A stretch of DNA of 64,000 nt, from UHGV virus genome UHGV-0203537. One strand, 5' to 3'. The DNA is from a virus. This document shows, one piece after another, positions 1 to 64,000 of this stretch; positions within the stretch are counted from its first letter, which is position 1, and each line of letters begins with the position of its first letter. The notes beneath the pieces are model-generated. The model worked only from the letters and a program-made list of their open reading frames with translations, searched no databases and was not told where the DNA came from. Position numbers and translations under genes: made by a program.

Positions 1-53
1 ATTTGGGGATGTGCCCGTCTTTCCGGGCTGTCCGCAGCCACCTACTCTGAGAT

Positions 54-637
54 TATTATAGAGAGATCAATGGTACTTGGCTCTCTCGGTATTTCACCAA
101 TTAGAACATATCCTACCATCTGCGCATTATTCAGATTATGCTCTGCCCAAGCGGCTTGGGCTGCCACGATGTCCAGCTTCGACATCTGCCGATTCGGGTC
201 TTACGGCGTGACAACATTTCTTATGTTGCGCAACGAGCTGGATCCTTGCTCATCACACCCTCTATACAGCGGTATTAAGGAACCCCTGCAAAACCTGCTT
301 TTCACATTTCTGTTTTAACGTTATCTTGTGAGTTCTGGCTTCTGCACCCGTAGGCGTCTCCAATAAGCCGAGGCTGTATTTAAACTTGCCCGATCTACCC
401 CTCGTCAGGGTCTTGATACAATCAGGAGACTTTACGTCCGCATTATAATTGTAACGGGCAGCGGATCTCCCGTGCGGTCTTATTAACAACACCTATTCGC
501 ACAACCAAAAGGATAGGATTTGAACCTATGACACCACCGGTTAACAGCCGGGTGCTCTACCAACTGAGCTACCTCTGCACGAATACCACAGTCAGACCTA
601 TGCGTACACTCAATACGCTTATCTCCCAACCGTATAA
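54..637 (-). ncRNA. ROOL-like large structured RNA (GOLLD not excluded)
   Basis: No credible ORF. Terminal pairing GGGAGAT/ATCTCTC plus TTATA/TATAA. Segments GGTGCAGAAGCC, GTGATGAGCAAG, GCAGATGTCGAAG and CTGAATAA..GATGGTAG resemble ROOL as recalled. Size ~580 nt, among phage tRNAs. Confidence 0.6.
505..578 (-). tRNA. tRNA-Asn(GTT)-like domain, degenerate acceptor, no CCA, embedded in the large RNA
   Basis: D arm GCTC-AGTTGGTA-GAGC, anticodon loop CT-GTT-AA, T arm ATAGG-TTCAAAT-CCTAT. Confidence 0.75.
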
Positions 638-689
638 CGCTGAGTACGTTTACTGTACCGTCCATACATTGTTTTGTTTGGTTGTGCTA

Positions 690-901
690 CGGTCTTATTG
701 TTGATACAAGTTAATGTGTATCTCAACCACTCAGACAGCTATATCGCCATACCGCAAGCTGATGTGGATTTTACAATTACAAGGGTGACACTAAGATAGT
801 CTCCGCCACGTTTTATCCCTTGTTATCATCTGTTATGCAGCACAGATGACCTTGGCCACTGAGTTTTCACCTATAAGCTTTGTCTGCATCTGATTATAGG
901 T
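690..901 (-). ncRNA. unnamed multi-helix structured RNA
   Basis: Hairpin ACCTATAA/TTATAGGT; ACTCAG/CTGAGT enclosing CATCTGT/ACAGATG, ACAAGGG/CCCTTGT and CAGCT/AGCTG; then GATACA/TGTATC. Confidence 0.5.
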
Positions 902-906
902 ATCAT

Positions 907-944
907 TGGTGAGCCGCTCGGGTACTTACCCCAAGCAACGGCTC
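907..944 (-). ncRNA. tRNA minihelix-like RNA ending ACCA
   Basis: GAGCCGT-TGC-TTGGG-GTAAGTA-CCCGA-GCGGCTC-A-CCA. Confidence 0.55.
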
Positions 945-1067
945 ATATATGCACCCTGACTGACCTTCGATTATGCGTACTGCTCCGAGATTATGTTAAG
1001 GTGTAGGGTGCTTATACTTGGTTTCAGGAATTAGCCATTAGCCATCTCTCTTTAACGACGCTCACCC

Positions 1068-1276
1068 GCATGATTATTGTGCAGTTACTTCACCAAAAAG
1101 CAAATCCGCACTCAACGTTTTGATGATTTCTTCAAGCCCCATCCTCCCAAGGCATCAGAATTAAGTCTGCAAACGTTCTTCTGGCTTAATTCCTATCACA
1201 CTTATCTTAGACGCAGAGTTGATGTCTCCTATTGTCTGTTCTCCCATTTAGAAAGGTTGGTAGTGTTCACCATGCA
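1068..1276 (-). ncRNA. unnamed structured RNA with possible pseudoknot
   Basis: Closing GCATGGT/ATCATGC; GAATTAAG/CTTAATTC whose loop AACGTTT complements downstream AAACGTT; TGATG/CATCA. Confidence 0.45.
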
Positions 1277-1293
1277 ATTTGTAAATAATTTTA

Positions 1294-1368
1294 TGGTTTC
1301 AGGTAACGGGATCGAACCGTTATTCTTAGAGCCAAAATCTAATGTTCTACCACTTAAACTAACCTGAA
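1294..1368 (-). tRNA. tRNA-Gln(TTG)
   Basis: Full cloverleaf, acceptor TTCAGGT/ACCTGAA, loop TT-TTG-GC, T loop TTCGATC, encoded CCA. Confidence 0.93.
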
Positions 1369-1448
1369 ATATTTGTGCGGCTTAACGTACCGCACTTGAG
1401 ATCTTCATCGCTAAGAGGAGCTTGCCATAGTAGGGGGTATATAAATGT

Positions 1449-1842
1449 TTATCCACCATCAACCAGCCCCGAGGATCACACACAGCCGATGTGCTCGCCG
1501 CTTTAACCTATATCGGGGATTTCTGTGAATTTTATGATTTACAATTTACAATTTGAACTTTGAAGTGTAGCTAGTCTGCCATCAAGTACGCATGTCTGCT
1601 ACCATAAATTCTGAACTTTGATGTTTAAAACAACTAAGCTTTGAACTTTAAACTTTCAGCTATTATTCGGGCTAAAAACTCCGTTTTCTGTCCGAAAACT
1701 TTTACATTATAAATATTTGATATTCTTATCAAAAATCTTAGCATTTGAAAGCTTTTACAATTTCAAATTGTTTTTCATCACTTTTAAAATCTGTTGATGC
1801 TCAGATGATCACAGTTAAGTGTTTTCAGTTGATGATGAATAA
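1449..1842 (-). ncRNA. ~390-nt closed RNA with 7-nt periodic repeats, directly 3' of the coiled-coil gene
   Basis: 16-bp terminal helix (1827-1842 with 1449-1464) that is complete only on the minus strand via G-U pairs; internal hairpins; AAAGTTC-type heptamers. Confidence 0.7.
1527..1657 (-). repeat. degenerate heptamer repeat tract
   Basis: AAAGTTT AAAGTTC AAAGCTT ... AAAGTTC AGAATTT ... AAAGTTC AAATTGT AAATTGT AAATCAT AAAATTC. Confidence 0.8.
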
Positions 1843-1851
1843 TCAACTTAA

Positions 1852-2508
1852 TCAGTAGCTGATTTCGATTTCGGTGGTTGCATTTGCCACCGTAATGGCC
1901 GCATCCACCTCAGCTTCGAAAGCGTCGATCTTATTTTTCAGGTCTTCGATTGCCTTCTTTGTGTCAATGCCCTCGATAAGATCAAAAGTATTTTCATCGA
2001 TGTACTTTGCTCTCGCCGCATTTATGGTTTCCACCATTTCACTGGAAATGGTGTTATTACTGCTGTTTGTTCCATAAAGACCAATGATATATGTCTCGCA
2101 GGCTTTTGTCAGCTTCTCTCCGTTGTTATTCTGGAGCAGACTCTGCGTATTTGTATATTGAGTTGTCATGGAATTGAGCAGAGCCTTCATATAATCAATA
2201 CCCGTCTGCTTCATATAAATAGCTTCGGCGACAGTCATTTGCTCTCCACCGATAGACACGATTGTGGAAGCGTTTGCCTTATTCACTGCCTTCTTGATGG
2301 CATTATTCCTGTTGATGAGAGCGACTATTTTATCGTAGCTGCCCTGCATCTCTGCCTTTACGTCAGTGATATTTTTGCCGTTTAGCGTGCGCATAGTATG
2401 CTTACTTACGTTACAGAATGTCGCACTGCGAATCTCTGCTGTGATTCTGTTACCGAGCACCTTCAGCTCGGAAAGTGCCTTTGTGATGGTCATTTTTTCG
2501 TTAGTCAT
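1852..2508 (-). CDS. coiled-coil protein, DIP1984/DUF6847-like
   Basis: GGAGG RBS; MTITKALSELK, MTVAEAI and EVDAAITVANATTEIEI motifs; helical. Confidence 0.7.
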   Translation of the reverse strand: MTNEKMTITKALSELKVLGNRITAEIRSATFCNVSKHTMRTLNGKNITDVKAEMQGSYDKIVALINRNNAIKKAVNKANASTIVSIGGEQMTVAEAIYMKQTGIDYMKALLNSMTTQYTNTQSLLQNNNGEKLTKACETYIIGLYGTNSSNNTISSEMVETINAARAKYIDENTFDLIEGIDTKKAIEDLKNKIDAFEAEVDAAITVANATTEIEISY

Positions 2509-2586
2509 GATGACTCCTCCTTAATTTTTAAGTCTAAAATATCCAATATGTTTTCGCACCGATAAATAATAGCGAAAATATATATT

Positions 2587-2662
2587 TGGTGAGCCATTGG
2601 GGATTTGAACCCCAGACCAATGGTTTAAAAGACCACTGCTCTACCAACTGAGCTAATGACTC
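2587..2662 (-). tRNA. tRNA-Lys(TTT)
   Basis: GAGTCAT/ATGGCTC acceptor, GTGGT-CTTTTAA-ACCAT anticodon arm, encoded CCA. Confidence 0.96.
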
Positions 2663-2877
2663 ATATTTTTCAGATTTTGATTTTACAATTTATACCTGGC
2701 AGAAATATAATTATGAACATTTTTGTAACTTGCAATTACATATTAAAGAACGCCATCAATATTCCACCCAGCAGCCCCATCAAGAGTTGAGGAAAGATTG
2801 TTCATTATATCCAATATGTTTTGGACTTCTTGGAATAACGGCTCATTTCTGAACCGTTCTCCCTTGACTGTATTTAT

Positions 2878-2906
2878 ATTATATCAGATGAGTTTAAACT
2901 TGTCAA
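2878..2906 (-). promoter_or_regulatory. sigmaA-type promoter of the RNA island
   Basis: TTGACA-17bp-TATAAT with extended TG. Confidence 0.85.
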
Positions 2907-2962
2907 GCGATTGTGGATGTTGCTAAAAATTTTTTATGTACTGCCATATCACAGGCAGCGGA

Positions 2963-3901
2963 TCATTTATAGAAAACGTTTTTCCAATTCTGATAATCAC
3001 GATATGTGCTATAACCAATTTTTTTCTGATTTGAAATAGCAAACACTCTAAAATAATCCGATATATTGTTTGATGTGATCTCCTTTCCCTTCTGCTCGTC
3101 GAGATATGCACGATAAAAATTACCGGATCTCATTATCCAAGTGGGGACGAGGACTTTACCATAATACTTATTATCAATATCAACCTCCATTCTGTCCCAT
3201 GCTCTTCTGCGCTGAGCATGGAAATTATCGTTGATCTGACCGAGGGAATTCTTTTTATTCTTAGCTCTTATCAGATAAATAGACTGAGCAAATGGCATAA
3301 CACTATCGTTTATTACGACACTATCCATGTCCTTATACTCATTAATTATTTCAGCAAAATGATCTGATACTATAATAGTATCATCTCCAACTTTTATACG
3401 ATTGCCCTGCACATCTGATTTTTTCAGATTATAGATTTCAACATTGCATAATCCATTCCAATACAAACCATAAAAAGCCTGATACCAAATTATCATCGAG
3501 GAATCCTGTTCCATCATAACACTGCTGATACAATCCAACAAATCATTTTCGTCTGCAAACATTTCAGTCATGATTTTCCATCTTGGATTTATGTCTTCGT
3601 TTATAACTCTTTTAAGTTCATTTAAAGTATCGCTTGAACAGTATCCCATCTTGGTTGCCCATTCTATATACTTATTTATAATACTCTTACTGTTAAGCAT
3701 GGTGTTGGTGTTAATGATTTTATTTCTCTCAAACAAAAGCTTAAAATCGTTATAATTAAAATCATATAGGTCTTTTTTAAGAAGCTCTTCAGTGTCGGAA
3801 AATTTTTCAAACTTATACATATAGGTATTGCAAGACATGTCCGTATAGCTTCCTTCTTTCATGCTTGCTAAGAATTCGAGCTTTTTTTCCTCATTATACA
3901 T
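2963..3901 (-). CDS. MrpR/YopR-like integrase-fold lytic-cycle repressor
   Basis: MYNEEKKLEFL..EELLKKDLYDFN N-terminus, LYWNGL..EIYNLK, IMRSG, YQNWK end; recombinase catalytic residues absent; follows a DGQHR gene as in SPbeta. Confidence 0.7.
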   Translation of the reverse strand: MYNEEKKLEFLASMKEGSYTDMSCNTYMYKFEKFSDTEELLKKDLYDFNYNDFKLLFERNKIINTNTMLNSKSIINKYIEWATKMGYCSSDTLNELKRVINEDINPRWKIMTEMFADENDLLDCISSVMMEQDSSMIIWYQAFYGLYWNGLCNVEIYNLKKSDVQGNRIKVGDDTIIVSDHFAEIINEYKDMDSVVINDSVMPFAQSIYLIRAKNKKNSLGQINDNFHAQRRRAWDRMEVDIDNKYYGKVLVPTWIMRSGNFYRAYLDEQKGKEITSNNISDYFRVFAISNQKKIGYSTYRDYQNWKNVFYK

Positions 3902-5147
3902 TCTTCTCCCCCATTTCTTTATTGATTATTTCTATACTCTTTTTTGAATTTAAAAAATCCAATTTAGGAAAAACAGCAGCAAGTTCATCTTCCCAGCCTG
4001 AACGATTCTGAAGTTTACTACTTAAATAAACATAGATCGGAAATACAGAATTTTTGGCAGAGATACTCTTTTTATAACCTACAAACGCATCATAATTGAT
4101 ACTTGCAAGCTCATTAAAAAATTCAATAAGCCATTCTGCAACCTTAGTCTGTTCTTTAGCTGTTCTTGCAGAATAATACTTATCAATAGCAGCTGCAAAA
4201 TCCGATTTAAGAATAAAGCCCTGACCGACCTGAATTCCCTGTTGAGTATCACAGAATTTGTAAATACCATCAAGCTCACCGCTGCCAATAATCTTTTTCA
4301 TAACATTGTTTCCCATAGTATATTTGTATTGAGCCACTACACTCTTATTGATGGGGGCACGTTCTTCGTCTTGATTGATGATTCTCTGAGCAGTCGCACG
4401 AGAGCCTATTGTCAGAACAATGGGCATAGTCATTATGATATTTGGATTATTCATAAGAGCATATTCACTGCCTTTATCTCGATGTTGACCATCGATCTCG
4501 GCAATATACCCTGATTTCAATATAACTCTATCGTCTTTTACCTCATAGTCAGATTCGTCCGCCACGATATGCCAACGAAGAGAATTGGGAAAGAATGTTC
4601 CATCGCTCATAGACTTTCCGATTGCTCTGGCACGGTTGTCATCATATTTGATATGACTTATAAAGTCATTATCAGAAAGCTTGGTAATGACAGTTTCTCT
4701 TTGCATTCCTTCTTTCCATTGTATAAGGCCGGCAGATTTCAGATTCGCAATATCCTGTATAGATAACGCTGTCAGATAATTATCATTGTCTGTAAGTCTT
4801 GCCAGTATCGGAAATGCTATTGGCAATTTGGAATAGCCTCTTTTGATATAAGCAGAATTAGCCTCGGTGATTTCCGAGGCAGTAAAAAAATGTGAAACAT
4901 CAGGAATTTTCAATGCGGCGCTATGTTTCGACACAGCTTCATACAGCCAACACAGCACAATATCTGATACGTTTTCCAAGTCGGGATTAGACATAAGAGG
5001 ACCAAGTTCTCCCCATGTCATTTTGCCGGTATCCACAAGCTCAGCGGAATAAATGTCTTGGCATACGTTAAGCTTTGTCGAAAATAGTCTTTTTAATATC
5101 GCTATGGCTTCGTTTCTTTTTGACACATTCATGTTATCACACTCCAT
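3894..5147 (-). CDS. DGQHR/DndB-like (ParB/Srx fold) protein
   Basis: MQRE, FPNSL and EIDGQHR motifs. Confidence 0.75.
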   Translation of the reverse strand: MECDNMNVSKRNEAIAILKRLFSTKLNVCQDIYSAELVDTGKMTWGELGPLMSNPDLENVSDIVLCWLYEAVSKHSAALKIPDVSHFFTASEITEANSAYIKRGYSKLPIAFPILARLTDNDNYLTALSIQDIANLKSAGLIQWKEGMQRETVITKLSDNDFISHIKYDDNRARAIGKSMSDGTFFPNSLRWHIVADESDYEVKDDRVILKSGYIAEIDGQHRDKGSEYALMNNPNIIMTMPIVLTIGSRATAQRIINQDEERAPINKSVVAQYKYTMGNNVMKKIIGSGELDGIYKFCDTQQGIQVGQGFILKSDFAAAIDKYYSARTAKEQTKVAEWLIEFFNELASINYDAFVGYKKSISAKNSVFPIYVYLSSKLQNRSGWEDELAAVFPKLDFLNSKKSIEIINKEMGEKNV

Positions 5148-5184
5148 ATATTATGATAAAGTAGCATATGCTTGTATTTGCTTT

Positions 5185-5213
5185 ATTATAACACATGTTT
5201 TCAAATATGTCAA
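5185..5213 (-). promoter_or_regulatory. sigmaA-type promoter for the DGQHR and MrpR-like genes
   Basis: TTGACA-17bp-TATAAT. Confidence 0.85.
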
Positions 5214-5626
5214 GAGAAATTCAGGATTTTCTGAAAGCGCTGTGTCTTATGCACGTTGCTCTCAAAAGCTTTTAAGACAAGAGGAGTCGCCATTATCATA
5301 GCTGTCGCAATCTTTTCAAGCTGTTTATCGCTCAGATGTCCAACAACTTCAATTATCTGAAACTTGTTAATAACCCATTGACTTTCGGCTTCAAAAGTCG
5401 TATTTCTTGGTAGTCCTTGAATTTCTCCGGCTTTAAAATGGGCGTGGGTTGGGAGTGTGCTATCGTCTCTTTTTGTAGTTCCCGGAAGAACCTCTACTGT
5501 AGGAGAAACTTTATTTCCAATGTTGTTTGAGACAACGACGGCATATCTTTCTCCGCCCTGCTGATGCCCGATGGCATTTGGCAGTGTTATTCTGACTACA
5601 TCTCCTGTTTTAACGTTCATTGACAA
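5210..5626 (-). CDS. mazF: PemK/MazF family endoribonuclease, no evident antitoxin
   Basis: GDVV..GHQQGGERYAVVVSNNIGNKVSPTV..LPTH resembles Bacillus NdoA/MazF. Confidence 0.88.
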   Translation of the reverse strand: MSMNVKTGDVVRITLPNAIGHQQGGERYAVVVSNNIGNKVSPTVEVLPGTTKRDDSTLPTHAHFKAGEIQGLPRNTTFEAESQWVINKFQIIEVVGHLSDKQLEKIATAMIMATPLVLKAFESNVHKTQRFQKILNFS

Positions 5627-5643
5627 GTTCTCCTTTCATAGAA

Positions 5644-6039
5644 TCAAGCGGGCTTTTTCATATTTTTGCTTGGCAACAAAGCCGAAGCAAGATTAACAAC
5701 ATCTATTATTTCAACAGAAGCTTTAACGAAGCCCGGAAAATCAAAATTTGTTTTTACAAACTCCTCATACATTTGTTCATTGGGAGCGTATTCATCTATA
5801 TAATAGTATGTATCTTCAAAGTTTGGTATTCCATTAAGCAGCGGAACAAATATGCTAAAGTAATACCACTGGTCATCATAGTCGAGTTCCTTTTTTAAAG
5901 TATCAATTATCAATCTTTCCCGGACTGCAAGCGGAAGCTGGAACCAGTCCAGCTTTATTTCGGCAAATTCATCCCGCATATTGGTTGAAGTAATAACAGA
6001 TGCGTTAAATTCAAGATTATAATTATCGGTTAGCTTCAT
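5644..6039 (-). CDS. hypothetical protein
   Basis: Coupled ORF in operon. Confidence 0.6.
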   Translation of the reverse strand: MKLTDNYNLEFNASVITSTNMRDEFAEIKLDWFQLPLAVRERLIIDTLKKELDYDDQWYYFSIFVPLLNGIPNFEDTYYYIDEYAPNEQMYEEFVKTNFDFPGFVKASVEIIDVVNLASALLPSKNMKKPA

Positions 6040-6733
6040 AATTTTTCACTGCCTCTCTGATAAGCTCTATTCTCGTAGATTGAGAAAGATTTATATTATT
6101 TTTAATGTTATATTTATCAAATCCGGACATATACCATGGGAAACTATAATCTTTTTCCTTATCTCGCCAATAGTCATCGTTTCTTGAATTAGGCAAATCA
6201 TCACTTAAACCATAAGGCAATGTATCACGCATAGGAAAATACACGTTTCTGAGTATATAATAATTCAACTCATCGTCATCATAACAATAGCCCAGAATAT
6301 TAAGAACACAGCAAATTAAGCTCCTAATATAACTGGAATCGTAATGATAAAATGCAGCTAACAACATATAGTTAAAATCCCTGGTGTCAATATAATTTGC
6401 AATGATACTTTCATATTCTGTTCCTCTGAAGATAGATTTATCAGGGAAACATTTGGCATCGAGCTCGGATTCAGACGTTAACATTATATGGGTTATCTTA
6501 TACTGAAAATTCATATCATAAATAAGTCCAAGTGACGTTGCGTTATCGACTGTTTGAATAGCTCTCTTGAGTTCTTCAAGCTCTCTGCGCTTTGCGTTCT
6601 CCTTTTTTCTTTCTTCATCCCACTTCTTCGCTTCCTTGATTTTGGTTTCGACAATAGCCTCTTGAGTTTTTTCGTGTACAAGAGCGCCGCCAATTCCGAT
6701 CCACGCAAATATGGTAGCTACAAGTCCTAACAT
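6023..6733 (-). CDS. membrane-anchored hypothetical protein
   Basis: N-terminal hydrophobic helix, RBS AAAGGAG. Confidence 0.7.
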   Translation of the reverse strand: MLGLVATIFAWIGIGGALVHEKTQEAIVETKIKEAKKWDEERKKENAKRRELEELKRAIQTVDNATSLGLIYDMNFQYKITHIMLTSESELDAKCFPDKSIFRGTEYESIIANYIDTRDFNYMLLAAFYHYDSSYIRSLICCVLNILGYCYDDDELNYYILRNVYFPMRDTLPYGLSDDLPNSRNDDYWRDKEKDYSFPWYMSGFDKYNIKNNINLSQSTRIELIREAVKNYEANR

Positions 6734-6945
6734 TACTGTTCTCCTTTCTTGTTTCGCAGTTCTGCGTTACGTTTTTTGGCTTCTTCAAGCTTTTCAAGAA
6801 GGATCTCCTTCTCAGTCTTTTCTTCTTCTGCTTGTTTTTGTTCTTTCATTTTTCTTTTTGAATTTTGTTTGCCTATAATAAATATAGTTATTGCTGTACT
6901 TACAAGCGCAAGAACGATAACAAATATAAGACCTCCGATACTCAT
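6733..6945 (-). CDS. small membrane protein
   Basis: TM helix plus charged coil; coupled. Confidence 0.65.
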   Translation of the reverse strand: MSIGGLIFVIVLALVSTAITIFIIGKQNSKRKMKEQKQAEEEKTEKEILLEKLEEAKKRNAELRNKKGEQ

Positions 6946-6948
6946 ACA

Positions 6949-7203
6949 TCACACGTCCATTTCTAAAGCTTCATTAAGCTCGGAAAATGCTTCATCAAAA
7001 GCATCGGCGGCAGAATTAAGGTGATCGATATATTCCTGCATCGTTTCACCCTTCTCGCTTTCTTGAGTTCTTTCAGACCAATTATCAAATTTTTCCTGGG
7101 CTTCATCGGCAGCGATCCTTACCACACTTGAAAAATCGATTGTGTCGTCCATTTGAGAAAGTGCTATAAGTCTTTCTATATTTTTCATTTTAATATCCTC
7201 CAA
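6949..7203 (-). CDS. hypothetical acidic helical protein
   Basis: ORF with GGAGG RBS. Confidence 0.6.
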   Translation of the reverse strand: MEDIKMKNIERLIALSQMDDTIDFSSVVRIAADEAQEKFDNWSERTQESEKGETMQEYIDHLNSAADAFDEAFSELNEALEMDV

Positions 7204-7210
7204 TTACATA

Positions 7211-7417
7211 TTATTTTGAGCATTTTATAAAAATAAGCCAGAGTAACCCCATGATTACATCTCCGAGAACTGCGCCTCCAATGCCTGATAAAAGATATCC
7301 TATAAATGCGCCGCCCAGATATGTAAAAAAAATCATAAAAAGTGGATGGTCAACTATAATTCTCAGGGCTATCAACGTAAAAACAATGATAGCCAAACCG
7401 CCAAAAAAAGTTATCAT
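7211..7417 (-). CDS. small hydrophobic membrane protein
   Basis: GAGGAG RBS; almost entirely hydrophobic. Confidence 0.6.
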   Translation of the reverse strand: MITFFGGLAIIVFTLIALRIIVDHPLFMIFFTYLGGAFIGYLLSGIGGAVLGDVIMGLLWLIFIKCSK

Positions 7418-7430
7418 ATTTCTCCTCTTT

Positions 7431-7628
7431 TTAATTTATGATGATATTGTTTTCCTTGACAATTCTCAGAAACAGCATTTTGTTAACTGTCTTTTTCTGA
7501 GACGGAATTGAAACGCTGCAATTGCCGTTTGAATAAATACGATGACTGCCGTGAGTTCTAAGATATGTAAACCCATTCCGTGATAATATATCCTGCACTT
7601 CTCGCACAGAATATTCTTTTATAAGCAT
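7431..7628 (-). CDS. hicA: HicA family toxin, no evident HicB
   Basis: REVQDILSRNGF..RTHGSHRIY..SVSIP. Confidence 0.82.
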   Translation of the reverse strand: MLIKEYSVREVQDILSRNGFTYLRTHGSHRIYSNGNCSVSIPSQKKTVNKMLFLRIVKENNIIIN

Positions 7629-7727
7629 CTTTAGACCTCCTTATATATTTTGCCATACTAATTATAGCACACGATCTGGTCGGAAAATCGGACAGCAAAT
7701 GTGTATGACAAGAAATAATTAGTTTAC

Positions 7728-7756
7728 TTGACTTTTATCACGAAATGTGGTATAAT
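7728..7756 (+). promoter_or_regulatory. promoter toward the CI-like repressor
   Basis: TTGACT-17bp-TATAAT with TG. Confidence 0.75.
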
Positions 7757-7763
7757 AATACTA

Positions 7764-7783
7764 AAGTTGAGAATATTCAACTT
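7764..7783. promoter_or_regulatory. palindromic candidate operator
   Basis: AAGTTGA-N6-TCAACTT between face-to-face promoters. Confidence 0.6.
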
Positions 7784-7791
7784 ATAATATG

Positions 7792-7820
7792 ATTATATAC
7801 GCTTTTGAACGTAAAGTCAA
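7792..7820 (-). promoter_or_regulatory. promoter toward the hicA..mazF operon
   Basis: TTGACT-17bp-TATAAT. Confidence 0.75.
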
Positions 7821-7911
7821 GTGTTTTTTCAAATTATATTCATCTTTGTTTATTATCGACAAAGATACAATTAAGAAACTATACAACAATTTACGAGGTA
7901 AACATTGAAAT

Positions 7912-8682
7912 ATGGAATACAGTGAAACCATAATACAGAAAATAGTAAACAGCGGAAAGACTAAAGCTTCCGTTGCAGCTGCTATTGGCTGTAACAAGAG
8001 CTTATTCAGTCAGTGGGAAAAGAAGCCAACTTCCAAAATAACTCTTGATATTGTAGTTAAGATTGCAAGATACCTTAACGTTACCGTTGACAACCTATTG
8101 TTTGATGAGATATCATTATCTGAGAGTGACAAAGCATTATTGAATGTCTTTCACTCGCTGCCTGATAATGAACAACAGCGCTTTATTGGCCGCTGTTCCG
8201 AAATATCCGACAGGCTCGGAGAAGCTCAGAACAAGAGGCGAAAAATCTCTATGCGCAAAATGGATGTTGCAGTTATCGCAGCAGGCGCAGGTGTTTCTTT
8301 CCCATTTACGGAAGATGATGCTTTTGAAAAAGAGTCATTTCCCATTGACGAGATTCCTGTCGGTGCGGATTGTGGAATTCCAATCGACGGAGACAGCATG
8401 GAACCTGAATATCCCAATGGCTGCATTGTTTGGGTAAATCGCAGCTGTGAGATCCGATACGGAGATGAAGTTATTGCCATAGTTGATGGCTGTCCCCTAT
8501 TTAAAATCTATCAGGAAGATGGTCTTCATTCTTATAATTCCAAATATTCGGTTATAACTACAGACCACAAGATCGAAATTTTTGGCAAAGTCATCGGGTA
8601 CTATATGAACGAAGAACCTCAGATGCTCGCTGCTCGCAGTTACAGTTTACGCAACATCTCCAAATCTACTAACAATTACTAA
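7912..8682 (+). CDS. CI-like repressor (XRE HTH plus S24 peptidase)
   Basis: N-terminal HTH, AAG cleavage site, GDSMEP catalytic Ser, LFK Lys. Confidence 0.9.
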   Translation: MEYSETIIQKIVNSGKTKASVAAAIGCNKSLFSQWEKKPTSKITLDIVVKIARYLNVTVDNLLFDEISLSESDKALLNVFHSLPDNEQQRFIGRCSEISDRLGEAQNKRRKISMRKMDVAVIAAGAGVSFPFTEDDAFEKESFPIDEIPVGADCGIPIDGDSMEPEYPNGCIVWVNRSCEIRYGDEVIAIVDGCPLFKIYQEDGLHSYNSKYSVITTDHKIEIFGKVIGYYMNEEPQMLAARSYSLRNISKSTNNY

Positions 8683-8731
8683 CGCCCCTCCTTAATAATC
8701 ACCCCGGCAGTTACAAACAATAACTGCTGAG

Positions 8732-9280
8732 GTGATTTTTTTGTATGAAAAATACAGACGGGCCAGAAATGCAGCGTGGCAATGTTTAATCAACTGCAAC
8801 ATTAAAACGCTCCCTGTCAAGTTGTCTCAGATTTGCAGTCATTACAATTCCGAAGTAATAGAAAATTCTGTTCTGCCGACTGACAGTCCTTATGTTTTGG
8901 CCGCCGAGCAGAGAGGAAAAACAGTTATCGAGAACAACAGATATTATATCATTATAAGAGACACCGAAATATACCAAGCACAACGATACACTATTGCTCA
9001 TGAGCTGGGTCATATTATCATCCCCACCGATGACGAGTATGAAGCAGAAAGATTTGCGATTGACATTCTTGCTCCTGCGTGTGTGCTTTGGGGCTGCGAC
9101 ATTCATTCGGCAAATGAGATATCTGAAATTTGTAATATATCCAAAACGGCAGCTGAAATAAGGGCAAAGAGAATGGCAGTGCTGTATCAGCGTAATACTT
9201 TTCTTAAGTCATCTTTAGAGCGCCGGGTCTATGGACAATTTGCAGATTTCATTTGGGAATATAAGCATAATCACAGTTAA
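8732..9280 (+). CDS. ImmA/IrrE family metalloprotease
   Basis: RYTIAHELGH and EAERFA motifs. Confidence 0.88.
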   Translation: MIFLYEKYRRARNAAWQCLINCNIKTLPVKLSQICSHYNSEVIENSVLPTDSPYVLAAEQRGKTVIENNRYYIIIRDTEIYQAQRYTIAHELGHIIIPTDDEYEAERFAIDILAPACVLWGCDIHSANEISEICNISKTAAEIRAKRMAVLYQRNTFLKSSLERRVYGQFADFIWEYKHNHS

Positions 9281-9606
9281 TCATATGTACCGTCGGCGCA
9301 CATTTCATCAAAGGTTTTGACGTTAAGATAAACGCCGTTCCAAGGAGTGCCAAAATGAGTCACTCCCCATACATAAAGATCAAGTTCGTCGCAATAGTAT
9401 ACAATTTCATCGGTTGCTCTTGCCAGATAATCGGCAAAACTCTGGTCGATAAGATAATACTGATAGATATCGCAAGAATAATCATCTTCTTCATCGTAAT
9501 CATTACCGCAATAAAGCTCAAGCTCAAGATTCGTGATGTTATTGCAGAGAATAAGATTTTCATTTTTAACAAGTTCAGCATAAGATATTTTTTTCATATA
9601 CGACAC
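9277..9606 (-). CDS. hypothetical phage protein
   Basis: IYQYYLI..LDLYVWGVTHFGTPW; last gene of early arm. Confidence 0.7.
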   Translation of the reverse strand: MSYMKKISYAELVKNENLILCNNITNLELELYCGNDYDEEDDYSCDIYQYYLIDQSFADYLARATDEIVYYCDELDLYVWGVTHFGTPWNGVYLNVKTFDEMCADGTYD

Positions 9607-9791
9607 TCCTCTTTTGTGTTATCAAGTTTCTGAATTGAGGTTATACAATCCACCTTAACGGACTGCATGAGTTTAACAACAGCATCGGCAGGAGAAATTG
9701 CAGTTATGGTTTCTTTGATTCCGCATTTAAACGAGGGTGCTCCACTATCAAATATGATTATATATTCATTCATCATTACTCTTCCTCCCAT
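9594..9791 (-). CDS. hypothetical protein
   Basis: Coupled small ORF. Confidence 0.55.
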   Translation of the reverse strand: MGGRVMMNEYIIIFDSGAPSFKCGIKETITAISPADAVVKLMQSVKVDCITSIQKLDNTKEECRI

Positions 9792-10057
9792 ATTAACATT
9801 TCATAGTTAGGGCAATACCTGAGATAGAATATCAGACTAAAACAGTCCGGCTCCAATTCCTGACCATCAAAACAGAATTCCTCATGCTGGATTAGTTCGT
9901 CAAGAATAGCCTCAGCATTTGTCGATATGACTGTCTCACTTGTTCGGAACATTTTGGCAAGTTCATCGAAGTAAAATATGTAATTGCCGGATGTGGTTTT
10001 TACAGTTTCTGTTTTTATCATGTAATCTGCGATTTCTCTTATAAGTTCACTACTCAT
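9776..10057 (-). CDS. hypothetical protein
   Basis: GGAGG RBS; coupled. Confidence 0.65.
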   Translation of the reverse strand: MSSELIREIADYMIKTETVKTTSGNYIFYFDELAKMFRTSETVISTNAEAILDELIQHEEFCFDGQELEPDCFSLIFYLRYCPNYEMLIWEEE

Positions 10058-10290
10058 ATTGCCGCCTCCATTTCTTTCCTGTACCTCAGCTGATCATAAG
10101 CCTCGCCTTTTGCAATCAGCTTTTCGTATTCCTGCAAATCATAACTCATCGGGCACTCTTTAGTGAATTTTAACCGGGCACCCGAAACGGAGCAAAAGTA
10201 TTCTCGATACTCCTTGCCTGTTTTGGATTTCATCATAATGGTGGAACGATTCATGCACTCGCTGCACAGTTTCATATCCATAGAAAACAT
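10054..10290 (-). CDS. small Cys-rich protein
   Basis: CxxC..C..CP pattern. Confidence 0.6.
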   Translation of the reverse strand: MFSMDMKLCSECMNRSTIMMKSKTGKEYREYFCSVSGARLKFTKECPMSYDLQEYEKLIAKGEAYDQLRYRKEMEAAI

Positions 10291-10419
10291 CTCCTTATTT
10301 AAGCATATATTTTTTAATATGTTTCGATCACGATTTTACAGTTGTCGGATCGAGAAAGTTCCTCGTTCCGAGCCGTTATCCACAGTCCATGGTGGGCTGT
10401 GCGAAATTTGGCGTGACGA

Positions 10420-10812
10420 TTATTCTTCTTTCATTTCTTCAATTACGATACCGTACTTTTCAGCAACGGCTCTGTTTATTATAATTTTCCTACCTTCGAC
10501 TTTGAGTATCTTTTCCCGGCTGAACTGTCCGACGGTAAAAACTTTTGGATCGGTTACGATAGATTCTGCATCTTCGCAAATATAATCATTGTAACGAATG
10601 TCTTGTTTTTTGATATAATATGCCGTTTGATTCTTGCTGTTATATCCGTAATAATCGTAATACTCAAAACCAGTCCAATATCCCTTTGTAAACTTGCTCC
10701 TGCAATACTCACGAAGTTCCTTATACGAGTTACAGCGATGGTCATATATTCCGGTAGGGGTTACACATCTGACCTTATATCTTGTTTTCATTTTTATTCC
10801 TCCGATTATCAT
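10420..10812 (-). CDS. hypothetical protein
   Basis: GGAGG RBS before MKTRY. Confidence 0.6.
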   Translation of the reverse strand: MIIGGIKMKTRYKVRCVTPTGIYDHRCNSYKELREYCRSKFTKGYWTGFEYYDYYGYNSKNQTAYYIKKQDIRYNDYICEDAESIVTDPKVFTVGQFSREKILKVEGRKIIINRAVAEKYGIVIEEMKEE

Positions 10813-11027
10813 TTAGTGTATCTCGTCTTCGTAGAATGGAGTGCCATCCGAATGAAGAATCTGATATACATATAAAGATACAGGTTCATTGATTTCAAAT
10901 AACCGACCATTGATGTTTGCATATATCTTTGTAAATGCTCTTCCTTCTTTTTTCTTACACATTCGTTGATAAGAGTTTCGGCTTTCTTCGCAGCTTTACT
11001 AAAATCAAAATCATATACCAGTTTCAT
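10809..11027 (-). CDS. hypothetical protein
   Basis: GGAGGAG RBS. Confidence 0.6.
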   Translation of the reverse strand: MKLVYDFDFSKAAKKAETLINECVRKKKEEHLQRYMQTSMVGYLKSMNLYLYMYIRFFIRMALHSTKTRYTK

Positions 11028-11070
11028 TTCTACTCCTCCGATTGTTGAAATTGACGTTTCGTTTTACCAG

Positions 11071-11355
11071 TCACGAATGCTTGGTAAGTTTTCGCATTCT
11101 TTTTAAGACAGAACTTATGTCTTCATCCTCGTCCCATTTACCTTTCTTTTTTAGTATTTCTCTGATGGGATCGTAATCATTTATGTATCGGTACTCCCCT
11201 AAGATAGTGTCTTGAGGAATCCCTGTTATCTCTGCGATATCCTTTGACATATGATAAGCTATCTTCTCCAGCATAGTAACATATTCATCTAATGCAAGCG
11301 AACTGCAAAAATATGTCACGCCTTTCGATTGTATTATTTGATTTTCAAGTACCAT
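11071..11355 (-). CDS. hypothetical protein
   Basis: GGAGG RBS. Confidence 0.6.
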   Translation of the reverse strand: MVLENQIIQSKGVTYFCSSLALDEYVTMLEKIAYHMSKDIAEITGIPQDTILGEYRYINDYDPIREILKKKGKWDEDEDISSVLKRMRKLTKHS

Positions 11356-11541
11356 AATTTATTCCTCCAGTTATCAGTCCAGCTTTACACAATGCGTACC
11401 ATCATCTCTGAGTTCCCAGTCGCCGATCTGGGCAATAGTATTACACGCAGCTATGTAAAATTTTATTTCGTCTAATGGATTATCAGCATAAAAACTGCTC
11501 TCCATCTCGTATCCAGATATTGAGCGAGTTTAATTTCCATT

Positions 11542-11976
11542 TCAGATTTTGTCATTATCACCACTCCTTATTTTGTTTATATTTGATATGTCGTATCCTG
11601 CAAATTCAAGAAGCTTTAATGCGCTCTCAATATAATATTTCATGTTGCTCATTGAATTACCGTATTCCTCAGAAATCTGAATGCAATATATTCCGGGATC
11701 ATAACATGTGTCATCAAGATCATAAACTTCTGATACGAGTTCAACATCCTCTTGTGTTTTTAAGTCCACCCATATATACTGAGATTCTTCATCGACCCAT
11801 ACATCATAAGGAAGTATGCCATTGGGATTGTCAATTATAAGAGAATTGACCTTTTTAAGCTTCTCTTCATAAGCAAGACACTCCTGTTCGGTTTTAAAAA
11901 TTTTGTCATCACAGGCGATATACTCGATGATCTCATCTTTTACATAACGCTTAATTTCTGTTGTTCTTGTTTTCAT
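11542..11976 (-). CDS. hypothetical protein
   Basis: YIACDDKIFKTEQECLAYE common phage motif. Confidence 0.7.
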   Translation of the reverse strand: MKTRTTEIKRYVKDEIIEYIACDDKIFKTEQECLAYEEKLKKVNSLIIDNPNGILPYDVWVDEESQYIWVDLKTQEDVELVSEVYDLDDTCYDPGIYCIQISEEYGNSMSNMKYYIESALKLLEFAGYDISNINKIRSGDNDKI

Positions 11977-11990
11977 ATTACCATCGCTCC

Positions 11991-12662
11991 TTAATCCATA
12001 TCTGCATCGTTAACTTCGATAAGCGGAATGCAAGTAATGCCCCAATCGTCTCCGCTTAAAATACAATCCTTACCGCAGCTTTCAAGAGTCTGAATATGTT
12101 CGGACGTTACAGGTTCGGTATCCAGATTATATTTTGCAATCAAGCCATTGATTATATCCGCTGCTGTTTCCGCAGTCGAACAATAATCTGTCCCCCACTC
12201 ATCATATTCTTCGAGACTCCACTCAAGCCAGTATCTATCAAGACCAAACATATCCATATCGTTTGTTTCGTATAAACAGTATCCGGGTTCTTCGGCTAAC
12301 CAGCTTACAGAAATGCGGTTATCATAATGCTTTGCGATTATTTCATACCACATTCTGACCATTGGGCACCAAGCAGTATCTGTCCAGAATTCAAAGCTGA
12401 AATTGTTGTGACAATCTTCAACTTCTCCTATATCGGTTATGCTTCCACGGCAGCGGAGACGGTCTGTTTCAGAGTCTATTTTGTCGCCAAGTCCGAAACC
12501 AATAAGTACATTGCCAAGCCAGCAGTTCCCAAAACCGGACTTACCAATGCTTGATGATGTATATTCCGTAATCTTATTGTAGATATCTGTAATATCCTGT
12601 TTGTTTCCTGTGAATACAAACTTTGTTGAACACCAATTAGGCATAATATTTTCCTCCATCAA
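11991..12662 (-). CDS. YubB/Api92-like (DUF1281-related) phage protein
   Basis: MPNWC start, TDTAWCP and AEEPG motifs. Confidence 0.6.
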   Translation of the reverse strand: MMEENIMPNWCSTKFVFTGNKQDITDIYNKITEYTSSSIGKSGFGNCWLGNVLIGFGLGDKIDSETDRLRCRGSITDIGEVEDCHNNFSFEFWTDTAWCPMVRMWYEIIAKHYDNRISVSWLAEEPGYCLYETNDMDMFGLDRYWLEWSLEEYDEWGTDYCSTAETAADIINGLIAKYNLDTEPVTSEHIQTLESCGKDCILSGDDWGITCIPLIEVNDADMD

Positions 12663-12697
12663 ACAATTATTTCATTAATCGACTTATTCCGCTTGGG

Positions 12698-13339
12698 TTA
12701 TACTTCTACTGTAAAACGGCGATTTGTGTAGCCTGCCTTTTCCCTCACTTTGTCCGGTACATTCAAGCATACTGTTAATACACCATTTTTAATGTAGTAA
12801 CTTGTATTGTCGTATTCCTGATTAAAAATCCTCTTGAAATACTCCGATAATCCCGCAACTTTTGCAATACGTTTTTCTGTCAATTCAGCATCGTATGCAA
12901 AAATGTCGCCGTAGTTATATGCTTCTGGTGTGTTGCTTTTTCCGTTATCATTAAAGACTCTATAACCTGCTAAATTGTCAAGCACTGCAATTTCATCAAA
13001 TGAGGCATTGCAATTCTTGTTGATAAAATCCTTTATGCCCTCATAGGTATAAATAAGTTTTCCGTTACGCTCACAAAGTAAACGAGACATATTGCAGTCA
13101 TCAACGCTGGGATCGTCTGTAATATAATGACAATAATCGCAAACACCTAAAACCGTGCCGACTTCATATTCAGAATAACGCTTCCATTTCTTATGGTCAA
13201 TGTTTGTAACGGTATAAGAAAGAAGTTCAATATAAATCTTCTTTCCATCGTCATTAGTGAACGCTGTACGAATACGGCAATTTGCGACTTCGCCAGCAGG
13301 TACACAGCCAGCACCCTCAAAATATAATACCTTTTTCAT
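12698..13339 (-). CDS. hypothetical protein
   Basis: LYFEGAG..NCRIRTAF; GAGG RBS. Confidence 0.7.
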   Translation of the reverse strand: MKKVLYFEGAGCVPAGEVANCRIRTAFTNDDGKKIYIELLSYTVTNIDHKKWKRYSEYEVGTVLGVCDYCHYITDDPSVDDCNMSRLLCERNGKLIYTYEGIKDFINKNCNASFDEIAVLDNLAGYRVFNDNGKSNTPEAYNYGDIFAYDAELTEKRIAKVAGLSEYFKRIFNQEYDNTSYYIKNGVLTVCLNVPDKVREKAGYTNRRFTVEV

Positions 13340-13811
13340 TGTTTTATCCTCCTATGTAATTACGCAAGCTATTTTGCAATTAGCGATAAGGTCGCCTGCA
13401 AGAGCCCATGCTGCATCTTGCGAAAACGTGGACAGCACGCACATATCGAGTCCCTTGCGGTCGATGTGCGAAAGCGCTCTTTCGTGCAGCTCTCGGTCGT
13501 TTACAAACCGTTCAAGTTTATTCGGTTTCATTTATCTCTTCTCCTTTCCAATTATTCTTATTACAGTTATCAGTTCATCGTCATACAGATAACATTCGCA
13601 GTCATCTCCATGACGGCATGATGTTGTCCCCTTGTCATCATATACAGTTATTCTTCTTCCACCTCCCAAGTATCTGTTTCTGCATCGTCAAAATAGAGAC
13701 TACAGTTATTATAAAATGATTTCTCTGCCGCTTTCACCGCTGCATCTTTATTTTCAGCTTCGATGTGAAGCGTTGTATATCCAGTTACTAAAAGTGTTAC
13801 ACTGTACTTCT

Positions 13812-14075
13812 TCATCTATAAGCCTCCTCTACTGTATATGTAATGATGTTACCGTCGGTCAGACTTATTGTTTTCAGATTCTCCCTTTCGTCGCACGTTT
13901 CATCTACGCATATGTGAAGATTACCGTATTCCAATAAGTCAAAGTCGTATGTCTTCTGCAATTCCTCAACTGCGGTATCGTAATCATCGCAGAGCTGAAC
14001 AAGAAGAATGCCGTCGTAAGCGCTACGAATAATTACAGCATAACCTATCAATTCCATTATGACTTCTCCTTTCAT
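13812..14075 (-). CDS. hypothetical protein
   Basis: Coupled ORF. Confidence 0.6.
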   Translation of the reverse strand: MKGEVIMELIGYAVIIRSAYDGILLVQLCDDYDTAVEELQKTYDFDLLEYGNLHICVDETCDERENLKTISLTDGNIITYTVEEAYR

Positions 14076-14386
14076 AATCCGTTAACGCTGTTACCATCAT
14101 CAACGCATACCTTTTCAATATGCACATTCATTTCCGCATCCCAGAAATGCTGAACGGTCTGCGTTATTTCTTCAATACTCCAATTATCAAGATGAGCAAC
14201 GTCTATAATACCATAGCCATAATCTCCGAATAGTAAACTGTATCCATCAAACTCTCTGCACGTTTTAATGCCATACCAGCCGCTTGGATCATATGGGTCA
14301 TCATCGAATGTGAAATCAACAGATGCCGTTCCTTGTTCAATAAGAGTTGCAACTTCTTTTGCGGACATAATTTTCATGCGTATCAT
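14072..14386 (-). CDS. hypothetical protein
   Basis: Coupled ORF. Confidence 0.6.
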   Translation of the reverse strand: MIRMKIMSAKEVATLIEQGTASVDFTFDDDPYDPSGWYGIKTCREFDGYSLLFGDYGYGIIDVAHLDNWSIEEITQTVQHFWDAEMNVHIEKVCVDDGNSVNGL

Positions 14387-14390
14387 CTCC

Positions 14391-14750
14391 TTACCACCAA
14401 GCTACAAATTCCAATTCTGTTTCTTCGGTTATTTCATTCAATATACTTTCGATACTATCTTGTGTTCGCACAAGTTCATCAAAATAGTATTCGTCATATG
14501 AAGTGTCACCAAAGAAGAAGCCTTCCTGTGTGGGCAACAGCTCAGGCGCTTTGCTGTTATCATCAAGAACAACATTTATATCTTCGAGCAGCTGTAAGAG
14601 GTCGCCCTTTGTTACAGGAACAGGCACACAATCTTCGATTTTGCCGTTAGCACAATGGGTTTCGAACCACTTGAATATCTGATTTGCTTTTCTCCAATAG
14701 ATAAGCTCGTCGTCTTCTCCTGCTGTGTTAAGATACATATCAAGTCCCAT
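14391..14750 (-). CDS. conserved hypothetical phage protein
   Basis: MGLDMYL..YWRKANQI..LLPTQEGFFFG. Confidence 0.75.
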   Translation of the reverse strand: MGLDMYLNTAGEDDELIYWRKANQIFKWFETHCANGKIEDCVPVPVTKGDLLQLLEDINVVLDDNSKAPELLPTQEGFFFGDTSYDEYYFDELVRTQDSIESILNEITEETELEFVAWW

Positions 14751-14770
14751 AGTTATTTTCTCCTTTCAAA

Positions 14771-15130
14771 TTATACAACAGCCCACTTAACACCGTGAAC
14801 AATATCATCAAGGGTACAGATGGGCACGTAAAGAATTTCTGCATTATACCAAGATTTAAGCTCACTTTCTTCGATAACTCTTACTTTTAAAAGTAAGTCA
14901 AAATAATCAGCTACGTCTCCAACATCATTAGCTTCACCCCACCATATCACATTGCGAAGCTGATAAGCAGCCGAAAGATATTTTACAATTCCATCACGAA
15001 ATAACGAGTAATTGTCATTGATATTAAACTCACCGCCATTATCTGCTATCTGTTCTATCAGATACTGTCCGAGACCGTTAAGCTCGGTACAAAAATCATT
15101 ATCGTGCAGAGTTATTTCAAGATACTTCAT
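14771..15130 (-). CDS. hypothetical protein
   Basis: AGGAGG RBS. Confidence 0.65.
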   Translation of the reverse strand: MKYLEITLHDNDFCTELNGLGQYLIEQIADNGGEFNINDNYSLFRDGIVKYLSAAYQLRNVIWWGEANDVGDVADYFDLLLKVRVIEESELKSWYNAEILYVPICTLDDIVHGVKWAVV

Positions 15131-15143
15131 TTGCAGTCCTCCT

Positions 15144-15545
15144 TTATGCAGTTCTTATCAGTCCGCAGAACATCGGAGCAATTCTAATGCTTCCCATATC
15201 GGAACACCATTCGTCGTCGAGATTTATAACCATTGCAATAGGATAGCCTGCTTTGATATCCTTGTTATCCATTTCCCATTCCTCTTCATACTGACTTACA
15301 AACAGCATAGAAAAGCAGCGCCCGAAATGTGTCGGGGTATAAATGGCGTGATATACAAGTGCATTGTGCTCGGCTTCAAACTTTTCGATTATCTTCTGTT
15401 CATCTTCATTCGCCCAATAAAGAGCTCCCATCTGTTTGCTGACGTTGACTGTTCCCTGTTTTAAATCTTCGATTGTGTTTTCATGAAGCTTCAGCGCCTT
15501 CATTCTCTTGATTGCTTCTGCGAGCTTCTGTTCTCTTGTTACCAT
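15144..15545 (-). CDS. hypothetical phage protein
   Basis: AGGAGG RBS; EAIKRMKAL..ALVYHAI. Confidence 0.7.
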   Translation of the reverse strand: MVTREQKLAEAIKRMKALKLHENTIEDLKQGTVNVSKQMGALYWANEDEQKIIEKFEAEHNALVYHAIYTPTHFGRCFSMLFVSQYEEEWEMDNKDIKAGYPIAMVINLDDEWCSDMGSIRIAPMFCGLIRTA

Positions 15546-15616
15546 AATAACTTCCTCCTTACTCAGTTTCGATAAGATTTACAATGAGTATAATAATTGC
15601 AATTACAAAACTCAAA

Positions 15617-15820
15617 TTACCACTCCCTTGATAGTACATCTCCATGAGGCATTCTTTTTCTTCGCCTGCAGATATCTTCGGCTATCTCCCGCATAAGCTC
15701 ATAACTGTAGTTCTCGGGACAGCTTTTTATATATTTGACAGACGACTTACAGATAGAACATCTGCCTCTTGTGTTGTAAGCACACTCAGTGCATATGCCG
15801 TTATCAAATCCTGTTTTCAA
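15617..15820 (-). CDS. small Cys-rich protein
   Basis: CxxC..C..CP pattern like 10054..10290. Confidence 0.55.
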   Translation of the reverse strand: MKTGFDNGICTECAYNTRGRCSICKSSVKYIKSCPENYSYELMREIAEDICRRRKRMPHGDVLSREW

Positions 15821-15835
15821 ATTATCACCCGCTTA

Positions 15836-16189
15836 TTACCTGACAGTCTGAGCAAAATTTGTTATCCATTCGTCGCTTACGTATCCATCAAAAATTGCTC
15901 GGGCGTAACTCATATTAAAAGCATTAAGTTCAGCGCACTGTTTGTCATTCAGATTATCGTAAATAACTTCGACTATGTTGGTTGTAATGCCATGACTTGT
16001 TTCCGTAAGAACGTCCACATGCTTTGCAATTATCCTCATTGCCTTATCCCAAGGGGTATTGTATTCGTCGTCGACAGTATCGTCCGGAAGATTATAAAGG
16101 GAAAACGGATATGAGTCGTCGTAATCCTGATACCAAACAGTTATCTCAGCCCCATAAGGCTGAGATTTAACATAATCAAACAGGGTCAT
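15836..16189 (-). CDS. hypothetical protein
   Basis: AAAGGAG RBS. Confidence 0.65.
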   Translation of the reverse strand: MTLFDYVKSQPYGAEITVWYQDYDDSYPFSLYNLPDDTVDDEYNTPWDKAMRIIAKHVDVLTETSHGITTNIVEVIYDNLNDKQCAELNAFNMSYARAIFDGYVSDEWITNFAQTVR

Positions 16190-16218
16190 ATTATCATCTC
16201 CTTTCTAAAATGCAATTA

Positions 16219-17850
16219 TCAGTCTGTTATTTTGACGCCTGTGAGCAGCTCTACATCTGATACGGAAAAAGTAGGCTTATTTTCCCATATTACATTTGCC
16301 ACACATGTATTTAAAGGGAGACGTCCATCATCAGTTGCCGCAATGATACACGAAATATCATACCCTTTGAAATTCTCCGATGTTAATTCTCTTGAAAAAT
16401 CGCCCTCAAATATTATCGCAGTATCTTTATTTGCAATAATTCTATAGACGGTACCATTGCGAGCAATTCCATATGATATGAGTGGAAGCTGTATATTTGC
16501 AAAGCTGTCTTCCGCTGTTCCGATGCGTATATCCCCAACAATATTTTCAATGTCACTTCTCGTAGCTTTCAAAGCTGTGTCTCCACCCACTATGAATTCT
16601 GTTGAGAATATAAAATCGGTATTAACGGGATTGCTCCAGTCTTCGAGAGTAATATGTCCTGCATTATCAATGGCTTTTATAGTTGCTGTTCTTCCGCAAA
16701 GGTGGTGCATGGCGGAAGTAAAACGGCATCTGGTTTTGGGTTCGCCATTATCATTTTCTCCGAAAGCTATTTTCATATCTTCGCAGTCTCTGATAGTGAC
16801 CCTATCGCCTACGGAAAATTTAGGCTTGTTGCCGTTAAGCTTTTTGATCGCCTCGATCAGACTGGTTGAGAGAGAAGGTTTATCAAGGCGGAAACTATCA
16901 TCTCTTTCCAGCAGTGCAGCGCATGAAGCGCTTGCCCACCTAAGATGTCTTGGGTCAATATTAAATCCAAAATTGAAATCCGAATTACGGGGGATTTCGT
17001 CATCGAACATTAAAAGAACAAAGTCATCATATTGTGAAATTGCTCTTCCCTTATAGTCACGATAAAGAACAATGTCGCCAAAACGATACATGTCGGCAGA
17101 GTAATCAAAACGCTCCGAACAGTGTTCAACTATTGAGAGCGGAGCACGACAAGGATTGCAGTCAGAATCAAAACCATACACATTGTCCCATGATATGCTG
17201 GTAACAAACATATCGTCAGAACCTTTCTTTTGTTTCAGCAGGCATGTCAACCTCTCAGCATCAAATTCTCGACTCAGTGTGTCTAAGCCTTTAACTTTGA
17301 CGTAGCTGTTTGAAGTTATGGGAACAACGAAATCAAGGTCGGTGATATCAACATCTGATAGATCGATATCTGTTCGGGAAATTTTAGTGAAGGTGATTTT
17401 ATCAGTTCTGATTTCTGCAATCTCACCTGTGATATCGGCGGCGTCGCCTCTGGTTATCACAACTCGCTTATCTACAAAACAGCTTGGGCAAAGTCTATAT
17501 TCCCAATTATTAACTTCAACGGTTTCGCCGTCTATATTAGCAAGAATTCTGTAACCGTCAATGGGCTTTATAATAGTGCCAAATTTGGCATTATCAGTAA
17601 GTCTTATTTTGAGCCCCGGCAGAAATTTGAGGCTAACACTATACTTCAAACCTATCTCTTCGGCTGTAATTACGTCGGTTGGGTCCATGTTAAACCACGA
17701 ATATGACCTATGTGCTTCGCTTAAAACACGGAGCACTATGAAATTACTTTCTTTTTTATACAGCGCTAACACTTCGACGGCAGTATCACGCTTGTCATAG
17801 CTGCTAAAGTTCATAGTTGCTTTATAATACCTATTAAATTTAAATTCCAT
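16219..17850 (-). CDS. multi-domain hypothetical protein with SH3/KOW-like modules
   Basis: 543 aa; FSVGDRVTI and YRFGDIV motifs. Confidence 0.7.
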   Translation of the reverse strand: MEFKFNRYYKATMNFSSYDKRDTAVEVLALYKKESNFIVLRVLSEAHRSYSWFNMDPTDVITAEEIGLKYSVSLKFLPGLKIRLTDNAKFGTIIKPIDGYRILANIDGETVEVNNWEYRLCPSCFVDKRVVITRGDAADITGEIAEIRTDKITFTKISRTDIDLSDVDITDLDFVVPITSNSYVKVKGLDTLSREFDAERLTCLLKQKKGSDDMFVTSISWDNVYGFDSDCNPCRAPLSIVEHCSERFDYSADMYRFGDIVLYRDYKGRAISQYDDFVLLMFDDEIPRNSDFNFGFNIDPRHLRWASASCAALLERDDSFRLDKPSLSTSLIEAIKKLNGNKPKFSVGDRVTIRDCEDMKIAFGENDNGEPKTRCRFTSAMHHLCGRTATIKAIDNAGHITLEDWSNPVNTDFIFSTEFIVGGDTALKATRSDIENIVGDIRIGTAEDSFANIQLPLISYGIARNGTVYRIIANKDTAIIFEGDFSRELTSENFKGYDISCIIAATDDGRLPLNTCVANVIWENKPTFSVSDVELLTGVKITD

Positions 17851-17871
17851 AACCGTATTCTCCTTTTCGAA

Positions 17872-18837
17872 TTATTCGTTTCCAAAAAAGTAATCGAAGT
17901 CGTCCTCATCCATTGCGTCGAGCATCTCCCACTCGTTTTCGTCCATTCGGGCAAAAGTTCCTTCGGGGGTATAAGCGACAGCATTTTTCACCAGAACGAG
18001 AAGTTCCATATTGAAATCAAAACGATAAATGTTGTTGAGCTCATCAATGTAGAAGATGTCGCTTTCAGCCTCTATCATTTCGCCATTTTCAAATATGATA
18101 TAACCTTCATTAAGCGGCGAAGCTACGATACTTGTCATGTAATCCATATAGTCGAAATCGTCTTCGTCATCGTAATCGTCTGTTGTTTTGCTTGCCCAGT
18201 TACTCCTATATCCTCTCCATGAGCGCTCATAATCATAATCCTTGTAGAGTTTGAAGCCGGAGTTAGAATACATGATGCCTGTTTCGTTGTCTTTCACCCA
18301 ATCTCCGATATATGTAATTTCGCCATCGGGAGTTAAGAAACACATGCGGCTGCCGTTTATAGTTTCCTCGATGAGCTTCTGGCACACAGGCTGCTTATGA
18401 AAATCCGGCACCAGCTTTTTGAGATTTGAAAGTATCTCAAGATCGTATTCCATAGTATCGGAAATGCAGCTCCTTGGCTTTACGGAATTGATAATTCCAT
18501 TATGAGCCATGCCGATAGAGCACTGAGCTGTCAGCTTTTTAAGCATGCTCTCAACTCCCACGACAGGGAAAGGATGGGTATTTTCGGGAGTATTTCCGCC
18601 ATGAGTTCCAATGCGGAAGTGCATTATGACTGACGTATTTACAACGTCGATTTCCTTTTTAAGCTCTTCGATTGCAGTCATAAAATCGGGCAGTGTCATA
18701 AAACCTTTACGGATTATAACTTTGCCGTCCTTGTTAAACATAAACCCAGCCCCGTCCGGGTTCTTAAACCACATGGTTTCGATAGTCTCATTTGTGGGAA
18801 GGTTTTCTCCTATGGCAGATGATGCAATGATACACAT
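17872..18837 (-). CDS. class II glutamine amidotransferase (Ntn)
   Basis: MCII N-terminal Cys, NPDGAG, HFRIGTHG, HPF, AHNG, SDT. Confidence 0.9.
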   Translation of the reverse strand: MCIIASSAIGENLPTNETIETMWFKNPDGAGFMFNKDGKVIIRKGFMTLPDFMTAIEELKKEIDVVNTSVIMHFRIGTHGGNTPENTHPFPVVGVESMLKKLTAQCSIGMAHNGIINSVKPRSCISDTMEYDLEILSNLKKLVPDFHKQPVCQKLIEETINGSRMCFLTPDGEITYIGDWVKDNETGIMYSNSGFKLYKDYDYERSWRGYRSNWASKTTDDYDDEDDFDYMDYMTSIVASPLNEGYIIFENGEMIEAESDIFYIDELNNIYRFDFNMELLVLVKNAVAYTPEGTFARMDENEWEMLDAMDEDDFDYFFGNE

Positions 18838-18863
18838 AATTCATTTTCCTTTCTAATATGTAA

Positions 18864-20576
18864 TTAAACTTCTTCGGATTCTTCGTCTTCGACTATAGTT
18901 GCTGTAGGCAGCAAGCCCCTGCTCTGCATATAGCTCCTGAGTTCTGTAAATTCGGTATTAAGGAAAATGTCATTCCACGTTACCGAATATATGTCATTTA
19001 GCGAAACGCTCTTTGCATACAGACACATGGTCTGGACGAACTGCAGGGTTGCAATAAACGTCTCGTACCTGAGAGTTCCACGGAACAGCCTGAACTCAAT
19101 GGTCGAATAGTTGCACAGATTGATTGCGTGATATCGACCCTGCGATTTCTGGTTATTCATCTTTTCCTTGATTTCATCAACAAGGTCATTTTCTTTTATG
19201 TCGATATCGTTCTTATGAGCCCAACGATTGAGCTCCGACTGCCCACGACGGGAAAACTTTGTAACATTATCCCAGAATTTGTCAATGAGCATTATCAATT
19301 TTGCAATAGCCAGATCCTGCTCTGTTTCGTCGCTTCCGAAAAAGTTACGGCTGACGTGAACATGGAGTCCACAGGTTCTTGCATTATGACTTGTGAAACC
19401 ATTATTAAGGGCGACCTGCATAACATCCTGCCATGGCATTTGTTCCATATGATAACGGAGAGTGCAAGGATGGGATACTATCTCAATTCCGTCATCCAGG
19501 CTGCCATCGTGTTTGCAATAAACGTGGTCATCGCCATTAAATTCCATAGTGTCAGTTATGGAAAATGCGGTATCGCCTGCATCCTCACCGTTATCCACCT
19601 CGAGCTCTACGCCCATAAAGAGCTTGCTTCGTTCGTTGTCGGACTTAAAGAAAATAGGGGTGGGTTTATAGCCATAGTTGTGAATGCTATTCCTATGACA
19701 ATACTCAGAATAGCATTCGTCGCAATAGGCATAGTCATCGTCGCTCCAATTTATCTCATCCTCCCTTATCAGGGTATCACACTCTTCACAACGACGGTAT
19801 CCATACATGTCAAAGCAGTTATCACAAACGCAATGATTTTCATCGTCTCTGTAGCAAGACTCATCATCGAAATATTCGTCACATTCATCGCAGCGGTTGT
19901 AACCTCTGAGGCAGTCGTCGCAGACGTATATGTCACCGTCGTTGGTATGCACACAACATGAATCTTCACAACGAATTATGGAATTGCAATCATCGCAACG
20001 ACAATAATCATCATCGTAGCAATCACGGCAGACACAAGTATGTCTGTCGCTCTCTGTGTCGTCCTCGTGATAGAAGTCGCCACAGTCATCACACAGTACG
20101 TAATTATCCCAGCAGTCATCGCAGACCGTGACTTCTTCGCTATTGTGATATCCGTTCTGAGCATCTTCTTTTTCAATTATGGCTCCGCAATCGGAGCAGA
20201 AAGTGTATTTGCTGTCTTCATCTGCTTCGATGCAATCTTTACAGAGAACATTACCGTCCTCAATTATGTAATCGATGCCCTCGATTCCCTCTATTACCTG
20301 ACCGCAGTGAGGGCAGGTGACAGTTATCAGAGCGAGCTTACGCTGAAGTCTTTCTGTCGCTTTATGGTCGATCATATTGTCATTCCAATCCCAACAACCA
20401 TGATCGCTGTCTCTGGTTCCCTGATCTTCGACCATAAAATAAGGGAAATTTATTTCCCCCGTTATCTCTTTTATGGTCATTGTTTTACCCAAATAAATGT
20501 CCATTTTGGGATTCATGTAATCTACCAATCTGGAAACGATGACGACCTTCTGACCAACTTCATATCTTGTACTCAT
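18864..20576 (-). CDS. putative amidoligase (COOH-NH2 ligase) with Cys/Asp-rich CxxC repeats
   Basis: GVELEV, KHDGSL, EIVSHP, TCGLHVHVS, RYHAIN, TIEFRLFRGT. Confidence 0.88.
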   Translation of the reverse strand: MSTRYEVGQKVVIVSRLVDYMNPKMDIYLGKTMTIKEITGEINFPYFMVEDQGTRDSDHGCWDWNDNMIDHKATERLQRKLALITVTCPHCGQVIEGIEGIDYIIEDGNVLCKDCIEADEDSKYTFCSDCGAIIEKEDAQNGYHNSEEVTVCDDCWDNYVLCDDCGDFYHEDDTESDRHTCVCRDCYDDDYCRCDDCNSIIRCEDSCCVHTNDGDIYVCDDCLRGYNRCDECDEYFDDESCYRDDENHCVCDNCFDMYGYRRCEECDTLIREDEINWSDDDYAYCDECYSEYCHRNSIHNYGYKPTPIFFKSDNERSKLFMGVELEVDNGEDAGDTAFSITDTMEFNGDDHVYCKHDGSLDDGIEIVSHPCTLRYHMEQMPWQDVMQVALNNGFTSHNARTCGLHVHVSRNFFGSDETEQDLAIAKLIMLIDKFWDNVTKFSRRGQSELNRWAHKNDIDIKENDLVDEIKEKMNNQKSQGRYHAINLCNYSTIEFRLFRGTLRYETFIATLQFVQTMCLYAKSVSLNDIYSVTWNDIFLNTEFTELRSYMQSRGLLPTATIVEDEESEEV

Positions 20577-20670
20577 AATAAGTACCTCCTTTAAAAATTT
20601 TGATAGTCAAGCTATCAGAAAAGCCCACCAGACGGGCTGATGGGCTTATGCTCATAGTTTGAAATTGTAA

Positions 20671-20901
20671 TCATCCCTCGATAACGACAAACTTAGAATC
20701 GTCGTGATGAAGCATATAATATCCAATGTTTGGGTCATCACATCCGTATTCTTCAAGCTGCCCGTACTCGCCTTTTGTATGAACATCAGTGAGTACATTG
20801 TTGGCAAACGCATCGCATTCATAACAAGAATTATAAATGCCAACATAAGCATCGGGATCAGCAGTTTCAAGTTTTGCAATAAGTTCTCTTACGGTCATCA
20901 T
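20671..20901 (-). CDS. hypothetical protein
   Basis: MTVRELIAKLE common phage start. Confidence 0.65.
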   Translation of the reverse strand: MMTVRELIAKLETADPDAYVGIYNSCYECDAFANNVLTDVHTKGEYGQLEEYGCDDPNIGYYMLHHDDSKFVVIEG

Positions 20902-20938
20902 AGTAGCATTTCTCCTTTTAAATATGTGTGTATGATTA

Positions 20939-21436
20939 TCAGAACCACTTGGGGCGGTTCTCAGCGAGCCATTTTATCTCGTTGCCGAATTCTTTGATTG
21001 CGGCTTCGGCAAGCTCTTTGGTTTTAAAAAACGTCTTTCCAAAATCAATGCTGGAAACATTGAAATGTACCTCGGCTGTATTAGTTCTAATATTGCAAGT
21101 GAGATACCATTTGGGTTCAGTGTCATACGAATCAATGGGTTCGGGATTGTGTTCCGCTGCCCAACGCCTCATTCGGCGGGTAAGAGTGTCGCTTCGGCAA
21201 CACCATTCGGCGAGCTTTTCGTCGGTGTAGTAGTTTGACACCTCATAATGGCGATCAGTACTTGGGTAGCCCTCGTCAAAATCAGATACTATATCGCCAT
21301 AGGAGTCAATATAAAAGCAATTATATCTTCTTTCAAAGCCAGTGACTTTCTCGGATGCAGTCAGCCCCTTCACCTGTTCGTCTGTGAGCTGGACTGCGAT
21401 CTCCTTGTCTCCGATTATAAGTTTTGCAGTTTTCAT
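20939..21436 (-). CDS. hypothetical phage protein
   Basis: FKTKELAEAAI motif; similar to 28995..29543. Confidence 0.7.
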   Translation of the reverse strand: MKTAKLIIGDKEIAVQLTDEQVKGLTASEKVTGFERRYNCFYIDSYGDIVSDFDEGYPSTDRHYEVSNYYTDEKLAEWCCRSDTLTRRMRRWAAEHNPEPIDSYDTEPKWYLTCNIRTNTAEVHFNVSSIDFGKTFFKTKELAEAAIKEFGNEIKWLAENRPKWF

Positions 21437-22221
21437 TACTGAACATCTCCTTTCTGGAAATCTTTATAATTTGTCGGACAATTATTATCCGCATAGAACT
21501 TCAACAGCTGAAGAAAAGCGTTGAAATTCAGTTTGTATTTGTCCAGTCCTCTGAGCTTGCCCTTGTTGATGCAAGTCAGAGTCTGCGACTGTATAGCCTT
21601 TACGTTTTCAGTTATGTAGCTGTACTTGAACCGCTTCAGCATCGGGGCAAAGAAATGCTGAAGTGCAGTTTCGTTCATCTGCTCGAACAATCTGCGCATT
21701 TCCATATACGCTTTGAAATTAGCGTCTTTTTCAGCTGCCTCGTTCATAGCGATAAGGCAGTCGATAGGAGATGTATAAGATTCGGAATTTGCGGTTGCAG
21801 TGAGAGCGGTAGCTTCGTGTTCTGTATTGTTAACGCCGTCACGGTAAGCATTGAGGGTTTCAATATTAAAAAGGCTGGGGCGTCTGCCGGCACCCTTTAT
21901 ATCAGGAATAATTGCTTTTGATGCAATAAGCCGTCTCAGATAATCATAACTAATTCCGAGATAAGCTGCCGCATCTGCGGTATTGAGCATATCGGGGTTG
22001 AGAGCTTTGTAAATTTGGATTATATCCGAATTTGTCCACACATAGCTACGACCGATAGTCTCAGGGTTTAAATTGAGATGCCGGAAAATATAATTTTGAA
22101 GTGTTTTAAGGGGAATGCCGATGATTGCGGCAACTTCCCTTGTCTTAAAGTTTTCCTTGTTTGCAGTTGCGAGAGCAGACTTGATTTCTTCGATTGTTTT
22201 CATAGCAATACTTCCTTTCAA
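21436..22221 (-). CDS. tandem HTH (excisionase/MerR-like) DNA-binding protein
   Basis: KTREVAAIIGIPLKTLQNY and LNTADAAAYLGISYDYLRRL. Confidence 0.75.
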   Translation of the reverse strand: MKGSIAMKTIEEIKSALATANKENFKTREVAAIIGIPLKTLQNYIFRHLNLNPETIGRSYVWTNSDIIQIYKALNPDMLNTADAAAYLGISYDYLRRLIASKAIIPDIKGAGRRPSLFNIETLNAYRDGVNNTEHEATALTATANSESYTSPIDCLIAMNEAAEKDANFKAYMEMRRLFEQMNETALQHFFAPMLKRFKYSYITENVKAIQSQTLTCINKGKLRGLDKYKLNFNAFLQLLKFYADNNCPTNYKDFQKGDVQ

Positions 22222-22236
22222 ATATATCTAATATGT

Positions 22237-22449
22237 TTAGGCGAGTTCTCTTGCAAGATCACGTTTGCAAAGAACTATCTCTGCCTTAACGGTTGAGATG
22301 TTATCTCTTATCAAGGCAGTCTCATATTTGCTGTTTGCAGCTATGAGGTCAGAGTTAAGGTCAGCGAGCTGTTTTGTGAGCATTGCCAGCTCTTGCTTGT
22401 AATACTCAGCCAACGTGTTTTGCCTCCTTTCTATCCAATATGTGTTCAC
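22237..22449 (-). CDS. hypothetical helical protein
   Basis: AAAGGAGG RBS lies inside the ORF start, so the real start is slightly downstream. Confidence 0.5.
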   Translation of the reverse strand: MNTYWIERRQNTLAEYYKQELAMLTKQLADLNSDLIAANSKYETALIRDNISTVKAEIVLCKRDLARELA

Positions 22450-22672
22450 AACCGTATTTTACAGTTGTGACAATAATTGTTTTGGCAATGAAAGCCCAGT
22501 CTCCTACGCACTTTGCAATTATCCCGCAGAACAGTGCGGGAAAGATTATTATTCCTGTCATGTCTTTTTCCCACGGGGACATGAGGGAAATAAGAATTAC
22601 CGTCGCCGCAATAATGGCAATGGAAATTATGTGCCATTCTGCGGGAGCATAATGGTGTTTTACAGTTTTCAT
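22406..22672 (-). CDS. small membrane protein
   Basis: Two hydrophobic segments. Confidence 0.55.
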   Translation of the reverse strand: MKTVKHHYAPAEWHIISIAIIAATVILISLMSPWEKDMTGIIIFPALFCGIIAKCVGDWAFIAKTIIVTTVKYGCEHILDRKEAKHVG

Positions 22673-22762
22673 TTAGAAAACCCCTTTCAAATATGTATTT
22701 GCAGTTACCTGCTGGGGCGGAGTGATTGGTAGAGCAGCACCCCGCTAAGCTACTGTGAATTA

Positions 22763-23284
22763 TTAGAGATAATCAGCGTGTGACAGTAAAAAATCTTCAT
22801 CCATATTGTATTTCTTTTTCATAGCATCGAATTTATTTCGATCTACAATATTGACTTCATAGTTTTCAAGGAATGGGATTATCGGACAATCAGTATCAAA
22901 ATCCCAGCTTAAAGCCGTCGCAAAGGTTTCATTTGTCATTACGGTGTAATGGAACTTGAAGAGACTTGTCATACAAGAATTATCCGGCGATTTGGTGTTG
23001 TCACACCATTTAAAATGTCTTAACAGCAAAAGCTGTAACGCAATTGCCATATTATAATTGTCGAAGTTGAATCCCTCAAAAATAAAATGATCGTGATCTC
23101 CTTTTGTTACAACGTATTTGGCAATATCATCGGGAACATCAATATCCATAAACGGGAGAGGACGTGTCCTGCCCTCGTTGTTGAGGTAAACGTATTTTGC
23201 AATTTCTGCAATAATATCGTTCTTAGCCGTAATTTTGAGTCCCCACTTTGAAAAAGTATAAACCTTTTTGTTTTTTTCTTCCAT
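22763..23284 (-). CDS. hypothetical protein
   Basis: GGAGG RBS. Confidence 0.65.
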   Translation of the reverse strand: MEEKNKKVYTFSKWGLKITAKNDIIAEIAKYVYLNNEGRTRPLPFMDIDVPDDIAKYVVTKGDHDHFIFEGFNFDNYNMAIALQLLLLRHFKWCDNTKSPDNSCMTSLFKFHYTVMTNETFATALSWDFDTDCPIIPFLENYEVNIVDRNKFDAMKKKYNMDEDFLLSHADYL

Positions 23285-23419
23285 GTTAGAATTCCTCCAA
23301 AAATTTAATAATGACAGCTTGTGCCATTGGGACGGGGTTGTTGTTTAGGCAGTGCCCCGTGAAAACTGCCGTTATATGCGCATTGGAATCACAGCCTTTT
23401 TAATATTGCTTGGCAGTCT

Positions 23420-23602
23420 TTAGACGATGAGTGTCAGAGGGCACTCGAAGTTGCGAAGCTTGAACTCATTCCAGTTCGCAGAATAGGTATGACCTGCGAA
23501 CTTGATGAATGCTATGGACGAATCCATAGCGTCTCTACGGAGAATTATATCACTCCGTGAGTGACAGCCAAGTGAATAGAGATTGAGTGTAATGTTAGGC
23601 AT
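23420..23602 (-). CDS. small hypothetical protein
   Basis: GAAAGGA RBS. Confidence 0.5.
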   Translation of the reverse strand: MPNITLNLYSLGCHSRSDIILRRDAMDSSIAFIKFAGHTYSANWNEFKLRNFECPLTLIV

Positions 23603-23830
23603 AGTAGTTTCCTTTCTGCTCGGTTTAGTGACATGAGCTGGTCGATAACCGACCTACACTGTTGCGTAGGTCTGGTGGTGAAGGGCAGTGTAACCTTGCC
23701 CAAGAAATTATCCTCTGTCGGGTTTATATCCGCAGAGGTATTGGGTCGGAGCCATTTATTTTAGGTCGTTGACCCCAACAGGACGACCTGTGCCCGGGAT
23801 TGGGCATGGCGTGGCATGGAATCACCTCGC

Positions 23831-24535
23831 TTAGAATGCCATTTGTGCCTGTACTGCCTTAATCTGTTCGGGCGTCAGCATATTCATGATAAACGTAACC
23901 ATGGTTTCGTTCTGCTCATTCTTAGCCTTTTCAGCCTCGTATGCCTCCTTGTTCTTACGCATCTGCTCCGCAAGTTCGTCCATTTCGGACTTGCTTGTCT
24001 TACGGGAAGACTTAGGGTCGCACCATGTTCCGTCGTTGAGAACATGATTAGTAAGGTAGAGAGCATATTTGATAAATGTAGACTTGGTAGTGTAACCGCC
24101 AAGGACACTTTTTTCCTTGGTGTCTTTATCGGTCTTAGTCTGTCTCTTAGGGGCAAACATAGCCGTGAGCATAGCTATATTGCCAACACCGCAACCGAGA
24201 CCAACCGCTTTAAGATATGAGCGGGCAAAGTCGTGAGCTTTGTTGACCGATTTATCTCTCTGGTTGTCAGTCCGTGATGTGGCGGCGGTTTCAAGGTACT
24301 CAAAGACCTTGACAAGGTTGCCGAGAGCAGACTTGGCGGACTCGTCCTCGATGTCGGACAGCTTGGGAGCGTGTGCAAAGCTGTCAGCAAGAGCGGTCGT
24401 AGTAATAGAGATGAATTTGCCGTCTGCACCTTTTTTCTTATAGGTGATAGGGGTAGAGACGATAGCGCTGAATGTAGAGTTAATAGTCATAAAGACCTCC
24501 ATTTTAAAGTCACATGGACTATGATTTATACCCAT
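23831..24535 (-). CDS. hypothetical early protein (likely start MTINST at 24490)
   Basis: GGAGG RBS at ~24496-24500. Confidence 0.7.
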   Translation of the reverse strand: MGINHSPCDFKMEVFMTINSTFSAIVSTPITYKKKGADGKFISITTTALADSFAHAPKLSDIEDESAKSALGNLVKVFEYLETAATSRTDNQRDKSVNKAHDFARSYLKAVGLGCGVGNIAMLTAMFAPKRQTKTDKDTKEKSVLGGYTTKSTFIKYALYLTNHVLNDGTWCDPKSSRKTSKSEMDELAEQMRKNKEAYEAEKAKNEQNETMVTFIMNMLTPEQIKAVQAQMAF

Positions 24536-24592
24536 AATGGGAAGTGGCGATAGTACGGATACAATGCCTCCATACTCCAGAGGGCAATAAAA

Positions 24593-24811
24593 TTATGCGA
24601 GGACAATTTTACCGTCTTTAATAGCTAAACCAAAGTCGGACAAAGGTGTATAATAATCCTCCGTTTCGTTTTTATACCCTAATACATAGGGTACATCTGG
24701 TTCATCGTCAAAATACTCGATAACGAAATAATCCACATCAAGGTCCATACAGGCATAAAGATATTTTTTATATGCCTCAGCGACAACATTCATTTTGCAA
24801 AAAGTAAACAT
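24593..24811 (-). CDS. hypothetical acidic protein
   Basis: AGGAGG RBS. Confidence 0.6.
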   Translation of the reverse strand: MFTFCKMNVVAEAYKKYLYACMDLDVDYFVIEYFDDEPDVPYVLGYKNETEDYYTPLSDFGLAIKDGKIVLA

Positions 24812-24960
24812 AATAATGACCTCCTATAATATTTTTTGAGTGTTTAGCACTCTATGGAGCGCACAAAGTCCGCACGGTTATCCCTATGCAAAGCGGCGGA
24901 AATGTTGGCGGTTTATGCGCTCGAACAATGCTAAAATTTACAGATGTACAGCGACACCCC

Positions 24961-24989
24961 TTGACAAGAGCCAAAGAGTGTGCTATACT
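24961..24989 (+). promoter_or_regulatory. promoter of antisense sRNA
   Basis: TTGACA-17bp-TATACT with extended TG. Confidence 0.8.
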
Positions 24990-25003
24990 AAGTGTTGTAT
25001 GGT

Positions 25004-25114
25004 TTAGTCAGCGAATACGGGGTCGTTGGGATAATCCCACGCCTCTTCATCGCTGACATATTCGGTTACGTCACTGTCGGAAGTGACATAACTATATGAG
25101 GAATACTCATCCAT
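25004..25114 (-). CDS. 36-aa acidic peptide MDEYSSYSYVTSDSDVTEYVSDEEAWDYPNDPVFAD
   Basis: GGGAGGTG RBS with GGAGG 8 nt before ATG; below the ORF-track cutoff. Confidence 0.6.
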   Translation of the reverse strand: MDEYSSYSYVTSDSDVTEYVSDEEAWDYPNDPVFAD

Positions 25115-25141
25115 AACAAACACCTCCCTTCTGTAGGGAGT

Positions 25142-25172
25142 CCGCCTACGCTTTTGGTGTGGGCGGTTTTTT
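25142..25172 (+). terminator. intrinsic terminator
   Basis: CCGCCTACGC/GTGTGGGCGG stem plus T6. Confidence 0.8.
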
Positions 25173-25691
25173 GCTATGTAATTGGCTTGCTTATGTCATC
25201 AAAAGCGCCGTGTTACTTTTGGGACATATACGGCGTTGAAACACTCAAACATCACGCTATAGCGGACTGTTTTCTAATAAAGCATATCGTTTCATAGAAC
25301 TATGCTTATGCCAAAATTATACTAATTACAGCAGACCTATAGCAGGCGTGCCTACACTCTTATGCACCATTTTCCCGACTTTTGGCGAAGGGACTCTGCG
25401 GAGTAACAGAGACTACAACGTTCATACTTATTTTTCAGCATGATTAAACCACATTGACCAACTTTTCCTTCCTCTCTTGCGGTCTGCGCTGTAGATTTTA
25501 GGCGTGAGTGCCTACACCTTGCAAGCGTATAGGGGCTTGCATACCATGCAACTTTTAGTTAGCTGTCAACTCCGTGACTATGGCTTGCGGTACCTCTTTT
25601 GATTATTTCCTTGCGGACTGGCTAAAAGATAAGCCAACGGTCAAGAGCTTTATTATTTTTTCTTTGCTGTTGTTCCCTTGACTGTAGCTAT

Positions 25692-25720
25692 AATATATCT
25701 CATAATATCCAATATGTCAA
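25692..25720 (-). promoter_or_regulatory. leftward early promoter
   Basis: TTGACA-17bp-TATATT; ACATATTGGA motif overlaps the -35. Confidence 0.75.
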
Positions 25721-26114
25721 TAGACAACTGCAAAATCCCCGTTTTTGGCTTGCCTACGTTGTCCCTCTACTCGAAAAAGAGGGACAAATGGGGTGTATTT
25801 TACAAGAAATTTTCGATTAAAAATTCACTTTTCCTCGTAGTCACTTTTTGCTCATCACCCCTCACAAACCGCCCCATTGAACCGCTCCGCACAGCCCCAA
25901 CCCCACTCAAAAATCCCGCCCAATCGCACTCAGCAAGCTCCGATCCGCAAATCTCATTTTGTCCCTCTTTTTACGTCCAGCAGTCCACACTCATTTTGTC
26001 ACAATTCACAAATCTCACTCACAATCCTTGTAATATCCTACGAAAAATCCACATTCAAAAAACTTCGTCACATTGCACAAATCGCAAAAAATCCCTTGCA
26101 ATATCCAAAAATGC

Positions 26115-26143
26115 TTGACAAATCCAGTAAAAAAGCCTATAAT
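26115..26143 (+). promoter_or_regulatory. rightward promoter
   Basis: TTGACA-17bp-TATAAT. Confidence 0.85.
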
Positions 26144-26170
26144 TAGAGTATCAAAACATATTAGAAAGGA

Positions 26171-26980
26171 TTGACCAATATGTACGCAATAGCCAATTCG
26201 CCCGTAGTTTCTCTCGCCAATGTTATCAACATAGATCGTCGTCCGAAACCTGTCCCCTCTAATTACACAGCCCGAGGAAAGCGCAAAGCAACACCGGGAG
26301 ACCCGTTCCGAGATCTCTCGGACATTCAGCTCTTCAAGAACTACTTCCATGAACACTCCCTCCGCAACTATGCACTCTTTGTTCTTGGCATCTCAATCGG
26401 CATAAGAGGTAAAGACTTACTCCGTCTGCAAGTCCGTGATGTAGTGACCAACGACGGTTTTGTCGCTGATGAAATATCAACCTTCGAATCTAAGACTCAC
26501 AAGATGAACCACCCAATCATCAACGCCGAAGCCAAAGCAGCAATAGCTGAATATTTGAGCAGTCTTTCCGTAGTTCACCCTGATGACTATCTCTTCAGAG
26601 CCTCATCTGACGAAAACAAGCCTCTTGAAACCAACTCTCTCCGTCGTCTCCTGGTCAGAGCAAAGGAAGCACTTGCACCACAGCTCTCGGGTAACTTCAG
26701 TCTCAACGTTCGTTCACTTCGCAAGACGTTCGCATATTGGATAATTGTTCAGCATTATGATGATCCCCACGTAATGGCTTCACTGCAGGAAATGCTCAAC
26801 CACGACTCAATGCTCACAACGCTCCACTATTCCGGACACACTCGTGATCATCTGTCCGTCATGTACCAAGACATGGGAAACGTTGTTGCCGGCACAGCAA
26901 CCAGAGTTCTCCCTCAAACAGAAAGCGTCGAAGCGATGCTCGAAAAGCTGCTTGATGCCCTTAAGCTCGATGCCGAGTAA
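26171..26980 (+). CDS. tyrosine recombinase/integrase-family protein (catalytic domain only)
   Basis: GIRGKDLLRL, SLRKTF, LNH and TLHY motifs. Confidence 0.88.
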   Translation: MTNMYAIANSPVVSLANVINIDRRPKPVPSNYTARGKRKATPGDPFRDLSDIQLFKNYFHEHSLRNYALFVLGISIGIRGKDLLRLQVRDVVTNDGFVADEISTFESKTHKMNHPIINAEAKAAIAEYLSSLSVVHPDDYLFRASSDENKPLETNSLRRLLVRAKEALAPQLSGNFSLNVRSLRKTFAYWIIVQHYDDPHVMASLQEMLNHDSMLTTLHYSGHTRDHLSVMYQDMGNVVAGTATRVLPQTESVEAMLEKLLDALKLDAE

Positions 26981-27070
26981 CCCCGGGGTACGATTAACAC
27001 GAAACACAACGTCACACACCACATTGGCGGGGTTAAGGCTCCTGCTATGCAATATTAGAAAGGATTATCA

Positions 27071-27388
27071 ATGACATATACCATATTTCAATGCCCAGTA
27101 ACAATTCCCTACTGTTTCATGCCTTATGATGAAAGCGAGTTCTCGCCCGCTGATTATGTTCCAGTTTACGAGGGAGAGATCTCGGGTGACATCAACGACC
27201 AGATGCTTGAAGCACTCTATGAAACCCTCAACATATGCCAGCCCAAAGACTATCACGCCCGTTCTCTTTCGGTAAGCGATGTTATTGTGTTTGATATTGC
27301 CGGTAATCGCAAGGCATATTATGTTGAACCTATTGGCTTCAAAGAAATTAATTTCCCTACCGCTATTTCATTCCAGAAGCGCCACTAA
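27071..27388 (+). CDS. YodL-like protein
   Basis: YVPVYEG..ARSLSVSDVIV..YYVEPIGF. Confidence 0.75.
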   Translation: MTYTIFQCPVTIPYCFMPYDESEFSPADYVPVYEGEISGDINDQMLEALYETLNICQPKDYHARSLSVSDVIVFDIAGNRKAYYVEPIGFKEINFPTAISFQKRH

Positions 27389-27416
27389 CTATACTATATA
27401 TAAAGGAGTAATAATC

Positions 27417-27608
27417 ATGAACGAAATAACCATCACCCTCACACCCGCTGAAATCGAAACACTCATTTATGGTTGTATGGCTGCTATTTCCTACTACTGC
27501 CACGAAGAAAATGAAACTCTCCCATATCGGGAGCTTATACGTAAACTCGAAGCGGCCTTAAAGCACATTAGAAATAACGTGCTTAATCACACTGGAACAA
27601 ATGAATAA
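27417..27608 (+). CDS. hypothetical protein
   Basis: AAAGGAG RBS before ATG 27417. Confidence 0.55.
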   Translation: MNEITITLTPAEIETLIYGCMAAISYYCHEENETLPYRELIRKLEAALKHIRNNVLNHTGTNE

Positions 27609-27668
27609 AGAAATTACTCGACTATCAATCAAAATTTTTATTTTACTACATATTAAGGAGGATTTTCA

Positions 27669-28289
27669 GTGTTAATTGATATTACAAAAATTAAAACAGA
27701 AAACAGAATTCGCAAGGACTTCGGAAATATTCAGGAACTTGCGGATGACATCAAGCAGAACGGGCTTATCAACCCACCTGTTGTGATCGCCGAAACCGAC
27801 GGCACATTTACACTTCTCGCAGGTGAGCGCAGACTTCGAGCCATGAAGTCATTAGGATATCGTCAGGTAGAAGTCAGAACATGGGGTTCTCTCACCGATG
27901 AGCAGAAGCTCAACATCGAGATCAGCGAAAACGAAGTCCGCAAAGATTTCTCAAAGGCAGAGCGAGTTGAATATGCACGCAGGCTTGAAAAAATCGAGAG
28001 CGTGAAGGCAAGGGAAAGAATGGCAACATCGACAGGTGGTGTTAATCCTCAGCTTAGTCAGAATTCTGCCGAAGCTGGACGTACAGATGAAGCATACTTC
28101 TATGTTGAGGCTGTAAACCCCAATATCAATGGTGGTAAGCTTAGATTATGCTGTCCTAAATACGAATATACGGTTGATAATTTGACAGAAGAAGAATATA
28201 TCTTTTTAATAGAATTATTAAAAGAAAGTGATGATAACAATGATTTATTACGAAGTGCCAAAAGGTATGTTTCTCGAGATAGCTATTGA
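27669..28289 (+). CDS. ParB N-terminal domain protein, possibly chimeric or truncated
   Basis: ELADDIKQNGLINPP..LLAGERRLRA..ISENEVRKDF. Confidence 0.8.
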   Translation: MLIDITKIKTENRIRKDFGNIQELADDIKQNGLINPPVVIAETDGTFTLLAGERRLRAMKSLGYRQVEVRTWGSLTDEQKLNIEISENEVRKDFSKAERVEYARRLEKIESVKARERMATSTGGVNPQLSQNSAEAGRTDEAYFYVEAVNPNINGGKLRLCCPKYEYTVDNLTEEEYIFLIELLKESDDNNDLLRSAKRYVSRDSY

Positions 28290-28623
28290 AACTATCCGTA
28301 AAATAGCCGAGCAAACATCTGAGGTCGTTAAAATGAAGTTCAACGGTGTAGAGCTTGATTCTACTATGACTAACGATGAAATAAATAAAAGTTGTCCGTG
28401 GGATGATAAAACAGAATTACTCCCCTGTCCTTTCTGCGGCGGGCGAGCTCGTGCTTATGAATATCAAGAAAGCGATGGTAATTGTTCTCATATAGTTTAT
28501 ATCATACGATGTACAAGCTGTTTGGCATCAACAAGGACATTCAATATAGACGGATATTATGGTAGCACTGATACAATGAGTGGTGCATATAAAGCTTGGA
28601 ACGGGAGGGTCAACAATGCCTGA
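28228..28623 (+). CDS. Lar-family restriction alleviation domain protein
   Basis: LLPCPFCGG..CTSC..AWNGR. Confidence 0.7.
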   Translation: MMITMIYYEVPKGMFLEIAIETIRKIAEQTSEVVKMKFNGVELDSTMTNDEINKSCPWDDKTELLPCPFCGGRARAYEYQESDGNCSHIVYIIRCTSCLASTRTFNIDGYYGSTDTMSGAYKAWNGRVNNA

Positions 28624-29002
28624 TACATATTATAATCCTTTTACTGCACCCAAAAGCGATACTCTTCACTGTCCTTGCTGCGGAGCTCAAATTCCTCAAG
28701 ACAGCACATTTTGTCAATGGTGTGGAGTGGAGATACCTACCGTTAAATTCCTTGATGGGAATATTAAACCATATAAGTTATTTCGTTTTGAAATAACTGT
28801 GCCGAGAAGACAGTTGCTTTATGTAGATGCTATAGAACAATTTTATAAACAAATCGCAATACATCTTGCTGAAAAACTTATTGAAGAAAAAATGATAACA
28901 TTTTATTCAAATTATGATGAAAGCACCAATTCACAAAAACATTATGGCTACGTAGAAGTCATTATTCCCCAAAACAGAAAGGAAGATGTAGGTAATGAAT
29001 GA
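28580..29002 (+). CDS. zinc-ribbon protein
   Basis: CPCCG..FCQWCG. Confidence 0.65.
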   Translation: MVHIKLGTGGSTMPDTYYNPFTAPKSDTLHCPCCGAQIPQDSTFCQWCGVEIPTVKFLDGNIKPYKLFRFEITVPRRQLLYVDAIEQFYKQIAIHLAEKLIEEKMITFYSNYDESTNSQKHYGYVEVIIPQNRKEDVGNE

Positions 29003-29543
29003 TCCAAGCAAGCAAATAGTTAATTGGAAGAACGTCTCAACGACAGAAGAAAAAATTTCCAAGCTTGAAGCCGACTGCAAGGCAATGGCAGCAGAGATTG
29101 AAAAGCTCAAGGCTGAACTTGCTGAAAAGAATGAAACCGTGTGGATACCCCAAAAGGGTGAAAAATATCTGTGTATTTGTAATAATGGCAGAATTGCTTC
29201 ACAAATTTATAACCCATCTTCTATATTTGACATAGAAATAATTGATATGAATGCTAAATTTAAGCCAGTTGCTGGGTGTAAAAAACATCTCGAATGGTAT
29301 CGTGACAACGTTTTGCGTGTCCAGAATAAGCTGATGCAGCTCCACGAGTTATTGTGTCCCGATTGTTTTCCTGATTGGGATACAGGTAAAGAAACATGGA
29401 CTATATATTATGATAATACATATAAGTGTTTTAGTTATACTCTTCAGTGTTCTTGTAATTGGTTTGCCGTTTGTTTTACCAGAGAAGCGGCTGAAAAGGC
29501 TTGTGAAATTTTAAATCGAGAGAAATTTATGATGGAGGAATGA
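28995..29543 (+). CDS. hypothetical phage protein
   Basis: Coupled ORF; FTREAAEKAC motif. Confidence 0.7.
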   Translation: MNDPSKQIVNWKNVSTTEEKISKLEADCKAMAAEIEKLKAELAEKNETVWIPQKGEKYLCICNNGRIASQIYNPSSIFDIEIIDMNAKFKPVAGCKKHLEWYRDNVLRVQNKLMQLHELLCPDCFPDWDTGKETWTIYYDNTYKCFSYTLQCSCNWFAVCFTREAAEKACEILNREKFMMEE

Positions 29544-29547
29544 TACT

Positions 29548-30573
29548 ATGACAATAAATGAAATCAAATCTACACTCCGCAGCTCTGAATACGGTTTCCT
29601 CTCGGATAACTCACACCTTGGCTCCAATGTCATCTTGCTGACAGTTGGTGGTTCCCACGCTTACGGAACTGATACACCCACCAGTGACTTAGATATCCGT
29701 GGCTGTACTCTGAACACTCCAAGAGAGCTGCTTACCAGTGAGAACTTTGAGCAGTTCGTAAATGAGGAGACCGACACCACGATATATTCATTCAACAAGC
29801 TGGTCTCACTTCTTACCAACTGCAACCCAAACACCATCGAGATGCTGGGAAACAAGCCAGAGCATTATTTCTATATCTCCCCTATCGGCAAGGAGCTTCT
29901 TGACAACGTTAATCTGTTTCTTTCCCAGAAGGCGGCGTACAGCTTCGGCGGATATGCAACTGCGCAGCTTCGCCGTCTTGAAAACAAAGCCAACCGTCTC
30001 GTTGGTCAGGAGCAGCTGGAGCAGTATATCTACAACACACTGTCTCACGTTGCCGAAGACTTTGAAGAAAAATACGGTATTCCCGCAGGCCAGCTTCGAC
30101 TGTATATTGACAAGGCTGTAAGTCCTGATATGGAAACCGAGATTTTCATGGACACTAACCTGACCCACTATCCCATCAGAGACTATGCTGGAATGTGGGA
30201 CGAAATGAAGAGTATCATCAAGTCTTACAATAACATCGGATGCCGCAATAACAAGGCTATCGAAAACGGAAAGCTTGGCAAACATATGATGCACTTGATT
30301 CGCCTGTATCTTATGTGTATTGATATCCTTGAGGGACGAGGCGTAATAACATACCGTGAGAAGGATCATGACCTGCTGATGGATGTCCGCAACGGCAAGT
30401 ACCTTGATGAAAATCAGCAGCCCACTCCCGAGTTCTATGAGATGATAGACGAATATGAAAAGAAATATCAGTATGCGAAAGAACATACTGAACTCCCACC
30501 TAAGCCAAACTACAAGGCAATAAATGATTTTGTTCAGAACGTCAATGAAAGAGTGATAAAAAATGAAGTATAA
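29548..30573 (+). CDS. Pol beta-superfamily nucleotidyltransferase (RlaP/YcgL-like)
   Basis: GGSHAYGT..SDLDIRG, NPNTIEML, KHMMHLIRL. Confidence 0.88.
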   Translation: MTINEIKSTLRSSEYGFLSDNSHLGSNVILLTVGGSHAYGTDTPTSDLDIRGCTLNTPRELLTSENFEQFVNEETDTTIYSFNKLVSLLTNCNPNTIEMLGNKPEHYFYISPIGKELLDNVNLFLSQKAAYSFGGYATAQLRRLENKANRLVGQEQLEQYIYNTLSHVAEDFEEKYGIPAGQLRLYIDKAVSPDMETEIFMDTNLTHYPIRDYAGMWDEMKSIIKSYNNIGCRNNKAIENGKLGKHMMHLIRLYLMCIDILEGRGVITYREKDHDLLMDVRNGKYLDENQQPTPEFYEMIDEYEKKYQYAKEHTELPPKPNYKAINDFVQNVNERVIKNEV

Positions 30574-31903
30574 AATTGATATGCCACCCAATGCAAATGT
30601 AATCATTCATGCACTTCAAAATGCAGGTTACAAGGCATATATCGTTGGCGGCTGCGTCAGAGACAGTGTAATAAACAGATTTCCTCATGACTGGGATATA
30701 TGCACTTCTGCGAGACCGGAGCAAATGTTTGAAGTGTTTAAAGATTACCGTGTTATCGAGACGGGGTTGCAGCACGGCACGGTAACAATAATCATTGATG
30801 GCGAGCAGTATGAATGCACCTCGTTTCGTATCGACGGGGTGTATTCCGACAATCGCAGACCTGACAGTGTGACGTTTGTTGATGACCTTACAGAAGACTT
30901 AAGACGTCGAGATTTTACGATCAATGCAATGGCATACAATGACGAAGAAGGTCTTATTGATCCGTTTGACGGAATGGGTGATATAAAGCGTGGCATAATC
31001 AAATGCGTTGGGAATGCGGCAGACAGATTCAATGAAGATGCTCTCAGAATACTTAGAGCTATTCGATTTGCTGCGCAGCTGGATTTTGCTATTGAAAAGA
31101 ATACATCTTTTGAATTATGCAGGCAGAGAGAGTTTTTGGCAAACGTGTCCGCTGAAAGAATTACCGGTGAATTCAATAAAATCGTTATATCCGATCGATT
31201 TGCCGGAATGTTGATAAAATATCTGGATATATTCGAGCAGTTTATTCCAGAGCTTGAGGATATGAATAACTTTCCGCAGAATAACCCCCATCATATATAT
31301 GACGTACTTATTCATACGTTTTATACAGTAATATCCTGTCAGAACGATCTTATCCTTCGATTAGCGGCATTATTCCATGATATCGGGAAACCTCATTCAT
31401 ACCAAGACGAAGCTGACGGTATCAGGCATTTTGTAGGACACAATATTGTCGGGGCGGATATGACAGATAAAATCATGAGGCGCTTGAAGTATGACAACAA
31501 TACCCGAAATGCTGTTGTCCAGCTGGTGCTATATCACGATTCTTCGTTTATTGCAAAACCATCAGCTGTTAAACGCTGGCTGAATAAAGTGGGAGAAATC
31601 CAACTAAAGCGTCTCATCGATCTTCGCAGGGCTGATATTGAAGGTCAAAGAGTTTTTTATGATAGGGAAAAAATGAGAAAAATTGATGATTTCGCAAATG
31701 TTTTAAACCAAGTTCTTGAAGAACAGCAGTGCTTTTCTCTGAAGGATCTCGCAATCAATGGGGATGATCTTATTGCCTTGGGTTTTGTTCCGGGCAAGGA
31801 ATTAGGAGAAGTGCTCACAGGGTTGTTAAACTCCGTAACAGATGACGCTCTTCCAAACGATAGGGAAACGCTTTTAAAGGAGGCTCAGAAATGGCTCAAG
31901 TAA
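30563..31903 (+). CDS. cca: tRNA nucleotidyltransferase (CCA-adding class II) with HD domain
   Basis: VGGCVRD..DWDI, RRDFTINA, EDALRILR, LFHDIGK. Confidence 0.9.
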   Translation: MKYKIDMPPNANVIIHALQNAGYKAYIVGGCVRDSVINRFPHDWDICTSARPEQMFEVFKDYRVIETGLQHGTVTIIIDGEQYECTSFRIDGVYSDNRRPDSVTFVDDLTEDLRRRDFTINAMAYNDEEGLIDPFDGMGDIKRGIIKCVGNAADRFNEDALRILRAIRFAAQLDFAIEKNTSFELCRQREFLANVSAERITGEFNKIVISDRFAGMLIKYLDIFEQFIPELEDMNNFPQNNPHHIYDVLIHTFYTVISCQNDLILRLAALFHDIGKPHSYQDEADGIRHFVGHNIVGADMTDKIMRRLKYDNNTRNAVVQLVLYHDSSFIAKPSAVKRWLNKVGEIQLKRLIDLRRADIEGQRVFYDREKMRKIDDFANVLNQVLEEQQCFSLKDLAINGDDLIALGFVPGKELGEVLTGLLNSVTDDALPNDRETLLKEAQKWLK

Positions 31904-32625
31904 CCACATTTGACAACATTTATATCACGGGTGATAAGCACGGGGATTTCTCGGGGCTTATGCGATTCTGTGACCAGCAAGGCACCACCCGTAACGACCT
32001 GATAATAGTTCTTGGAGATGCGGGCGTTAACTATTACCGAAATGGACGTGATCAGAGGCTAAAAGAAATGCTCGCCCAGTCCCCTATCACACTGCTATGC
32101 GTTCATGGCAACCACGAAGAGAGACCTGAGAACATCTCTACATATACCGAGACGGAATTTTGTGGGGATACGGCTTACTACGAACCCAAATATCCAAATC
32201 TGATTTTTGCCAAGGATGGCAGCATTTACAAGCTTAACGGCGCTAAGACATTGATTCTCGGCGGTGCATATTCGGTGGACAAGTATTACAGGCTGATGAA
32301 AGGCTGGAACTGGTTCGAGTCAGAGCAGATTACAGATAAGCGTAAGGCTGAGATAGAGCAAATACTCGACAAAGCCGGATGGGGCGTTGACTACGTGCTG
32401 TCTCATACCTGTCCTTATGATACGAGACCCACACACCTTTTCCTGAGAGGTATTGACCAGTCCCTCGTGGACAGCTCTATGGAAGTCTGGTTTCAGAAGA
32501 TTGCCGACAGGCTTGACTTCAAGCACTGGTATTTTGGACATTATCACGACGACTGGGATAATGGAAAATATTCAATGCTTTACGGCGATATTGAAAAGTT
32601 TCCGTATGAGCCGGCGGATGAATGA
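31891..32625 (+). CDS. calcineurin-like metallophosphoesterase
   Basis: GDKHG, LGD, GNHE, SHT, GHYH. Confidence 0.9.
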   Translation: MAQVTTFDNIYITGDKHGDFSGLMRFCDQQGTTRNDLIIVLGDAGVNYYRNGRDQRLKEMLAQSPITLLCVHGNHEERPENISTYTETEFCGDTAYYEPKYPNLIFAKDGSIYKLNGAKTLILGGAYSVDKYYRLMKGWNWFESEQITDKRKAEIEQILDKAGWGVDYVLSHTCPYDTRPTHLFLRGIDQSLVDSSMEVWFQKIADRLDFKHWYFGHYHDDWDNGKYSMLYGDIEKFPYEPADE

Positions 32626-32680
32626 GGTAAGATTTATGCGCACGAAAATACAAGAGTTATTAACGGAAAGGAGTGGCTGT

Positions 32681-32950
32681 ATGACAAATAATGAGATCGA
32701 CAATCTCATAAGCCTTTTGCAGCGAGCACAGGCCACTATAAATCATATGGCAGCTGATCTCAATGAGCATGACCTCGACTGTTACTATTGCGCTCATTTC
32801 CCAGATGGCGGAGACGGCAAGTGCCCTATGTATTCAGACGATGGCAGCAATGGTTGGTGTCATTTCAGATGGAGGTTTGCTGATGAGATAGACAGTGCGG
32901 TCGAAAAGCTTCAGGCAGAATTAGAAAGCCCGGAAACTTTAGAGGTATAA
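32681..32950 (+). CDS. hypothetical Cys-containing protein
   Basis: AAAGGAG RBS before MTNNE, within ORF 32453..32950. Confidence 0.55.
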   Translation: MTNNEIDNLISLLQRAQATINHMAADLNEHDLDCYYCAHFPDGGDGKCPMYSDDGSNGWCHFRWRFADEIDSAVEKLQAELESPETLEV

Positions 32951-32951
32951 A

Positions 32952-33146
32952 ATGAATAAGACATTATATTATATTGCAGAAGAAGTCAGTGAATTGCTTA
33001 AATGCTCGATAGAAAAAGCAGTCGCTATAGTTGAACAATCGTTTCTTCCAATCTTGCTCGAAAAAATTCCTGACTATATTCAACATTACACTGCAGATTA
33101 TTGGGCGGTTCAGATAGTCGCAGATTATACGGAAGGAGATAATTAA
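32952..33146 (+). CDS. hypothetical protein
   Basis: Coupled ORF. Confidence 0.55.
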   Translation: MNKTLYYIAEEVSELLKCSIEKAVAIVEQSFLPILLEKIPDYIQHYTADYWAVQIVADYTEGDN

Positions 33147-33257
33147 ATGTTTTGGATAGGTTTTGTAATCGGGATGTTTGCAGGCAGCTGTGCGCTTGCA
33201 GCTATAGCGTGTGTATTTGCATCAAGGGATGAGGAGGATAATAATGAGACACATTGA
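33147..33257 (+). CDS. small single-TM peptide
   Basis: AAGGAG RBS; MFWIGFVIGMFAG hydrophobic helix. Confidence 0.55.
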   Translation: MFWIGFVIGMFAGSCALAAIACVFASRDEEDNNETH

Positions 33258-33522
33258 AAATATTGTCATCGGGACGCCTATTGCGGATCCTGCTGAAATA
33301 TTTGCCGCAAACAGCGACGATTGGATCGGTAGCGAGTCCGAGAAAACATATTATACCGATGAAAGATATTTGCCTAAAATCTTTATAGAATTAGGCATTT
33401 ATCCATCGGTCAGCGAGATAAGGCGCAATAAGCCTGAACTGATTCGAACTTTAGACACCGTGGACTTTATAGAAATAAAGCCCAAGAAGAAATTTCCTTT
33501 ATGGATACTGATAGGAGGATAA
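33211..33522 (+). CDS. hypothetical protein (S4-like fragment possible)
   Basis: ELGIYPSVSEIRRN; likely start MRHIE. Confidence 0.6.
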   Translation: MYLHQGMRRIIMRHIENIVIGTPIADPAEIFAANSDDWIGSESEKTYYTDERYLPKIFIELGIYPSVSEIRRNKPELIRTLDTVDFIEIKPKKKFPLWILIGG

Positions 33523-33743
33523 TAATAATGATGATAACAATTAACTCAAAGAATGACATTACACTGATGGATATATCTGAAGGTAATATGTTCTCATATA
33601 AAAATCAATATTATATTAAAAGCAGTAAGTGTGAGTTTGGTATGCGTTACATCTGCATCAATATTATGACAGGAAAGATTGTAGAGATGGATTCATGCAC
33701 AACCGTTCGAAGCGTTGATGCAAAAATTCATATTTATGAATGA
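33501..33743 (+). CDS. hypothetical protein
   Basis: AGGAGG RBS. Confidence 0.55.
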   Translation: MDTDRRIIIMMITINSKNDITLMDISEGNMFSYKNQYYIKSSKCEFGMRYICINIMTGKIVEMDSCTTVRSVDAKIHIYE

Positions 33744-33752
33744 GGTGATATT

Positions 33753-34127
33753 ATGAACGCCGTATTCACCCTTTTGCTGATGATATTTCTGCATATTGTT
33801 GATGATTACTATTTACAAGGTGTTCTTGCAAATATGAAACAGAAGCAATGGTGGCAGGACAATGCTCCGGCTTCGCTTTATAGATATGATTATATTGCTG
33901 CTCTTATAATGCACTCGATGAGCTGGGCGTTTATGATAATGCTGCCGATTGCGATAAAAATGAGTTTTGATGTCGGCGGATTGTTTATTGGTGTTTGGAT
34001 AGTCAATGCAATTATTCACGGAGTAGTTGATGACTTGAAGGCTAATAAGCACAAGATAAATTTGATACAGGATCAGAGCGTACATATGGTTCAAATAGTT
34101 CTGGCTGTAATAATTTTTATGAGGTGA
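33753..34127 (+). CDS. DUF3307-like membrane protein
   Basis: HIVDDYYLQ, H..DDLK and DQSVH motifs. Confidence 0.75.
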   Translation: MNAVFTLLLMIFLHIVDDYYLQGVLANMKQKQWWQDNAPASLYRYDYIAALIMHSMSWAFMIMLPIAIKMSFDVGGLFIGVWIVNAIIHGVVDDLKANKHKINLIQDQSVHMVQIVLAVIIFMR

Positions 34128-34131
34128 TACT

Positions 34132-34425
34132 ATGGCATACAACACAATACCTGATGGTATGACGTTTGGGACAGAATTTTCCACTTGGATAATAGCATTC
34201 TGCCCTGACTCTGACTCATGGTTTGTAACTAATCAGAGATTTTGGTGGTATGAATATCCTATAGAGTTTCAAAGCGAACAAGAGGGTATTTACTACTTTG
34301 TTAGTAATTATCAACTTTTTGACAAATTAGAAAACGAAATGGAAATACAAAGATATGAAAAAGGAACCGTATTTCTTGAAAATACAAGAAGTATTTATGG
34401 TAAACCCAAGGAAAATGGAGGCTAA
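34132..34425 (+). CDS. hypothetical protein
   Basis: GAGGTG RBS. Confidence 0.6.
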   Translation: MAYNTIPDGMTFGTEFSTWIIAFCPDSDSWFVTNQRFWWYEYPIEFQSEQEGIYYFVSNYQLFDKLENEMEIQRYEKGTVFLENTRSIYGKPKENGG

Positions 34426-34428
34426 GAA

Positions 34429-34704
34429 ATGAAAATTAATTACATATTAGCAGGCTGTGTGATTGCGGTGGGAATGTTGGCAGTAGGAGCAATAGCACTG
34501 GGAATATCTACAGAGCGCAGTAAATCACAAAACAACACCATTGAAAATCCTATGGTAAAATTATATGAGGATTCTAATAGCACTATTTGGTACGACGAGG
34601 ATACAATGGTAATGTATTATGAACGTAACTGTACTTATTGCGTCGAAATAACCGTTATGGTTAACGCCGATGGAACTCCAAAGCTGTATAAAGAAGAAAA
34701 CTAA
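34429..34704 (+). CDS. membrane-anchored small protein
   Basis: Signal/TM segment; DEDTMVMYY..MVNADGTPKLY. Confidence 0.7.
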   Translation: MKINYILAGCVIAVGMLAVGAIALGISTERSKSQNNTIENPMVKLYEDSNSTIWYDEDTMVMYYERNCTYCVEITVMVNADGTPKLYKEEN

Positions 34705-34729
34705 AGACATATTAGAAAGGATAATAACA

Positions 34730-35737
34730 ATGAATGAAGTAACACCAACAACCGCAATCGCCATCTATCAGAACAGCGAATTTGGTCAGATAAGGACAAT
34801 GACAATCAACGGGGAACCTTGGTTCGTGGGAAAAGATGTGGCTGAAATATTGGGATACAGCAATCCAAATGAAGCTATTTCAGATCATATAGATGATGAT
34901 GACAAACTCAATAGCAAAACGCTATCGAGTTGTCAAATAAATTTAGGACAACGTGGCGGATGGATTATCAACGAATCAGGTCTCTATTCCCTCATTCTCT
35001 CCAGCAAGCTGCCCACAGCAAAGCAGTTCAAGCGCTGGGTGACATCGGAGGTGCTGCCTGCAATCCGCAAAACAGGTGGCTATGGGGTTGCCAATGATCG
35101 GGTTCTTGCCGAAATCGCTGCCCTCAGAGCCGAGCTGGAAGCGACCCGAAAGACTGCTCTCTATGCTGCCCGCTCCGTTGCACAGCCGCCTGATTATCGT
35201 ATTCAGTATAATAGCATAGCTCCAGTCCTGACAAATCTGCAAAAGCTTTTAGGCAAAGAATCTCACAAGGAAGTGCTTTCTTACATATATGATACGATGG
35301 AGCAGCACGGTGGATTTAGTCGTCAGTTCGCTATGAACCGCCTGAAAAGCAAATACCCTACATATTACGTTGGAGACAAAACACCATCTATTATCAACAG
35401 TATTATTGAATTTCCTGATTATTATGCTCATTTTATGAAAGTAGCGGCAACGATTGAAAAGAACTGCACAGCGCCTGTTATTTCTGTGTCATCTGTTCAG
35501 ACAAACGCTGATAAAATTTCCGAAGCTATAGCGCCTCTTATTGCCAAAAGAAATGACCATAGCGCACATGGCATTCGTACATACAGTATTGTTTATGGAA
35601 CAATGGGTACTAAGGCAAGCTGGAGCCAGCTTATGAGAAGATGCGGCGCAAGAACCAAGAAAGAAGTTATTCTTGCTCGTCCTGATAAGTATGAGCTTTT
35701 CTGCGAGTGTATAGAAAAACTGATGAATGAAATATAA
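34730..35737 (+). CDS. BRO-N domain antirepressor-like protein
   Basis: EFGQIRT..EPWFVGKDVA..INESGLYSLILSSKLP.AKQFKRWVTSEVLP. Confidence 0.9.
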   Translation: MNEVTPTTAIAIYQNSEFGQIRTMTINGEPWFVGKDVAEILGYSNPNEAISDHIDDDDKLNSKTLSSCQINLGQRGGWIINESGLYSLILSSKLPTAKQFKRWVTSEVLPAIRKTGGYGVANDRVLAEIAALRAELEATRKTALYAARSVAQPPDYRIQYNSIAPVLTNLQKLLGKESHKEVLSYIYDTMEQHGGFSRQFAMNRLKSKYPTYYVGDKTPSIINSIIEFPDYYAHFMKVAATIEKNCTAPVISVSSVQTNADKISEAIAPLIAKRNDHSAHGIRTYSIVYGTMGTKASWSQLMRRCGARTKKEVILARPDKYELFCECIEKLMNEI

Positions 35738-35758
35738 GTACAGAAAGGATAATTGTAA

Positions 35759-36400
35759 ATGTATTACATAGGTACAGGCAATAAGTACATTGCCACTAAA
35801 TCTGATGGATATATGTTTGTAACAGAAGATCTTAGCAAAGCAAGACGATATTCTACTGCTCAGAGAGCAGGACAGGCTCTTGTATCGCTACCTCGTAGAT
35901 TCTACAATATTAGCACTCAGTGGTCTGTAAGACAGGATATTGTAGAAGATAATGAGCTACAGGGAGAGACTCAGAGCAAGATAGAACAGCAAACAGTGGA
36001 TCGTGAGCCTGATGAAACAGTCGATGTCATAGAAACATTTGATAATGATGAGATTGATTATCTTACATTATTTGATGAAATGGCTGAACTAAAGACAAGA
36101 AAGAACGGATGTTTATCGAAGCTTCAGGGAAGATTATCTGAAATAAATGAGGAAATAACAGACATAGAACATCTGATTGAGTTTAGTAAGTTTAACGTGT
36201 CTGATGCTTATGCTGCCTATAAAATGCTGAGAGATACACTGCAGGAGAGGCGTAAAATCAAAGATAACATAATAGCTGTGAAAAGCTTGTACGATAACTG
36301 TAATGTAAATAAGTTGTCCGAAGATCACAAACAGCTGGAGAACAGAGTTTACAAGCCGAGAAGATTGACCAAGTTGTTTGATGAAATCAGTAACAAGTAA
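35759..36400 (+). CDS. hypothetical coiled-coil phage protein
   Basis: EITDIEHLIEF..ERRKIKD..YKPR. Confidence 0.7.
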   Translation: MYYIGTGNKYIATKSDGYMFVTEDLSKARRYSTAQRAGQALVSLPRRFYNISTQWSVRQDIVEDNELQGETQSKIEQQTVDREPDETVDVIETFDNDEIDYLTLFDEMAELKTRKNGCLSKLQGRLSEINEEITDIEHLIEFSKFNVSDAYAAYKMLRDTLQERRKIKDNIIAVKSLYDNCNVNKLSEDHKQLENRVYKPRRLTKLFDEISNK

Positions 36401-36639
36401 ACTACTTTGCAGCAGGAAACAAGTTGCAGTGGGAATGCAGCGTAATGAACTTACGTTCATTCCACTGGTCGTGACGTTTCACGTCCCGACTCTTAAAGAT
36501 TCCCTTTTCTCCCAACGACAAGAGAGGAAGTGATTCCGATGTGGTAGCTGATCGTATGAAGTAAGGTATAAAGAACAATGTAATTTTGCTTCAAAAAAGT
36601 GCCTTTTTGCCTGTTCCTGCCTAACAAAAACGCAATTTT

Positions 36640-36693
36640 AAAAAGGTCACAATTTGACGAGAAATCGGGCAAAAAAGGCCACAATTTGACGAG
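36640..36693 (+). repeat. two 22-bp direct repeats (iteron-like)
   Basis: AAAAAGGYCACAATTTGACGAG at 36640 and 36672. Confidence 0.75.
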
Positions 36694-36727
36694 GTGACTT
36701 ATTTGAAACTATTGAGGAGGAATTTTT

Positions 36728-37663
36728 ATAGGATCGTATATAGATGTAAATACAGGAGAAATGTTTGATGATGCAATATTGATCACCAAAGAACAGAAAG
36801 AAGTCAGAAAACAATATGCCGAAAATAATGAGCAAGTAGAATGTTTTAAATATTTGACAAGAAAAGAGCAGTTTGTCATGTACTTATTTAATATTCATAA
36901 GTCTATGACGGACTTGTCTCCTCAGACTGCAATCAGATTGGTATATCTTTCAACTTTTTTGGAATATGATGGGAAATTCCTAAAATCCAATGGGAAATAT
37001 ATAACCCGAGAAAAAATGCAGAACTTAATGGTGTTAAAACCAACAACATTTAAAAAGTTTTTAGCTGAAGTAGTATCAGCAGGATATTTGATCAAAGAGA
37101 AAAAGCTTTACAAGCTTAACACTGATCATTTTTACAGAGGAGAGCTTTCGATAGATTCGTCTGACAAGAAGCAGAGATACGTTCGTGTTTACATAAATAA
37201 TTTGAGGAAATTATATTTGTCTGTCCCTCAGAACAAGCACGTATATCTTGGGTATATATTTCAACTCATTCCCTACATAAATCGTGAATGGAATGTAATT
37301 TGTTATAACCCTGAAGAAACAGACGAAGATGCAATAATCCCTATGAGCGTCGGAGACTTTTGTGAATTGGTAGGATATGACAGAACCAATGCGGCTCGTT
37401 TCATGAGAGAATATCGAGACATTAAGTTTGATTGGAACGGTTATAATCAAAGTTTCTTAGGATACTTTTATAATTACGAAGATGATAAAGCTGATATGAG
37501 ATTCTTTGCCAATCCGAATATCTTCTTTGCAGGAAACGATTATAATCGTGTAAAAATACTGAAGATAGCCTTCACACAAAAAAGGGACTATATAGAGCCT
37601 ATATCGGATCCGAATCAGTCTGTAGATGATTTTGACTGTCCGGATAGGTGGGATCTTTATTAA
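36728..37663 (+). CDS. RepL-like/winged-HTH replication-type protein (probable ATA start; ATG alternative at 36761)
   Basis: In-frame IDVNTGE upstream of the ATG, GAGGAGG RBS; LIPYIN..NVICYNP and FANPNIFFAG. Confidence 0.6.
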   Translation: MGSYIDVNTGEMFDDAILITKEQKEVRKQYAENNEQVECFKYLTRKEQFVMYLFNIHKSMTDLSPQTAIRLVYLSTFLEYDGKFLKSNGKYITREKMQNLMVLKPTTFKKFLAEVVSAGYLIKEKKLYKLNTDHFYRGELSIDSSDKKQRYVRVYINNLRKLYLSVPQNKHVYLGYIFQLIPYINREWNVICYNPEETDEDAIIPMSVGDFCELVGYDRTNAARFMREYRDIKFDWNGYNQSFLGYFYNYEDDKADMRFFANPNIFFAGNDYNRVKILKIAFTQKRDYIEPISDPNQSVDDFDCPDRWDLY

Positions 37664-37698
37664 GACTTGCTCAACATATTAGAAAGGAGATAAATGCC

Positions 37699-37869
37699 TT
37701 GGAAACATCCCCATGTAAAGACTGTCCTGAGCGCTGTTATAATTGCCATTCTACTTGTGGCAGGTATCGAAAATATTCTATCAAAAGGAAAGCTATATCG
37801 GCAAGAACTCGTTCAGAAGACCTTCGGGCATATTATTGTGAAAAATATGCTCGTATAGGGAAAAAATAA
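37699..37869 (+). CDS. small Cys-rich protein
   Basis: PCKDCPERCYNCHSTC; AAAGGAG RBS. Confidence 0.55.
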   Translation: METSPCKDCPERCYNCHSTCGRYRKYSIKRKAISARTRSEDLRAYYCEKYARIGKK

Positions 37870-37884
37870 AAGGAGGTTATTTTT

Positions 37885-39552
37885 CTGTCAAAACAAAAGA
37901 CATATCAGAAGTACATCTTTAAGCTACGTAGTGGCAGGATATTGTCTGCTCCTCGTAAGAGCTTAACTTTGTCTCTGGAAGGCGCCAGACGTAATGACGA
38001 AATAATTGCTCTGGGAGATCGTGAAGTTATGCGCTTCATCGATGAGATCAACGGACTTGACGTTCAGGCGACAGAAGAAAAAATTAAAGCCATTCGGCGT
38101 GAGATACGAAACATACAGAAAATGCCAAAATCACTGGCAAACAAACGCCGTATAAAAGCACTATACTCTGAATTGGATCGGCTTCAATTTAAACCTGACT
38201 ATGTTGCAGTCATAATGGATAAAACATCAGATTTTAAAAAACTAAATACAGGTTTCAAAATTAATGGATTATCTTATAAAAGACTGATAGGAACAACTAA
38301 CGGTGTAAAAAAATCCACGATAATATATGCAAGTGAGATATCCAATCAAGGAAAAATAATACATAAAGAGCTTGCCCGAAGGCTTGACAACGACCGAGAC
38401 CTCAGTATCAAGCTGGTTCCTGCAAAATTTGAGGCTTACAAATCACTTTCATGCAGCACTTCTACTCCGGTTTCGATGCCTAAAGGCATTCTTGTGGTAG
38501 ATGATGTTTTTACTCATTTTCGGGAAAGGATAATAAATCTTGACGATGGCAACAGTGACGAACCGGTAATGACTGTTGCGGATCAGGAAGTGGAACTGAA
38601 TACTAATGATGGATACGGACTTATTTGTCCTGCTTTGGCTGAAAAGTGGAGTTCCGAAATAGGAGAACATTATCTTGTATCTGGGTTCTGCACAAGGAAT
38701 GCCTTTTTCAAAGGAATGATGTTCACTTTTGATTTTCATAGTTTTTGCGAAGAATACGGCGGGAACAAGATAATCAAAGATGTGTGGGGAAATAAACATA
38801 ATCTCGACGATATTGAGATGATAACAACTCCATCGATGCTTAAACTTTGGGACTCGTATAAGAGTATAGAGGATTACATAGAAAAAAGCACGGCTAATCA
38901 TTACGGGTTTGCGATAACTAAAGCTTTACCTGAGAAACTTGAAAGTGAAAGAAATCTTAATTACCAGTTTATTCAAAGCTACGAGCTAAATGATAAACAG
39001 ATTGAAGAGCTTATCTCCCCTACCGTATCAGAGATTAAAGACGTTATCAGCGGAGATGTGAATAAGACGATCTTATTTCTCAAAGGCATGGGCTTAACTG
39101 CAGATAATATCAATTCTGTCGAAAATGATTTCGCTAAGGCAATAATGATAGATCCTCGAATGCTTAAGGACAACTATGTAATAAACAGGCTCAACTATAT
39201 GCTCAAGAAAAAAATTGATGAGGCTAAGATCGGCGTACTTAAAATACATGGTAATTATGCGACAATTTCGGGAGATCCTGTTGCTTTATGTCAAAAAACA
39301 TTCGGTATCGAAACAGATGAGAGTAAGCTGGGGCTGTTAAATGCCGGGGAAATTTATTCGGAGTATTGGGCGGATCTCGGAGTGAAAGAAATTGTGTGCT
39401 TTAGAGCACCTATGTCGGCGGCAAATAATATAAGAAGAATGAAGATAGCTGACAATCCTGAAATACGTCGATGGTATAAATATATGCACGTTGTAAACGT
39501 GTTAAATGCTCACGACTCGTTCTGTCATGCACTGAATGGGTGTGACTTTGAT
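37885..39552 (+). CDS. YonO-like single-subunit double-psi-barrel RNA polymerase, exon 1 (probable CTG start)
   Basis: NDGYGLI, RNAFFKGM, LNYQFIQS, FRAPM; ends NGCDFD. Confidence 0.85.
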
Positions 39553-40385
39553 AGTTTGTCATTTTAATCTGTCAAAGTAAAACTCTGTGAACCTGTAAAT
39601 GCAGGGTGTGGCGAAAGCTGCTAACGGGGAAGGCTAAAGTAAAACTATGCTAATCCCGTGTTTAAGTGATTGATTCTTAAAGAAAGGAGAAGTATTATGG
39701 AAAAAGTCATTGAACTTTGTGGTATAGAATATATAGTTGATACCGAAGGGAAAATATACAGCACACATAATAATGGAAGAGGACAATATCACAAAGAACT
39801 ACATCAAAGGCTTAATCGTGATGGATATTATGAAGTAACTGTTGGTATAAATAAAAATCGGACAACTAAAAGAGTTTCAAGAATAATAGCTGAAGCATTC
39901 ATAGACAATCCATTAAACCTACCGGAAGTAGATCATAAAAATGATATTAGGACAGATAATCGAGTGGAAAATTTACAATGGATATCTCACGAAGATAATG
40001 TCGCTAAAATTCCATTTGAAAAGGGTTCGAACGCTCGAAAAGGTAGTAAAAACGGAAGAGCAATATTTACAGAACAACAAGTAATTGAGATGCGACAATT
40101 GTATGCAAGTGGTGTTACAATACAAGAAATTTCGAAAATGTATAATTCAAAGTGGAGTACCATTGGAAATATTGTCAATAAAAAGACTTGGAAGCATTGT
40201 TAATAACACACATTTCAAATCAATCACTTAAATCTATCGACTATCGAAAGGGTATCGGGAAAGCCGAGAGTAACCGAGTAGAGTACACAGGGCGTGAAAT
40301 TCGTAATGTGGAAGCGCAGAGCAGTAGAAATACTGAAGATATAGTCAAGTCCCCTAATAAATATCGGGAAACCGAGGGTATGTCG
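39553..40385 (+). mobile_element. group I intron with HNH homing endonuclease
   Basis: Exon ends in U paired to G of IGS GTCAAAGT (39571-39578); ATCGACTA and GAAGATATAGTC core; terminal G; removal restores DFDGD in frame. Confidence 0.9.
39670..40203 (+). CDS. intron-encoded HNH endonuclease
   Basis: EAFIDNP..EVDHKN..DNRVENLQW..N; C-terminal HTH. Confidence 0.88.
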   Translation: MILKERRSIMEKVIELCGIEYIVDTEGKIYSTHNNGRGQYHKELHQRLNRDGYYEVTVGINKNRTTKRVSRIIAEAFIDNPLNLPEVDHKNDIRTDNRVENLQWISHEDNVAKIPFEKGSNARKGSKNGRAIFTEQQVIEMRQLYASGVTIQEISKMYNSKWSTIGNIVNKKTWKHC

Positions 40386-41504
40386 GGAGACGCATTGATA
40401 ACAACAGATAATAAAGTCCTTCTTGAGAACACAAGAGATTTACCTGCAATAATGTGTGCTCAAAGAAAAGCAGAAAAAAAGATCATAACCGAAGAATTAC
40501 TCGTAGAAGCTAATCAAAACAGCTTTGGCGATGAAATAGGTACGACAACTAATCACATAACAGCTATGTATGATCTCTTGCCTTTGTTTGATAAGAATAG
40601 CGAAGAGTACAAGACGCTGGAATATAGGATAATGTGTGGACAGTTATACCAGCAGAATTGTATAGATCGTACAAAAGGCATAATCTCCAAACCTATGCCT
40701 GATTATTGGTATAACATGTCCAAAAACAAAGTCAAAGATAATAGCACACCTAAAGAAACATTGAAAAAGAAATTCAACTCTTCTATCTGTGCAAATAAAA
40801 AGCCATATTTCACGAATTATATATATCCGGATCAGATGACCGAATACAATCAATATATAAAAAGCACGAATCAAAAATGCAGAATGCTTTATCAGATGGA
40901 TATTGCGGAGTTAGAAGCTCTGCCCGAGAAGACAGAAGAGCAAAACGACTTTCTTCATTGGTATTATTTGTTACTACCCGTAAGTGATAATAGTTCAACG
41001 ATGAATAAAATTTGTCATAAAATAGAACAGGAATTTGATGGATATATATCATCTGTAAAGTCATCGTCTGATTTCGATTATAGTATAATGAAAAGCGGTG
41101 TAGAATATAGCAAATACGATTATACAAAAATCAAACAACTGTATGACGAATACTTAAAAAGAACAGTCGATTTTCAAATTAGATCGAAACAGCAAAGATT
41201 AGATAAGGAAGAAACATCTATTCAATTTTTAGTGATGAGGGATGAGTTCAAGAGGGAATGTCAAGCTATTTGCCCTAATGAATGCGAATTGTGTGATATT
41301 ATCCTTGATATGTGCTACAAGTCCTCACATTCTAAGCAGTTTGCATGGGAAATATGTGTAGATACGATTATTCATAATCTTCTTGCTAAAAATAACAATG
41401 AAATTTCATATGTATATAAAGATAAAGACGGCGAGATTATTTATTGTGGAGAAAGTTTTAGCATCGGGAAGGCAAAGGTGGAGACAAAGAATGATAATAC
41501 TTAA
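40386..41504 (+). CDS. YonO-like RNA polymerase, exon 2
   Basis: Begins GDALITTDN; IG..TN, QQNCIDRTKG, KKPYF. Confidence 0.85.
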   Translation, partial: GDALITTDNKVLLENTRDLPAIMCAQRKAEKKIITEELLVEANQNSFGDEIGTTTNHITAMYDLLPLFDKNSEEYKTLEYRIMCGQLYQQNCIDRTKGIISKPMPDYWYNMSKNKVKDNSTPKETLKKKFNSSICANKKPYFTNYIYPDQMTEYNQYIKSTNQKCRMLYQMDIAELEALPEKTEEQNDFLHWYYLLLPVSDNSSTMNKICHKIEQEFDGYISSVKSSSDFDYSIMKSGVEYSKYDYTKIKQLYDEYLKRTVDFQIRSKQQRLDKEETSIQFLVMRDEFKRECQAICPNECELCDIILDMCYKSSHSKQFAWEICVDTIIHNLLAKNNNEISYVYKDKDGEIIYCGESFSIGKAKVETKNDNT

Positions 41505-42243
41505 TGAACGTGCAGAAGCTGAGAGAATTATTGAGACGGGAAATGTTGGCGAAAAACCTTCTGAAACCTTATCATTGCTTGCGAGATACTATTACAATGT
41601 TGAAAAGCTCACTGGAAAAAAATTATATAATAAGCTGAATGAGTTTATGCAAAATAATTATCCTAAGTATGATTCGAAATTATGGGAGAATACTTTACAG
41701 AACAAAGTGAAAAAGGCAGATAAATACCCTCTTACAGAGATAAACGAAGTCGTTATTACGAGGGCGGAAATGAAAACTATAAAAAATCTAAAATCTCCAC
41801 CTCTCGAAAGACTTGCGTTTACGTTGTTGTGTCTTGCGAAATTCGGAGATAAAAGAAATATAAACAACAATGGTTGGGTTTGTCGTTCTCATGATGAAAT
41901 ATTCAAAATCGCTGCTGTACCAGCTACTATCAAAAAACAAGCAGCAATGCTGAATGGTTTATATCGAGCCGGATTGATTGGGTTCAGCATGAAAGTTACT
42001 AATACAAACATTCAGGTTCTATATATTCAGGAAGAATCGTATATGGCGATAAGAGTATCTGATTTCAGGGAGCTTGGACATGAATACATGAATTACTTAG
42101 GCAAGTATAAGTATATCAGATGTGCAGAGTGTGGGCGCTTGACAAAGTGTAAAGGGAATGCCCGCACAAAATACTGTAAGAACTGTAGCGTGAAAGTAAA
42201 TATTGAACAGACAAGTATGCGCAAATTGCAAGATAAAGCTTGA
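41491..42243 (+). CDS. hypothetical protein with C-terminal Zn finger, coupled to the RNAP gene
   Basis: MIILNE start overlaps the RNAP stop; CAECG..YCKNC. Confidence 0.75.
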   Translation: MIILNERAEAERIIETGNVGEKPSETLSLLARYYYNVEKLTGKKLYNKLNEFMQNNYPKYDSKLWENTLQNKVKKADKYPLTEINEVVITRAEMKTIKNLKSPPLERLAFTLLCLAKFGDKRNINNNGWVCRSHDEIFKIAAVPATIKKQAAMLNGLYRAGLIGFSMKVTNTNIQVLYIQEESYMAIRVSDFRELGHEYMNYLGKYKYIRCAECGRLTKCKGNARTKYCKNCSVKVNIEQTSMRKLQDKA

Positions 42244-42272
42244 TATTCAAGTTGATTTGTAATAGTAAATTG

Positions 42273-42319
42273 AACACGCTCGAATGGCTATAATACGTTA
42301 TTTGAGCGTGTTTTTCTTT
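42273..42319 (+). terminator. terminator-like hairpin ending the middle region
   Basis: AACACGCTCGAAT/ATTTGAGCGTGTT plus T-rich tail. Confidence 0.65.
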
Positions 42320-42398
42320 CGTTTTTGATTGTTGTTTATATAGTAGGAATTTATGCCTTCGGTGGTACCGAGACTTTTCCTAAAATACGAGTAAAAGG

Positions 42399-42596
42399 AT
42401 GAACAAAATGATACAAATCAGTAAAGACGAATATTTATTTATCTGCAAGCATGTGCATGACCCTTATATTACCATCTGTTCGAAGCGTAAACATGGAGCA
42501 AAGGGAAGTAGGATGAGCGGCAAGACATATTATTGTCCTGAAAGCAACAGATATCTCGGACTCATCAGAGAATATCGCAATATACGTGAGGGCTAA
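42399..42596 (+). CDS. small basic protein
   Basis: AAAGGA RBS. Confidence 0.6.
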   Translation: MNKMIQISKDEYLFICKHVHDPYITICSKRKHGAKGSRMSGKTYYCPESNRYLGLIREYRNIREG

Positions 42597-42599
42597 AGC

Positions 42600-43286
42600 A
42601 TGACAGAGAATAAACAGACTGACAATATTGAAGCGGTAATTTCTGAAGAGAAGAGCTGCGAATGTGGTGAAATGAATGTTCTTGAATGTGCATCATCAAA
42701 TAATTTCAATTATGGACTCGAAGAAATGTTTGTTATGTCGGACATTGAGGACAGGAAACTTTTTATCAATGGAGAAATCACCCCTGAGACCAGAGCCAAT
42801 ACTTCATATCATATCATGAGATATAATGCACTTGATATTGATGTACCCGTTACAGAGAGAACTCCAATCATCATATACATATCATCTACCGGTGGTTCTA
42901 CGTGGGACGGTATGGGAATCTGTGACTGCATCAAAAATTCAAAGACACCGGTAATTGGTGTTTGTACATCATATGCACTGTCCATGGGATTCTATATCTA
43001 TATTTCATGCCACAAAAGATATGCTTCTGAAAACGCATTCTTTTTAAATCATGAAGGAAGAGACGGAGATTATGGCAGTCCTTCTAAGGTTGATGACTAT
43101 TGGAGATTTGGTCAAAAATATAAAGAGCGCTTGATGCAGTTTGTTGTGTCAAGAACAAAGCTTTCCATAAAAGACCTGAAAAAGACAGAGAGAATTGAAA
43201 ATTATTATTTTGCAGATGAAGCCAAAACGCTTGGCATTGTAGATTCAATCATCGGCAAAGACTGTGACATTGATGAGGTCGTATAA
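42600..43286 (+). CDS. ClpP-like protease
   Basis: IYISSTGGS, ALSMG (Ser), FLNH (His), ADEAKTLGIVD. Confidence 0.85.
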   Translation: MTENKQTDNIEAVISEEKSCECGEMNVLECASSNNFNYGLEEMFVMSDIEDRKLFINGEITPETRANTSYHIMRYNALDIDVPVTERTPIIIYISSTGGSTWDGMGICDCIKNSKTPVIGVCTSYALSMGFYIYISCHKRYASENAFFLNHEGRDGDYGSPSKVDDYWRFGQKYKERLMQFVVSRTKLSIKDLKKTERIENYYFADEAKTLGIVDSIIGKDCDIDEVV

Positions 43287-43287
43287 T

Positions 43288-44577
43288 ATGGACAATCAAT
43301 ATTATATAGATCTTTACAATATTCTCTGTGAGAAGCAGCACAACGAGGATATTGAATGGCAGGATGTTGCCGATATGAGAGCCAGATATGGTATAAACGA
43401 AACCAGAGACTGTGCCCGTAAAGGTGCAAAGTTCTTCTATGAGTTTATCAACGGTGGCTGGGAAATCAAGCCTAAAACCAATGCTGCGACTATATCCACC
43501 AAGGAAACCGTTACGATAAACGCAGACAGATCGGAAACAAGCGAACGTACATTCTATATTGAGGATGAAAGTAAACTTCGTGACGTTGATTATCTTTTGC
43601 GCTTACATAATTATGATCCACGTTTCTTTGATGTTTCATCTGCTAAAAACAGCAAATGGAACAGTGGAGACAAGACACTATATTCAAGCAAGATAACTGT
43701 AAAGCCCAAAGTCCCCGAACTAATGGACTCTGACATGAAGCAGTGGTTCGATGATTTAGATAGAAGATACAGTAATATTACCGTTCCCGTAGTATCATCA
43801 GATTACGGAACGGGTGATAATCTGCTTATTTTACCCATATCTGACCTTCACTTTGCTCTCAGATCCAGTATGCTTGAGACCGGAAGCGAATATAACTGCG
43901 AGATTGCTGAAAATCTATTTTACTATGTCATTAAAGATGTGATGTCTCGTGTGAAACATATCAAGCTTAGTAGGATTATATTTACTATAGGCGGAGATCA
44001 AAGTAATTTTGATAATCTTGCCGGAACAACTACTAAGGGAACGCCGCAAGATAATGCCTGTGGCTATTTTGATATGATGCAGAAGCTGTTTGATATGACT
44101 ATTATAGCTATTGATATGCTTGCAAATATCGCACCTGTAGATGTTGTCTTGGTGAATGCTAATCATGACAAGACTGTTGGATATTCTCTTGCACAATATT
44201 GCTATGCCTGGTATAAGGATGACAAAAGAGTAACGGTAGATATATCCCCTGCTCCTCGTAAGTATCGTGTTTTTGGTAAGACACTTTTCGTGTTCGCACA
44301 TGACGCTGATATTAAAAAGCTTCCTGCCCTCATCCCTGATGAGTGTAGAAAAGTATGGAGCAGTGTAACTAATACTGAAGTGTTTTTACAGCATCTACAT
44401 AGTGAAATGGTTCTCGATGAAAACAATCACATGAGAATTCAAAGATTGCCCACTATCAGTGCGCCATCAGCGTGGACTACTGAGCAAGGATATCGTTCAA
44501 AGAGACAGTGTAAGTCTTTTATTTTCGATAAAGAATATGGACTTACGGATGTTCTATACACAAATATTAAAGAATAA
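43288..44577 (+). CDS. metallophosphoesterase-like protein
   Basis: SDLH, GGD, ANHD, FAH and QHLH motifs. Confidence 0.75.
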   Translation: MDNQYYIDLYNILCEKQHNEDIEWQDVADMRARYGINETRDCARKGAKFFYEFINGGWEIKPKTNAATISTKETVTINADRSETSERTFYIEDESKLRDVDYLLRLHNYDPRFFDVSSAKNSKWNSGDKTLYSSKITVKPKVPELMDSDMKQWFDDLDRRYSNITVPVVSSDYGTGDNLLILPISDLHFALRSSMLETGSEYNCEIAENLFYYVIKDVMSRVKHIKLSRIIFTIGGDQSNFDNLAGTTTKGTPQDNACGYFDMMQKLFDMTIIAIDMLANIAPVDVVLVNANHDKTVGYSLAQYCYAWYKDDKRVTVDISPAPRKYRVFGKTLFVFAHDADIKKLPALIPDECRKVWSSVTNTEVFLQHLHSEMVLDENNHMRIQRLPTISAPSAWTTEQGYRSKRQCKSFIFDKEYGLTDVLYTNIKE

Positions 44578-44591
44578 AAGGAGAAATTATT

Positions 44592-44864
44592 ATGACTAAG
44601 AAGGAATTTATCGCTGCTATCGCAGCAAACGCTAACATGACAAAGAATGACGCTGAGACTGCGCTTAATGCGGTTGTTGACACAATTATCTCAGCTCTGG
44701 ACAAGAAGGACACTGTAAAGCTTTATGGCTTTGGCACCTTCTCTACTGCTGACGTAGAGGCTTGTGAAAGACAGAATCCCCGCACCAAGGAAAAGTTTGT
44801 TTCCCCTGCTCATACTGTCCCCAAGTTCAAGTTCAGTTCTACTTTTAAGAAGTCGTTTAAGTAA
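44592..44864 (+). CDS. hup: HU-family DNA-binding protein
   Basis: MTKKEFIAAIA..GFGTF..NPRT..PKF. Confidence 0.92.
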   Translation: MTKKEFIAAIAANANMTKNDAETALNAVVDTIISALDKKDTVKLYGFGTFSTADVEACERQNPRTKEKFVSPAHTVPKFKFSSTFKKSFK

Positions 44865-44879
44865 TAAGGGGGCGATATT

Positions 44880-45248
44880 ATGTCGTCTTCCAAGAAAAAT
44901 CAGCCTGAAATGATCACCAAGACAGAATTTATAAAAAAGATGTCTTATGATACTGGTTTCACCCAGGCTAACTGTAGAATTGCTTATGATGCCTTTGTCA
45001 ATATAATGAAAGAGACTTTGCTTGAAGGCAGAGGTCTTTACTTCATTAAGCTCGGTTGGTTTGAACCCTATATCAAGCCGCCCAGAAAAATGTTTCGTCT
45101 TGACGGAAACGGAGTAATGCTCGACGAAAATGGTAACAAGGTTGAGTATATATTCCCCGAAACAAGATGGGCCAAGTTTCGTATCACTCAGAGTTTTAAG
45201 AGGGATATGAACCCGGGAATATATGACAAAGACGAAGAAGAAGATTAA
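44880..45248 (+). CDS. divergent HU/IHF-like protein
   Basis: TKTEFIKKMS..LGWFE..AKFR fold pattern with extended arm. Confidence 0.7.
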   Translation: MSSSKKNQPEMITKTEFIKKMSYDTGFTQANCRIAYDAFVNIMKETLLEGRGLYFIKLGWFEPYIKPPRKMFRLDGNGVMLDENGNKVEYIFPETRWAKFRITQSFKRDMNPGIYDKDEEED

Positions 45249-45282
45249 CGATGGTGCTGCCCCAATAGGGGCGCACTATTTT

Positions 45283-45357
45283 GGTGCGATGGTCAAGTGG
45301 TTAAGATGGTGCCCTTTCACGGCGTCGGCTCGGGTTCGAATCCCGATCGCATCCCCA
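45283..45357 (+). tRNA. tRNA-Glu(TTC)
   Basis: GGTGCGA/TCGCATC acceptor, loop CT-TTC-AC, T loop TTCGAAT, CCA. Confidence 0.92.
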
Positions 45358-45453
45358 ATGAGCTTTCAGAGGCTTTGTGCTCCGAACAAGCCTTCGCCCT
45401 TGTGGCAAAATAATATATATAATAGTATATCAGAATGAAAGGAAGATTTATAA

Positions 45454-46083
45454 ATGTCATATTCAGGATACCGCACAATTTATTTACCATCTGATCCTGA
45501 AGCTGATAAACGTGGCTTTGTCCCCGAACACAGAGTTGTGGCAAGGAAAATCCTTGGCAGACCTTTGAAGCCGGGCGAAGTAGTTCACCACAAGGATCAG
45601 AATCGATTAAATAACAGCGAAGATAATATAATCGTGTTTGTTTCCCGAGAAGCTCATACGAGATATCATCAGGGAGGCACTTTGGTTGAGACCGATGAGC
45701 CTAACGTTTACACGAGCTATTTTTATCGTCCCGAAATTCCCTGTGCTTATTGTGGACAAATGTTTAAACCTAAGAGAGCCGATGCTAAATTCTGCTGCTC
45801 TGAATGCAGCTCTTTAGCGCAGCGTAAAACAGATCGTCCAAACAGAAGGGAACTTAAGAGATTGTTGTTGGAATATAACATTACTCAGATTTCTAATATG
45901 TATGGTTTGACTGATAATGGCATCAGACGTTGGTGCCAAGCAGAAAAGCTGCCGTATAAGAAAAAAGATCTTGATAAAATGAGAGAAAAGGAAAGACTTA
46001 AAGCCGAAGAAAAGGCTTTAGAGAAAGAAATGAAGGAACGCATTGCAGAGCGTGACAGGATGATTAAAAAAAATAGCAAATGA
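45454..46083 (+). CDS. free-standing HNH endonuclease
   Basis: EHRVV..EVVHHKDQNRLNN..NI..H; CxxC..CxxxC. Confidence 0.85.
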   Translation: MSYSGYRTIYLPSDPEADKRGFVPEHRVVARKILGRPLKPGEVVHHKDQNRLNNSEDNIIVFVSREAHTRYHQGGTLVETDEPNVYTSYFYRPEIPCAYCGQMFKPKRADAKFCCSECSSLAQRKTDRPNRRELKRLLLEYNITQISNMYGLTDNGIRRWCQAEKLPYKKKDLDKMREKERLKAEEKALEKEMKERIAERDRMIKKNSK

Positions 46084-46112
46084 CATTAGTTCCTTCATAA
46101 AAAGGAGGAATT

Positions 46113-47159
46113 ATGCCGAAGCAAAATTTAGGACGTAAAGCTCCTCAGCAGCAAAAGAAAAAAACTGTAGATACTCGTGTTGAGATGCTTAAACAAATTG
46201 CTGCTGGTAACGAGAATGTCCCATTTATGTATCGCTGCGAAAAATGCGGCAAACAAGTTATGGACGATGACAGAGAATTTATGATCAGCTTCAGCAAGCT
46301 TCACGTAGGACACAGATGCAGACTTCCAATATGCAAAGACTGTTTGGATTCGTTATATGAGGAATATCTCGAAGAGCTTGGCAGCGAAGAAGAAGCGGTT
46401 CGCAGAGTGTGCATGAAGTTTGACATATATTATAATAAAGAGATCGTCAATTTGATGAAGAGCGCTTCTAAGCCTTTGAAGCGAATGACATACTATGTTG
46501 GTAAAACTCATACTGCAAAGTATGCAAACAAAACATATGACACTACTATATTGGAAGAAAAGGCAGAAGAGGATAAAATAACTACATATGAAGATATGTA
46601 TTCTTCAAAAGAGATAGATCCAGATACGGTGTCTTTCTGGGGTTCCGGATTTAAACCCGAAGATTACGAATATTTGGATAGCCGATATTCTGAATGGATC
46701 CTATCCTATCCTGTACAAGCAAAAGCTATGGAAGCAATTATTCAGAAAATATGTTTACTTGAGCTTCAGATTATGAGAGGTATTCAAAAGGGAGATAAGG
46801 TTGATAGCTTATGTAAGGCTATGAACGACCTTATGAATTCTGCGGGCATTCAGCCCAAACAAAGCAGCGAGAACACAATGAGCGACACTGCTTCATTCGG
46901 AGTCCTGATAAAACGCTGGGAAGACGAAGAGCCTATACCCGAACCTGAAGAAAAATGGAAAGATATCGATGGAATCAGACGCTATATCAGCGTCTTTTTC
47001 TTTGGACATTTATCTAAGATGTTCGGATTTAAAAATAACTGGAGTCAACTCTATGAAGACGAAATAAGGAAATATACTGTTAATCGTCCCGAGCTTGAGG
47101 AAGAAGATATCAATCAGATTACATATGAGGATATATTTGGGTCTGGTGATGATTCATGA
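46113..47159 (+). CDS. Zn-finger protein, probable terminase small subunit
   Basis: CEKC, PICKDC; directly upstream of TerL. Confidence 0.6.
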   Translation: MPKQNLGRKAPQQQKKKTVDTRVEMLKQIAAGNENVPFMYRCEKCGKQVMDDDREFMISFSKLHVGHRCRLPICKDCLDSLYEEYLEELGSEEEAVRRVCMKFDIYYNKEIVNLMKSASKPLKRMTYYVGKTHTAKYANKTYDTTILEEKAEEDKITTYEDMYSSKEIDPDTVSFWGSGFKPEDYEYLDSRYSEWILSYPVQAKAMEAIIQKICLLELQIMRGIQKGDKVDSLCKAMNDLMNSAGIQPKQSSENTMSDTASFGVLIKRWEDEEPIPEPEEKWKDIDGIRRYISVFFFGHLSKMFGFKNNWSQLYEDEIRKYTVNRPELEEEDINQITYEDIFGSGDDS

Positions 47160-48919
47160 GCAAGTATAGACAGTATAATACAGGAATACAGGATAAATCC
47201 GAAAAAATGATGACTACAATAGCAAGACGTGCAGCTTTTTATAGGGAAAATCCAAACAGATTTGTTAAAGATTACCTGGGAATTGAATTGAAATTATTTC
47301 AAGAGATTATTCTTGTGATGATGAATTTCTGCACGAATAGTATGTTTTTGGCCGCAAGAGGTCTCGGAAAAACATACTTAACAGCTGTATTCTGTGTCGT
47401 CAGATGTATCTTATATCCTGGAACGAAAATATGTGTAGCGTCGAAAACACTTAAGCAGGCTAAGGAAGTTCTGAAAAAGATAACGTCAGAACTTATGCCC
47501 AGTTCTCCTAATCTAAGATTGGAGATAAAACAAATAACTCTCAACAGTGTAGATGCTCAAATTGAGTTTAAGAATGGATCAATAATTTTTGTTACAACCA
47601 CGACTGATACTGCTCGTGGCGGCAGATGTCATATACTGCTTGTAGATGAGTTCCGCTTATGTAAAAAAGAAGTTATTGAAACTGTTCTCAGACCTTTTAT
47701 GCGTTCGGAGCGTATGCCTGGTTTTTTCAAGAAGAAAGAATATGTTAACTATCCCAAGGAACGTAATAAAGAAATTTACATGTCTTCGGTGTGGCTTAAG
47801 TCGCATTGGGCATATAAAGAAGCGCAGAGCTATGTTGTCGATCTGATGAATCAAAAGAAGAAAACATTTATATGCGGACTTCCCTATCAGATGTCTATCA
47901 AAGAAGGACTTTTGAATCCAGAGCAAGTCTTGGAAGAAATGATGAGCCCGACTTTTAATGAAATTTCATTCAGCATGGAGTCTGGTTGCTTATGGTGGGG
48001 CGAAAGTGAAGATTCATTTTTCAGGTTTGACGATTTAATGAAAGCCAGAAGAATCAAAGAAGCAATATATCCCAAAGAGATATATACTCAGATCTCAAAC
48101 AAAATCATTAAGTATCCCGAAAAAACACCGGGAGAACTCAGATTGCTTTCTGCCGATATTGCCGTAATGAGTTCGAAACGCAATAAAAATGACGCAACAT
48201 CAATTTTTGTTACGCAGCTGCTTCCTACTAAGGACGGTCAATATATCAGAAATGTTCTTTATTCTGAAAATAAGGAAGGCGGGCATACAGAAGATCAAGC
48301 TCTGACTATCCGACGAATTTTTGAGCAAATGGATTGTGATTACATAGTTATTGATACTCAAGGTGTTGGTGTTGGAGTATTTGATAATCTTGTTAAGGAT
48401 ATGGCTGATGATGTAACCGGAGAATTTTATCCTGCTTTCACTTGTATTAACGATGCTGAGATGGCTGAGCACTATAAAGGATCAAGCACCAATCCTGCAA
48501 AAGTTATATATAGTGTAAAAGCTAACACGAAATGGAACTCTCAATGTGCATATGCTCTAAGAGACTGTATTCGTCGTGGCAAAATGAGACTTCTTCTTGA
48601 TGAAGAGGAATTTAATGATGAATATGAAAATAATAAGGCATTTTATAATTTGAGTGCCGAAGATAAACTCACCATTAAAATGCCCTATATCCAGACATCG
48701 TTGCTAATCAATGAATTAGTTAATCTTGAATATACGACTGTTGGAGCAGAAATAAAGATCAAAGAGACCGGAACAAATCGAAAAGACCGATACAGCTCAC
48801 TATCTTATGCAAATCAGATTGCAAATGAGCTTGAACGTAAATTGAGTAAGCCTAAACTTTCCCAGAGTGCATTTAGGCTTCAATGCAGAAGCCCTAAATG
48901 TATGTCGATAGGAAGGTGA
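47156..48919 (+). CDS. terL: terminase large subunit
   Basis: ARGLGKT Walker A, LLVDE Walker B, SADIA/VID/KDRYS nuclease acids. Confidence 0.9.
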   Translation: MSKYRQYNTGIQDKSEKMMTTIARRAAFYRENPNRFVKDYLGIELKLFQEIILVMMNFCTNSMFLAARGLGKTYLTAVFCVVRCILYPGTKICVASKTLKQAKEVLKKITSELMPSSPNLRLEIKQITLNSVDAQIEFKNGSIIFVTTTTDTARGGRCHILLVDEFRLCKKEVIETVLRPFMRSERMPGFFKKKEYVNYPKERNKEIYMSSVWLKSHWAYKEAQSYVVDLMNQKKKTFICGLPYQMSIKEGLLNPEQVLEEMMSPTFNEISFSMESGCLWWGESEDSFFRFDDLMKARRIKEAIYPKEIYTQISNKIIKYPEKTPGELRLLSADIAVMSSKRNKNDATSIFVTQLLPTKDGQYIRNVLYSENKEGGHTEDQALTIRRIFEQMDCDYIVIDTQGVGVGVFDNLVKDMADDVTGEFYPAFTCINDAEMAEHYKGSSTNPAKVIYSVKANTKWNSQCAYALRDCIRRGKMRLLLDEEEFNDEYENNKAFYNLSAEDKLTIKMPYIQTSLLINELVNLEYTTVGAEIKIKETGTNRKDRYSSLSYANQIANELERKLSKPKLSQSAFRLQCRSPKCMSIGR

Positions 48920-48925
48920 TATAAA

Positions 48926-50401
48926 ATGGCAGAACAAATAAACTATAACGAACAATGGAAGAATGCTATGAAAGATTTGCGATTTTCTAAGTTAACCGAC
49001 GTGCAACTTTTAAATTTAGCAAGCAATACTCATACTTCCGTTATTTATACCAAATATACAAAAGAAAACATCATTAAGTATCTTAAAAATCCTGAAACTA
49101 ATGCCAAACAGCTGCGCAATGCTTCGATATACTTATATGAAGTTTCGTCACAGTATCGTAGAGTAGTCAATTATTTTGCTCATATGTGTCCGCTTAATTA
49201 TATAATGTATCCGTTTAAGTTTGACGCCACTAAGGAAATAAATGATAAGGCTTTTAAAGCTTCATATAAAAAGGCTACGGATTTCATGTCGATATTCAAT
49301 CTACGTCATGAAATGAGCAAAGCATTGACTATCGCTTGGAGAGAAGATATTTTTGCAGGATACATTTATCAGACAAAAGACTCGTTTTACACAAGAAAGC
49401 TTCCTGCTGATTATGTCAAGATAGCCTCAATAGTCGATGGCTGTTATATTGTAGCTTTTGATTTCAGTTATTTCCGTGGAAAAGAAGATGAACTTGAATC
49501 GTATGGACAGGAATTTATTGATAAATACGAAATTTATAAGAAAGATTCCTCTCAGCGCTGGCAGCTTCTCGATGAAAAGAAACAGTTTTGCTTAAAAATT
49601 TCTGAAGATGTTACTTACCCTCTTATTCCTCTTGCCGGCTGTTTAGTGGGCATTTATGACATTGAAGATTATAAAGATCTTCAGAAGGGCGCCTCAATCC
49701 TGAGAAATTACAAGGCTCTTGGATTGAAGCTTCCTACTGATGAAGCCGGAAATCTTCTTATTGACAAAACGCTTGCAGATCAATTTTATGCTCAGCTGAC
49801 AAACATTACGCCTGATAATATTGGCGTTTTTGAAACCCCGATGGATGTACAAGTATTTGATTTCGAGAAGTCCGGAGCAGAAGATCCGGATAAAACCTAT
49901 GAAGCTATCCGAAATTTCTATAACGATGTTGGAGTTTCTTCGTTGCTTTTCGGCAGTGATAAGCAAACTGCAGCATCGTTGAATATTTCAATAACAGCAG
50001 ATGAGTGTCTGGCATTCGCCGTTAATCGTCAGATTGAACGTAATGTAAATAGGTTGCTTAAAAATCTTAGCGGTACACAAAAATTTCAGATAACCATTTT
50101 AGATATGAGCGAATTTCACAGGCAGCAGTTTCATGATTTACTTCTTAAGGATGCTCAATATGGCGTACCTGTTAAGTCTGCTATTGCAGCCTCAGTGGGA
50201 ATTGATCAACCTGCAATGAATGCTATGCTATTTATGGAAAATGATTTCCTGAAAATGCACGAAAAAATGATACCTCTAAGCTCTTCATATACTTTAGCTT
50301 CTGGTGATGAAGCAGGTCGCCCAACCGCCGAAGAAAACGGAGAAGAAATTTCCGATTCAAACGAAAATACAAGAGAACACGACAGTAACGCATCGAGGTG
50401 A
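48926..50401 (+). CDS. portal protein
   Basis: Position after TerL, 491 aa, IPLSSSYT..GRPT tail. Confidence 0.8.
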   Translation: MAEQINYNEQWKNAMKDLRFSKLTDVQLLNLASNTHTSVIYTKYTKENIIKYLKNPETNAKQLRNASIYLYEVSSQYRRVVNYFAHMCPLNYIMYPFKFDATKEINDKAFKASYKKATDFMSIFNLRHEMSKALTIAWREDIFAGYIYQTKDSFYTRKLPADYVKIASIVDGCYIVAFDFSYFRGKEDELESYGQEFIDKYEIYKKDSSQRWQLLDEKKQFCLKISEDVTYPLIPLAGCLVGIYDIEDYKDLQKGASILRNYKALGLKLPTDEAGNLLIDKTLADQFYAQLTNITPDNIGVFETPMDVQVFDFEKSGAEDPDKTYEAIRNFYNDVGVSSLLFGSDKQTAASLNISITADECLAFAVNRQIERNVNRLLKNLSGTQKFQITILDMSEFHRQQFHDLLLKDAQYGVPVKSAIAASVGIDQPAMNAMLFMENDFLKMHEKMIPLSSSYTLASGDEAGRPTAEENGEEISDSNENTREHDSNASR

Positions 50402-50405
50402 CAGT

Positions 50406-50588
50406 ATGAAATTTATTATTACACAAAGTGAGAGTGTTGCTGACGCTTTGATTAAATCTGGATATGAGCCGTTACCTAATATGGGTAGCGGTTTTTTCAT
50501 ATTTAAAAACGAACCATCAATCAAGAAGTTTTGTAAAGAAAATCTCAAAGATGGCGCTTACGTTTTTACAGACAAAATATTTCTTTGA
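50406..50588 (+). CDS. small hypothetical protein
   Basis: GAGGTG RBS, MKFIITQ. Confidence 0.6.
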   Translation: MKFIITQSESVADALIKSGYEPLPNMGSGFFIFKNEPSIKKFCKENLKDGAYVFTDKIFL

Positions 50589-52045
50589 GAAGGGCGGTGA
50601 AAAATTTGGCATTAAGCGAATTAAATAATGTTTCTCTCGCAGTAACATATGACCTTGATGAAAGTTTTGACACTGACCGATTCATTAAGATGAGACTCAG
50701 AGTATGTCATGATGGAGTAAATCCTAATGGTTCAAATTTCAACGTTGATGATATGAACTCTGCGAAAGATACACTGAAAAACATTCCTATTCTTGCAAAC
50801 GTTGAGTTTGACGAGAATGGCCAGCCCCAGTTTGGCTCTCATGATATGTCTATTGAAAAGGATAAGGTCAATGAGGGAGAATATCGTATGATTTACAAAG
50901 AAGTTCCCATTGGTGTTATTCCTGAGACGAACAATTATGAGGTAGCTGAATATGACGGCAAAAACTATGTATTTGTAGATGGATATGTATGGCGAGGATA
51001 TTCAAATTACGCTGAGGATATTATCGAGCGTGATAAAAATATCAAGCTTTCTATGGAAATTAGTGTTAATGAATTTACTTTTAATGCTGCCAAGAAAATC
51101 TATAACATAACCGACTATAAATACACCGGTATTACTTTTCTTAACAATGAGCTTGGTACAGGCATGAAAAATGCAATGGGTACTACAGACACATTCGCAG
51201 AAAAAGATAATATCAACGAAAAAATGCTTATTATCATGCAAGAGCTGAATGAAACTCTTGTCGCATTTAATAAGAAAAATACTGAAGAAGGAGGTAAAAA
51301 ACAAATGGATGAGAATATTGTAACAAACGCTACACCCGAAGAGCAGCCTGCTGTTCCTGCGGAAAATTTTGAAGGAGAGCCTGCTACACCCGAAATTCCT
51401 GCTTCAGTTGAAAGCGGAGCTCCCGCAAATGATAAATTTGTAAAGACTTTTGAGCTCTCTCATGACGACGTTCGTTGTGCTCTCTATGCTCTTCTTGAAC
51501 CTATCGAGACAGAGAATAATGATTGGTACTATATAGACGCCGTATATGATACATACTTCGATTATGCTTCTTGGTCTGGCAACTCTCTGTACAGACAGAA
51601 GTACACAAAGAATGGCGAAAACATTACTTTTGAGGGCGATCCCTATGAAGTATTCGTTGAAAAACTGACTTCCGATGAGAAGGCGGCTCTTGACACAATG
51701 AGAGCAAATTATGAGTCCATGCAGGCAGAGGTGACTTCACTCAGAGATTACAAGGCAAAGATTGAAGCTGAATTTGCTCTTGCAGAAAAGCAGGAAATTA
51801 TTGACAAGTGGTCTGAGAACCTGAAAGATTCTGCTGAGTTTGCAGCCCTTAAGGACAAGCTTAATGAGTATTCCAAGGAAGACCTTGAAAGGGAATGTAA
51901 GTGTATTTTTGCTGATGCGAAAGCAAGCTTTACATTTTCAGCAAAACCTAAAGATGATGGAGTAGTTAGAATACCTATCGTAGAAAAAGATTCCGTACCT
52001 TCCAGTCCTTATGGCGACTTGTTTGATTTGTACGGTACAAAGTAA
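50585..52045 (+). CDS. prohead protease/scaffold fusion
   Basis: H..N.NGS and SMEI protease motifs; acidic coiled-coil C-terminus. Confidence 0.75.
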   Translation: MRRAVKNLALSELNNVSLAVTYDLDESFDTDRFIKMRLRVCHDGVNPNGSNFNVDDMNSAKDTLKNIPILANVEFDENGQPQFGSHDMSIEKDKVNEGEYRMIYKEVPIGVIPETNNYEVAEYDGKNYVFVDGYVWRGYSNYAEDIIERDKNIKLSMEISVNEFTFNAAKKIYNITDYKYTGITFLNNELGTGMKNAMGTTDTFAEKDNINEKMLIIMQELNETLVAFNKKNTEEGGKKQMDENIVTNATPEEQPAVPAENFEGEPATPEIPASVESGAPANDKFVKTFELSHDDVRCALYALLEPIETENNDWYYIDAVYDTYFDYASWSGNSLYRQKYTKNGENITFEGDPYEVFVEKLTSDEKAALDTMRANYESMQAEVTSLRDYKAKIEAEFALAEKQEIIDKWSENLKDSAEFAALKDKLNEYSKEDLERECKCIFADAKASFTFSAKPKDDGVVRIPIVEKDSVPSSPYGDLFDLYGTK

Positions 52046-52056
52046 TATTAGAAAGG

Positions 52057-52563
52057 ATGAATAATATGGCATATACAGTTGTAAATCTCGATCGTATGAG
52101 CGGCACAGAAGACAGCACCCTTCTTGTATCTCTCAAGTATTTCGTTTCCGAGAACCCTGCCGAGATTGAAAATGGCGGAATTGTTGAAATTGGCGATCTT
52201 ATCGACAATGAGAGAGAAGTGAGAAAGGCAACAGCTCCTACAGCTTCTACTCCCATTACCAAGCTTGTACTCGTTGCAAATCCTGAAATAATTTATGATG
52301 AGACCAGACATCATGGTCTTGAAGAGTATGTTAACGAGGCCGGCAAGGTTATACGTGGTTATCGTTTCCACAGCGGAGATGGTTTCTCAATGACTGCTGA
52401 GGGCTTTTCCGGCACACCCGCTAAGGGCAAGTATCTTAAGGTTGGTACTACCACAAAGCCTGTAATTGCAAATGATACAAGCACTGGTACTATTATCGGT
52501 AAGATTACAGATGTGTACACCCTTGGTGCGCACACTTTCTATTACGTTGATGTTGCACTTTGA
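52057..52563 (+). CDS. capsid decoration/cement protein
   Basis: IENG motif; between scaffold and major capsid gene. Confidence 0.6.
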   Translation: MNNMAYTVVNLDRMSGTEDSTLLVSLKYFVSENPAEIENGGIVEIGDLIDNEREVRKATAPTASTPITKLVLVANPEIIYDETRHHGLEEYVNEAGKVIRGYRFHSGDGFSMTAEGFSGTPAKGKYLKVGTTTKPVIANDTSTGTIIGKITDVYTLGAHTFYYVDVAL

Positions 52564-52583
52564 TTTGAGAGGAGTGATTTTTA

Positions 52584-53585
52584 ATGGCTACAGTAAATGA
52601 TATTGTAAAGCTTGCAGTCGATACATATAACGGCGCCCCTGCCGGTCAGTATTCCCTTGATGAATCCCACGAGGTTGTTTATAACGCTATCGTTGCTGCA
52701 AATAATGGTAAGAAATATCTTGATAGGAGAGATATCCGTGACGGCAAGTGTGGCGAGCTCTTTGCTATCATCGAAGAGACTATTGTTAAGACAGTAATTG
52801 ATGGTCTTCAGGGTAATGAGTTCTTTATGAATATGGTCGAGTACAAGAACCTTGCTCTTGGCGATACTAATGAGTTTTATATTCCTGACGACTCCCTTTT
52901 CTATGTTGACGAGGTAGCTCGTGGTACTCAGGGTCTCAGACGTCAGAGACTTGGCGGCGGTAGTCGTATTTCTGTCAATATGAAGACTTACGGCATAAAG
53001 GTTTACGAGGAACTCGACAGAATGCTGTCCGGAAGAGCCGATCTCAACAATATGATTGATAGGGTCGGCAGATCTCTCGTTAAGAAGCAGTACGATGATA
53101 TTTTTACTGCATGGACAGGTCTTGTTAATAACTCCGGTTCTACTTACATTCCTGCATCTGGTTCTTATTCTGAAGCAGCACTTCTTGAACTTTGCGAGCA
53201 TGTTGAAGTAAATAATGGACAGACCCCTGTAATTATGGGTACTCGTACAGCTCTCAGAAAGGTTACTACTGCTACTGTTTCTGAGACCGCTAAGGAAGAT
53301 ATGTATAACATGGGTTACTATGGCAACTTCAATGGTATTCCTATGGTAAGAATTAACCAGATCCATAAGACAAATACCGATTCTTTCCTGCTTCCTGACA
53401 ATCAGCTTTATATTATAGGCGTTAATACTAAGCCTATTAAGTATGTAAATGAAGGTGAAGCACTTATTGTTCCTCCTACTTACGGTATGAATGCTGACTT
53501 CTCTGAAGACTACTTGTTTGTAAACAATGCAGGTATTCAGGTTATCATTCCTGATAAGAAGTTTGCTGTTTACACAATGTCCTAA
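52584..53585 (+). CDS. major capsid protein
   Basis: 333 aa, high-expression codon bias, GNFNGIPMV; synteny. Confidence 0.8.
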   Translation: MATVNDIVKLAVDTYNGAPAGQYSLDESHEVVYNAIVAANNGKKYLDRRDIRDGKCGELFAIIEETIVKTVIDGLQGNEFFMNMVEYKNLALGDTNEFYIPDDSLFYVDEVARGTQGLRRQRLGGGSRISVNMKTYGIKVYEELDRMLSGRADLNNMIDRVGRSLVKKQYDDIFTAWTGLVNNSGSTYIPASGSYSEAALLELCEHVEVNNGQTPVIMGTRTALRKVTTATVSETAKEDMYNMGYYGNFNGIPMVRINQIHKTNTDSFLLPDNQLYIIGVNTKPIKYVNEGEALIVPPTYGMNADFSEDYLFVNNAGIQVIIPDKKFAVYTMS

Positions 53586-53616
53586 TTGATATTGAGAATT
53601 TAAAGGAGAAAAATAT

Positions 53617-54162
53617 ATGGCATATTCAAAAGCTAAAGCTGCCGATATTGAGAAAACACAGGATTCGGGTACTGCTGAAACAGTGCCCGAAACTGTTTCT
53701 ACTACCTATGTCCCTCGCAGAAAAATTCCCCTTGACGCTCAGGTCATGGTTAAAAACCTGACCGGAGGCAAGCTCATTTATGTAAGTAAGAGACTTGTGG
53801 GTTATTCTGAAGAGTGGCACGAATTTGGTGAAGAAATCCCAATGGAAATGGCAGAACTGTATTCTATGAAGAATACTGATAGACGTTTCTTCACTGAGAA
53901 TTGGATCGAAGTTGACATGGCTGTTTTGCGTGATTTGCAGATGGATCGTTTCTATGAAAACGCTATTACTGCTGACGAGATTGAAAATCTTTTTAATATG
54001 GACCAAGAAGAACTTATAACTAAGATCAAAACTATGAGCCCTGTTATTAAGAATTGCGTTGGCATTAAAGCTATGGAGATGATTAAAGATGGTCGTCTTT
54101 CCAATATCAACACTATTACAGCTTTGGAAAAGGCTTTAAAATGTGAGCTTTATGAAAGATAA
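53617..54162 (+). CDS. virion-associated hypothetical protein
   Basis: Synteny after capsid gene. Confidence 0.6.
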   Translation: MAYSKAKAADIEKTQDSGTAETVPETVSTTYVPRRKIPLDAQVMVKNLTGGKLIYVSKRLVGYSEEWHEFGEEIPMEMAELYSMKNTDRRFFTENWIEVDMAVLRDLQMDRFYENAITADEIENLFNMDQEELITKIKTMSPVIKNCVGIKAMEMIKDGRLSNINTITALEKALKCELYER

Positions 54163-54173
54163 GGAGGTGGGCT

Positions 54174-54617
54174 ATGGCTACCCCCTATTCAAAAATTTAT
54201 GAGGCATTTGTTTTCAAGGTAAAAGCTTATGATCTTTTAATGCTACTCGAAGAAGATAGAGAGGATATACTTTATTTGTATCTGACATCTGTGTGTCGTA
54301 AAGTAGCGAAAACTGTAAAGACATATGCTAATCTCACTGACAGAAACGATGAAGTTAAAGAATTTCAGACAGAACTGGACGACGATATGATAGATATCAT
54401 CGCTGAATGTATGATTACAGAATGGTTGAAGCCCCAAATGTATTCGGACGAACTGCTTGAAAGTCGTTTGAATACTAAGGATTTCACTGAATACTCCCCT
54501 GCTAAGCTTATCGAACAAATGCGATATGTATATGAAATGAGCAAAAAGGAGTCAAAAGTTGCTATCAATAATTATACGTTTTCTCATGGCGATATTGCGG
54601 AGTTGAATAAATCATGA
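54174..54617 (+). CDS. head-tail adaptor-like protein
   Basis: MATPYSKIY..; synteny. Confidence 0.55.
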   Translation: MATPYSKIYEAFVFKVKAYDLLMLLEEDREDILYLYLTSVCRKVAKTVKTYANLTDRNDEVKEFQTELDDDMIDIIAECMITEWLKPQMYSDELLESRLNTKDFTEYSPAKLIEQMRYVYEMSKKESKVAINNYTFSHGDIAELNKS

Positions 54618-54940
54618 TTACTACAAGATATAATCCAATTCCTGATGAGTTATGCGAGAATTATTTCGATATTCTTATCAATCGTCTGTATAAAATTCTC
54701 CCTTTGAAAGAAGAATATTCCCCCACTGTATCAGTCTATATTGAGAGCTTGCTTTCAGAAATGACTGGTGGACAAGATGTAATTCTATTTATTCGTAATG
54801 ACGGACAATATCTTAGTATCATCAATTCATTGGAATACATAAAAGACTGTGAAGATATCTCAATTTGTAAGCGAGAAATTTTCAGATGTATTCGAATCGT
54901 GGGAACATTGAAGAGAAAGTATTTTGAGGTGAAAGAATGA
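54614..54940 (+). CDS. hypothetical morphogenesis protein
   Basis: Coupled; YKILPLKE. Confidence 0.6.
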   Translation: MITTRYNPIPDELCENYFDILINRLYKILPLKEEYSPTVSVYIESLLSEMTGGQDVILFIRNDGQYLSIINSLEYIKDCEDISICKREIFRCIRIVGTLKRKYFEVKE

Positions 54941-55971
54941 ATTGGTCATTGTATAATCAAAGTCTCACTGTAAAAGGTGATACTCGCAGAGACCGAGCAA
55001 TTTTTGAAACTCAACGTTCAATGAATAAAAGAATCCCAAGGTCTCCCGGGTACAAGAATGTTCTTATCGATGGAGAACAGCAGAATGTTGTTATTACTTC
55101 TTCTACTGAAAAGTATCACAAAAAAATAAATGCTATGCCCGGAGAGCATATTTATGCCGGAAGCATTGTCGAATGGAATAACTCTCATTTTCTCATTACT
55201 GACACAGACGTTGAAGATGAAATATATCAAAGCGGCGAAATGTATAGGTGCAATATCTATTTAAAGTGGCAAAATGAAAAAGGAGAGATAATCGGACGGT
55301 ATGGATATTCAGAAGATATCAGTCAGTTCGCATCCGGTACGGTCGAATCTAAGATCATGATGTCCATCGAACAGGTATTCGTTGTAAAGTTTCCTTGCGA
55401 TGAAGAAACGGTCAAACTGAGAAGAGATAAGCGCTTCTTAATTGATATCATCAACGATAAGCCCAATGCTTATATTTTGACCGGCAGAAATGTTCTTAGC
55501 GGAAACTGGACTGCAGGTGATATTACAGGAAAGGAATTTAATGGGAAAGATAGAGTTTTAACGCTGACATTCTCTCAGACGCAGCTGGGCGATGATGACA
55601 ACTTAGAACTTATGATTGCAGATTATTTTGACCCCAGGAAATTAGGGGAACAAACTGTAAAACAGGGATCTTGTACTATCTCCTATACAGGAGAGCCAAT
55701 CATAAAAGTTGGTGGTAGCTATAAGACTTTTTCTGTAAAATTCTTTGATTCAGACGGTAACGAAATTGCTATAGAACCACAATGGAAGTTGACCACTGTG
55801 AAGCCCGAATATGATGGTAACTTCAAAACAATAATTGCGGACAACAAAATAAAAATAAAAGCTGACAATGTTCTGGCTATGATAGGCGACCAAGTTCTTT
55901 TGGAAGTCTCTGATGAGACAGGAACGATATCAGCTCAACTTTTTATAAAGGTGGTGAGCCTATATGGCTAA
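54937..55971 (+). CDS. head closure/neck-type protein
   Basis: Beta-rich; synteny. Confidence 0.55.
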   Translation: MNWSLYNQSLTVKGDTRRDRAIFETQRSMNKRIPRSPGYKNVLIDGEQQNVVITSSTEKYHKKINAMPGEHIYAGSIVEWNNSHFLITDTDVEDEIYQSGEMYRCNIYLKWQNEKGEIIGRYGYSEDISQFASGTVESKIMMSIEQVFVVKFPCDEETVKLRRDKRFLIDIINDKPNAYILTGRNVLSGNWTAGDITGKEFNGKDRVLTLTFSQTQLGDDDNLELMIADYFDPRKLGEQTVKQGSCTISYTGEPIIKVGGSYKTFSVKFFDSDGNEIAIEPQWKLTTVKPEYDGNFKTIIADNKIKIKADNVLAMIGDQVLLEVSDETGTISAQLFIKVVSLYG

Positions 55972-56446
55972 TTCATTTGAAATAATCAAATACAAACAGC
56001 AAATAGGTTCAATGCTGATTAACTGTCCTGAAATTGTTGAACTTATCAATAATGATGAAATCGAAGAACCTGAAGACTTGATAGGAAAAAATATTTTCAA
56101 CTTTATCAGATATCCGAACGCTCCAGAAGAAGAAATTACTTTTATCGCATTTGAAGTCGATGTTCCGGAAGTTTATAGCGATAGGAATTATTTGTTCAAA
56201 CAGTTGACTATTACATTTTATATAGTATCACATGAAAGGCTTATGCCGACAGATGACGTGTCGGGCGGTGTAAGAAATGATCTTATTGCTGCTTACATAG
56301 ATAGGCTTTTTAATGGATATGAAGGTATAGGCAAAAAAGAACTGAGGCTTATCAGCAATACTGCCCAAGCCATAAGTGTAAAGCATCGTTGCAGAATAAT
56401 GAAATTTGTTGCTGATGACTTGAATAACAGCAGGTGTAAGATATGA
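55964..56446 (+). CDS. tail terminator-like protein
   Basis: Size and synteny. Confidence 0.5.
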   Translation: MANSFEIIKYKQQIGSMLINCPEIVELINNDEIEEPEDLIGKNIFNFIRYPNAPEEEITFIAFEVDVPEVYSDRNYLFKQLTITFYIVSHERLMPTDDVSGGVRNDLIAAYIDRLFNGYEGIGKKELRLISNTAQAISVKHRCRIMKFVADDLNNSRCKI

Positions 56447-57198
56447 GTGATATAAGTCTGTTAAACAAAAGTAAGTTTAAAGTCAACGATAATATTACGG
56501 TACATATTCCTACGCTGAGGGAAATTAAAGGCGACTCACCTAAGCTTTACGGAACAGATGAAGATGAAGCGAATTTTTATTCTTTGGTTAGCTTATTCAC
56601 TTCAACCTCTTCAGACATCATGCTTGAGTTGGATGAGGCGGGAATGGATTTTACAAAAATAACTGATTTTCAAACTTTTTTGATACTTTTTGGCGGAATG
56701 CCTAAAAAGATTCTGAGTGAAAAGTCTTCTTTAATGTTTGAAAATATAAATCTTGCTGACTTTGAAGTTAGTATGAGTACGATAAATGATTTACCTATAC
56801 TGTACGATGAGGAGCATGATATCACGATTGACGAGTTGATGTATATGCAACTTTCAACGATCTTTTGTACCGTGTATTCGATTGAAAAGAGACATCGCAA
56901 GCCTGGAGACACAACTGCTAAAGAATATATCATAGAACGTCAAAAGGTAAAAGCTAAAAGACGAAAGAAGCAAAAATATCATTCTCGACTGGACAAGCAG
57001 ATAATTGCGTTGGTTAACAATTCCAACTTTAAATACGATTTTGATACAGTTGAGAATCTTACGATGTATAACTTCATGTGTAGCTTAAAACAAATCGTTA
57101 AAAAATATCAAGTCGATAATTTAAACTCCGGAATATATGCCGGAACTGTTAATGCTAAGGGCTTAGGAGATAAACTTAATTGGCTTGATTATGAGTAA
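56443..57198 (+). CDS. tail assembly-associated hypothetical protein
   Basis: GIYAGTV..LNW end; synteny. Confidence 0.55.
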   Translation: MSDISLLNKSKFKVNDNITVHIPTLREIKGDSPKLYGTDEDEANFYSLVSLFTSTSSDIMLELDEAGMDFTKITDFQTFLILFGGMPKKILSEKSSLMFENINLADFEVSMSTINDLPILYDEEHDITIDELMYMQLSTIFCTVYSIEKRHRKPGDTTAKEYIIERQKVKAKRRKKQKYHSRLDKQIIALVNNSNFKYDFDTVENLTMYNFMCSLKQIVKKYQVDNLNSGIYAGTVNAKGLGDKLNWLDYE

Positions 57199-57227
57199 AA
57201 GACGGCAAACGACCGTCTTATTTTTTT
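57199..57227 (+). terminator. intrinsic terminator
   Basis: AAGACGG/CCGTCTT plus T7. Confidence 0.65.
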
Positions 57228-57243
57228 ATAAGGAGGAAAAAAC

Positions 57244-58050
57244 ATGGCTGTTACAATCAATGGATTTACTATTACTTCCCTTGAAACCATTCATGCTTAC
57301 AACAGAACTACTGGTGTTTGCGAGCTTTATCTTGATGAGCTTCAGGAAGCAACTATTGAAAACTCAGAGGATACTCAAGATATTACAGGTAAGGGTGACA
57401 GACTGCTTAAGCAGATCAAGAAGAATAAGGCAACTACTGTAACCGGTACTTCTGCACTTATCTGTGGCGATCTTATGGCTGCACAGACTGGCTCTGAGGT
57501 TGAAACTCCCGAGGGCGGTGTAAAGGTAAGAAAGCCTGATATTCTTGATGTAGCTAAGGGAGCTAAGAACGTAAAGACTACATTCAAGGCTGTTGGCGAG
57601 ACTGGCGCAGAGATTTCTTCTCTCTGTATCCTTACTTCTAACGGTGCTCTTGGTAAGAAATTCACACAGGGTGCGGCTGCTTCTGCTGACGAATTTACAT
57701 ATGATCCTACCACTCAGGTAATCACTTTGCCTACAGATATTGCAAAGTCTGGCGACCTTAAGATCGTAGCATTCTACGACTATCTTGCAGATGGCTCTAA
57801 GGTTGTAAATAAGTCTGATATTTTCGGCAAGACTCTTAAAGTTTATGTTGATTGCATTGGTACCGATGTTTGCGATAATGAGTACAAGTGTCAGTTCGTA
57901 ATTCCCAGAGGTCAGTTCTCCGGCGAATTCTCCATTTCTATGGGCGGAGATCAGACTGTTGAAGAGTTTACTATCAATACACTTGTTGATACATGTCAGA
58001 CTTCCGCAGCTGAGCTCTTTGAGTTTATTGTATATCAGGACGCAGTTTGA
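57244..58050 (+). CDS. major tail protein
   Basis: Strong RBS, high-expression codon bias, tail-tube-like beta pattern. Confidence 0.7.
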   Translation: MAVTINGFTITSLETIHAYNRTTGVCELYLDELQEATIENSEDTQDITGKGDRLLKQIKKNKATTVTGTSALICGDLMAAQTGSEVETPEGGVKVRKPDILDVAKGAKNVKTTFKAVGETGAEISSLCILTSNGALGKKFTQGAAASADEFTYDPTTQVITLPTDIAKSGDLKIVAFYDYLADGSKVVNKSDIFGKTLKVYVDCIGTDVCDNEYKCQFVIPRGQFSGEFSISMGGDQTVEEFTINTLVDTCQTSAAELFEFIVYQDAV

Positions 58051-58071
58051 TTTTAAATCTATAATCAAAGG

Positions 58072-58096
58072 AGAGGGCTTTAAGCCCTCTTTCTTT
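58072..58096 (+). terminator. intrinsic terminator
   Basis: AGAGGGCTT/AAGCCCTCT plus T-rich tail. Confidence 0.65.
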
Positions 58097-58152
58097 GTAC
58101 TTGTGCTTAGTGGCTCTGAGCCCGAGTACAAGGAAATTATTGAGGTGATTAT

Positions 58153-58560
58153 ATGAGTGAGATAAGAAAACCTAATACCATATGCCGCAATCCTAACTGT
58201 ACTCATGGAGAAGATGGTGGCAGAAAGCATTTTTATGCTTGTTTGGCTTGTTTACGAACTGAAAGCTGGAGAGCGTACTGTTGTTCAAGAGAATGTTATG
58301 AAGAGTATGTTCAGCTCGTTCTTTTTAATCGTAGTAAGTCTCGTGAAGAGAAGTTCCCTGAAAGAACAGATATGACTATCCCTGAAATAGAAATCGTTTG
58401 GAATAAGCCAATAAAAGAGGTTGAAAATTATACCAAAGAAGTTGAGCTGAAAGATTATTTTGAAGAAAATCCTGATATGCCTCTTGGTGATATCATTGAT
58501 AAAGTTAATGAGGATATTGATTCCGCTCGCAATAAATCAAATAAGAAATATAATCATTAA
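58153..58560 (+). CDS. Cys-rich hypothetical protein
   Basis: CRNPNC..CLAC..CCSREC. Confidence 0.65.
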   Translation: MSEIRKPNTICRNPNCTHGEDGGRKHFYACLACLRTESWRAYCCSRECYEEYVQLVLFNRSKSREEKFPERTDMTIPEIEIVWNKPIKEVENYTKEVELKDYFEENPDMPLGDIIDKVNEDIDSARNKSNKKYNH

Positions 58561-58617
58561 CATAAATTAGGAGGTAAATGTCAAAGTTTATCTCCTATTT
58601 TTTTCAGAGGTGAACTA

Positions 58618-59184
58618 ATGAAAAAGTTAAAACTGATTTCGCCGATACCTCCTTCGGTCAATCATTATCTCGGATATAGAGCAATTATGAAAAGCGGCAG
58701 ACCAATGGCTGCAAGCTATGTTACGGCGGAGGCTAAAAAATACAAGACGAATTTTACTTTGTATGTAAAAGATCAAACTCGGAAACAAGGATATAAAATG
58801 TCCGAAAACCCATATCAACATTATTATGTGGATTGTGTATTTTATTTTGATAGGACAGATCGAGATAGCAACAATTATATGAAGATAATGCTTGATGCTA
58901 TTACCGAAAGTGGTTGTGTCTGGATTGACGACAATGTTGTATGCGAACGGGTACAGGCAATTTATTATGATAAAACCAACCCAAGGATTGAGCTTGAAAT
59001 ATATCCAGTGGACTATATAGGCATTTTTGATAATGCCTCAACGTTAAAAAATTTTGAAAACCGTTGCGTCGGGTGTGTAAGATATACACGAAATTGTAGT
59101 CTGCTGCAGAAAGCAAAAGAAGGAAGAGCTCAAGACGAAATCCACGATGGATTTTGTTTATGCTATAGAAAGAAAGGAAAATGA
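58618..59184 (+). CDS. rusA: RusA-family Holliday junction resolvase
   Basis: PPSVNHY, DSNN.MK..LDA, WIDD. Confidence 0.85.
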   Translation: MKKLKLISPIPPSVNHYLGYRAIMKSGRPMAASYVTAEAKKYKTNFTLYVKDQTRKQGYKMSENPYQHYYVDCVFYFDRTDRDSNNYMKIMLDAITESGCVWIDDNVVCERVQAIYYDKTNPRIELEIYPVDYIGIFDNASTLKNFENRCVGCVRYTRNCSLLQKAKEGRAQDEIHDGFCLCYRKKGK

Positions 59185-59612
59185 TTATGACAAAAGAAAG
59201 AATAACATTTGCAGAAATGAAAGCTTGTATAGATGAGGTAGTAGATTTGTGTTTCCCTAATGGAGAATACTTGCCATATATGAAGGATTTTGCTATTTGG
59301 TATGTTTTGATGGAGCATTTTACTAATTGGGTAAAGCCGGAAATGAGCCTTGATCAGAAGTATTCCAAAACTCTTGATTTTACTTTAAGAGAGGAACTCT
59401 TTCAGAATATTCAGGTAACTTCAATATATGAAACAATGGAAAACGCCATCGAAATGAGACGTCAAAAAGAAGTACAAGCCGAAGCACATAACACTAAGCT
59501 GAATAGACTTATTGAGGAAATTTTTGAAAAGCTCGACAACCCTGAAACTGTAGAATTACTTTCAAAATGGGGAGAAGAAGTAGGAGTAAAAGGAAATGAG
59601 CAAACAGATTGA
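59181..59612 (+). CDS. hypothetical protein (possible tail chaperone)
   Basis: Coupled ORF. Confidence 0.6.
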   Translation: MIMTKERITFAEMKACIDEVVDLCFPNGEYLPYMKDFAIWYVLMEHFTNWVKPEMSLDQKYSKTLDFTLREELFQNIQVTSIYETMENAIEMRRQKEVQAEAHNTKLNRLIEEIFEKLDNPETVELLSKWGEEVGVKGNEQTD

Positions 59613-60183
59613 TTTGCAAAAAATGATGAAGACAGCGGTAAAAAAAGCTTTGAAAAAGGATATTGAACCTGCTGTAAAAGAGGTTTATAAAAAGCATGCT
59701 GAAACTTTGAAAGATATAAAGCCGGGGAAAAACGCTGAAGAAGTTACAAACGCTGCTGCTAAAAGAGCACAGAAAAAAACGGCAAAGCATATAGCCCGCA
59801 GAATGTCTGATGAAAAATACATTGTAAGCAGTGATAAATACTTGGCACCGGAATTCAAAGATACTGGTGCTTTTAGTGTTTATAACGATAAGCCGCTTGA
59901 AACTTTGATGGGTTGGCAGGATCCTTATTCAGGTCAAACAGATGAATTGTCCTTTACCAGATTAGTGGTTGACGGTAATATTCTCATTCACCCTGCTCTT
60001 ACTGACCATAGAAACAAAGAAAGAATGGATGAAAAGCAATGGGCAACGTATCGTGAAAACAATCGTTTTGAAAAACAGGCTTTTATCAATCGGGCTATGC
60101 ACGATCTGAAACAGAATTATAAAGATGAATTTCAAGAGATGATTGCTAAACGCTTATTGGAAGAATATAAAAAAAATAAATAA
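59596..60183 (+). CDS. hypothetical protein
   Basis: Coupled ORF; AFINRA near C-terminus as in neck proteins. Confidence 0.6.
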   Translation: MSKQIDLQKMMKTAVKKALKKDIEPAVKEVYKKHAETLKDIKPGKNAEEVTNAAAKRAQKKTAKHIARRMSDEKYIVSSDKYLAPEFKDTGAFSVYNDKPLETLMGWQDPYSGQTDELSFTRLVVDGNILIHPALTDHRNKERMDEKQWATYRENNRFEKQAFINRAMHDLKQNYKDEFQEMIAKRLLEEYKKNK

Positions 60184-60186
60184 GGT

Positions 60187-61023
60187 GTGTGTTTTATGGA
60201 TTACAAAGGTTATACAGAATATACTTTTGCAAACGATGTCGAAATGGCAAATTTTTACGGGAATATGGCAGAAAATTCTTTAAGCTTAATGGTTAATGAA
60301 TATTGTTTGTTGTATTCTCACGATGGAGTTCTGGTTGATAAGATCAAATGGGACGGCACCAAGAATATCGCCGTTACATATAAGGCCATCAATAACGATT
60401 GGTTTTCAAAAATTAAGCCGATCAACATAGAACAAGAACTTGCTTTTGATATGCTTCAAGATAAAAATACAACAATTAAATTAGTTACCGGAAGAATGGG
60501 CAGCGGTAAAACATATTTAACTGTTTGCCATGCGCTACAGGCTTTAAAGCAAAATAAATTCGACAAGATTATTTATTTAAGAAATAACGTCTCAGTCAAA
60601 GATGTTCCCGAAATAGGATATCTCCCCGGTACAGAATTAGAGAAAATTTGCAATTTTGCCCTTCCTGTTGCTGATGCTCTTGGGGGTAAAGACGGTCTGA
60701 ACATTCTTATGATGCAAGGAAAACTTGAAATTGTGCCTTTGGGATTTATAAGAGGCAGGGACTTTAAGAATTCTGCTATCATAGTATCGGAGGCTGAAAA
60801 TCTTACGGCTCAGCATGTTCAGCTTATTATAGGACGTGTCGGGGAAGGTTCTACGCTTTATTTCGATGGAGACATCAAGCAGGTCGATAAAAAGATTTTT
60901 GAAACTAATAACGGAATTACAAAGGCTATCGATGTTTTGAAAGGTAACAAACTTTTTGGATACGTTCAGCTGCAGAAAACAGAGCGTAGTGAAACTGCTG
61001 CACTTGCAGATCTTTTTGATTGA
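60187..61023 (+). CDS. phoH: PhoH-like ATPase
   Basis: GRMGSGKT, GYLPG, FIRGR, EAEN, GRVGEGS, GDIKQVD, RS. Confidence 0.92.
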   Translation: MCFMDYKGYTEYTFANDVEMANFYGNMAENSLSLMVNEYCLLYSHDGVLVDKIKWDGTKNIAVTYKAINNDWFSKIKPINIEQELAFDMLQDKNTTIKLVTGRMGSGKTYLTVCHALQALKQNKFDKIIYLRNNVSVKDVPEIGYLPGTELEKICNFALPVADALGGKDGLNILMMQGKLEIVPLGFIRGRDFKNSAIIVSEAENLTAQHVQLIIGRVGEGSTLYFDGDIKQVDKKIFETNNGITKAIDVLKGNKLFGYVQLQKTERSETAALADLFD

Positions 61024-61039
61024 AGGGCGGTGAGCAGAT

Positions 61040-61288
61040 TTGAATATGATAAAAACTAAAATGACTTTGCATAACGACATAACGGGAAGAAAAGCAGCTA
61101 ACTTTGTTCATGGAGTTACAAGCAAACCTTACAATATATGGATTTACAAGGATAACAGAATGATAAATGCCAAGAGCATTTTGGGATTACTTTCGCTGAA
61201 TTTACAGAGTGGCGATGAAATTGAAGTGCAAATTAGTTGTGGCAACGAAAATGAGCTTTTGATCGTATGTAACGAAATCAATAATTAA
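61040..61288 (+). CDS. HPr/Crh-family protein lacking His15
   Basis: INAKSILGLLSL Ser46 motif; GLHAR replaced by DITGR. Confidence 0.8.
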   Translation: MNMIKTKMTLHNDITGRKAANFVHGVTSKPYNIWIYKDNRMINAKSILGLLSLNLQSGDEIEVQISCGNENELLIVCNEINN

Positions 61289-61327
61289 GGGCAGATAACT
61301 GCCCTGTGTTGAAAGGAGCAATAATAC

Positions 61328-64000
61328 ATGGCAGGAAATATGCTTATGTTAGATGTCGGCATAAATTCTAAAAGTGCCGAAGATGGATTGGAGTCTCTTG
61401 AGAGAACTCTTGAAAAAATAAGCCAAAAGAACGACAACCTTAAAATAGGCGAACAGCTGGCTAACGATGCGAAACTCGCTCAACAAAGATATAGCGAATT
61501 AATTCAACTTGTCGAAAATGCAGAAAGCAAAACTAAGCAGGTTTTTGCTATGGCAGGTCTGAAATATGTCATTGAAGATATAACTGCACTAAACAAAAAA
61601 ATTAAAGAGACCGGCGCTGAAGTAGATCAGATTGAGTTAAAGTCTATTAAATTCGATGGAAAAGAATTATTTGATGTAAAAGGCATCGACAAGTCAATAG
61701 ATAAATTTGCCAAGGAAATTGATAAATCTGCCAACGACTCTTTAAGTAAGATTTTAAAAACTCAGTTGGGCGATAAGTTCTTTGCAGAGCAGAAAAAGAA
61801 TTTGCAGGATCAGCTGGAATACGACATGAAACAGCTTGCCAAGAATTTTTCACAAGATAAGCTTGAAGCATATATAAACAAATACTTTAAGACGAAAGCT
61901 TTTTCTGCGGCGAAAAATGGAAGCGACACAATAGCTCTTAACGGCCGTTTCCCTAAAGAAATCGAACAGTTGCTGAATAATGAAAAGATTTCTAAGCAAC
62001 TTAACGCTAACAACATTGATGTTAAAGCAATTTTGCAGCAAAAAGCAAAGGATGTTGCTTATGTTAAGGATATGAAGGAACAAATAACTAAAGAATTCAT
62101 AAATTTCTTAAATAACAACACTGATGCAAATACTTTTGGTAAGAGCTATACTGATTCTGATATTAAGGCTATGACCAGTGGTTCAAACATTTCTGATGTA
62201 ACAAGCGAAACGCAGAAGTTAAAAGATGAACTTAAAGAGTTGATCGATCTCTATAATAAATTCGATCATAATACAGATGAAAATGACATATACGATACTG
62301 TTGCGCAAATAGAAGCCCTTCGAACAGCGTTAAAAAGTTTGGGTGAAGAATCTTCAAAAGTCGGAAAAATTGACGATATGGAGATGTATAAAAAGTATCT
62401 GAAAACTGTTAAAAATACTCTGTCTCTATCAAGAGATATGGAAGAACCGGGCAAGAATGATGATTATAGCGAAGAATATGCGGAGCACGCACAAAAATTA
62501 TCATACGACATCGATAAGTTAAATAAAGTAAATATGCAGGCAATTATTGATAGTAGCGCTAAAGCTGAAAATAAAATTTCAACTTTAAAGGAACGCCTGT
62601 CCGACATTGATATGCTGATAGCAAAAATAAATAGCTATAATTCTTTAGCTCCGGGATTCATTGAAGCAATATTTAATGCGAAAGATATCAATAAGCTGAA
62701 TGAACAAAGAGAAATTATTATTGCTGGATTGAAAAAGATGGGGGTTGATACGTCAGGTATTGGTTCTATTTCAGGAGTTTTAACTGGCGGCAACGATAGC
62801 TTGACAAGTGATGTCGGTGACACTCCAAATAGTGATGAAATGTTATCATCTGAAGAAGCTGAAAAGCTTAAGAAAAATTATGCCGATGTTACCGCCGAAG
62901 TTGAAAAATATAAGCAGCAGATTACGGAATTGACCGCTAAAATAAAAGAGTATCGTACAACTGCCGATCAGCCTGATGATATCAAAAATAAACTTCTGAC
63001 TACTGAACAAGCCCTTGAATCTGCCAAGCAGAAGATTGATGAACTCAATCAGAAAATAAGAGACTTAAATGATAAATTAGAGTTTGATTCAATAGTTGGT
63101 TCTGATGGTTTTGTGATAAATCAAGAAGATTATGATAATCTTACCTCTGCGCTTGAAAAAGCAAAAGCAGAGGCACAGAGTGCCAAAGACGAGCTTGAAC
63201 AACTAAAAGCTACTTCTGTACAAGTAGGCGAAGGAGAACAAGTTGTTAAGGCTGGCAATCCTGAAGCTATTAAGGAACTTGGAGAAGCCGTTAAGGCTCT
63301 TCAGGAAAGAATGAATAAGGCAGAGGAAATTCTGAAAGATGTACCCGAAGGTATGAGTGGGTTAAAAAGACTCAGTGGACAGATTGAAAAAATGTCAGGA
63401 AACTTCAATGAAGATGGCAGTTTGAAAAATCTCGGCACTACCGCAGAAGAATTAGCCGAACAGTTTAAGCAACTTGAAAATCAATTTGATGCAAGGATAG
63501 ATAAAAAAATTGCTGAATTTGAAAAGAACTCATATAAAGGGAAAACATCAAACAAAAGGTTTAATTTGGCAGGGTCACTTAAAGACTTAAAGGTCGGAAA
63601 CGATAAGCCTCAAAACGATATTGCTGATGATGATCCACAGGAATCAACTGCCAACACTCAAGAACTCTATAAGGAAACTGAAGCATATAAAAAATTATCT
63701 GAAGCAGTACAATCTTTTAATGAGCTTACATCTCAAAAAATAGATAAAACCGATTTCGATGCAAGAATAAAAAGGCTGCAAGATATGCAGTCTTGTGTCA
63801 AGGATATTATTGCTACTGTAGAGAACTATGAGGGTAAAGCTAACGAACTTTCTGCTCTTGCTTTAAAGAGTAAAAATGGAGACATATCAATTCAGGATAG
63901 CACAAAACTTGACGCATTGATGAATAAATTGCAGTCCGGAATCGGCACGAATACTGAAAAGAAAAATCAAATGGCGCAGGCCAAGGAAGATGCAAAAAAA
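61328..64000 (+). CDS. probable tape measure protein, runs off the window end
   Basis: GAAAGGAG RBS, ATG 61328, long K/E-rich coiled-coil frame; absent from the ORF track, consistent with no stop in the window. Confidence 0.7.
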   Translation, partial: MAGNMLMLDVGINSKSAEDGLESLERTLEKISQKNDNLKIGEQLANDAKLAQQRYSELIQLVENAESKTKQVFAMAGLKYVIEDITALNKKIKETGAEVDQIELKSIKFDGKELFDVKGIDKSIDKFAKEIDKSANDSLSKILKTQLGDKFFAEQKKNLQDQLEYDMKQLAKNFSQDKLEAYINKYFKTKAFSAAKNGSDTIALNGRFPKEIEQLLNNEKISKQLNANNIDVKAILQQKAKDVAYVKDMKEQITKEFINFLNNNTDANTFGKSYTDSDIKAMTSGSNISDVTSETQKLKDELKELIDLYNKFDHNTDENDIYDTVAQIEALRTALKSLGEESSKVGKIDDMEMYKKYLKTVKNTLSLSRDMEEPGKNDDYSEEYAEHAQKLSYDIDKLNKVNMQAIIDSSAKAENKISTLKERLSDIDMLIAKINSYNSLAPGFIEAIFNAKDINKLNEQREIIIAGLKKMGVDTSGIGSISGVLTGGNDSLTSDVGDTPNSDEMLSSEEAEKLKKNYADVTAEVEKYKQQITELTAKIKEYRTTADQPDDIKNKLLTTEQALESAKQKIDELNQKIRDLNDKLEFDSIVGSDGFVINQEDYDNLTSALEKAKAEAQSAKDELEQLKATSVQVGEGEQVVKAGNPEAIKELGEAVKALQERMNKAEEILKDVPEGMSGLKRLSGQIEKMSGNFNEDGSLKNLGTTAEELAEQFKQLENQFDARIDKKIAEFEKNSYKGKTSNKRFNLAGSLKDLKVGNDKPQNDIADDDPQESTANTQELYKETEAYKKLSEAVQSFNELTSQKIDKTDFDARIKRLQDMQSCVKDIIATVENYEGKANELSALALKSKNGDISIQDSTKLDALMNKLQSGIGTNTEKKNQMAQAKEDAKK

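Follow-up and report, generated by a model that had tools for sequence, protein, structure and literature searches.

What is the stretch of about 390 nt that directly follows a gene for a helical protein in UHGV virus genome UHGV-0203537, and do the gene and this stretch form one functional unit? The DNA analysed here (hereafter the window) comprises 64,000 nt of that genome, and a preliminary description made from its letters had proposed that the gene product oligomerises on a closed RNA with heptamer repeats, as part of a protein-RNA system for which no name was known. The left end of the window resembles a large SPbeta-type prophage. A MazF-like gene and a CI-like repressor lie upstream of the gene with an MrpR domain, and MrpR-like, DGQHR/DndB-like, and MazF-like genes stand consecutively at 2963-5626 (-), as in SPbeta-type lysis-lysogeny modules. 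The island of interest on the minus strand has the order promoter, tRNA-Lys, 218-aa gene, RNA, tRNA-Gln, and tRNA-Asn (Table 1), where the promoter is, judging from its sequence, the likely start of a transcript spanning tRNA, gene, and RNA. The helical gene was confirmed at its position, and the closest virus record holds a single copy of it. Two low-share runs cover tRNA-Lys and pieces of the gene, not the RNA, and are uninformative on expression.

Table 1. Coordinates of the gene, the predicted RNA with its parts, and neighbouring features in the window
Feature	Position	Strand	Remarks
Structured non-coding RNA (predicted), 394 nt	1449..1842	-	
Closing helix P1, 5′ strand	1827..1842	-	16 pairs; covariation
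Conserved junction GAAAA-YYYY-UAA..	1809..1826	-	RAGATH-27 covers this stretch in some relatives
Variable region	1657..1808	-	local hairpins in the window; tRNA-like module in 16/62 relatives
Heptamer tract, units 1-7 (one of 9 nt)	1606..1656	-	
Hairpin separating units 7 and 8, at a conserved break	1567..1602	-	
Heptamer tract, units 8-12 (register to 3′ domain fixed)	1527..1561	-	
Conserved 3′ domain	1465..1522	-	AAAU, stem P3 (1518-1513/1472-1467), GGUU, inner hairpin, CU linker
Closing helix P1, 3′ strand	1449..1464	-	16 pairs; covariation
218-aa helical protein gene	1852..2508	-	phrog_1491 family; T5.085 homologue; SNAxT motif repeated internally
Shine-Dalgarno sequence of the 218-aa gene	2522-2516 (whole feature 2516..2536)	-	two weak heptamer-like units just upstream
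tRNA-Lys(UUU)	2587..2662	-	upstream of the gene, within the same predicted transcript
Predicted sigma-70-type promoter, perfect, with TG extension	2878..2906	-	12/12 consensus match; not functional evidence
MrpR N-terminal domain	2963-3901	-	profile match, E 6e-14
tRNA-Gln(UUG)	1294..1368	-	downstream of the RNA

Two further observations concern the DNA beyond the RNA. A small structured element at 1375-1430 (-), between the RNA and tRNA-Gln, is kept with changes in four close relatives (L001, L003, L004, and L005); we take it to resemble a self-cleaving ribozyme, and a search of Rfam gave no match for it. The region 1-1290 (-) around tRNA-Asn is an apparently non-coding, GC-richer stretch of ~1.3 kb with the tRNA as its only Rfam match, and may hold further large structured RNAs.

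In the window, the closing helix P1 is exactly as first described, with 13 Watson-Crick and 3 U-G pairs on the coding strand, and it begins 9 nt past the stop codon, which places the RNA tightly 3′ of the gene. All inner helices named in the preliminary description are present (1768-1743, 1733-1716, 1699-1683, 1602-1567, and 1518-1513/1472-1467), but those assigned to a “5′ domain” are lineage-variable, with the GTTTTC/GAAAAC hairpin already lost in the closest relatives (L001-L005). The elements common to the family are the closing helix, the GAAAA junction, the heptamer tract, and the 3′ stem. The heptamers, first estimated at about 10, number 12 by eye in a layout of seven units, hairpin, and five units; our strict parser counted 10 because it skips degenerate units, and Tandem Repeats Finder detects only two short pieces of the tract. 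The 5′ junction at 1809-1826 (-) and those of relatives may hold two extra heptamer-like units in 7-nt register, which would give 7 + (5+2) = 14 sites. The units had also been called apparently unpaired, a property that single-sequence folding does not reproduce, since it pairs much of the tract: in the window, the two tract halves have mean probabilities of 0.32 and 0.48 of being unpaired vs 0.39 overall, and in 62 relatives the values are 0.43 vs 0.37. That the tract is single-stranded is instead suggested by the lack of any conserved pairing found for it. The 394-nt RNA has a folding energy of z = -3.89, with 0/100 shuffles as good, while the stretch 1440-1860 gives z = -3.23 and its opposite strand also z = -2.85; folding energy alone therefore cannot fix the strand.

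Homologous genes might have lacked a closed helix or a repeat tract; instead, the RNA core lies downstream of the gene in 134 of 146 distinct loci, as identified with a scanning rule that was fitted to, and written after seeing, these same sequences. The 146 regions come from 190 sequences (189 loci plus the window), restricted to cases in which the gene was complete and no less than 450 nt followed it. The core was found in none of the 146 reverse complements, none of the 146 shuffles, and one of 140 upstream regions. By eye, nine of the 12 misses have these ends too, in bulged or shifted form; the others are L035, L073, and L094. The linkage also holds from RNA to gene: a search pattern built on the last unit plus the 3′ domain, which favours Firmicutes-type copies, located 120 loci, and among the 80 with enough flanking sequence the gene stood upstream in 78. 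Both exceptions are one broken locus seen twice (L222 275-1722, the same as L295). Here, beyond codon 10, the gene has given way to a 471-aa endonuclease-like frame, which also takes the place of the 5′ half of the RNA; four heptamer-like units remain before the old Shine-Dalgarno sequence.

Covariation supports the fold. P1 is 99.4% paired over 11 positions when each 5′ strand is matched with its own 3′ strand, vs 58.9% when strands are swapped between the 42 distinct helices, although the former value is inflated because the anchors were chosen to maximise pairing. For the variable pairs of P3, the corresponding values are 99.2% and 57.0%, and RNAalifold applied to an independent MAFFT alignment recovers this stem with double-sided changes in 31/50 and 30/50 sequences at two variable pairs. 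The 3′ stem motif AAAUCC...GGCUG covaries, eight columns of the 3′ domain are invariant in 50 diverse copies, and the junction bases on both sides of P1 are invariant or nearly so. A further long-range helix, P2, in which the 5′ junction would pair with the bases preceding AAAUCC, is plausible in single copies and was dropped, as an anchored scan gave no clear covariation. The RNAs range from 230 to 465 nt in length and start within 40 nt of the gene stop in 50/63 loci; in L118 and L028 the spacing reaches 400-470 nt and the RNA keeps its own closing helix. The copy in phage T5 has a closing helix of 20 pairs, ~12 units by eye, and the 3′ domain. Gene and RNA are thus a real, widespread, and conserved module, and with two-way genomic linkage and covariation across phyla the proposal of a dedicated protein-RNA module is strongly supported.

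The periodicity of the tract is evident in 66 representatives, where the autocorrelation of YAA is 411 at a lag of 7 vs 48 and 49 at lags of 6 and 8, and 5 in coding controls. Their unit consensus is A98 A96 A77 G66 (C/U) U88 (U/C), i.e., AAAGYUY, and the strict parser finds 10-12 units in 50/66 of them. Most Firmicutes copies are built as seven units, a spacer, and five units, and cyanobacterial copies as seven units, one unit of 8 nt, and four more; insertions tend to fall at the break after unit 7. The spacing between the last units and AAAUCC is constant, at 11, 18, 25, and 32 nt in 42-49 of 63 copies. Some copies from Vibrio, Aeromonas, Bacillus, Salmonella SE131, and Lactococcus phages agree poorly with the consensus and the count, and L022, L028, L023, and L123 have only 1-5 strict units. 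A tmRNA-like reading of the tract is not claimed: stop codons occur in all three frames of 52/63 tracts, a pattern that comes easily in AT-rich sequence.

The same motif also recurs in front of the gene. Tandem heptamers directly precede the gene's own Shine-Dalgarno sequence in 22/64 distinct leaders (score of at least 7), a count inflated because the loci are related, vs 7/283 other starts in these loci and the window. The leader copy of the window is weak (score 0.9), and cyanobacteria mostly have none. Nevertheless, a motif shared by partner RNA and leader is what one would expect if an RNA-binding protein held back its own production, a mode of control that is established for ribosomal proteins.

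The protein belongs to the phrog_1491 family by a full-length profile match (E 5e-44, residues 3-216). A profile search collected 3,506 clusters at 50% identity, T5.085 included, and T5.085 is nearly identical to the match in SPC35. Searches with tblastn found 174 phage records for the window protein and 747, many of them T5-like, for the homologue of Vibrio phage Ceto; a genome scan returned 80 loci, 59 of which fall within L127-L189, a mostly cyanobacterial range. The pair of gene and RNA spans phages of Proteobacteria and Firmicutes as well as cyanobacterial chromosomes. No match above cut-off was obtained in Pfam, NCBIfam, or PADLOC (the last for four proteins), and a sequence search of solved structures returned nothing at E < 0.1. 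Two labels found in the sources were rejected: “tail fiber” (phrog_1491 and T5.085), which has no supporting domain or fold and whose bearers sit among non-structural neighbours and tRNA clusters, and “septicolysin”, for which domain, fold, and context give no support.

The structure model consists of four long helices and a small beta head (pLDDT 91.6). The SNAxT motif is present twice, and across 68 diverse proteins N79 and N209 are invariant and K16, R21, R67, K72, and K100 are kept at 85-92%, in a protein that is acidic overall (pI 5.6). Eight viral proteins match the fold at E <= 0.001, six of them uncharacterised phage proteins and two unnamed; in addition, two giant-virus proteins of ~560 aa weakly match the whole fold (TM 0.58-0.67, E 0.002-0.006). 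Oligomerisation, as put forward in the preliminary description, is backed by one four-copy model only, which predicts that the protein self-associates: the score of 0.44 (best control 0.00) narrowly passed a mark that was reached by 20/30 proteins solved as pairs and 1/23 solved as single chains, a calibration that is only rough for a four-copy job on a custom alignment. The four-copy runs share at least 71% of contacts at a pLDDT of at least 79, and the 25 best contacts all pair residues 26-62 of one copy with 109-183 of the next. Such predicted contacts are those that a head-to-tail interface would give and fit either a ring or a filament without showing one.

Most of these modules sit among tRNA genes, which occur within 2.5-3 kb in 165/189 loci (redundant ones included), the other 24/189 having no tRNA nearby. 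Many cyanobacterial copies lie inside long tRNA arrays, after tRNA-Thr. According to two studies, the trn operon of Anabaena is silent in normal growth and induced by translational stress, and such arrays adjoin genes for RNA processing and translation (PMC8421152, PMC10272220). We infer that these stress-induced arrays are the same as the arrays that bear the module. With a relaxed ARAGORN threshold, a tRNA-like module is found inside the variable region itself in some of the relatives (Table 1), with anticodons that differ between close relatives and therefore suit a mimic better than a working tRNA. The window RNA has no credible insert of this kind; the relaxed match inside it disappears at default settings and is taken for noise. 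Phage tRNA clusters of L049-L103, L018-L020, and L088-L091 contain amber-reading (“Pyl”) and “Stop” tRNAs according to ARAGORN, hinting at stop-codon recoding. In T5, the annotated “RNAX”, a 719-nt stable RNA of unknown function without an Rfam match, lies 1.6 kb downstream of the module (L190 849-1567 = T5 40848-41566).

The preliminary description knew no name for this arrangement, and as a module it is indeed undescribed as far as literature searches show, with most subscription papers outside the literature searched. One part of the RNA does have a name: the first ~86 nt of some Firmicutes-phage copies correspond to Rfam family RAGATH-27 (RF03100). It matches the first ~85 nt in 5/40 loci scanned (L101, L081, L113, L116, and L197; 11 of the 40 were DUF6847 loci, discussed below) with 77-95 bits at a gathering threshold of 76.1. 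The RAGATH-27 model has 86 positions and a single hairpin, without closing helix, tract, or 3′ domain, and it misses the window, T5, and cyanobacterial copies; for the window RNA there was no match at gathering or at E up to 10. Since five relatives reach its threshold, RAGATH-27 is a fragment of a larger RNA class. No function or protein partner for it was found in the sources consulted, and it is absent from the literature searched and from the main text of PMC5737381, the supplement of which may mention the upstream gene. A precedent is RAGATH-18, an orphan RNA that proved to be the partner of its upstream protein (PMC11061315). Other, shorter phage RNAs are the subject of PMC4933390. Large non-coding RNAs near tRNAs in prophages, GOLLD and ROOL, are covered by the main text of PMC5737381; compared with these, the RNA described here is much shorter, has no Rfam match to either, and is bound to one protein gene.

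Among characterised systems, two offer partial likeness. Ro60 is a TROVE/vWA protein of ~540 aa that forms an RNA-binding ring and acts in RNA-stress settings. As in the module, where the RNA ends pair in all copies compared, the gene for Ro60 (Rsr) adjoins an RNA with paired ends (Y RNA or YrlA). That RNA also bears a tRNA-mimic module, to which the relaxed-threshold inserts of 16/62 relatives may correspond, but Y RNAs have no heptamer array, and the protein studied here has 218 aa, a helical-hairpin model, and no match to TROVE/vWA by sequence or fold. Phages may also carry Ro60 (PMC12135203). The other likeness is to TRAP with the trp leader and to CsrA with CsrB. Both bind evenly spaced short repeats, one per subunit or dimer, and both are self-regulated through leader sites. 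The module shares the evenly spaced repeats and the leader sites and differs in its unrelated protein fold and in having the repeats in a dedicated closed RNA with an invariant core. CsrB carries GGA motifs in hairpin loops, in contrast to AAAGYUY here, and searches for CsrA in Pfam and for CsrB in Rfam gave no match.

A wider relationship is suggested by the structure 3KDQ, an uncharacterised conserved protein of Corynebacterium diphtheriae that we take to be DIP1984 / DUF6847. Both fold searches ranked it first (VIA: Z 10.7, next match 7.3, with rmsd 8.6 and 151 aligned; Foldseek E 0.012), at a level where Z < ~13 for helical proteins can reflect a common arrangement. It is shorter (~150 aa vs 210) and 15% identical; profile-profile comparison with DUF6847 is weak (hhalign 23-47%), and PF20935 / NCBIfam DUF6847 matched neither the protein nor any of 46 alignment members, PF20935 likewise matching nothing in four genomes carrying the gene. 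The 218-aa protein is probably a distant relative of DUF6847 / DIP1984. In 12 chromosomal loci with DUF6847, eight carry the strict 3′ motif of another conserved RNA of ~200 nt and two a near-match by eye; a 7-nt YA period is weak there (21 vs a shuffle mean of 9.5 and a maximum of 20 in 2,000, for eight loci of which two are nearly identical). The RNAs just after each DUF6847 gene (L200-L210) show compensatory AGYRC/GYRCU pairing, a G-rich 3′ end, and ~eight units of 7-8 nt, and have no Rfam match. This branch is thus like the phage module in its order, gene then conserved RNA, and unlike it in its RNA motifs.

The explanation that we prefer is a ribonucleoprotein of fixed size, in which the protein would polymerise head-to-tail along twelve heptamers with one subunit per repeat. 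The conserved lysines and arginines would read the UYAA core of each unit, and protein present in excess would, through the leader heptamers, stop further production of itself, so that its amount follows that of the RNA. The closing helix and the junction would provide a constant core, from which the variable loop presents cargo, in many copies a tRNA mimic whose anticodon drifts. By analogy with Ro60 and Y RNA, the particle may serve as a decoy, or as a scaffold for quality control, when defences damage RNA or translation is under stress, and together with the neighbouring tRNAs it would protect or sustain translation under stress or host defence. That a real ribonucleoprotein binds through the heptamers is quite likely; a closed ring of ~12 subunits, by analogy, falls a little short of an even chance, and a role in protecting translation is more tentative again, ring size and translation role both resting on analogy and gene neighbourhood. 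The complete picture, a heptamer-templated particle of fixed size that serves translation, is to our judgement slightly better than an even bet.

Among the other explanations, a sponge in the manner of CsrA/CsrB, in which the protein represses many mRNAs with AAAGYUY and the RNA only titrates the protein, is unlikely. The RNA has multiple sites and a CsrB-like length and the heptamers abut the gene's own Shine-Dalgarno sequence in part of the loci, but few other starts carry heptamer pairs, and the fixed count, the fixed 3′-stem register, and the near-invariant junction exceed the needs of a sponge. That same junction could instead point to an active RNA core, a ribozyme or ligand-binding junction (GAAAA, AAAUCC, GGUU, and GGCUG) with the protein as stabilising chaperone or shell; the invariant columns of the 3′ domain and the bases flanking P1 speak for this, as does a protein without recognisable enzyme family or fold, yet the RNA matches no Rfam ribozyme or riboswitch and the DUF6847 branch has another core, which leaves it a rather slim chance.

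Still less probable is a type III-style toxin-antitoxin pair, already mentioned in the preliminary description, or a phage mimic of such an antitoxin, where the protein would be toxic unless bound to the repeats. In type III systems, the antitoxin repeats precede the toxin gene, and every repeat folds into a pseudoknot tens of bases long. Tight linkage of the gene to a repeat-bearing RNA and the A-rich repeats agree with such a pair, whereas the RNA here lies downstream and has 7-nt units, not pseudoknots, within one closed fold; Pfam, NCBIfam, and PADLOC gave no match to a toxin, the ToxN, CptN, and TenpN endoribonucleases included, the protein model is a long coiled coil, and the module is common in lytic phages. 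About equally improbable is a role in cis, in which the RNA serves the tRNA-cluster transcript as a 3′ UTR or processing signal and forms no separate particle. This would suit the short gap, the flanking tRNAs, and the absence of a predicted promoter between gene and RNA, but the RNA retains its own closing helix where it is separated from the gene, and the pattern search found no intact RNA copy without the gene. If the protein instead bound the element as DNA (iterons or a bent array of A-tracts), the short AT-rich direct repeats would be explained; this is very improbable, as repeats every 7 bp do not keep step with the turn of the DNA helix, and as one-strand G-U pairs, together with compensatory changes that link ends lying 230-465 nt from each other, are signatures of RNA.

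A broader reading, which we regard as doubtful, is that the module represents, in phages, a class of RNA-templated protein rings that is ancient and has escaped recognition; T5 and hundreds of other phages would use it for counter-defence, and cyanobacteria in stress-induced tRNA operons. The RNA would then count out its own shell at one subunit per seven bases, twelve here and ~eight in the DUF6847 branch, and the swappable loop, often a tRNA mimic, would engage ribosomes or tRNA-cutting defence enzymes together with the invariant junction.

The module has been overlooked in a classic model phage: in T5, the gene T5.085 bears a tail-fiber label, and nothing is annotated in the ~360 nt that follow. 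With its recognition, the orphan Rfam fragment RAGATH-27 acquires a partner and becomes part of a complete structure, and a possible function emerges for a large family of uncharacterised proteins. If the preferred explanation is true, the RNA would determine how large a protein assembly becomes, a principle of use in design. The module also bears on what the large tRNA arrays of phages and bacteria do beyond supplying tRNAs.
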